A DNA stretch of 51,331 nucleotides. Source: Prorocentrum cordatum (Eukaryota). The stretch lies in the NCBI GenBank assembly GCA_963575745.1, contig CAUYUJ010000048.1, forward strand, positions 620,001 through 671,331, read 5' to 3'. Numbering within the stretch: the first letter of the stretch is position 1; each line of letters starts with the position of its first letter. The position numbers and the translations under genes are program-made. Below the pieces are notes generated by a model. The model was not told the DNA's origin. It saw nothing but the letters and a program-made list of their open reading frames with translations, and did not search any database. This document shows positions 1 through 51,331 of this stretch, piece by piece.

Positions 1-1614
1 CGGCGGCAGGCGGCCCCCCAGGCGCGACGGCCGCCGCCGTGAACGCGGGTTCGGCAGCGGCGGCGGCCTCGAGCGCTGCGGAGCGAGGAGGCGGGGCGAG
101 GGGGCGGCCCTCCTGTGCGGAAGCGCCCCGCGGCAGCGGCGTCGGCGAGCGCTTGCGGCCTGGGCCCGGCCAGCAGCTCAGCAGCCGCTACGCAAGTGGC
201 CGACAGGGGGGCGGCCGCTCGGACCCAGTCGCCACCCGCGACGGGCGACAGCGCGGCCTTCGGTCAGCCGCCGCCGCCTGGAGCCGAGCCTTGGCAGGTC
301 CCACCAGCTGGTGATGGGGCGCGTGGAGGGCGAGGAGGGGGAGTTCCTAGCCTTCACCACGTGCTCCATGTATGCGAGGACGCCCATGGTGCACTGGCGA
401 TGGCTCCGCGCCGAGTGCGCAGTTGCCGCCACCAGCAGAGCCCGCCAAGGATCGAGAGAGCAAGCGCGCCGACCTTGAGCGCGGCCTGCTGCCAGGGTCC
501 AAGCCGAAGAAAGCCTTCGGATCGCTCGCGGTGCCGACGGCCGAGGTGCGGAGCCGCTGGGCAGAGGCTGGGGCTGGAGGCGGGCGGCCACCTCGGCGAG
601 TGCGCGGCCTCGGGCCCCAGCTCGGCTCAGGGCGGCGAGGATGAGCGGCCAGCCAGGCGTCAGAGGACGTGCGCGTCGGCCGCCAGCGGAGGCTTGGACG
701 CCAGCGCAGCCGACGGCGGCCTCGGCGGTTGCTATGCGTGCTCAGCCCAGAATTGCATGAATTCGTCAACACGGGCCGTTGCCCCCGAATAGAGTTAGAA
801 ATACAAGCACCTCCACCGTAATGACCCCACCGCGTGGTGAGTCAGTGGGGATTCGGGGTCACCACACGGTTTTGGGGCCCCGAAGTATCGGCGGCGGCGA
901 GAGAGGATTGAGGACACGGGGACGTGTGGATGTTTTCGAGCAGGGCTTGCCCGGGAGATTTTCTTACGTGTTCGTCCGTTCCTGGAGGTTTTTCAGCCTT
1001 GGGGTGCGTTTCAGAAGCTGTGCCTCGTCGAGAGCTTCCCGGGGATGCCCGAATCGTCCCGACTGGCCGTTGGATGCCCGAGCAGGGACCCGAAAACCAC
1101 CAGGCGCCGAAGATGGGGAGGAGGACCGGGCAGTGAGACACCTCCCCGCAGGGTTTCGCCGTGGGAAGGTGGCAGGACAGGTGTTCACGGCGACAGGCGT
1201 CGTCTCTTACAGCCGTTAGCAGGAGCAGGGGGGTGAGGATTGGGATGTGTGGATGTCACGGCCAGGGTGAAGACCGGGTGTGCGTACAGTGGAGGCCATG
1301 CCGAGAAATGCCTTGCTTGCCCCCAGAGTGCCTTGGGTTTCTTGGGCTTCGACGGTTTTGCAGCGGACAGCGTGACGCTCCAACGCTAACCATCAATGGG
1401 CGCCCCGGGGTCTGAAAGGTTTATTGTGGATTGGCCCTTTCTGTATGTGTAGATATCCTGGCCGGGGCCATGAAGACTGCCAGATCTCTCGGCTATCAAA
1501 CACCCGTCTCTCCATGCATTCCCTGGGCCCTTCTCGTCCGCGCACGCTTTTCTCCATGGTGTACTGGACCCCCCCTCTTGGCTTTCCTTTTCGGTGCCCC
1601 CGAGAGGTGCTGTC

Positions 1615-13710
<12,096 letters not shown>

Positions 13711-13858
13711 GGTCGGATTCCGATTAGTCGGCTGTCGGTGTGAGCAGAGTGCCGCGTCTCATCCTCAACCCCCTCCTCATCCTGAACCTCTCCCTCGTCC
13801 TCCTCATCTTTATGTTCCTCGTCACCCTCATCATCCACAACGTCATCCTCATGCTCAT

Positions 13859-13889
<31 letters not shown>

Positions 13890-14974
13890 ATCATCAACAT
13901 CACCACCATCAACATCATCATCATCATCATCCTTCGTCTCACCCTCAACCTGCTCCTCCCCATCCTCAACCTCCTCACCCTCATCCTCAACCTCCTTCTC
14001 CTCCTCCTCCTCATCCCGCTCCTCCTCATCTTCAGCCTCCTCCTCGTCCTCGTCCTCTGCCTCCTTCTCCTCGCTACTCCTCATCCTCAACCTCCTCATC
14101 ATCTTCAACCGCCTCCTGATCATCATCCTCATGCTCTGCATAATCATCCTCCGCCGTTCCCGATAATCGCCAAGTTGGGTTCGATTGTCATGCTGATATC
14201 TGTGCAGGTTGCTGTACGGATGTGCACACATGGGGACAATCCTTGTGGGTGGGTGATTACTGCTTCGTCTGCAAAACGCAGCGTGGTCACTACATGGTGT
14301 TGCGAGGTTATGGTAGATGCAGCTTGTCTTCGCGGCGCAATTATGTTAGTAAGCGTTCAGAGTTCCAGCTTGCCTGATGGCGGGCATTCGGGTTGTATTT
14401 ACGATGGTTGACGAATCATCTGGGCGAGCTTCAACCATCATCTCCCATCGCACCCTGACCTGTTCACGGGTGTGGACCCGTCGGCCGTCGGTCAAGTTCG
14501 ACATTGAAGTGTTTTGAACACGCGCGAATTCGCACAAGCGTGCAATGATGTTGCCCATATTATGGCACATTCCTTTGCTTGATGCAAAGTTGGACACGCG
14601 GCGCGGTGCGCGAAGTTGGGCGACGTAGTTGTGGGAGTTGGGCGAAGCCGCGGTGAAGATCGGCATGCCCTCTTTGCGCCTGCTGCAGTCTTCCGCGGTG
14701 GAGCTCATCGTACACGCGGGCGCCGGCCAGAACGCTGGTCGATCTTCACACTTGGAAATGCTGTGCTCGGCGTTTTGTGGGACTGCGCTAAACGTTGGCC
14801 GACCTGGCGCCCTGGTGGGGCCCACCTCCTCGCATCGTGGAAATAGTCACGACGAACGCGTTGGTTTCAGGTTTCGGCCTTCGGGGGCCCCTACCGCGCC
14901 CAAGGACCGTCAGAGAGCGACTCAGGATGAGCAGCCGCTCCCGGGGAAGGTGCCCAGACTTCTGGGGGTCCCGA

Positions 14975-15140
14975 GGAGCTGCGCACGAGCTAGGAAGCAC
15001 ACGCCCAGATGCTACCTGGGAGCTGCGCGCGAGCTAGGAAGTGCTGCCTCAAGGAGCTGCCTGGGAGCTGCGCGCGGGCTAGAGAACGCTGCCTATCGGA
15101 GCTGCTTGGGAGCTGCGCGCGAGCCAGGCAGCGCTGCCCC
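14975..15140 (+). repeat. ~45-bp tandem repeat, ~3.5 units
   Basis: GGAGCTGCCTGGGAGCTGCGCGCGAGCTAGGAAG.GCTGCC repeated. Confidence 0.8.
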
Positions 15141-15419
15141 CAGTAGCTTCGCAAGCGCTTCGCCCTGGACAGCATGGGTCGCAAGCGCACACAAGGGCTG
15201 TGCACGAGCTCCGGCAGACGCCTTAAGATGTAGAAAACAAAAAAATCTACGTCGGAGTTCTGGGAGGGGCCGAAGCCCTCGCGTCCCCCGCGCTCGCCTC
15301 TCCGAGCGCCGCCGACGTCGCACGGTTTTTCCCCCGCGCAAGCGGGGGCGGGCGTAGTCCGCTTCCAGCGCTCAGCGGTCTGCCACGTGGCCGTGGGCTG
15401 GCGACGACGCTGCTGTCCA

Positions 15420-15660
15420 CCGGGTGATGCACCACAGGATCCGAAGACGAAAACACTGCATGAGCATAAGCTGTCGCAGCTCCGCGCGGACTTATTCAAT
15501 CTGCGCTGGAACCCCCTGGCGGCTCCTCTGGCGCCGCCCCTGACTCGCTCCGCGCGCCGGGGAGGAGGCCTCAGCACAGATCCAAGAAATTCGCGCGGAC
15601 CTCCAAAAGTTCATGTGTATGCAATTTGTTATTTCTCCAGTCCAGGCGACGCATCACAGG
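15420..15660 (+). mobile_element. Fold-back MITE family C (long TIRs with TCCGCGCGGA core); other copies ~25450-25640, ~26570-26670, ~28560-28760, ~29310-29445, probably inverted at ~11525-11630
   Basis: In the 28.6-kb copy, TCCGCGCGGATTTCT pairs with AGAAATCCGCGCGGA inside >50-bp arms; copies share the GC-rich centre. Confidence 0.75.
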
Positions 15661-15769
15661 ATGGTGTTCTTGGTTGAGCTTGCGTGGCTAGTGGTGATCG
15701 ACCTCGACGTGAGCGCGAACCCCGATGCTCTGCATGACTCCCTCTGTTGCTGTGGCTCCGCCTGTGCAT

Positions 15770-15953
15770 CATCCTCCCGCTCCACATCATCAGAATCACC
15801 ACCATCGTCGTCACCACCATCACCCATTATTATCACCACCATCACCGAAACCTCCACCACCACTCATCACTAACCATCGTCATCATCATCGGCATCATCA
15901 TCATCATCATCAGTATCCTCCTCATCATCCTCATAAGCATAAGCATAGTCATT

Positions 15954-16004
<51 letters not shown>

Positions 16005-16102
16005 GTCATCGTCATCGTCATCGTCATTGTCATCATCAGCATCATCATTGGCATCGTCCGCATCATCAGTATCATCATTATCATCATTATCATCACCATC
16101 AT
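15770..16102 (+). repeat. (CAT)n microsatellite; similar tracts at 13760-14150 (CAT/CCT mixed) and 21965-22285; (GAC)n at 28220-28350
   Basis: Direct reading of the sequence. Confidence 0.95.
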
Positions 16103-16484
16103 CTTCTCCCGTGCAAGATCTGGCCCCTTTTCCTGGCAAGTGCTGCGAGTCGGCGGGCAGGCCCAGGGAGCTTCCCTGGTCGCACGAGTGGTCGCGCCCA
16201 GCGGCGTCGACTACGCGCCGCAAATCACCTGCCTCGTCATCCGCGTGAAGTCGTGCGTGAGCGGAAGGTCTGGTGGTGGAGTCTTCGCATGCAGGATTGT
16301 CGCGACCTGCGCGCTCGTGGCGCAGATCCTCGGCTTGGCGGCCAGTGTCGTCGGAGGCGACCTCTCCGTTCTTCGCCGTGACAAAATCTCATCCAGTATG
16401 TTGTCAGATTCTTACCTGCTGTGCCAACGTGTCGGAGCGCATATATGGTTCGTGCTGCTCCTTCGTCTTCGGGGACTTGGTTCG

Positions 16485-16668
16485 GTATCGTTTAACCAAT
16501 CCCCATCCCCATCCCAATCCCCTTCGAGACCCCCACAAAGCTACCACCCCAGTTGGGGACACACCCCTCGAAACCCCAAGGGAACGACCTATATCCCCAT
16601 CTAGGGGGGTACATCGGCCAGTGGGGCCCAGGCCACGCCACTGGGGATGGGGATCGGTTAAACGATAC
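16485..16668. mobile_element. MITE-like element with 27-bp TIR
   Basis: GTATCGTTTAACCAATCCCCATCCCCA / TGGGGATGGGGATCGGTTAAACGATAC (26 of 27 complementary). Confidence 0.72.
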
Positions 16669-17107
16669 TCAATGGTTTAGCTGGATGTGCCGTTTCCCCC
16701 GGCGGGGACCCTCCCGAGCAGGGCGACTTTCTCGGCGCCGACATCGCGACGGACCTCATCCTGTCGGGTGATGGCGGTGGCATCGTGGCATTTGCTTTCG
16801 AAGCCTGTGGCATTCGTATGCATTCGTGCGAGTGGGCGTCAGGGCGATGACGGTCCTGGGGGCAGGATGTTCTGCCAGCTCCCCGTTGCCGTCACGCGTT
16901 GGCGCGGTCTCCCTTTCGCCTCCCAGAGGAAAGCTTGCCGGGTGATGGCGGACGACCCGCGGGCCCCAGGGCACCCATACGGTCTCGGAGTGCTGCCGTT
17001 CGCCGCGGCCTTCGGGACGGGCATCTCGGAGCGGGGGCCCGTGGCTCGGGATCGGCCGCACTGTGCTTCGTCGGCCTCGTGGTCCGTGGCAAGAGGCCAT
17101 GCTGGTG

Positions 17108-17257
17108 TTAAGTCGGGCACGTCCCTCTACAGGAGGAATATTCAAGAATAGAGAATCCAAAAATAGTCGGGAGACGATGTTTCAACAATTTTCGACTATG
17201 TGGGGGGATTTCTTGACTATGATTTCCCTTTCGTCCAAAATCCGCCGCCCGACCTAA
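17108..17257 (+). mobile_element. MITE family A copy
   Basis: Perfect 8-bp TSD TGCTGGTG. Confidence 0.88.
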
Positions 17258-17259
17258 TG

Positions 17260-20200
17260 CTGGTGGCTTGACCACAGGCGTGCAGGCGCAGGCTAGACCA
17301 GTCCCGCTTCCGCCTCTCGCAGCCGCTGGTCTTGTTGGTTCCGAGGGCACTGCGCCCGCTGCGATTCCACCCGTGCTTGGGCTGGCGGCGGCGCTGACCG
17401 GCGGGGGCTGCCCTGCCGCGGCTGCGCCTGGGGAGCCCGCACCGCCAACCATTTAGACGATGAGGCCCACGGCGGCCGTTGGACCTGAGCTGCTCGCTGC
17501 CACGACCGACCTGCGCGTGAAGCTCGTAGCCATCGGTGCCCGCGGGAAGCGGATGCGAGCATCTTGCCATCGACGGAGGGTTCGACCTGCACGCGGACCG
17601 AGGGCCACTGCTTGGGTGTGCGCTCGCGGGCCTCCCCATATTGCTACTTCTTCGGGCTGGCACTCCTAGTGGATGGAGGAGGGGCGGAGGGCAGAGGTTG
17701 TCCCTCCCACCACCGAGCTCACGCTCTCTTCGTCCCTATCTTGGAGCTTGCCGTGTTCTACAGTCTAGCCTCCGCGGGCGCTCTCCCTCTCTTCGAGAGC
17801 ATGGCTCTCCGCCTCCAGCTTCTGGAAGAGGAGGTCGGGGTACAGGCCTTCCAAGCTGAAGGGCAACGAGAAAAAAGGACAGTGACATGGGTCAGTGGGA
17901 CAGCCTGCTCCTCGAGTGCAGCCTGCTCCTCGACGTGCAGGGGGACAGGGGCATCGTCTGCAGTTGCCCCCTGCTCAGCCAGCGGATCGCAGACCAGTTG
18001 AAGGCCGAGGCTGCGGCGGCCAATGAGCGCAGCTGAGCCCGCGACAGGCAGGCGTTGAGCCCATGGCCCTCGGGGCTTTCCCCCCCAGCGGTCGGCCACC
18101 CATCGTGGGCCAGTGGGGTTCCTGTGCCTGGAGCAGCATGGCATCGCGATGACGATCCCGTCCGACGGCCGTCGGCGCAACATGTTTCACCTTGCTCGGC
18201 TTGCTGTTGGCCCCCGCCGTGAGTTCTGTCGAGCTCGCCGTGCCCGACAGTGCTGTGACCGTGGAGCACCATGGCGAAGTTGTACCGATAGCCTCAACGA
18301 TCTCAGTGGCCAGCGCCGTGGGGGCGGGGAGGTTCGGTCGCCCGGGAGGGTGCCTGTAACCTACCCGAGAGGTTGGTGCTGCAGCGCGCCGTCGATTTTT
18401 GCCAGTTCTTGTTCGTGGCCCTCTGACCTGGCGGTCAACGGCGCCACCCTCGGATGCTGCCCTTGAAGAGCTGTTCCGTCATGCGCCAGGATATCGTGAC
18501 GACGGTTCCCTTGTGAGACCCTATGCCAAGGACTCTGTGTCCTAGCCCATTGCTGGTACGACCCCCTCACCATCGGTCAATTTGCGCAGCGAGGCCGCTA
18601 TGTCTCGGCTAGGGCCATGGAGGATGAGCATGCTAGTCTTCGAGTCCGTGGCAGACGCCAGGTGCAAAGAGCTTGGACTGGCCAAGCCTTACGTCGATCC
18701 CCTTCTCTTCAGGCACCCCGACCATTATGCCGACTTGCTTCGTCGTGTTGACGCCGCTGGGATGTTGAGGTTCCGCCCCCGCAGCGATTGCGAGCAGCCC
18801 TCCGTCGGTGTTTTCTTCGTGACCAAAAATGACGGCAGCATCAGGATGGCGCTTGATACTCGCATCACAAAATTTGCATTCGTGGAGCTGGCTGGCACCA
18901 AATTGCCGACGGGCGCGTCGCGGGCTGGACTGGAGATCAGCAGCGGGGCCAACGGCTACATGGTGGCGGCGGACGCCCAGTGCGCCTTCCATCGCATGGA
19001 GCTGCCCTCGGACTTGGCCCACGCCTTCACCCAGCTGAACATCGTGAATCGGGCTTTGCGGCCTGGCGGCCTCGAGCTGGACGTTGACGTGTTTCCTGAG
19101 ATTCTGGTGCCGCCGATAAGGTGGAATTGGGCCCTGCATGTTTGCCGGGACGCTCTGACCAACATCGCGTGGGACGCGGGCGCGCACGTGCATCGCTTAA
19201 TCTTCGGCGGCGCGCGGCCACCCATGCTTGGGCGCACCGATAATTGGGTGGTAGCTGCCTGCGTCGACAACTTTTGCGTGGCGGCTGGATCAAGCGAGCT
19301 TGCTGACAACGTTGATCAGGGCGACCTCGACTGCTGGCGGGCACCGCCGCCTGCCCGCGCGGACGTCAATGACCCTTCGGGGCTGGAGTTCAACGGGGTG
19401 CGGGGCACCACGAGGGCGCCTTGTGCCCGCCTGGCTCGTCTGCGCCCTGGTGCCCGTTCAGTGCCGCGTCGCGGGAAAATGCCACCTCGTGCACTATCTA
19501 CGTTTGCCGGGCTCACCACATGGGCCATGCTGAGTAGGAGAGAGACCCAACTGTTGTCTGTTACTTGTGCCTCCGTTCGGAGTCGTGCTTCAGAGCCTGC
19601 CGAGATCTGGGGCGGGGCCTTCAGGGGGCCCCAGTGGGTCCAGTCTACGCTGCCACTGTGTGCTACGTCTTGGCGTTTGCCGCGGGCATCCGACGTCGCT
19701 GCGTCGAGTTCCTCCGGGTGCGGCATTGGGGCTTGCCGTCGCGCGCTGCCTCCTCAGTCGTCGCCGATATCGGTCGGCTTGCTGACAAGGTGAGGCATCG
19801 GTTCAACGACGCCACTGTGGCCAGGAAGCATGCCTCTCTCAGATGCCTCCGAGGATCTTGAATGCGAAGCCCCCCCTCATTTGTCATCAAAATATTGCGG
19901 CGGCCCCTTCTGCCGCCTGCAGGTCGCGCGAGCTTCAGAGGTTCTCGCCGGCCCCAGGGGGGCCGACGACTTCGAAGGCGCGCTGTCCGTCGGGTCGGAG
20001 CCCCCCGGGTTCGCCGAGGTCCCCGAGGATATGTCGAAGGAGCCCGACTGGAAGGTGGCCCACCCCAGCAGGGCGCGCACGACGCGGGAAGAACATCTTG
20101 GACCAGAGGGGGGCGCGTTGGACCTCGCCCTCCGCCACTTCTTGCGCGCGGCGCCCTTGCGTGGGCCATCGCCCCCCCCTCTCCGTGGAGACCATGTGGC

Positions 20201-21840
20201 TCTAGCTCTCAGCGCTGGCACGGGGGCGCGGCCGCGCCTCCGACCTCGCCGGGCCGCAGGGCCGCGTCGCCTCGCCTCGTTGCTGCGCGCCGCGGGCTGC
20301 AGGGCCCATGCGCGCCGGGTGCCGTCGGGGCCCAGCCCGTCCGATGCCCCGTCGAGGTCGGGCCTCTTCGCCGCGCCGCCGCGGCCTGGAGCAGATCGGG
20401 TCGGAGGCGGTCTCTCGGGGGAGCGGTCGCGCGAGGCGGCCGTCGCGGGCCATGGCGCTGGCCCGTCGGAGAGTCGGCCCCCAGTTGTCGCCCTCGGAGC
20501 TGACGGCATGGCGCCCGAGCTGCTCGGTTGCTGCGGCGCCCGCGGACGCCTCCGCCAAGCCCATCGCGGCCCTCGCCCGGCGGCTGAGCTCCATTTGCCT
20601 TTTGGATGGGGTTGACGTGGTCGCGCGCGCAGGGGATCGACGCGATCACGACGGGCTTCCTGGCGCGCCTGGCCCCGACGCCTGCGACGCGTCGTCGGCG
20701 AGGGTCGCGATGGCGGCGGTGCGCCATCTGGCGCCGTCGCTCGGCCCTGAAGGTCCTCGCTGCCGAGGGCGCGGACGGCCTTCGAGGGCTGGATGGAGCT
20801 GAAGCCCGCCGGCGCGCACCCGCCAATATCTTAGCAGGCTGTCGCGGCGACGCTTCGGCCACTCAGCGACAAGTTCGCGCTGCCGAGCCCGCTGGGGGTC
20901 AAAGACTGCGCCGAGGGGCGCGCGGGCTTCAGCGCCGCATAGGTCGGGCGGCCTGTCCAGGCGGGCATCACCGACGACCTGCTGGACCAGCAGCTCTGCG
21001 ACCTGCTCGACGGCGCGCGCTAGTTCGGCCAGCTGGTGGTCGTGGACCTCGCGAAGAAGGCGAGAGCGATTGCCCTGAGCCTCCAGCTCCCAGGGCTGGC
21101 GTCCTTGAGGCAGTCGCGGCTTTTCGCGGGCGGGAGACGCCGTCTCTGATGACCAGGTGGGCGGCAATGTTACCTGGCAGGTCTCGACAGCGTTGCGCTG
21201 CGTTCGCGTGCTGCCGCGCCCTGTCTTGATCGGCCTTGGAGCCGCCGCGTGGCCCAGTGCGCGCACGCGGCGATCCCAGGGGGTCCCTGCCATCTACTTT
21301 GCCCCTAAGCGACACCAGGCCTTCGATTGGTCTCGACCCGCGGTGCGCCAGAGGATCATGGGGTGTTTTTTCGTGGTTCGGTGGTCTTGGGCGTCTGGGC
21401 CTCCTCTCCTGCCGTCTCGCCTGGCCCCTCTGCTGCTCTCTCTCGAGGCTTCTGGGGCTTCTTGGCCGTCATGATCCTCGGGCGCCACCGGCTGAAGGTC
21501 CCTGTGATGGCCGAGGCTCCCTCCAGCACCCCGTCAGTCGCCATGGCCTGGTTCAAGCATGCGTTTGCCACCCAGCCCGCTAAATCAAACTTCTGCCCGT
21601 GCGAGGGCGTACATCCCCGTCCGACTCTGGCGTGGTCTTGGGCTGCTATCTGCTCTCGTCTGCCCGCCCCTTGCGCTCGGGCCGCTGCGGGAAATGTTTC
21701 GGCAGTCGATTTCGCGTGCCTGCCGACGGGGTGGGCAATCATGGTATCAGATGCCAACATTTCGACTAAACGCCCACGGGAATTTGTCCAGTGGGGTATG
21801 GGCTGGCTGCTGCTATGTTTTAGGTTAGCCTTGTAAGTCT
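17260..21840 (+). mobile_element. Decayed DIRS-like (tyrosine recombinase) retrotransposon
   Basis: ORF 18582-19793 has RT motifs (VGVFFVTKNDGSIRMALDTR, ADAQCAFHRM, PPIRWNWAL ~ LPMGWSWAL, ACVDNF ~ YVDN). Region 19690-20360 resembles DIRS-type RNase H (ASSSSGCGIG, EHLGPEGGAL..LRH, VPSGPSPSDAPSR ~ WVPSE.NPAD.PSR). Degenerate YR box-II-like GCRGDAS / RARWGSK lies at ~20835-20925. Many frameshifts; the element ends are approximate. Confidence 0.7.
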
Positions 21841-22193
21841 GCCAATGTCGGTCATGGCGTGCACTGTCCTGTTCCGTGGCGCCCACTGTCTGGCGAGATG
21901 TACGCCCTCGTCCCCAGGCAGCAAACATTGTCCCTGACACCAGGAATGGAATACGATGGCAATTAGCATCGGCATCATCAACAACAGCAGCAGCATCAGC
22001 ATCACCATCATCATCATCATCAGCATCATCATCATCATCATCAGCATCATCAGCATCATTATCATCATCATCATCATCATTATCATCCTCGTCCGCATCC
22101 TCATCCTCATCAGCATCACCGTGATCATCATCATCATCATCAGCAGCATCATCATCATTATCATCATCATCCTCATCATCATCATCATCATCG

Positions 22194-22225
<32 letters not shown>

Positions 22226-23498
22226 GCCATCGCCATCGTCATCGTCATCGACATCGTCATCGCCACCAGCATCGCCGTCACCACAATCGCCCCCGCCCCT
22301 CAACCACGTCTTGCCGTGACAGCTGCCGCTGGCCCGAGGGCGCCTCCTGTCCAGGCCCCAAGACCTCCGACGCTGCGATTTGTTTTCCACGGGCGGCCCC
22401 GCAGGTCCCGACCAGCTGGCTGGGGGCCGTCCCGGATCCATGCTTAATCGTCCCGGGGACCCGTAGATCGGGGGGCGGCCAAGAGGGGGGTTGATGACTA
22501 GAGGGGAGGTTGGGCATCATGGCGTGGGCCATGATATCTCCCCAGATTTCATGGCGCTTCTCCTTATTCAATACAGGCCTCGGAACAAAAAAAAACGAAC
22601 ACTCATGTCACATTCATCTGTCGACGCCTCCCCCTCCCCCCAATGTTCAAAGTTGACGGTGGGTCTGATGAGCTGCGCCTCGACCGCAGTCTCCCCCGCG
22701 CGTGCCAATTTCGAGTTTGGGGGGAGGGGGAGTGTTCAGTAATTGTCTCCCTTCACCGTACGTCCTTGGCCCCCCCCCCCCTGGGCCGCGCACGGGCCGC
22801 CGCCGCGCACCTGCCCCCCCCCCTTGTGCCGCACGTGAAGGAGCCGCACAGTCGGAGGTCTCGGCCGCCCTTCCGCCCGCCGCGCCGCCCACCGCCAGCG
22901 CACCGCGCCGCACCGCGCCGCCCAGCCGGCTGCGCGCAGGAGTGCGGCCCCTCGCCGGAGCGACCTCCGGGTGCGGGCCCACGGGGTCCTCAGGGGCAGC
23001 TGGCGAGGGGGGCGTGCACAGGCCGGGGCGCACGACCCCCGGTCGCTCGCGGGCCGCCGAGTGGGGCCCGACGGCCTCAGCCTGCCCGGGAGAGTGCGAA
23101 CTCACCGTCGGGGTCCTGTCGCCGATCTCTCGGCGACGTGTCGCCGATGCCAGGTCGATGTGCCCCCCCCTGTGCCAGTCCTCCCTGGCGTCAGGAGGGA
23201 ACAAAAACACACAGACACAAGCTGTCGTCGATCCCCCAGGAAACCAGGAGGAAATATGAGAAGAGGGGGGGGGGCGACGAACACCCAGAAAATAGGGGAA
23301 AGTATGGGGCATCCTGTCATCTGTGCCTATCTATGTGTGTGTTCTTGGGCCCCTTGACCTATGCCAGTCCCCCTCTGGTGTTGCCCCCAAGCTTCCCCCG
23401 GCACTTGCCCAAGGATCCTTTTTTCCGCTCGGCTTCGGCCTCCCCCGTGGCCTCCGAAGGTCGCGCACCGGAGGTCGGTCGGCCTTCGTGGCGCAACT

Positions 23499-23731
23499 CT
23501 GAGTCCGGCACGTCCTTCTACAGGAAGAATATACAAGAATAGTCAAAATATACTCAAAGTATTCAAAAATATGAGCATTCACAGAATATGCAAAACACAA
23601 AGTAGCAATACATATGGAACATTAGTCTGGGGACGATCTTTTTTTATATGTTCGTGCATGCGTTGAACATTTGTTCACTATTTTTTTTGTTCCGTCCAAC
23701 GTCTGCCTGTAGGGGGACATGCCCGACCTAA
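23499..23731 (+). mobile_element. MITE family A copy just upstream of Sec61 beta
   Basis: TIRs; flanks GCGCAACT/GCACAACT. Confidence 0.85.
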
Positions 23732-23891
23732 GCACAACTCGGGTCTCCAGCGGCCGCTCGGGACAATTCGAGCACACTGGGAACGCTCTCGGCGAGGCGC
23801 AGTTGCTGCAACGTTCGAAGACACTGGGGCCGAGGCTGGCCCCCCCTGGAGGCCGCTCCTGCCGGGGGCCACTCTTGCGCGTGGCCAGCTC

Positions 23892-23962
23892 ATGACAGAG
23901 GGGGCGAGCTCTGGCGCAGCGCCCGCCGGCCGTCAGGCCGCCGGCACCGTGGGCGGCGCCAG
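23892..23962 (+). CDS. SEC61B: Sec61 beta exon 1
   Basis: ATG at 23892, MTEGASSGAAPAGRQAAGTVGGA+AG, GA donor at 23963; in frame with exon 2. Confidence 0.75.
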
Positions 23963-26900
23963 GACCCGGAGGAGCAAGAAGTCAGGATCACGATGCGCCC
24001 GAGGCGCTGAAGTGAGGACCATGTCGGGCTCAGGAGTGGGTCTGGTCCCCGGGCCCTCTTCCCCAGACCTTTGTCGGGGGCATGCTCGTGGCCGAGGCTC
24101 GCCGTGGCCAGAAGGGCCCCTGCGTGCTCTGTTCGACTTTCCGCCCGGCCGCACGATGACTGCACGCTTCAGGATTTCCTGGACGTCCCAGCTTTCCTAC
24201 TGATCCGCGCAGGCTCCAGAAACGAGGGCCGCCAGATGATGCGGAGCTCCTGGATCGGGGAGACGTACGGCTCGAGTCGCAGATACGCGGTCGCACGGAT
24301 ACTTTCCGCGCGGGGCATGCGCATAACAGCGCCGCGTCTCCGCGGGGTCGTTGCCCACGGATACGAGGCCGCGAGGCCGCGGATGCGGATACGTTTCTCG
24401 CCGCCCACGAGCCCCGTACGCCAGGCCAGCCCGAGTCCTCCAAACCCGAGGCCTGCCCGTCGGTCGAGGAAGGTATGTAGTCTTTACTCCCAGATCCCAA
24501 TCTACTTCAAGCGCCTTCCTGCTTCAAGAGGCGATCTTTTCCTGCTGTCTTCTGCTACAGTCTACAGGAGAACCTGAACCCAGTCTACCTCCGACGCCTT
24601 CCTGCTTCATGTTTCTACCCACTTCTCCCGACCGACCGGATCCGTCTTCCCGACTCGGCCACGCGCAGAGGGGGCAGGGGGAGGGGAGAAGGCTTCTCAG
24701 CAGCGCCCATGCTTCTTGGAAGGCGCGGGCCTCCTCGGGAGCTGTAAGGCCAGCGCCTTCTAAGGAGCAGCCTCCTCCTGAGAAGCCTCCATCCCCCCGC
24801 CCCACCACCTCCCCTGTGCGCGCCGCCAGCCGACCCTGGAGCGCAACCGGCGCAGCTCGCACGCACCACGGCGTCGCCCTCGGCCTCCAGAGGTCATGGG
24901 CTTTTTTTCCACCACCGCCACCACCATAGGTTGGAGAGGGGAAGGAGATGGAGGACGAGGAGGAGGAGGACGAGGAGGAGGAGGAGGAGGAGGAGGAGGA
25001 GGAAGACGAGGAGGAGGAGGAGGAGGAGGAGGAGGAGGAGGAGGAGGAGGACACCCTCCCCCTCCAACTTATGGTGGTGGTGGTGTAAAGCAGGCCCATC
25101 AAGAGGACCGCGCTGGCGCGCCGCACCGCGGGCAAGAGCACGGTCGGGACGAGCAGCGGCCGCAAGGCAGGCGGGTCGGCACAGAATTCGAGCAGCGGCC
25201 GAGTCCGAGCGTCGGGTCAGAGGAAGGGGGGGGCGGTATGGTTAGGTCGGGCCTGTCCCTCTACAAGGGGGAACATTCCAAAAAAGTCCAAAAATAGTCT
25301 GGGGACGATTTTTGTTTACCGGTCTTGATTCTGTTTGGGATAGTTCTTCTGGCATGTTGTATTTTTCGTCCAAAATCGGCCTGTAGGGGGACATGCCCGA
25401 CCTACGAATATGTGGGGCATCGGTCAAGGCTAAGGGATGTAGCCAGGACGCTCCACAGGGAGCCCGACAACGACAGAAGCGTGCAAACTCGGCGGCCCGC
25501 GTGGATTTCTCGGAGCGTCGCCGGAGCCCCCTGGCGGCGCCTCTGGCGCCGCCCCTGGCGCGCTCCACGCGCCAGGGAGGGGGGTCCAGCGCGGATTTGA
25601 GAAATCCGCGCGAACCGCTGATGTTTTGTTATGTTAATGTCGTTGCCTGTTCCCCTGAAGAGGCTTCAGGCCCTGGGCGACTGCTTGTCTGATGAAGGCG
25701 GTGGTGATGTCTATGGCTAGGCCTCGGTTCCAACGGCATCCAGACCCCGAATTTTTTGTCCAGTGGCCACCACCCGCCAAACACCCCAACCCAGCCCGAA
25801 GGCCCCAACTTGCCATCCGTTCACAATGGGGGGGGCGAACCCGTTTCCCCCCCAACCCGAATTTGGGGTCTTCGGGTTGGGTTGGGGTGGTCTGGTAGGT
25901 AATCTTAAGTCGGGCGCGTCCCTCTGCAGGCGGAGTATTCAAAAATAGTCCAAAAATAATCTGGGGACGACTTTCACTATTGTTTAACAACTTTTGAATA
26001 TTGTTTGATTGTTTTCTTCGTCCAAAATCCGCGTGTAGGAGGGTATGCCCGACCTAAAAGGAGTCAAGTGGCTCCTTGTCCAATGCCATCACTGCAGGGA
26101 CATGGGGGGCGTTCCAGCCTCGCCGCCGGGCACACTCATCGATACGTGGGACCCTCAGGCGCCAGGAGACGCCGGGGAAATCAGCTTCGTAAGCTGGTTC
26201 GTTAACTTGGGCGCCCGAGTTATCCGGTGTAACTCGGGCCCAAGGTAACTCGGATTTGGATTCCCGAAGAGCGAACCCGAGTTAGCCCTGACCCGAGTTA
26301 CCCCTGATGATTTGGGGCTCTGGACGCCCGAATTATCCGGGGTAACTCGGGCCCGAGGTAGCTCGGGCTCGGATTCCCGAAGAACGAACCCGAGTCAGCC
26401 CTGATCGACCTCAACATCGGCCACGCGCAGTGGAGGGGGCGGGGGAGGGGGGCCTCTTAGAAGGAGACTGCTTCTTAGAAGGCGCTGGCCCTACTTCTGT
26501 TGGCCGGCGCCTTCTAAGAAGCAGCCTCCTTCTAAGAAGCCTTCCGCCCTCCCCTTAACCCCCCTCTTCTCGCCTCCGGCGCCGCCCTTGGCGCGCTCCG
26601 AGCTTTAGTGAGGAGGGTCCAGCTCCGATCCAAGGAGTCTGCGCGGACCTCCGAGACATGATATGCATGCCGCTTTTTGTTCCTCGTCTCGTCCGACCCG
26701 AGGAGGGTCGCAGGCGATGTTTCTCCCACAGTCCTTAAGTTCCGCCCGAAAGGTTTGGCCGCTCAGAAAACGGCGGAAACCTTGGGATACACCCCAGGAT
26801 GGCTATTCGGACGCACCCCGATCGAGGATGGACACTCCCCCATCGTGTATCCCAGGGTTGGGCCCCTAAAGTCCAAACCCTTCGAAGACCTCCCAAAGCT

Positions 26901-29900
26901 TGGGATGGGGGTCGACAAACCCGCTTGTTAGGAAGGGTTAGAGGTTCGAGGTTTTCAATTCCCCGAGATTCTTCATAAGCGTCGGGGGGGGGCGTCACCC
27001 CCGCCGACAGCCCCACATCGACCCCCATCGCGGGCAGCCACCGCGCGCCGAAGGCGCCTCGACCCCCGTCGCAGCGCGACGACGAGGCGAGGTTGACCCC
27101 CGTCGGGGGGTACTCCCCCACGCTTATTAAGAAACCCAGAGTCATTTTCGGCGCGCAGGGGGGGGGGGGGAGGGAGAAGGGGGGGGGGGGCAGCCGTCCG
27201 TGCCGAGACGAGGCGCGGAGGGCCGCCCCCCCCCCCCCCCAGCTCCCTGCGCGCCTCGGGCGGGCCAGGCTTCTTTGGGCCAGGCGACGGATCGGGGGCA
27301 GCGTCGAGGGGGTGGCTCGGCTCGGGGGAGGGGTGCTACGCGCACAGAGGGTGGGCAGGGGGAATCAGGAGCGAAAGAAGGACGTACATGTACATGAATC
27401 CACGCTGGTTTCGAGAGCACGCATTGCACAAATGTTCGTATCACGCGGCCGGTCTCGCGAATCGAGGGGCCGTGTTCATGTACATAGTTGGGCGCGTACG
27501 TCCTTTGTGGGCTCCCTAGGGAAGGGGGAGGCTTCTTGGAAGCACACCTGCTTCTTAGCAGGCGCGAGCCTTGTCTATGGATGCAATGCCCGCGCCTTCC
27601 GAGAAGCAGCCTCCTTCTGAGAAGCCTTCCCCCATCCCCCATACCCCGTGCGCGCGCCGCCCAGGAGGGGGGCCTTGAGGTGTTCGGGCGCTTCCGAAGT
27701 TTCTCTCCGAGCGGCCTTGCAGCCTCGGGCTGCCCTCCAGCAGCTGCGCCTCGCCGAGAGCCCTCGTGGGGTGCCCCGAGTGTCCCGAGCGGCCGCCGGA
27801 GGCCCGAGTCGGTGACGGCCCCAAGGCCAGGCGGCAGCAAGGCCGGGTCGGACGAGACTTCGGGTTAAGTCGGGCGTGTCCCTCTAAAGGAGGAGTACTC
27901 AAAACAAAGTCCAGCAATAATCTGGGGACGGTGTTTGGCTTTTGTTGAGTATTGTTGGATATGTTTAGGGTTTGTTTTTAAATGTTCGCCCGAAATCCCC
28001 CTGTAGGAGGACAGACCTAAACTTCGGGGGTCGACGCTCGAGGTTTCGAGGTTCGGCATCGTCGCTTCGGATTCCCCAGAGCAGGCTCTGAAGGCTCCTT
28101 GTCGCCGCGGCTGGGCGCGGCTCGAGGAGCTGGCCAGGGCGGACCCCGGGGAGGGGTCGGGGGATCGATGTTGGACAGATTCCGTAGGCCTCACCGCTGG
28201 TGCCGCCGACCCTGGATGGGGACGACGATGACGACGACGTCGACGACAACGACCAAAACGACGACGGCGACGGCGGCGGCAGCGACAACGACGGGACGAC
28301 GGCGACGACGACGTCGTGGGCGGCGGCGGTGACGACGACGACGACGACGGCGCCGAAAAACATTCAAACGCTTACGGGTAAAACGTTGAATCTGTTGTGC
28401 TGGGGTTCTCTTGCGGTGCTCTTGTTGGGGTCGGGGGGTCGATCCGGGACAGACTTGGGCCGGGGCGAGCAGCGGCCCCCAAGGGCGCCGACGGCGGCAT
28501 CCTCAAGTTCTACACGGACGACTCGGCCGGCCTGAAGGTGCCCCGCTGGAAAACATCACGACGGACGGCTTCGAAAAACAAAACATTGCGTAAACATAAA
28601 CTGTCGGAGCTCCGCGCGGATTTCTCGGATTGGCGCTGGAGCCCCCCTGGCGGCGCCTCCGGCGACGCCCCTGGCGCGCTCCGCGCGCCATGAAGGGGGG
28701 TCCAGCGTCGAGCCAAGAAATCCGCGCGGACCTCCGAAAGTTCACGTGTACACCATCAGTTGTAACCCGATCTTCTCGGCGCAGGGGGGGAAAAAAAAAC
28801 GATGGACGCTTGTTTGGCAGTCTCCGGCTTCTGCGGACCCTCGCTGGCCCTGGGGACCGTCAGAAAAGGGCCCAGGGCGAGAGGCCGGCCCCTGGGAAGG
28901 GTCGAGGCCTCCGGGGGTCCATGTGACAAAACTACGCCGTTGGAGCTCTGGGGCTGCCAGGGACGGCGGCAGAAGCCACGGTGGGGGCGTTGGCCAAGGA
29001 ATGCGCCCAGGAGGCTTCAGACCCTGGAGGATTCCTTATCTGATGAGAGCGGCGGCGATATCCATGGCCAGGCCTCGATTGGAGTTCCACCGGTCTCCAG
29101 ACCCTGGGTTCCTTATCTAAGGTTAAGCTGGGCGTGTCCCCCTACAGGAGGACTGTGCAAAAATAATCACGCAACCCAAAAACACGTCTGGGGACGATGT
29201 CCTGGCCATATTTGCACATTTCTTCCATATGTGTTCGCCTGTTTTCTGTGTTTCTCCCCAAGATCCGCCTCTATAGGAGGCCTTGCCCGACAGACAGCTA
29301 CTCCGGTGTGCGGGGGGGCGGCGCGGGGCTCTCCTGGGCGGGCGCCAGCCCCCTCCGCCCGGGCGCGCGGCTCGCCGAGCGCGCCAGGAGGGGGGGGGGG
29401 GCCGTGCAGCGCCGACCCACGAAGTCCGCACGAGCCCCGGGAGCTTCTGCCTGTGCTGCGTCCTGCCGCTCCAGCCGCGGCGGCCGCAGCGGGTACGGAT
29501 TGGGCGTTGCGTAATGGGGGGGTCATAAATGGGGGGGCGGCGAGTGTGGTCCGAAAAGGTACCCAAACGGTACCTAAACGAGCCCCCTGGGGCTCTGGAG
29601 GGGCCCGAAAGGGGCACGAAAGGGGACCTTTTCTGACCCCCCCGTTTGTGACCCCCCCAGTAAGCCACGCCCAAACGGAGAGCTGTGGGCACACAGTGCC
29701 CATCAGCAGTTCTTGTTCATTTTGGACAGGGCTCGCTGCCCGCGCCGCCGCGGACGTGGTTCTTTGAAGACAGGAGGCCGCCTGCGCAACAGCGGCCGCT
29801 GTCGGTTTGGGGCAACATGTGCTGTTCGGCGTTGTACCCATGGTTTCCGTGCCCATTTCGGGCGTCCAAATCCAAGGCTGGGTTAAGACGGGCATGCCCC

Positions 29901-30338
29901 TCTACAGGAGGAGTATTCAAAAGTGGTCAGAAGGCAGTCAGGGGACGATATATCGACTCTTGTTGCCAATGTTTCTGGTATGTTTGACAATGCTGAATTT
30001 GCCCTCCAAGGTTTACGCAGTGGCGAAGCGTCCTGGCTCGCCTATAGGCCCACCACATAATGTTCTAAGAACTGTTTGTAGTTTGCACAAAAGGTTATCA
30101 GAACATTTCTGGCTGGGTCTGTCTTGTTTGATCACATCGGGCGAATGTTCTAAGAACATCGATTCTGTTCTGAGAACTCTTCGGGCTTCTGAGAGCATGC
30201 CGTGGTAGGCCCACAGGAATGCCGGGATGGTCGGTCCCTGCTCAAAAGGTGGGGCCCACCACGGTCTTGGTGCTGTCCCTGGTCTTCATGGCCATCGTCT
30301 GCTCCCTCCACATCCTGGGCAAGTTCCGCGGCAGCTGA
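23892..30338 (+). CDS. SEC61B: Protein transport protein Sec61 subunit beta, 4 exons (23892-23962, 25106-25166 [alternative in-frame acceptor 25094], 28484-28537, 30249-30338), ~91 aa
   Basis: The spliced translation is MTEGASSGAAPAGRQAAGTVGGAR|TALARRTAGKSTVGTSSGRK|GADGGILKFYTDDSAGLK|VGPTTVLVLSLVFMAIVCSLHILGKFRGS*. It has the Sec61beta signature (LKFYTDDS.GLKVGP..VLV.SL.F...V..LHI.GK) and a C-terminal TM helix. Donors are GA, GC, GT; all acceptors are AG|G; phases are consistent. Confidence 0.93.
25106..25166 (+). CDS. SEC61B: Sec61 beta exon 2
   Basis: G+TALARRTAGKSTVGTSSGRK; basic RR-containing segment typical of the Sec61beta N-region; GC donor at 25167; an upstream in-frame AG could add PIKR (start 25094). 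Confidence 0.75.
25242..25405 (+). mobile_element. MITE family A copy
   Basis: TIRs and the internal AAAATAGTCTGGGGACG motif. Confidence 0.82.
25905..26057 (+). mobile_element. MITE family A copy
   Basis: TIRs and internal motif. Confidence 0.82.
26205..26405. repeat. ~115-bp tandem duplication built from CCCGAGTTA/TAACTCGGG inverted motifs
   Basis: Two copies of CCCGAGTTATCCGG.GTAACTCGGGCCC.AGGTA.CTCGG...GGATTCCCGAAGA.CGAACCCGAGT. Confidence 0.75.
26430..26570. mobile_element. Hairpin element family E; other copies ~24670-24810, ~27520-27645
   Basis: CTTAGAAGGAGACTGCTTCTTAGAAGGCGCTGGCC is nearly the reverse complement of GGCCGGCGCCTTCTAAGAAGCAGCCTCCTTCTAAG. Confidence 0.7.
27865..28020 (+). 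mobile_element. MITE family A copy
   Basis: Perfect 8-bp TSD ACTTCGGG. Confidence 0.88.
28484..28537 (+). CDS. SEC61B: Sec61 beta exon 3
   Basis: GADGGILKFYTDDSAGLK; AG|G acceptor, GT donor at 28538. Confidence 0.92.
29123..29295 (+). mobile_element. MITE family A copy (diverged)
   Basis: Degenerate TIRs and internal CTGGGGACG. Confidence 0.75.
29500..29674. mobile_element. Single MITE with ~38-bp TIRs and 5-bp TSD
   Basis: TTGGGCGTTGCGTAATGGGGGGGTCA...TGACCCCCCCAGTAAGCCACGCCCAA, flanked on both sides by ACGGA. Confidence 0.8.
29883..30010 (+). mobile_element. MITE family A copy, 3' truncated next to a family D element
   Basis: Left TIR TTAAGACGGGCATGCCCCTCTACAGG; no right TIR. Confidence 0.7.
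30249..30338 (+). CDS. SEC61B: Sec61 beta exon 4 (TM helix and stop)
   Basis: VGPTTVLVLSLVFMAIVCSLHILGKFRGS then TGA at 30336-30338. Confidence 0.93.
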   Translation: MGPTTVLVLSLVFMAIVCSLHILGKFRGS

Positions 30339-30391
30339 GGGCGGCGCCCGGCAGCGCGTGAGCCGTTGGCGAGCCACGCGCGCCTCTTATG

Positions 30392-30550
30392 TTACGTCGG
30401 GCGTGTCCCTCTGCAGGAGGAAGATTCCAAAATAGCTCCAAAAATATGATGGGGACGATGTACTGACTAGTTCTTACTATATTGGATCTGTTGTGGGTGT
30501 CCAAGATGCTTCGTCCCGAATCCGCCTCTAGGAGGACATGCCCGACCTAA
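30392..30550 (+). mobile_element. MITE family A copy ~50 bp downstream of the Sec61 beta stop
   Basis: Both TIRs present. Confidence 0.82.
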
Positions 30551-30967
30551 TTTTGGTGGACTGGGCGGGTGGAGGCGGCTACACAAGTGGCCTTTCGCCG
30601 GAGTGACTTTGGGGGGCCCAGCATCGGCCCCAACATCTGCGGGAACCCTTGTGTGTCCTTGTGTGTATGTGTGTCCAGCCTGAGGATGCGCTCGCTGCGC
30701 CTTGCAGAAGGCATTCCAGGGGGTGCCCGAACTGTCCCGAGCGGCCACCGGAGCCCCGAGTGGTGATCCGAAGTCCGAGAATCTAGGCCTCCTAGATTCG
30801 GAGGTGGATAGACCTCCTACCCTGACACGTCGATTAGCGAATTGGCCGTTTTCGGTTCGCGAGAGAGCGTCGCGGCCGTCATTTTTGCGGGTCCTGGTCC
30901 GTCGGTTTCGGTCCCAGGCCGTTTTCACTAAGGGGAGGTTTACTAAAGGGAGGTTCGTCCACCGCCG

Positions 30968-31190
30968 ATAGATGGGGTCGGAGCAGATGGGGTCAGAGGA
31001 TCGCGCCGCATCGCCGATGCATCGGCGATGCATCGGCGATGCGGCTCGATGTGGGGCCTAGTTTTCTCCACGCCGACGTCGCGGATGTACCGCCGACGTC
31101 GCCGCCAGTGCATCGCCGATGCATCGGCGATGTATCGCCGATGTATTGGCGATGCGTCGAAATCCTCCGACCCATCTACTCGGACCCCAT
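30968..31190. mobile_element. Fold-back element with internal GCATCGCCGAT/GCATCGGCGAT 11-mers
   Basis: TAGATGGGGTCGGAG...CTCGGACCCCATCTA arms. Confidence 0.65.
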
Positions 31191-31439
31191 CTAGGAGGCC
31201 TCGCCATTACCACCCGCTCAAGAGGTGACCCGAAAGTCGCTCGAGTTAACTTCGGTGCGTGTCTTTCGGGCCGTGCGGGGGTGCCCAACCCCGACACGCA
31301 GACCGCGGCTGTTGAGGCGCGCGCAAACGATTTTGGGTCGATGGCGTAGGCTTTTGCGTGCTTGCCCGGCGCAGGGACAAAGGTCGCTTGAAGCATGCGG
31401 CCCGTTTTTCTCTTCGTGAACGTTTTCTTATTCATTGTT

Positions 31440-31660
31440 TTACCGATCGGCGCGGGCCCTCGCACCCCCCTTCCCCAACCCCCCCATGGAGTATATCTTG
31501 GCTGTTTTTGGCGCCTGTTTCGAGCAGGTGGAGTCTCCCCCATAAGACGAACGTTTCCAACACAGTCGCACTAAGCAGAGGTTCGGAGCCAGACCCCCCC
31601 CTCCCCCACCCCCCCCCCCTCCGCCCAAAGTCGAGACGCCGAACAAGAGAACGTTCACCT
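31440..31660 (+). repeat. Dispersed repeat family F; other copy 2650-2838
   Basis: Shared CCGATCGGC.C.GGCCCTCG.ACCCCC, TTCGAGCAGGTGGAGTC and CCGCCCAA.GTCGA.ACGCCGAA.AAGA.AACG.TCACC. Confidence 0.75.
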
Positions 31661-31801
31661 TCCCTTCCTTCTCCTCCTCCTCCTCCTCCTCGTTCCTCGT
31701 CCTCCCATTCCTCCGGCGTGGGTCCCTCTTCCGTGTGGCCTCGTTCGTCACATCACCAGGCATGCCGGCAGGGTGGGCTGTGTTTTTTTTCTGAGAGGCT
31801 C

Positions 31802-31981
31802 GGCTATACGCAAGAGTGACCCTGGGTAAGAGTGACCTTTGGTGCGCGGCTTTTTGGGGGCCGCGGGGGGACCAAGCCTGGGTGCGCAACCAGCTGCTAG
31901 TGTTCGTTTTCAGACATCTGGGGACCCATCTGTGCCCGCACCAAAGGTCACTCCTGCGAAAGGTCACTCTTACGTCTAGTC
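31802..31981. mobile_element. MITE-like element with GAGTGACC-repeat TIRs
   Basis: AAGAGTGACC...GAGTGACCTTTGGTGCG / CGCACCAAAGGTCACTC...GGTCACTCTT; flanks share GAGAGGC. Confidence 0.7.
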
Positions 31982-32444
31982 GAGAGGCGTTCACATCTCA
32001 TGCTCCGAGGGCGCACATATTCGCAGACTGTAGTTCGAGCAGCTCCGCGGACGAAGGGCTACCTCTTCCGGATGGAGCTGTCGCACAGAACCCCATCACA
32101 AATTAGAGGCCTGACTGGAGCTCCAAATCTTCACCTCCAAGATCTAGATGGATGGAGGGCGGTGCGCCTTCAAAATAGATATAGAGACCTCGCCCTGCAC
32201 TTCCTCGCAAGTTGCGGCCCTGATGGTAGGTAGGCACTCTTTAAATCACGGTTCCGTTTCGTCGCCGCGGGTATTGTTTCAACAGTTCGAGTCACCATAG
32301 TCCGAGGGTGGAGGGCAGGTGTCTTTCCGACGCGGCGTATAATGGTATGGAGAGTGGTCGGAGCTTCGTGGGATCGCAGGCTTGCCGTGACAAGTAGCGT
32401 CTCACCGCGCAAGAATGTCCTTCCGACCTTACTCTGACGCGGTT

Positions 32445-33010
32445 TGGCACGGCACGGCACCGCATTGGGTTCTCAGATTGCCAGAACGCGTCTCCTGAGC
32501 GGCACGGCACTGCACGGCACGGCGCCGCACGGGCGGACCGCCGTGCTGCCATACCGCCCCATCCCTTGGCAGGAAAAAAAGGTAGTGATACCACTACCCC
32601 ACGGACCTCTCCTGTAGCGAATTCTTACCAGGAGTTCGAGGATGATCCAACCGTGGCCACGAGGACCCTCCACTGAATCCCTCGCCTCGCCGCCATCATA
32701 GCGTCACCATCCGGCCTCTCCTGAGTCCACGCCTTGACCATAGCCGCGACACTGCACAGCGCACAGTAGCACGGCGCGGCACGCCGCTCCACGCCGCCAT
32801 GGCACGCGCCAGACGAGGCCCCTCGCGCCCACTGGCGGCGCGCCAAGGCACGGCATGGCGCAGACAGTGCTTTGTGCGGCGCGACTGCCGGCCGCGCGTG
32901 ACATTACCACGGCCCGGCACGGCACGGCACGGCACCACTGGCTCACCAGATTGAGTTTGGGCGTGGCGCGCCGTGTGGCACGGCATTGGCGGCGTGGCAC
33001 GGCGCCTCCG
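32445..33010 (+). repeat. GGCAC pentamer-rich region, possible subterminal repeats of a decayed DNA transposon
   Basis: Several GGCACGGCACGGCAC clusters. Confidence 0.5.
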
Positions 33011-33156
33011 GCCCAGTGGGCCACCGAGCGCCTTGCGCACAGGCTTCGGGGCGCCGCTGCAGCGCGCGCGGCTCTCGCTGTCCCGGTCCTTCCAGCAGCC
33101 GCTTCCTGCAACACCGCCACGGGGGATTCCGGACCGTGTGGCCGCTCCCCCTGGTC

Positions 33157-33331
33157 TTAAGTCGGGCGTGTCCCTCTACGGCATGAATATCCAAAAATAG
33201 CTCAAAACTTGTTTGGGGACGTTTTCTACCATGTTTCATCTTTCTTAAAGAAAAAGCGAGGAAACAAAACAAACAAAACGATTTACATTCAAAATCCGCC
33301 TGTAGGGGGACGGGGGACACGCCCGACCTAA
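33157..33331 (+). mobile_element. MITE family A copy
   Basis: Perfect 8-bp TSD CCCTGGTC. Confidence 0.88.
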
Positions 33332-36149
33332 CCCTGGTCCTGAGCTTCCATCGCCTTTCGAGACGGGTGCCCAGCAACGGGCGCATCGGCAGCGCGCAGG
33401 AGGGTGCAGGGGAGTGACAGTAAAGTGCCTTTGTCGACTGGGACGGTGCAGGGAAGCAGCAAGAAAGCGCCCTCATCTCCTGCATCGGCCAGAGCTCCCG
33501 TCCGCCCATTGCGGAGCTTGTGGCAGGGCCACCTGATACGTTCCAGATAAACCGTCGCCTTCGAGGACCGAGGGAATTGGTATCTCTTCCTCCCCCTTCC
33601 CTTAGTTTGTCTGCAAGGGTTCTATATATATATACATATACATATATATACAGAATAACAATGTAGAGTCGTATAGGATAACGTGATACGATAATGTAAA
33701 GTATTAAAGTAGTATACGTCATGTAACATAGTAGGGTATAGCGCAGTGCAACCTAACACACGATACGATGATATGGTCGAATACATCACAATGCCATATG
33801 ATACACGATACAGAAAACATAATATATTATAATGTCGCGCAGCGAACTGCATGGCCAGGCCTTTCAGCTGCGTCGCCAGATCGACGCACTACTCAGCGTG
33901 ATGCCCCAGCGACTGCGAGGGCATGATGGGCGAGCTGGCGGGCGAGGTCCGGCTGCCCGCCGCCCCCCGGCCTTGCGGAGGCGACCGCGGCCGACGCTCG
34001 CGCCCGGATGTCCAGCCCCATGGCGGGCACCGGCGGACAAGATAAGGGGTCTGGCGCGCCAGTGCAGCGCCAACGCAAGGCAGTGCCAGCACCAAACGCA
34101 AGGCAGTGCCAGGGCCTCACTCGTCGCTCCCGCGTCAGCCCCTAGAATGGGCATTTACCCGCAGACGGCGGCCTGGCGCTGCAGCCGCCCACCGGGAGCG
34201 GCGACTGGGGAGTGGCGCCGCGCTGCCCGATATGCGCTCGCGCACTGTCCGCGCCATACTGCGACGGCACCGTCGCGCGGACAGTTGCACGCGAGAGCGC
34301 CGACGCGCGCGGCGGCGCCTTTCCCGAGACACTGCCGACGAGGGGCACGCCCAGAATCGCTAAACATAAATTAAATTAACATCAGCCACCAGGCTTACTG
34401 CCGTGAGCCTGACAACGGATAGCGACTCGCGGCGCCACGCGGTCGCTGCGGCTGTGCGCGACCCCGCGTCGTGGGCAAGGACAGCTGGCCGAACCGGCCC
34501 CCCTCGCGCGGCCGCCAGCAGCGCGAACCCCGTCGCACCTGCAACGGATCGAAAGGAAGCGGTTTTGCCTCCACTTGGCACGGCGCCATCCTTGTCCTCC
34601 TGAACACGCTGCGCAGCACAAGTGCACGTGCGTCTTGGTCATGGGAGTCCGCCGGATGCGCCTGGGCATGTTGGAGTCCGCCCGATGCGCTGGCGGCAAG
34701 GCACTGGGCGGCAATTGCGACGAGCATCGCGAGGATGACCCGACCTCGCGCTCATCGCAGATCTCGTTCGACACGAGCACCATCGAGGAGCCGATCCATG
34801 CCATCAGTGGCTGGCCAGCCTGTCGGCCAATGGCAAGGAATGTCCTGTTTCGCAGGAGATTGGCGCCACGCGGACAACAACGCGCACGTTTTCATCTGGT
34901 AGCCCGGGCAGGCACAACGCCCCAGCCATTCGACTGGCGCGATGCGCGCGTGCCCAGCTGCGGCACTTCAGACCGCCCGCGCTACGAGGTGCCATCGCGA
35001 CAGCACGCCATCACAGAGGTCAGCGCCGCATCACCGCCCACGCTTCCTTATAGACCAACCGGCAAGCATCGCAGCGGCCTGGCACGCTGGCCACGCTGCG
35101 CCGACGACGACGGGGCAGCTACGAACAGCCGAGGAAAGCACCTGTGGCATTGCGCTGCTCTGCTGTCCGCTACCTCCAGGCAGCACGCGCCGCGTCGGTG
35201 CCGCTCAACAGTCACAAGACCAACGCGCGGACCAGCCAACAGCTGTAAGTGGTAAGCAATAGCAACTAGAGGCACACTGCCGCGAGCAGCTGGACGAGCT
35301 GCATCTGCGCGCGCACGAAGCCGCGCGGGTGCGCTCCAGCTACACAGCCGCGCAAGCGACGCAATGGACAGCTACGCCCACCGGTACCTGCCGAAGGCGA
35401 GCTGCCACACCAGCAGCGTGCCCGAAATAAAGCCAGTGAGCGAATCTGGCTTGAAGGCGCGATAGGTGCTGCGGCTCGAGCGCACGTCGGGCACGATGCG
35501 TCCACTGCAAAGGCAGCGCGGTGAATGTAATGGCACCTCATTGCGGGTGGCCCCCTGTGGCCTAAGTGTTGCGGAGTGACCTTCTCCATTGCCCGGTAGC
35601 CCCGACTCGAACAGGAGGGGTCCGTTGCAGTATTGTTCAGAGTTTGCTAGCTTTCCTGGTCCTGCTGAAAGAGGAAAAGACCGCCGCTCTGCTATCTCTC
35701 ATGTTACCATTGCCGCAATGTCTTTTCCTCTCACCACTGCCACCCGCAATTATAGTTATTCCTCCTCCCTCCTCCCTCCTTCTTCCTCCTCCTCCCCCTC
35801 CTTGTCCTCCTCCCCCTCCTCCTCCTCCTCCTCCTGCCTCCTCCTCCTCCTCCTCCTCCTCCTCCTCCCTCCTCCCCTCCTCTCCTCCTCCTCCTCCTCC
35901 TCCTCCTCCTCCTCCTCCTCCTCCTCCTCCTCCTCCTCCTCCTCCTCCTCCTCCTCCTCCTCCTCTTCGGATTCGGAATCGGAATCGGAATCGGGGTCTA
36001 AAGACGTCTGACTGGGCCGCCAATCTAAGCACTGGGAAGACAAGGAAAAGGGGACAGGGGTACAGCAGAGCAGCAGGAGAGGAGGAGGGACATCAGGGGC
36101 CGAAGCACGAGACTTCACCTTCGCCCTCCGACGCAAATCCGTTGAAGTC

Positions 36150-39100
36150 AGCGTCCTGAAAACAAAACCCGACGAACACTTCAGGGAGCACGGCAATTTC
36201 CACGGTCGGTCGCACCCTCATTATCAAACCATCCCTCCAAATCCTTTTTTCCCCAGGCTATCTACCCCCATTGATGACGGCCAATGCGCGCCGTGATTTG
36301 ATGCGCTGTGTGTCTCCCCGAACAACGTCTTGAACAAAGGTTCTTAGGATCAGCGGAGGGATGCACGTGGAAGCAACAAGTTTATACAACAAAGGGCTGC
36401 CACAGATCGCAGCAGCCAGGGTTCGCACTGCGGCCACCCGCCAAGAGAGGCCCGACGGCCCAAGGGAAATTCAACCGAGCGGACAGGCCGTGAAAGACCC
36501 GAGGCAGCGGTCCAGGAGCAGACGGATCGGCCCAGGAGACTTCCCCCCGCCACCCGAATGAGAGCCACGGCGCCCGACCTCGCAAGGGGAACCAAGAGGC
36601 CCCGCAGCCTTTGGAAAAGTAGCGATTACCACGACGAGGTCGTAGAAACGATAGGTCGCAAAAGGATGGTTCACAGACCCGCTTGCTCCACGGACCAGCA
36701 CAACACGCTTGCTTGAGACAGCACCTATGTCGTTGAAGGGAGACGGGCGAGGATGAGCAGGTCGGAGGTCATCCCGAGGAGGTACAATCGTCAGATAATT
36801 ATTGGTGTCGAGCGAGATAAGATGGCCGGGGAACTCCAACCTCGGCCCCAGGATTCTGACCTCTGCAACTTCCGCCAAATTATCGGGAAGCCCTCGGTTC
36901 CTGATTTGGGCTTGCAACTCGAGTGCAAGCTGAGTCCATGTCTGCAGTTCTTCAATGGGTTCCCGTGCGCCAGACTGATACCAGGCGTACCGACATCCAC
37001 TTGCTTTCTTCAAGTGTGCATAGAGGTTAGTAGGGGGTTGGTACTCCTTGAGGCAAACTTGGCAAGTGGAACCATCGGCGGCATATGATTATACCTGCTT
37101 AGCATTACTATGGCAGCGGCTATTCTGCGTAGTGAGAGAGCCCATGTAGGCTCAGTATGACAGCCACATTGGTAGCAGAAGTGATGGTGACCGTGTCCAG
37201 AGCATCCTCTGGAGCTTCAACGAGGGCCCAGGGAGAAAGACCACCCTAAGCGAGGAAGCTATTCTTTCCAGCAGCTTACCCCCAGCCTCGTCTGAAAGAG
37301 CCTCAAGGGCCCGCGAAGCAAAAGTTTCTGAGATGGGTCTTAAAGCCCCTCGGGCCAGCCGTAATGCGCGCAACCAAATCCGAGAGACAACCAGCCCCAA
37401 GGACCTCTTCCTTTCGGCAATAAGAATTCATCAAGTGAACATCCTGCTTCAGCTCGCTGGTTCACCCAGTATCTGTAGCCAACAGACAGTCCAATACGGT
37501 GAGCAGGCCAGCCGACGCGTTCCTGAGCAGACGTGGGAGATACTTCAAACGCGCAATCTGCAGCACTTGCCGAAATTGGAGCCTGTAGGTTCGCAGCAGA
37601 GCTTCTGAATGTGAAACTTGGCATCCCCCGTGGTTGCTTAGGGGCAGCCCCAAAGCAGCACAGTACACGGCGACCTTCGCAAGTATAAATTCTTTCGTGG
37701 CACGAGAGGGAAGAGGGGACCACGTGGCCTTGTTGAAGAACATAGGGGAGAGGGCGCACGCTTCATTGTATTGCGCTTTGTACTGCAACGGGACGGCCCC
37801 CCTCTTACCCTGGACGCGCTGAATGGGCTTGGCCCCAGCCCTGGCTAGTGCGTGACCTCGGGATCCATGGAACCCTTGTCGTTGATTAAGGTGCCCAGGC
37901 ACTTACTGGTGCGGCTGATGGCGACAGCCTCACGAAAAGGAAGGATGACGTTGGCTCCATGAGTCCATGGTTGCTTATCATCCTGCTTGACTCCCTTGCC
38001 TGCAGATCTCGTCAGGAATATAGTCCTCGCTGCATTGAGCCGAAAGCCAGCAGCAAAGACTTCTTGTTCCACTATAACTGCCGCTGCTTGAGCACGCCCC
38101 TGTAGAAGCTCGGGTGCATGTGCCGCGCCAACAACCGCGAACTCATCAACGAAAGCGAACGTGTCTTGCCAATGCGCATGATCACTTGGTTTGGGGAAAC
38201 GCATGGGCACATCAGCTGGGGTCTCCATCCGAGTTCCCTTTCGAAAATCTGTTCCTGAACCTTATAACAATTGGGGCAAAGCCAGGGTTAAAGACATCCG
38301 CGGCATGCACGGTACCAGGTTTGCACCCCAACATGGGACGTGTGAAGCCCGAGGCCCCACGGACACGCAAGAAACCACGGTTTCAGGATTCAGCGAACAG
38401 GGCGAGAAGGTGGTCGGAAACCAAAGAGGACGCCAAAGGGGAGGGGACAGCATTCTGGAAGGCACATTCCAAGGTGCACAGGCAAAGTGGGCAGGGCTTT
38501 CTGGAAATCTTCCGCTTCGGCGGGCATGTTGATTACAGTTTGTCGCATGATCGTGCAAAAGGCCGCCTTAAGGTCTATGCTGAGTGTGAAGCACGGAACT
38601 CTGTCCACAAACTGTGCTTGCAGCCTAGAGATGATGAGATGTGCCACGCAGTCCGCACTTCGTCCTGGCACGCCGCCACACTGAGCATCCTGCAGTCCTG
38701 TTGCCAAAACAGTGTTCAGCAAGCCGCGCAAGAAACGGCGGTGTAATTTACAGTTGGTACATTCCGTGCTGGCCAATAGAACGTTCATGCGACTGTCTGC
38801 CAGAACAGCCTTGGGGCCAATCTTGAGGAGAATGGGGTGAAGGTGGCAGTCCTCAGACCCTGGTATGGGGGGCCCTGGGGCCAGCGGCAGATCCCCCAGG
38901 GACAGCTTGGATGAGCCTCCTAAAGTCCTGGAGATAGCAGCATTGTTGATGTCTTTGGTGACATCCTCAGCCAATGTCGTGCCCTTCTTCAAGAAATGCA
39001 TAACATCTTGAGCATTTACCGCCGATGCAAACCCAGTCTTCCCAAAGTGCCTCTGCAGGTCATCCGCAGCCTGTTGGGCCGGTTCAAGGACTTTGCCAGA

Positions 39101-41300
39101 AAGAGAAAGAGATCCTTACGCAAGGGAAGCATGGCCATCTTCTTTGATGTTCCCGCCCGGGGCCAAAAGGGAGCGGGTCCGTTTCCCACTCGGTTCTAGG
39201 AAGGCTCTCGTCAATGGCCACGCATATGTTCTCCTCCTGCTGGTTCAAACAAATCGGTCTAATATGTCTCCGCTCGCGCATGCTGCACCTGTGTCGCTTG
39301 CGGAATGAATCGAGTAAGGGAGAGCACTAGCTCTTCTGCCCGGATGCGTATCCAAGCGTAGTCTTGAGCGGCGGTGAGACACAGAAGCCATGGGCCCAAT
39401 AAGTCCCTAGAGAGTTGCGAATCGTCATCTTCAGGGCTGAAGAGGCAAGATGTGCAAGGTCCCCATCGCGGATACGCTGGGCCGTCACGAAGATATGTTA
39501 ACTTGCGGTTTGAAGCCCTGAGTGCGAACGAGGTACAAGTTGTTCCTAATATGCATGCGAATTCTGATGAGGGAGGGGAGAGAGAGAGAGGCAGAAATAT
39601 CAGGACGTCTCACCCTGACCTTGTCTCTCCCGAAACACCTCGCCGCTTCCTTGTTGATGGAATCCAGTGACTTGCGAAGCTGAGTATGCACGTTGCCCTC
39701 CCACGGTTCCAGCATGCAGCCTTCGCACGCACATTGAAAACCATGGATGCACCGTTCATCGGTTTTTTTCTCCCGGCCAAGGGAAACCGATCCAGATTCG
39801 ACCAGAGGTTTCCTGATTCCATTCTAGGAGACACAGGACAGGAAAATGATCCTCGTGATCGCGCAGAACCTCCATGCCATGAACCGCCGATGCGTGGCTA
39901 ATGGATGCAGCAAGTTCTCTGGCGAGCAGCGCGTAGTCTATCCTAGTGGGTCTTACTTGCTTTCGTCACCTACGGCGTTAAAAGTGCTGGCTGCGACCAC
40001 TGCTGTTCGAGAAGAGATTGATGCATGAGTTCGCCACTTGTGTCCTGGTCATCACAGCAACCTTCCTGTCCACCCGGGGTCGAGATAACGGGGCGAAGAG
40101 AAGCATTGGCATCCATAAGCACTACGTCGAGGGGCTACTTGTCGGCCAGGGCCCCAATCTCTTTCCAAAATTAGACTCGCCTGCAAGGGGTGCCGTCGGT
40201 GAGGCGCGTGAGCTACAGAGATATTGCAATTAAGGCCAGGAGCGCTGCGCCTCAGAATGAGTGGCCAAGGTGAGGCGAACAGCACAACGAAATGCTTCAC
40301 CTGAAAGAACTTGTCTTTGCCAATGATCCTGCCGCACTGGACCATCAGGTCCACCTAAAACTCAGTCCCTAAAATATAATATCCGTATCCCGAATAAAAA
40401 AAACATGAAATGAACTTTTCTGGAGGCCAACCAGGGCAGTCAGTGTCCATATCATGGAACCGCTTTGACAACACTCAGCCTGCGAAAGCGCGTGCTACCG
40501 CGGATTCCCCTATTGTGCTCTACGCGGGCCGACTGAAGATTGCAGGTTGCAACTGTAATATACACTAAACATTGATCTGAATAGTGGGCGGCTGCTCGTT
40601 CAGCAACGCAGCATCTTCTGGCGTAACATGAAAGTCGGGCATGCATGCATCCTTCGAGAGCAGCAGTGCTATTTCTTAGGATGAAACTGGGTTGCGCATA
40701 CGCATCAGAGCCTTGCAACATGAGCCACTCCCACTGCTGACTGCGCTGAACACTTACCGCACTGAAAAGCTGATGACAGGGAGGCCGAGGGGAGCCAAGC
40801 TTTTTGGGCGCCGTGGCCTTGGCCACATTGTCCGCAAGGACATTCCACGTGTGGCCCACATGGGCCTCGATGTGCCCGTGGTCCACTTGGACCTGTGTGC
40901 GCACGAACCTGAAAACCATTAACAGATACATGGTAAGCTTCTCAACACATCCAGGAACAACACCCTCCTTGGCAGCACCTAGTGCGAGAAGAGAGTCGGT
41001 AGAAACATTGACCCTACATCTAGGCGTGTACCCTACAAGCCAACAGAGCGAGCACACCAGAGCCAGGCATTCCGTCGCGGTGCTCGTGGCTTCCAGAGGC
41101 CCGATGCCCATGGCATTCGTGCTGGCAACGTCTCCCCCGAGAACCCCCTGAAAGGACTGACCTCTGTCACCATGCCCCACGACCACCACTGCCCGTGCCC
41201 CCTTCCCCTCCCCCTGAGCACCACAGGGAGCCGTCAGTGAACAGATGGGGAGGCCGTGGAACTGTGGAACGGCCCGGCCCGCATCGGGCAGGTGTCCAGG
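36150..41300 (-). mobile_element. Decayed LINE-like non-LTR retrotransposon (RNase H - APE endonuclease - RT)
   Basis: All on the minus strand. RNase H: LFTDGS (~41240), TECLAL, STDSLLAL, HIEAHVGHTWNVLADNVAK. APE: ITVATCN (~40550), LVGLQKS, LMDANA, TRIDYAL (~39930), HEDHFPV (~39845). RT: AQCGGVPGRS, SIDLKAAF, KGTRM, AFVDEFA, GFRLN, KCLG. Stops and frameshifts throughout. Confidence 0.85.
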
Positions 41301-42099
41301 CCGAGCTTGGCCTCGGGCCAGAACAGACCTGTGTCCTCGAGCTGCTCCTCCTCCTCCTCCTCCTCATCCTCCTCCTCCTCCTCCTCCTCCTCCTCCTCCT
41401 CCATATCCTCCTCCTCCTCCTCCTCCTCCTCCTCCTCCTTTTCCTCCTCCTCCTCCTCCTCCTCCTCCTCCTCCTCCTCCTCCTCCTCCTCCTCTGCGAG
41501 AGGCTCAAGGTGCTGGGGAGACGCCTCTCGCAGAATCTCCGCGAGCGGGCCGGCAGAAGGCAACGCGCACCGTGCCATGAATTTGCCTGCGTTGCGCCGA
41601 TCTAACGAGGTGCGGTCCGAGTGAGATCCGAGGCCCCATGGGTTCAAGGTTTCGCAGCCAGTGTTGAGGACAGCCGGTTGCGTCTGGCAGGCCTTAGGCA
41701 TAACCTCTTTTGATGTCGGAGGAGAGTCAGCATGCATAGCACGTGTATTCGGGGCTCCAGGGTTCGGCTCTGTCGCCTCTTCGCCTGCTATGCCTCCAGA
41801 GCTGCACGGTTCTTCCCCATGCTTTAATTTGGGTATTGGCAGTTGCGGGTGTGGGGTGTGACGATCCTTTGTCGTTGCCCCTGCTGCTGCAAAATTTGCG
41901 TCGGCTGCGCTGCGCATCCGCCTGCGACTGCGAATTCTCTGTCTCTGCCGAGGCACGGAACGTGACAAAATAGCCGGATGTGTTCGATGATAAACAAGAT
42001 TGCGTCGCTCAAGACGACGATTTGGGGCGGCAGTTGAGATAATTTCTGCACTCGGACACAAATGCTTGGCGGTGAAAGGAGAGGGGAGGGGGAGGCCCT

Positions 42100-42640
42100 A
42101 GTGCCCGATGTCCTGCAGCACCTGGGCGATCCTCGCTCGGCAGTGTACTCTGCGGTCTCGTGGCCACTGAGCTGCCTGTGGCGCTCTCTTCCCGCCCACG
42201 CGCCGACCCCAAGCCGCCGAGTGCTGTGCCGCGGCTCCTGGGCCCCAGGAGTAGTGGGCCGCCGTGCGCTGACACGGGCCTGCGACGCGACTCGAGCGCA
42301 GCAGGGGGCAGTCGCGGGGCGGGCGAGCGTGGCGACCAGGACGAGAGCGCCGAAGCTGGAGCAGCTGCCGCCATGCTTTGATCACTCCACTTCGAGGCCC
42401 GCAGCGCGCCATTCAACTCCACAACTCCTTTCCGTGATCTCGCGGGCGCTGGATTGCACGTGGCGCTCTCTTCCCGCCCGCGCGCCGATCTCCCAGACTC
42501 AGCCGAGTGCCGCGTCGAGTGCCGCGTCGCGGCCCTTGGGCCCCCGGGGTAGAGAGAGAGAGAGAGAGAGCCGCCGGGCATTGACCCAGGCCTGCGACAT
42601 GGCTCAGACACGGCAGGGGGCAGTCGCAGGGCGGGTGAGT
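42100..42640 (+). repeat. ~285-bp imperfect tandem duplication
   Basis: GTGGCGCTCTCTTCCCGCCC.CGCGCCGA and GGCCTGCGAC...GCAGGGGGCAGTCGC.GGGCGGG.GAG each occur twice. Confidence 0.7.
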
Positions 42641-42944
42641 ATAGCGGCCCCCCCCCCTCGCCCGCCCCCCCCCCCTTCCCATCCCTCCCCCTCAACTCGC
42701 CTCCCCTCCCCCCCATTCTCTTCCCCTCCACCTTCATCCCTTCACCTCCCCCTTCAATCTCCCTCCCCTCCCCCGTCTCCATCACCTCCCCAGCCCCCCT
42801 CAGATGAGGTCCCCGAAACTGAAGGAATTCAAGCACGTGGTGCAGTGTCTTGGTCGTTCCATTGCGAGTTGGGCAGCGCGCCTCAGCTCACTTCGCAGCT
42901 CCTCGGCTGTGCTGAGGAGAACTGCTGACTTGCGAGGCGGGGTA

Positions 42945-43095
42945 CGGTGGGGGCGTTGGTTAAGGAATGCGCCCAGGAGGCTGCAGACCCTGGAAGATTC
43001 CTCATCTGAAGAGGGCGGTGGTGATGTACATGGCCAAGCCTCGCTTTGCAGTTCCGCCAGTCTCCATACCCTGGATTCCTTGTCTGAGGGTTCCT
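42945..43095 (+). repeat. Dispersed repeat family B (~100-150 bp); other copies 2841-2940, ~25660-25730, 28980-29122
   Basis: Shared CGGTGGGGGC..GTTAAGGAATGCGCCCAGGAGGCTTCAGACCCTGGAGGATTCCTTATCTGATGAGGGCGGCGGTGAT...CATGGCCAAGCCTC. Confidence 0.8.
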
Positions 43096-45070
43096 TATTC
43101 AATACCTCCGCCGTACTCCCTGAGCCACCTTCCGACGGCCTGGCGCCCGTCTTGAGGCTCAGGTCCTTCATGTCCTACGCGATGCCAGTGCGGTGAGCAC
43201 CTTCGCTCTGGCTCGCTCGCCGCGGGACTGCGTCGGTCCAGGCAGCAGCGGGCCCTCCACCTGAGAGACGATGTTAGAGGCTGCGCAGGCTGAAGCAAGC
43301 GCTCTGGAGGAGGAGGAGGAGGAGGAGGAGGAGGCGGAGGAGGAGGAGGTGGGAGGAGGGAGGAGGGAGGAAGAGGGAGGAGGAGGAGGGAGGAGGGAGG
43401 AGAGGGGAGGGAGGAGGGAGGAAGAGTAGGGAGGAGGATGAGGAGGGGGAGAGGAGGAGGAGGAGGAGGAGAACTTGCAGGGAGGGGGAAGCGAGCTTGA
43501 GGGCGAGCTCGAGGCGAGAAGGCCCGCCCCCGCTCGCTTCCCCCACCCCCAGGCCTGCCGATCTTGAACCAAAGGCCCCCCAGCATTGGGCGGGCCATGG
43601 TGTCCTTGGTGCGGCTTTGTCCTCGGCGTCGTTCCTCCTCTGCGCTGTGTGCTCGGCTGGGGCTGGTGCAGGAGTCATGACATCTGCTGGGGAGGCCGTC
43701 TTCGGAGGCTTCACTGGCGGTCCAAGGCTCGTCGCTCTTCTCGCGGGGGGGGGGCGTTGTAGGCAACCCGACCGTGATAGGCGCACCCGTCTGAACCAAC
43801 GAAGTCGCCTCTTGAGCTGGCGGAGGCGGCGCTGGCGGTGGACCTGGGTGCCCACCTTTCCCCGCTGCAGTAAGCTCCACGGCCTGACCTGCACCGCTGT
43901 CCGACATCATAGATGTAAGCTTGCCTTGGGAAGACATGAACTGTTACTCCATCACATCCTAGCTCGACATCATCATATGACTAGCTGAGGCAGTTGTACG
44001 TTGCTGCTGCTTGTTGTACTGCAGGCCCGTGATGATGTTGGTTGCTGCATGGTGCGTCGTGTTTGACGGTTCGCCTTGAGGCTCCCATCTTTTGAGTCCA
44101 CCATGAGGATTTCTCGTGCCAGCATTTGGATGTTGTTGGGGAGGGAGCTGAGACAGCTGAGGTACATGATGTTGACGACGGGGGTTACTTCAGAAGCCCG
44201 TCTGATTCGGCGGCCGTATGCGTCTGTGATGGATGACGGTATGCCGAGTTGTTATGTTGTCAGTATTAGTGTGTTTGTTGCAGCGCTGAGTCTTGCTCTG
44301 TCGCGCGGGCATCCTGGATGAGCTCATCCAATTCTGTATAGTTCATTTCGGGCTCCTTCCGTTTGTTGATTGTGTTTCGCAAGGTCTGTTCGAGCTTGTG
44401 CTTCTGAAAACGTGCATATGCTATTGTTTCGCCGATCGGTTTCAGAGTTGTCAAGCAATAAGCTAGCATCGTTAGTCCTCCTTCTTCCAAACAGTCTGCC
44501 GTGTCCGCCCAACGCGCCTCCACCCTTACATTTGCTAAGGTGAACTGGCGCTCCGTGATCCGCTTCGTGTATTCTGGAAACTGGTACATCGAGCCTGGAA
44601 GTTTCCACTTCTCCCATTCTTGGTGGCTCTCGGCTATTATCATGGGGGCAGTTGGAACTTGTTCCAATGTACTGGACCACTGGTTTGCCCGCAATCTGCC
44701 TGGAAGTGGACAGCGACCTCTCTCGACGACGTTGCTGCTATGACTTCCGCACGAACAGAACCAGTGCCACGGCTTGACATGCTTTCCACATTAACACATC
44801 CGTCTCGTTTGCCGTTGCGCCATCACTTTCAATTCTTTGGAACTGACAAGGTGTATCTAAAACCTCCATGGCTTTCAGAATGCGAAGGGTTACTCTTGAG
44901 AGAGTGCGTCGTGCTCTCTGCCTGAGATGCCAGGATGGCTTGGGAGCACGCTTCGTGGTGTAAGGAGTAATCATGAGAAGAGGGATACAGGGAGTGCGAC
45001 AAAGAGCGGCTCGCTTGGGCAACGCAAAGGGTTGGCACGGCATCGGCAGTGTGACCACTTGAGGTTGGAA
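43095..45070 (-). pseudogene. Broken minus-strand coding-like sequence, possibly the 5' part/ORF1 of the LINE
   Basis: Successive non-repetitive minus-strand ORFs (44266-44694, 43973-44167, 43095-43937) lie upstream of and co-oriented with the LINE pol; no recognised domain. Confidence 0.3.
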
Positions 45071-45574
45071 GCCGCCTTTCGGCCAAGACGCCTCTCCTCC
45101 TCCTTCTCCTCCCCCTGCTCCTCCTCCTCCTCCTGCTCCTGCTCCTCCTCCTCGTCCTTGCTCCTCCCTCCTCCCTCCTCCCTGCTCCCTCCTTCCCTCC
45201 CTCCTCCCTCCTGATCATCCTCCCTACTTTCCTCCCTCCTCCCTCACCCCTCCTCCCCTCCCTCCTCCTCCTCCCTCCTCCTCCCTCCTTCCACCTCCTC
45301 CTCCTCCTCCTCCTCCTCCATCCTCCTCCTCCTCCCTCCTCCTCCTCCTCCCCCTCCTCTTTCTCCTCCTCCTCTTTCTCCTCCTCTTCCTCATCCTCCT
45401 GGTCCTCTTTCTCCTCGTCCCTCCTCCTCTACGTCCTTCTTCGCGGTTCGTTTTCCTTATACATCTTTTTCCCTTGTCGCAAGCGGAGGCCAGTTTTTTA
45501 AGCGGTCCGGGCGATTTGCCTCAGACGATTTTCCCATTTATGACCTTGAAGCTTAAACGTTGGCAACAGCATCA

Positions 45575-46020
45575 CAGATGGAGGGCGTGCCGCTTTCAGA
45601 ATGTGTCTCTCGCTGTAGCGCCGCGCACATGTTTTAAACAATTGCAAGAACTTCACGGATTGAGGGCGGGTGGTTTGCACAGTGTGGCTCTCGCATTAGA
45701 GCCGCGCATGCTCGTTTTGAACATTGGCAAGAGTTGCACGGATTGAGGGCCGTTCCGTTTCAAAGTGTGGCTCTCGCCCCAGCGCCGCGTGCATTCTTTG
45801 TAAACCTCTGCAAGAGCTTCACGGGTGGAGGCGGGTCGTTGTCAACATGTGTTTCTCACCTCAGCGCCGCGCACACTCGTTTTGAAGATTTGCAAGAGCT
45901 CCCCAGATTGAGGGCTGGCCGTTTTCAATAAGTGGCTCTCGCCTGAGCGCCGCGCACATTCGTTTGTACGATTTGCAAGAGCCTCACGGATTGAGGGCAT
46001 ATCCTTTCCAAAATGTGGTG
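45575..46020 (+). repeat. ~83-bp minisatellite, ~5 units
   Basis: TTGCAAGAGCTTCACGGATTGAGGGCGG...TGTGGCTCTCGC...AGCGCCGCGCAC recurs in tandem. Confidence 0.85.
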
Positions 46021-46516
46021 ATCGCGGATTCAGGATTATGAGGGTACAACAATTACGTTGATTCGCGGTGTTGAAGTCCCAGGAACGGCGTTTTGAAATG
46101 CTTCAGGATTGTCAAGACAGAACTGTCAGGTTGATCCGTGGCGTTGGGATCCCGAAAACAATGGTTTGGCATGTTTCAGGGTCTTCAAACGGTTGTCTTC
46201 CAACGAGGCAGTTCCTTCAGTGGAAATCAACCGTTGTAGGGGCCTATGAAGACGGAGCTTGGAGGGAGGGTTTATTCCAACATCGTTGATGACTCTTGGC
46301 TTTACACTGGTCCTCCTCCTCAGCCTCCTCCTGCTTCTCCTCCTCCTCCTCCTTCTCCTCCTCCTGGTCCTCCTCTCCTCCTTCCCACGAGCCCAAGCCG
46401 TCGTCACAGGCCATGTGAGCGAAGATCAAAAGCGATTATCATTCGACATGGCGTGGCAACCTTACGCGGTCGCGGTGGCTTCCGCGGGCCGCCGGCGCGG
46501 CACGCTGCACTGGAAA

Positions 46517-49500
46517 TGAGGGCGTCTGCACGCGACCTTGCGTCTGCGCGCGACCCTGCGCGAAGCCGGTGTTGCTTGCGTCGCTCATGCGCTGTCTCGA
46601 GCGCACCCAGCCTCCAAGCAGATGGAGGAGAGAGGGGGCGGGATGCCTTTCTCGCTCGGGGCGGGCCCAGCCCCGAGCGACGAGGCCCCCGGGGGGGGGG
46701 GCAAGGAGAGGACGGCGGTGCCAGGCCCGAGCAGCCCGAGCCAGCGGCCTCGAGGAGGGGAGCGGAAGCAGCGGACGACGATCTTCGGTCCTGCCCAGGT
46801 CCCTGGGCGCCCAGCGGTCTGCGGAGGGCTCCTGCGCACGGAGACACCTGGAGGCCGACGAGCGAAGCCGGTTCGCAAGCGCACGGAGGGTATCGAGCAG
46901 GGCGGGGTTGTCGGGTAAAGGCCCAGGGCCGCTCTGCAAAGGCCCACTGAGGGTCGGGGCGGTTTTTCCTCATTTGCCTTGAGCAAGTCGGGCACGTCCC
47001 TGTACGTTCTGGGTACGATTTGGGGACTCTTTCTGTGTATCGTTGCTTCTTTTTGGACTATCTTTTATTTGTCGTCCAAAATCCGCCTGTAGGGGGACAA
47101 GCTCGACCGAACACTATGAGGGTCGGGGTGGTTTTGACTCACTTGACTCGATCCTCCTAATCCTCCCAGGAGGGATGAGCTGGACACGGAACAGTCTGGG
47201 GGCAAGAGGAGAGGTTTGGACGGGGCCAGGAGGAGGATAATTCCGCTCCCGAGCGCTCCGGACCGCTCTGACAAGGCCGCGGAGCCCGAGACATTTTCCA
47301 GAGCCGCTGGATTCCAGAGATTGGCGATTTATCCTCACCCGATGTTATCCTCCTCGTGGCTTCGTGTCAGAGGGACGTCGTACGCGCCCAGGTGGGGCTG
47401 CCGGCACCAGCGGCTCCAGCGAGGCTGCAGCCCCGGCGCCCGCGCCGCAGCCAGAGGGGCCGGGACCGTCGGCGGTCCCTGCAACCCGCCTGGGCAGCAT
47501 GCCCGTGGCAGAGGACCCATCGGCGGCGGCGGCGATGCCAACCAGACCACGCCCTAACCCTACACCAAGCACCCGAACCCCAAACGCCCTAAGCAGACAC
47601 CCGACACCCTTGCCCTCACCCCCGAACCCCGACACCTCAGACCTCACACCCAAATCCTAACCCTCTAACCCTAACACCCCAAGCCTAAGTTAACCATAAC
47701 ACCCTGACACTAACTCCCGAACCCGAACACCGTATCTCAACAGTGACACCCTAATCCTAGTACCCCCACGCCCTAGCAATGGCCCGGATTCTAACACAAC
47801 AAACTACAATTATAATTCCATGATGTTCTCAGATTCTAGAGCTGCTGCACCAGAAAACTCTAAGACCATAACCCCATGGGACCCGAATGCCCCGAATCCC
47901 CAAACGTGTATAACAATATAGCCGTATTGCAATACATCCCCATTGCAGTAAATATACCATACCTAAAATCCTATAAGCGCAATGTCCTCGTTCATTAACA
48001 CCCCGAGACACTAAAGCCACAAAATCATAGGACCCCAAGCTCCTAAGGTCAGAATGCCTTAGGACGATCCCGCCCGCAGTTGAATCAAATCCAGGAAAAC
48101 GCAACACGCATCAGACCCCAAGGTTCTGAGCTCGCCCCAGGCGGCCATGACCAGGCAACCTCTTCGGCGACGGCTCTGAGCCTACGTGAAGCTCAGCGGA
48201 TGGCTCAGACGAAATTGCACGAACCACCGACCAAAAACGAAAACGTTCACAATGTGTTCATGCGTTCAACGAGAAATCTTCGGCCGGCCGCCCAGGAGCC
48301 TGGCGCGGAGGAGCCTGGCGAGCTCAGCTTCGAGGACATGGCTTGGGAGCCGCTGCCCCAGGACCACCACTTCGTGCATTCGCCGCCGCACCCGGCGGGG
48401 CCCTCGTGCCGGCAGTTCATGAGGCCCACCTCGGGCGGGGAACAGTTCGCCACAGATGGTGCCGTTCGAGCTTCGAATCTTCGGGCGTTCGCGTCGGCTC
48501 TCGACGGTCTTCCAGCACTGGGACGCTCTCCGGCGGCTGCGTCTCGCCAGCGGCGTTTTGGGGGTGCCCGGTTGATCCCGACCGGCCGTGGGAGGGCCAA
48601 GGAATGGCGCGAAAACCAGCGCAGGCCTAAGGGGACCAGGAAATCTCCTCCTCCTCCTCCTCCTCCTCCTCCTCCTCCTCCTCCTCCTCCTGCTCCTCCT
48701 ACCCTCCCCTCTCCTCCTCCCACCTCCTTCCTCCTCCTCTCCTCCTCCTCCTCCTCCTCCTCCTCCTCCTCCTCCTCCTCCTCCTCCTCCTCCTCCTCCT
48801 CCTCCTCCTCCTCCTCCTCCTCCTCCTCCTCCTCCTCCTCCTCCTCTCTCCTCCCTCCTCCCTCCTCCCTCCCTCCTCCTCCCTCCTCCCTCCTCCCTCC
48901 TCCCTCCTCCTCCTCCTCCTCCTCCACCTCCTCCTCCCTCCTCCTCCTCCTCCTCCTCTCCTCCTGGTCCTCCTCCTCCTCCTCCCTCCTCCTCCTGGTC
49001 CTCCCTGGTTCTCCTCCTCCCCCTCCCACTCCTCCTCCTCCTCCTCCTCCTCCTCCTCCTCCTCCTCCTCCTCCTCCTCCTCCTCCTCCTCCTCCCTCCT
49101 CCCTCCCCTCCCTCCCCTCCTCCTCCCACCTCTTTCTCCTCCTCCCCCCTCCTCCTCCTCCCTCCTCCTCCCTCCCCCCTCCTCCTCCTCCTCCCCCTCC
49201 CCTTCCTCCTCCTCCTCCTCCTCCTCCTCCTCCTCCTCCTCCTCCATCCTCCTCCTCCTCCTCCTCCTCAGGTCCTCCGTCTCCTCCTCCTCCCTCCTCC
49301 TCTCCTCCTCCTCCTCCTCCTCCCTCCTCCTACCCTCCTTCCTCCTCCTCCCACCTCCTTCCTCCTCCTCCGTCCTCCTACCTCCTCCCTCCTCCTCCTC
49401 ATCCTCATCCTCCTCCTTCTCCTCCTCCTCCTCCTCCTCCTCCTCCTCCTCCTCATCATCATCATCATCCTCCTCCTAGTCCTCCTCCCAGTGGCCTCTC

Positions 49501-51279
49501 GTCGCCACGGCCAGCTCAGCCGCGCAAATCTCGCGAGGGTCGGCCCCGCAGGGGCGCGGGCTCGGATGCCTGAGGCGAGCGGGCCCCAAGGGAGACTGAT
49601 CCCGAAGGCCGTGGGCCGCTCCCGCTCTCCAGGGGCCCTCCCTGGGCCCTTGGCCTTCCCCATAATACCAGGAGGGGAAAGAACACACAGACACAATGAA
49701 TCGCCGATATCCCAAGAAAATACGGGAAACTATGGGAAGTGGGGGGGAAGACAAACATCCAAAACATACTGAAAAATATGGGTCGACTGGCGGCGACCCC
49801 GCCGCCAGCGTTCAACGTTGATCGCCGCCAGCGACCCTGAATCGGTCGATGTTGAACGATCGGACGTTTCGGAAAGGGCCGATCGTTCAAGGTTGAACGA
49901 TCCGCGCTGTGTCAGGAACCAACGCCAGGGTCGACACACGACACGGACCTGCCGTAGGCAGCCCGAGGCGTTTTCTGATGGTCCCCTGGCAGGGCCCGCT
50001 TCCCTCGAGACCCGTCCAGCTTCCTGCCACAGCAGGCCCACATCCCCAGCATCGCAGTCCGGACTCCTCGGCCGCGAACCCTTGGGCGCAGGGCGATTTT
50101 GCGCGGAGGTCCCGTGCGGGCTTTATCCGTGGAATCGCGTACCCATCGATATGGGTGTGTATGTTTGTCGCTCGTTATGATGTGTATGTTTGGCCCCCGT
50201 AACTACGGGCCCGGAACGGCTGGCGTCAGCGTGGATCGGCGGTTTGGTCTGGGCCCCGAGTTGACATGGGGCCCAGCGCTGGTAGCGCGTCTGTTCTGCA
50301 ACCCAGCATCCGAGACGAGTTCAGGTATGGGCACGTGGTGCTAAGACTCGAATCGATATGAAGAAAGTTGCTTGATTGCGGTTTGCGCGAAGTGGGGGCT
50401 GGGACTGAGTGAAGAGCGCATTAGAAACGCAGTACTCAGCACTACGGCTCGTAGAACCACAGTTTCGCAGATTCCGAAGGCGCGTGCAGCGCGAGTGGGA
50501 GATCCTGCGAAGAGGCTTGCCTCGCAGCATCTGGGTGCACGTGTACCCGGACCGCACGGAGTTGTTGCGAGCTTGTCTGATTGGTCCCGAAGGCATTGCT
50601 CAGGGGAGGAAGGCTGGCCCCCCCCACACACTACAGTCGGGGCAGTCGGGGCCCTGAAGAAGGAACCCGTTTCGTTGGGGAGGGGCTCCGCGTTCCTTAA
50701 GTGTTTCACAGCTTGCCTCAGGCTTTCCTTATGTTTCCGACCGGAAATCGAAGGTTAACTTATGGAACAAAGGGGCCTCGTTCCTTATTTAGGGTTCCTT
50801 AGGTCAACGCCCCGACTGTCATGCGGAAGCCGTACCGAGCCCCTCCACCTGGTGACAGGCTCGGTACGGTCTCTGTGGTGGGATTTAACTGCGGTGTGGC
50901 CATGCCTCCTCTCCGAGGCACTCCATACTCCGACGCGCTGTTTTTCTTCGACGTCCACTTGCCCGCGGCCTACCCGCAGGTTCCACCACAGGTGAAGTTC
51001 TGGTCTTTCGGCGAGAACCTAAACCCGAATCTCTACGAGAATGGCAAGGTGTGCCTCAGCCTCCTCGGCACGTGGACAGGCAGGGACTCGGAAACGTGGA
51101 GCCCCGAGAGGAGCAACCTCCTGCAGGTCTTGGTCTCCATCTTGGGCTTGGTGTTGAACACGGAGCCGTACTACAACGAGCCCGGCTTCGAGCGCGAGCG
51201 CGACACTCCGCAGGGCGACCTCCGCTCGCAGCGCTACAACGAGTCCGTGGCGCTGTCGAGCTACCACCTCATGTTATCG
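46517..51279 (+). CDS. E2 ubiquitin-conjugating enzyme, UBE2O/UBE2Z/plant UBC23-24-like, 3' partial; exons ?-46798, 47392-47513, 48296-48423, 50480-50592, 50918-51279
   Basis: The splice gives ...PQDHHFVHSPP...CRQFMR|RVQREWEILRRGLPRSIWVHVYPDRTELLRACLIGPEG|TPYSDALFFFDVHLPAAYPQVPPQVKFWSFGENLNPNLYENGKVCLSLLGTWTG...NLLQVLVSILGLVLNTEPYYNEPGFE. This is a UBCc domain with catalytic Cys (TGC 51052-51054) in the NPNLYENGKVCLSLL motif typical of this subfamily. The start codon is uncertain (46517, or 46622 if the G homopolymer at ~46691 is miscalled). Confidence 0.88.
46983..47111 (+). mobile_element. MITE family A copy (short) in an E2 intron
   Basis: AAGTCGGGCACGTCCC ... TCGTCCAAAATCCGCCTGTAGGGGGACA. 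Confidence 0.78.
47392..47513 (+). CDS. E2 gene, low-complexity N-terminal exon
   Basis: GAAGTSGSSEAAAPAPAPQPEGPGPSAVPATRLGSMPVAE; phase 1 in and phase 0 out, consistent with the flanking exons; GA donor. Confidence 0.6.
47550..48070 (+). repeat. Degenerate telomere-like (CCCTAA/CCCTAAA) interstitial tract followed by degenerate ~8-mer repeats
   Basis: CCCTAACCCTAC, CCTAACCCTCTAACCCTAAC, CCCGAAC variants. Confidence 0.55.
48296..48423 (+). CDS. E2 gene exon with the DHHF motif preceding the UBC core
   Basis: EPGAEEPGELSFEDMAWEPLPQDHHFVHSPPHPAGPSCRQFM+AG; GC donor at 48424. Confidence 0.8.
48644..49480 (+). repeat. (CCT)n microsatellite. Other CCT tracts: 2305-2447, 3770-3908, 7053-7085, 12235-12600, 35760-35965, 41345-41492, 45095-45430. 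(GAG)n tracts: 8322-8510, 11861-12010, 24950-25050, 43307-43470, 51285-end
   Basis: Direct reading of the sequence. Confidence 0.97.
50480..50592 (+). CDS. E2 gene exon, UBC helix 1 and strands
   Basis: RVQREWEILRRGLPRSIWVHVYPDRTELLRACLIGPE+G; GC donor at 50593. Confidence 0.9.
50918..51279 (+). CDS. E2 gene exon with catalytic cysteine
   Basis: GTPYSDALFFFD...NPNLYENGKVCLSLLGTW...EPYYNEPGFE...YNESVALSSYHLMLS; probable GT donor at 51280 followed by a GAG tract. Confidence 0.92.
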
Positions 51280-51331
51280 GTCCGGAGGGAGGAGGAGGAG
51301 GGAGGAGGGAGGAGGGAGGAGGGAGGAGAGA

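What the first reader, a model, noticed from the sequence alone, without database searches (positions are those of the whole stretch)
25146..28483. Intron 3' ends 'echo' the end of the upstream exon (clearest in Sec61 beta intron 2)
Seen: Sec61beta exon 2 ends GGGACGAGCAGCGGCCGCAAG (25146-25166), and the 3.3-kb intron after it ends GGGGCGAGCAGCGGCCCCCAAG (28462-28483). Sec61beta homology fixes exon 3 and its acceptor; the exon 2 donor rests on reading frame. Other junctions show shorter or looser versions: Sec61beta intron 1 AG|GACC at both ends; intron 3 AAG|GTG at both; E2 GACGATCTTCGGTCCTGCCCAG|GT vs GACGTCGTACGCGCCCAG|GT; GCAGTTCATGAG|GC vs GCAGATTCCGAAG|GC; CCGAAG|GCA vs CCGAG|GCA. Known: dinoflagellate introners leave short direct repeats at junctions. 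Inference: ~20-nt echoes are longer than usual TSDs. They suggest intron birth by local exon duplication or staggered-break repair around an AG|G proto-site, or a retained role in pairing splice sites where polypyrimidine tracts are absent.
Basis: partly seen in the sequence, partly recalled or inferred. Interest (0 to 1): 0.75.

Follow-up and report, generated by a model that had tools for sequence, protein, structure and literature searches.

The report
Long exon-end copy at intron end
In a dinoflagellate Sec61-beta gene the last ~26 bases of one exon are repeated at the end of the following 3.3-kb intron, an unusually long case of a boundary repeat already described in dinoflagellates and most likely a scar of the DNA insertion or repair event that shaped this intron.

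Summary
The main observation is real. Sec61beta exon 2 ends at 25142-25166, and 23 of 27 aligned columns recur at 28458-28483, the last bases of intron 2. Chance does not explain it: 0 of 100,000 simulated pairs and 0 of 12,000 non-cognate AG|G site pairs reach the score.

The exon 2/exon 3 junction is supported by codon usage and by nine dinoflagellate Sec61beta proteins. No RNA reads could be laid.

The general phenomenon is already published as the 'identical repeated intron boundary' of dinoflagellates, 2-11 bp (PMC5032977), and as introner target-site duplications of 3-8 nt. The other five supported introns here show only that short form: exact repeats of 6, 6, 4, 4 and 5 nt against a null mean of 3.78 (P about 0.02).

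What is new is the length, plus a patchwork of other short local copies at both ends of intron 2. Best reading: a scar of an insertion or staggered-break repair at an AAG|G site, whose downstream copy supplies the acceptor. A splice-site pairing role is not supported.

The organism is Prorocentrum cordatum. Earlier notes of this scan reported transposon-derived, repeat-flanked introns elsewhere in this genome. Interest is modest.

The parts
23892..23962 (+). Sec61beta exon 1 (ATG to donor CAG|GA)
   Evidence: The four-exon model gives a 276-nt CDS of 91 aa. It aligns globally to 9 dinoflagellate Sec61beta proteins.
23963..25105 (+). Sec61beta intron 1, GA donor, exact boundary repeat AG|GACC (6 nt)
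   Evidence: A third AGGACC lies at 24015, 54 nt downstream of the donor.
25106..25166 (+). Sec61beta exon 2 (TALARRTAGKSTVGTSSGRK)
   Evidence: Translation. All 20 of 20 codons end in G/C. Homologs read ...SGRK then A/G-G-G-ILKFY.
25142..25167 (+). Echo copy A: last 25 nt of exon 2 plus the first intron base
25167..28483 (+). Sec61beta intron 2, 3317 nt, GC donor (AAG|GC), acceptor CAAG|G
   Evidence: 1243 of its 3317 nt are copies of repeats found elsewhere in the window. The ends 25167-25234 and 28018-28483 are unique in the window. Many palindromic MITE-like units lie inside.
25170..25201 (+). Copy B: compressed direct copy of 28433-28478 near the intron 5' end; includes an exact 13-mer of copy A at 25189-25201
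   Evidence: for the core. The part upstream of the core (25170-25188 vs 28433-28456) scores 9 against a null of 5.7 +/- 1.0, P = 0.008. MAFFT alignment A1.
28153..28179 (+). Upstream copy of a second isolated 27-nt direct repeat inside intron 2
   Evidence: Family D17, 23 of 27 identical. Only 2 matches in the window. No similarity beyond its ends.
28427..28453 (+). Downstream copy of that repeat, ending 4 nt before echo copy C
28458..28484 (+). Echo copy C: last 26 nt of intron 2 plus the first base of exon 3; supplies the acceptor CAAG|G
28484..28537 (+). Sec61beta exon 3 (GADGGILKFYTDDSAGLK)
   Evidence: Pfam Sec61_beta E = 0.002 on the enclosing ORF. Homologs. 18 of 18 codons end in G/C.
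28538..30248 (+). Sec61beta intron 3, GT donor, exact boundary repeat AAG|GTG (6 nt)
30249..30338 (+). Sec61beta exon 4 with stop codon (VGPTTVLVLSLVFMAIVCSLHILGKFRGS*)
   Evidence: 32 Sec61beta hits with this exon.
47514..48295 (+). E2 (UBE2O-like) intron, GA donor, boundary repeat AG|GA (4 nt)
   Evidence: Mapping of annotated protein P0001.
48424..50479 (+).
   Evidence: P0001 reads ...CRQFM|RRVQREW across it.
50593..50917 (+).
   Evidence: P0001 reads ...IGPEG|TPYSD across it.

Best explanation
The echo is a scar in the DNA, not a signal. At some time the Sec61beta coding sequence read straight through ...GGTCGGGACGAGCAGCGGCCGCAAG|GGCGCCGAC... (…GTSSGRK GADGG…). DNA was inserted at this AAG|G site during repair of a staggered break, or by another insertion process that fills in a long overhang. 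About 26 nt of the target ended up on both sides of the insert.

The upstream copy stayed coding, as the end of exon 2. The downstream copy became the last 26 nt of the new intron, and its ...CAAG|G serves as the acceptor. The donor G|C is the last G of the upstream copy plus the first base of the insert. Splicing therefore restores the original message.

Further short templated copies (copy B at the 5' end, the 27-nt repeat 4 nt before the echo) came from the same or later rounds of break repair. MITE insertions then inflated the intron to 3.3 kb.

Shown: the repeat, its significance, its exact placement at both junctions, the patchwork of other copies, and the protein-level junction. Inferred: that the event created the intron rather than reshaping an older one, and the kind of repair. 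I put about 0.8 on the umbrella claim (a duplication scar of insertion or repair, with no function of its own). The 0.5 below is for the intron-birth version.
For: 1. The repeat is far beyond chance.

2. Similarity stops sharply at the junction. The anchored score is 18 upstream against 5 downstream, or 15 against 2 with AG|G masked. This is what a target duplication flanking an insert predicts.

3. The geometry equals one already described for dinoflagellate introners. [quoted passage not shown]

4. Copy C, read without its one extra base, is an in-frame G/C-ending copy of coding sequence abutting exon 3 (reading).

5. The gene model holds:
- Exons 2-4 have 67 of 67 G/C-ending codons, against 17 of 24 in the in-frame read-through after 25166 (Fisher P = 4e-5).
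- The 91-aa product aligns end to end with 9 of 9 chosen dinoflagellate Sec61beta proteins, with 59-72 identities in 86-91 columns.
- 4 of the 9 have no gap between residues 36 and 54, and the others have gaps of 1-2 residues.

6. Both intron ends are patchworks of short local copies. Daphnia neointrons made by staggered breaks show the same pair of marks. [quoted passage not shown] Significant internal direct repeats occur in 55 of 90 new introns against 100 of 617 old ones (PMC4202315, passages).
Against: - No RNA reads could be laid, so the junction is shown only at protein and codon level.
- No protein in the searched collection carries the exon-3 peptide, so expression of this copy is unproven.
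- Whether the intron is absent from paralogs or relatives could not be tested, so birth and later remodelling cannot be told apart.
- 26 nt is longer than any boundary repeat in the papers I read: 2-11 bp, 3-8 nt and 4-12 bp.
- The insert shows no transposon ends (no terminal inverted repeat among the 25 longest of 39 pairs). By my reading there is no poly(A) next to the repeat.
- The intron's first three codons read A-G-G, as in the homologs after ...GRK. That hints that the intron start may also derive from coding sequence, which a pure insertion does not predict.
- The window shows no general excess of isolated direct repeats: 12 direct against 14 inverted pairs of 16 nt or more.
Confidence: 0.5

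Rival explanations
1. Later remodelling of an older intron. A break near the intron 2/exon 3 border was repaired by template switching. About 27 nt were copied from 274 nt upstream. Synthesis then switched at a microhomology (GGACAGA / GGCAAGA) to the end of exon 2, perhaps on a spliced transcript or cDNA. That would explain why the copy runs straight into exon 3. The copied AAG|G replaced the old acceptor.
For: The last 58 nt of the intron consist wholly of pieces with copies elsewhere: 28427-28453 and 28458-28484. The two overlap in a shared GG.ACAGA motif in the MAFFT alignment. Copy C plus exon 3 has the arrangement of a spliced message. Recycling of cDNA in dinoflagellates is known (recalled: Slamovits and Keeling 2008, named only in an earlier scan note).
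Against: It needs the repair to restore the exon 3 start to the base. If the cDNA were longer, intron 3 should be lost, yet it is present. There is no direct evidence that the intron is old.
Confidence: 0.22
2. Tandem duplication of an exon segment spanning AAG|G (model of Rogers 1989, recalled). The same site serves as donor in copy 1 and as acceptor in copy 2. The proto-intron was about 40-60 nt and was later inflated by insertions.
For: Exon end equals intron end. A permissive alignment runs collinearly across the junction, 25129-25205 vs 28445-28524. Copy B lies 39 nt after copy A, in frame. The intron start reads A-G-G as in homologs.
Against: The second prediction fails. Intron start against exon 3 start is not significant (anchored P = 0.07; local P = 0.26, 0.81, 0.10 under three scorings). 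Identity is about 85% upstream of the junction and about 62% with five gaps downstream. TRF finds no tandem array at 25080-25260.
Confidence: 0.08
3. The repeat is kept by selection because it helps splicing, for example by bringing or marking the two splice sites in a genome without polypyrimidine tracts.
For: Boundary repeats are widespread in dinoflagellates (PMC5032977). The repeat sits exactly at both splice sites.
Against: Direct repeats cannot pair with each other. Predicted duplexes between intron ends are no stronger than shuffles. Only 1 of 6 supported introns here has a long repeat. The intronic copy carries a frameshifting extra base and 3 substitutions, as expected for neutral decay.
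Confidence: 0.04
4. The gene model or the locus is misleading: a silent paralog or pseudogene, a different donor or acceptor, or an assembly artefact. The repeat would then not lie at true splice junctions.
For: No RNA evidence was obtained. No protein in the searched collection holds the exon-3 peptide, while a paralog on another contig is annotated. In-frame alternative donors exist after 25202 and 25235 (reading).
Against: The 91-aa ORF is intact and matches homologs across the junction. Codons are 67 of 67 G/C-ending in exons against 17 of 24 beyond the donor. The only AG within four codons upstream of exon 3 is the proposed acceptor.
Confidence: 0.05
5. Chance similarity in GC-rich low-complexity DNA.
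For: The region is GC-rich. The first null built from all AGG sites had a heavy tail.
Against: 0 of 100,000 and 3 of 100,000 in Markov simulations. 0 of 12,000 non-cognate pairs once periodic flanks are removed. The exact 12-mer occurs 3 times against 0.03 expected.
Confidence: 0.01

Closest known systems
Identical repeated intron boundary (IRIB) of dinoflagellates (J Eukaryot Microbiol 2015, PMC5032977; abstract and passages read)
   Same: The last bases of an exon match the 3' end of the next intron. The repeat contains AG|G, the splice sites sit at the same place in each copy, and the repeat remains once in the mRNA. It was reported for every dinoflagellate then examined. The short echoes of the finding (4-6 nt here) are this.
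   Different: The published length is 2-9 bp (2-11 bp in that paper's discussion) and the copies are identical. Intron 2 has about 26 nt at 85% identity, and its exact part is only CAAG|G.
Introner-like elements of Symbiodinium and Polarella glacialis with target-site duplications (bioRxiv 10.1101/2020.10.14.339549; passages read; published version in Curr Biol 2023 not read)
   Same: One or both splice sites are recruited from the duplicated target. In class 12 the acceptor comes from a TSD ending in AGG, and the donor is the TSD's last G plus the element's first C, exactly as here. Intron 1 (GACC...AG|GACC) fits the 4-nt GHNN pattern.
   Different: Those TSDs are 3-8 nt and the introns belong to multi-copy families with defined ends. 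Intron 2 has a duplication of about 26 nt, ends that are unique in this window and no terminal inverted repeat.
New introns of Daphnia pulex made by repair of staggered double-strand breaks (Genome Biol Evol 2014, PMC4202315; passages read)
   Same: [quoted passage not shown] Additional internal direct repeats are common in young introns.
   Different: Those repeats are 4-12 bp and the introns are young, short and polymorphic. Here the repeat is about 26 nt, the intron is 3.3 kb and full of MITEs, and its age is unknown.
Non-canonical introner elements of Amoebophrya (BMC Biol 2021, PMC7789003; passages read)
   Same: Direct repeats overlap the exon/intron boundaries in a dinoflagellate relative.
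   Different: Those have 3-5 nt direct repeats together with 8-20 nt inverted repeats that pair the intron ends, and often lack GT-AG. Intron 2 has a GC-AG boundary and no end-to-end pairing above shuffles.

Membership tests
IRIB (dinoflagellate identical repeated intron boundary) | The 3' end of the exon is repeated at the 3' end of the next intron | tested here: met
   for intron 2 and for the five other supported introns.
IRIB (dinoflagellate identical repeated intron boundary) | The repeat holds AG|G, with the splice site at the same place in both copies | tested here: met
   All 6 of 6 supported introns have AG|G at donor and acceptor.
IRIB (dinoflagellate identical repeated intron boundary) | The repeat is present once in the mRNA | tested here: inconclusive
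   No RNA could be laid. At protein level the homologs show the repeat's peptide once.
IRIB (dinoflagellate identical repeated intron boundary) | Identical copies of 2-11 bp | tested here: not met
   Intron 2 has about 26 nt with 3 mismatches and 1 gap. Its exact part, CAAG|G (5 nt), does fall in the range.
Introner-like element insertion | Short TSD of a length typical for the class (3-8 nt) | tested here: not met
   The duplication is about 26 nt.
Introner-like element insertion | The intron is a member of a multi-copy sequence family with defined ends | tested here: inconclusive
   Only this window could be searched. The intron ends are unique in it and the interior is a mosaic of several repeat families. 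No whole genome is held.
Introner-like element insertion | Terminal inverted repeats | tested here: not met
   None of the 25 longest of 39 inverted pairs joins the two intron ends.
Introner-like element insertion | Splice sites recruited from the TSD and the element boundary | tested here: met
   The acceptor lies inside copy C. The donor is the last G of copy A plus the first base of the insert.
Staggered-break neointron (Daphnia type) | [quoted passage not shown] | tested here: met
Staggered-break neointron (Daphnia type) | Significant internal direct repeats | tested here: met
   Copy B and the 27-nt pair 28153/28427.
Staggered-break neointron (Daphnia type) | Recent gain: intron absent in relatives or polymorphic | not testable with these tools
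   No DNA of paralogs or other dinoflagellates was reachable. The metagenome scan returned only green-alga-like loci.
Tandem exon-segment duplication | The intron start copies the start of the next exon | tested here: not met
   Anchored P = 0.07. Local P = 0.26, 0.81 and 0.10.

The most novel reading that the evidence does not exclude
Prorocentrum cordatum makes or rebuilds introns by a route that is not introner transposition. Break repair would duplicate about 25-30 nt of the target or copy it from the spliced transcript. The short boundary repeats seen in all dinoflagellates would then be, at least in part, decayed remains of such long duplications. Two nested isolated repeats of 26 and 27 nt at about 85% identity in one intron would be two products of that process.
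Probability: 0.12. Interest if true: 0.6.

Novelty: new variant of a known kind. Interest (0 to 1): 0.3.

Why it matters
How new introns arise is still argued, and dinoflagellates are among the most intron-rich eukaryotes. Their known route is transposon-like introners with 3-8 nt target duplications. A clean 26-nt exon-end copy at an intron end, with further templated copies beside it, would be a candidate for a second route: break repair, as in Daphnia. It would also give a concrete locus for testing that route against paralogs and sister species. As one case in one window it does not change the picture. The general 'echo' is already in print.

Tried and rejected
RNA evidence:
- The look-up of sequencing runs listed 6 runs, each holding 5-8% of the sampled words, with no RNA holder listed.
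- Read laying gave nothing.

Own genome: none is held.

Protein search with the exon-3 ORF: no candidate of 56-181 aa.

Metagenome scan with a degenerate exon-3 pattern: 28 loci, all GC 0.45-0.54 with a green-alga-like Sec61beta. They have no intron at our intron 2 or 3 sites and none is a dinoflagellate.

Pfam on 288 ORFs of 95 aa or more gave weak or single hits only: Sec61_beta E = 0.002, UQ_con 1.5e-18, RNase_H 0.0021. The rest were low-complexity matches below cut-off.

Annotation-free searches for echo-like pairs:
- The seed-12 list was swamped by low complexity.
- The AGG-site scan at 15 of 20 or more gave 159 pairs, 63 of them 'isolated'. Most are MITE copies, and AGG ranks no higher than other trinucleotides.
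- After masking 26% of the window, there were 12 direct against 14 inverted isolated pairs of 16 nt or more.
- None of these shows a general long-echo phenomenon.

Other negative results:
- TRF found no array at the donor, and only (GAC)n and an 11-mer near the acceptor.
- Rfam gave only hairpin-like hits far below gathering scores. No tRNAs were found.
- There is no similarity beyond the ends of the 27-nt pair.
- The earlier-findings index had nothing for this place or sequence.

Rejected readings: chance; splice-site pairing; a longer exon 2. The first non-cognate null was discarded as contaminated by (GGA)n.

Full report
**What the window is.** The DNA is GC-rich (0.45-0.75 per kb) and eukaryotic. 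A 120-aa exon of the E2 gene at its right end is 100% identical to an NCBI protein named 'unnamed protein product, partial [Prorocentrum cordatum]' (P0001). The window therefore comes from that dinoflagellate, as earlier notes of this scan had said. No whole genome is held for it.

**The observation.**
- Gapped alignment extends the match to 25142-25166 vs 28458-28483, with 23 identities in 27 columns.
- It is not chance. A local score of 17 was reached by 0 of 100,000 simulated pairs and by 3 of 100,000 simulated intron ends against the real exon end.
- With AG|G masked, the junction-anchored score of 15 was reached by 0 of 12,000 non-cognate AGG-site pairs.
- The exact 12-mer core occurs three times in the window against 0.03 expected.
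- A first null from all AGG sites was spoiled by (GGA)n repeats and is discarded.

**Is the gene model right?** I could obtain no RNA evidence. The run search listed no RNA holder, and my single read-laying run was lost to a filter.
- Codon usage: all 67 of 67 codons of exons 2-4 end in G or C. The in-frame read-through after 25166 starts with GCA and has only 17 of 24 such codons (Fisher P = 4e-5).
- Homology: the four exons give a 276-nt CDS of 91 aa. It aligns end to end with nine dinoflagellate Sec61beta proteins of 90-94 aa, from MMETSP transcriptomes and from annotated Prorocentrum, Symbiodinium and Effrenium genomes. Identities are 59-72 in 86-91 columns. Around junction residue 44, four have no gap and the others have gaps of 1-2 residues.
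- The homologs read ...SGRK followed by A/G-G-G-ILKFY, and this gene reads ...SSGRK|GADGGILKFY.
- No protein in the searched collection carries the exon-3 peptide of this copy, whereas a paralog on another contig is annotated in three copies. Expression of this copy is therefore unproven.

**The other echoes.** The annotated E2 protein P0001 maps to four exons and fixes three introns: 47514-48295, 48424-50479 and 50593-50917.
- For the five supported introns other than Sec61beta intron 2, the exact boundary repeats are AG|GACC, AAG|GTG, AG|GA, AG|GC and AG|GCA. That is 6, 6, 4, 4 and 5 nt, mean 5.0, against 3.78 for non-cognate AGG sites (P = 0.02).
- With AG|G masked, none stands out singly.
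- There is therefore a mild excess of one to three bases beyond the consensus, and nothing like 20 nt.

**What is already known.**
- The short echo is in print. A 2015 paper on Crypthecodinium describes the 'identical repeated intron boundary'. The last 2-9 bp of each exon exactly match the 3' end of the next intron (2-11 bp in that paper's discussion). The repeat is found once in the cDNA, and it occurs in all dinoflagellates with data (PMC5032977).
- Introner-like elements of Symbiodinium and Polarella leave 3-8 nt target duplications from which splice sites are recruited (bioRxiv 10.1101/2020.10.14.339549).
- For P. cordatum the genome paper gives donors as GT 24.7%, GC 51.4% and GA 23.8%. 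It gives AGG acceptors as 79.7% and mean intron length as 4709 bp (PMC10666404).
- A 3.3-kb GC-AG intron is therefore ordinary there. What is unusual here is the length of the repeat.

**Anatomy of intron 2.**
- Of its 3317 nt, 1243 are copies of repeats seen elsewhere in the window, mostly palindromic MITE-like units. Its two ends (25167-25234 and 28018-28483) are unique in the window.
- Similarity between the two junction regions stops at the junction. It is strong upstream and insignificant downstream.
- The last 58 nt of the intron are a patchwork. 28427-28453 copies 28153-28179 (23 of 27 identical, an isolated pair). Four bases follow, and then the copy of the exon end.
- The first 35 nt of the intron hold a compressed copy of 28433-28478. 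It consists of the exact 12/13-mer core plus an upstream part with P = 0.008.
- No terminal inverted repeat joins the ends. There is no tandem array at the donor. No RNA family, tRNA or retroelement domain lies inside.

**Mechanism.**
- A target duplication flanking inserted DNA explains the sharp boundary and the exact placement. It also explains why splicing restores the message.
- The geometry equals class 12 of the published introners. There the acceptor comes from a duplication ending in AGG, and the donor is its last G plus the first C of the insert.
- The length, the unique ends and the accompanying templated copies fit repair of a staggered break better than a known transposon.
- Daphnia neointrons made that way show the same two marks: an exon-terminal repeat at the far end of the intron (4-12 bp) and an excess of internal direct repeats (PMC4202315).
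- I cannot tell whether the event created the intron or reshaped the 3' end of an older one. Copy C running straight into exon 3 would also fit repair templated by a spliced transcript.
- Simple tandem duplication is disfavoured because its second prediction fails.
- A pairing function is not supported.

**Generality.** Three annotation-free scans of the window found no excess of isolated long direct repeats. With six supported introns, the window cannot say how common long echoes are genome-wide.

**Verdict.** This is a real, statistically solid and unusually long member of a known class of dinoflagellate intron-boundary repeats. It is most likely a neutral scar of insertion or break repair. 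The general claim is already known, and the pairing idea is unsupported. Interest is modest until paralogs, sister species or a genome-wide count are examined.

Noticed in passing
23600-23731, 25235-25416, 25898-26057, 27858-28025, 29116-29295, 29876-30050, 30385-30550: One MITE-like family of about 160-180 nt, with terminal inverted repeats (TAGGTCGGGC...GCCCGACCTA type), occurs at least seven times in and around the Sec61beta gene. Further copies lie at about 3.4, 9.6 and 17.1 kb.
   Followed up: partly
24649-24835, 26430-26563, 27519-27664; 25489-25621, 26560-26654, 28604-28737: Two more palindromic repeat families lie in the Sec61beta introns. They give sub-threshold 'miRNA precursor' hits in Rfam, simply because they are hairpins.
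   Followed up: partly
24900-25085: The 3' part of intron 1 is a palindromic unit (CCACCACC...GGTGGTGG arms) around a long (GAG)n microsatellite. It ends about 20 nt before the acceptor.
   Followed up: no
24015-24020: A third AGGACC lies 54 nt (in frame) downstream of the intron 1 donor. This mirrors copy B of intron 2, which lies 39 nt (in frame) after copy A. Both could be alternative in-frame donors or further repair copies.
   Followed up: no
23892-30338: This Sec61beta copy seems unannotated. No protein in the searched collection holds its exon-3 peptide. A paralog with 72 of 88 identical residues is annotated in three neighbouring copies on another contig. Two of those models (P0153, P0154) deviate after ...HIL or ...GLK, which hints at an extra intron or mis-modelling there.
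   Followed up: partly
47382-51331: The E2 gene is UBE2O-like but apparently truncated. Homologs of 962-965 aa align to the window only from the ...SFEDMAWE... region onward. Their roughly 700 N-terminal residues find nothing upstream in the window. A 253-aa P. cordatum paralog (P0020) starts at the same point.
   Followed up: partly
40455-41363 (-): An ORF gives a weak RNase H match (E = 0.0021, below the Pfam cut-off). It may be a retroelement remnant.
   Followed up: no
4900-6350 and 10015-10550: There is a low-GC satellite-like stretch of CATACCATAACA-type units with strong AT skew, and a long (TGTA)n/(TG)n microsatellite block.
   Followed up: no
26572-26591 vs 28479-28498: A 20-nt stretch inside a MITE in intron 2 is 85% complementary to the sequence spanning the intron 2 acceptor (pair I15). 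This is probably chance in GC-rich DNA.
   Followed up: no
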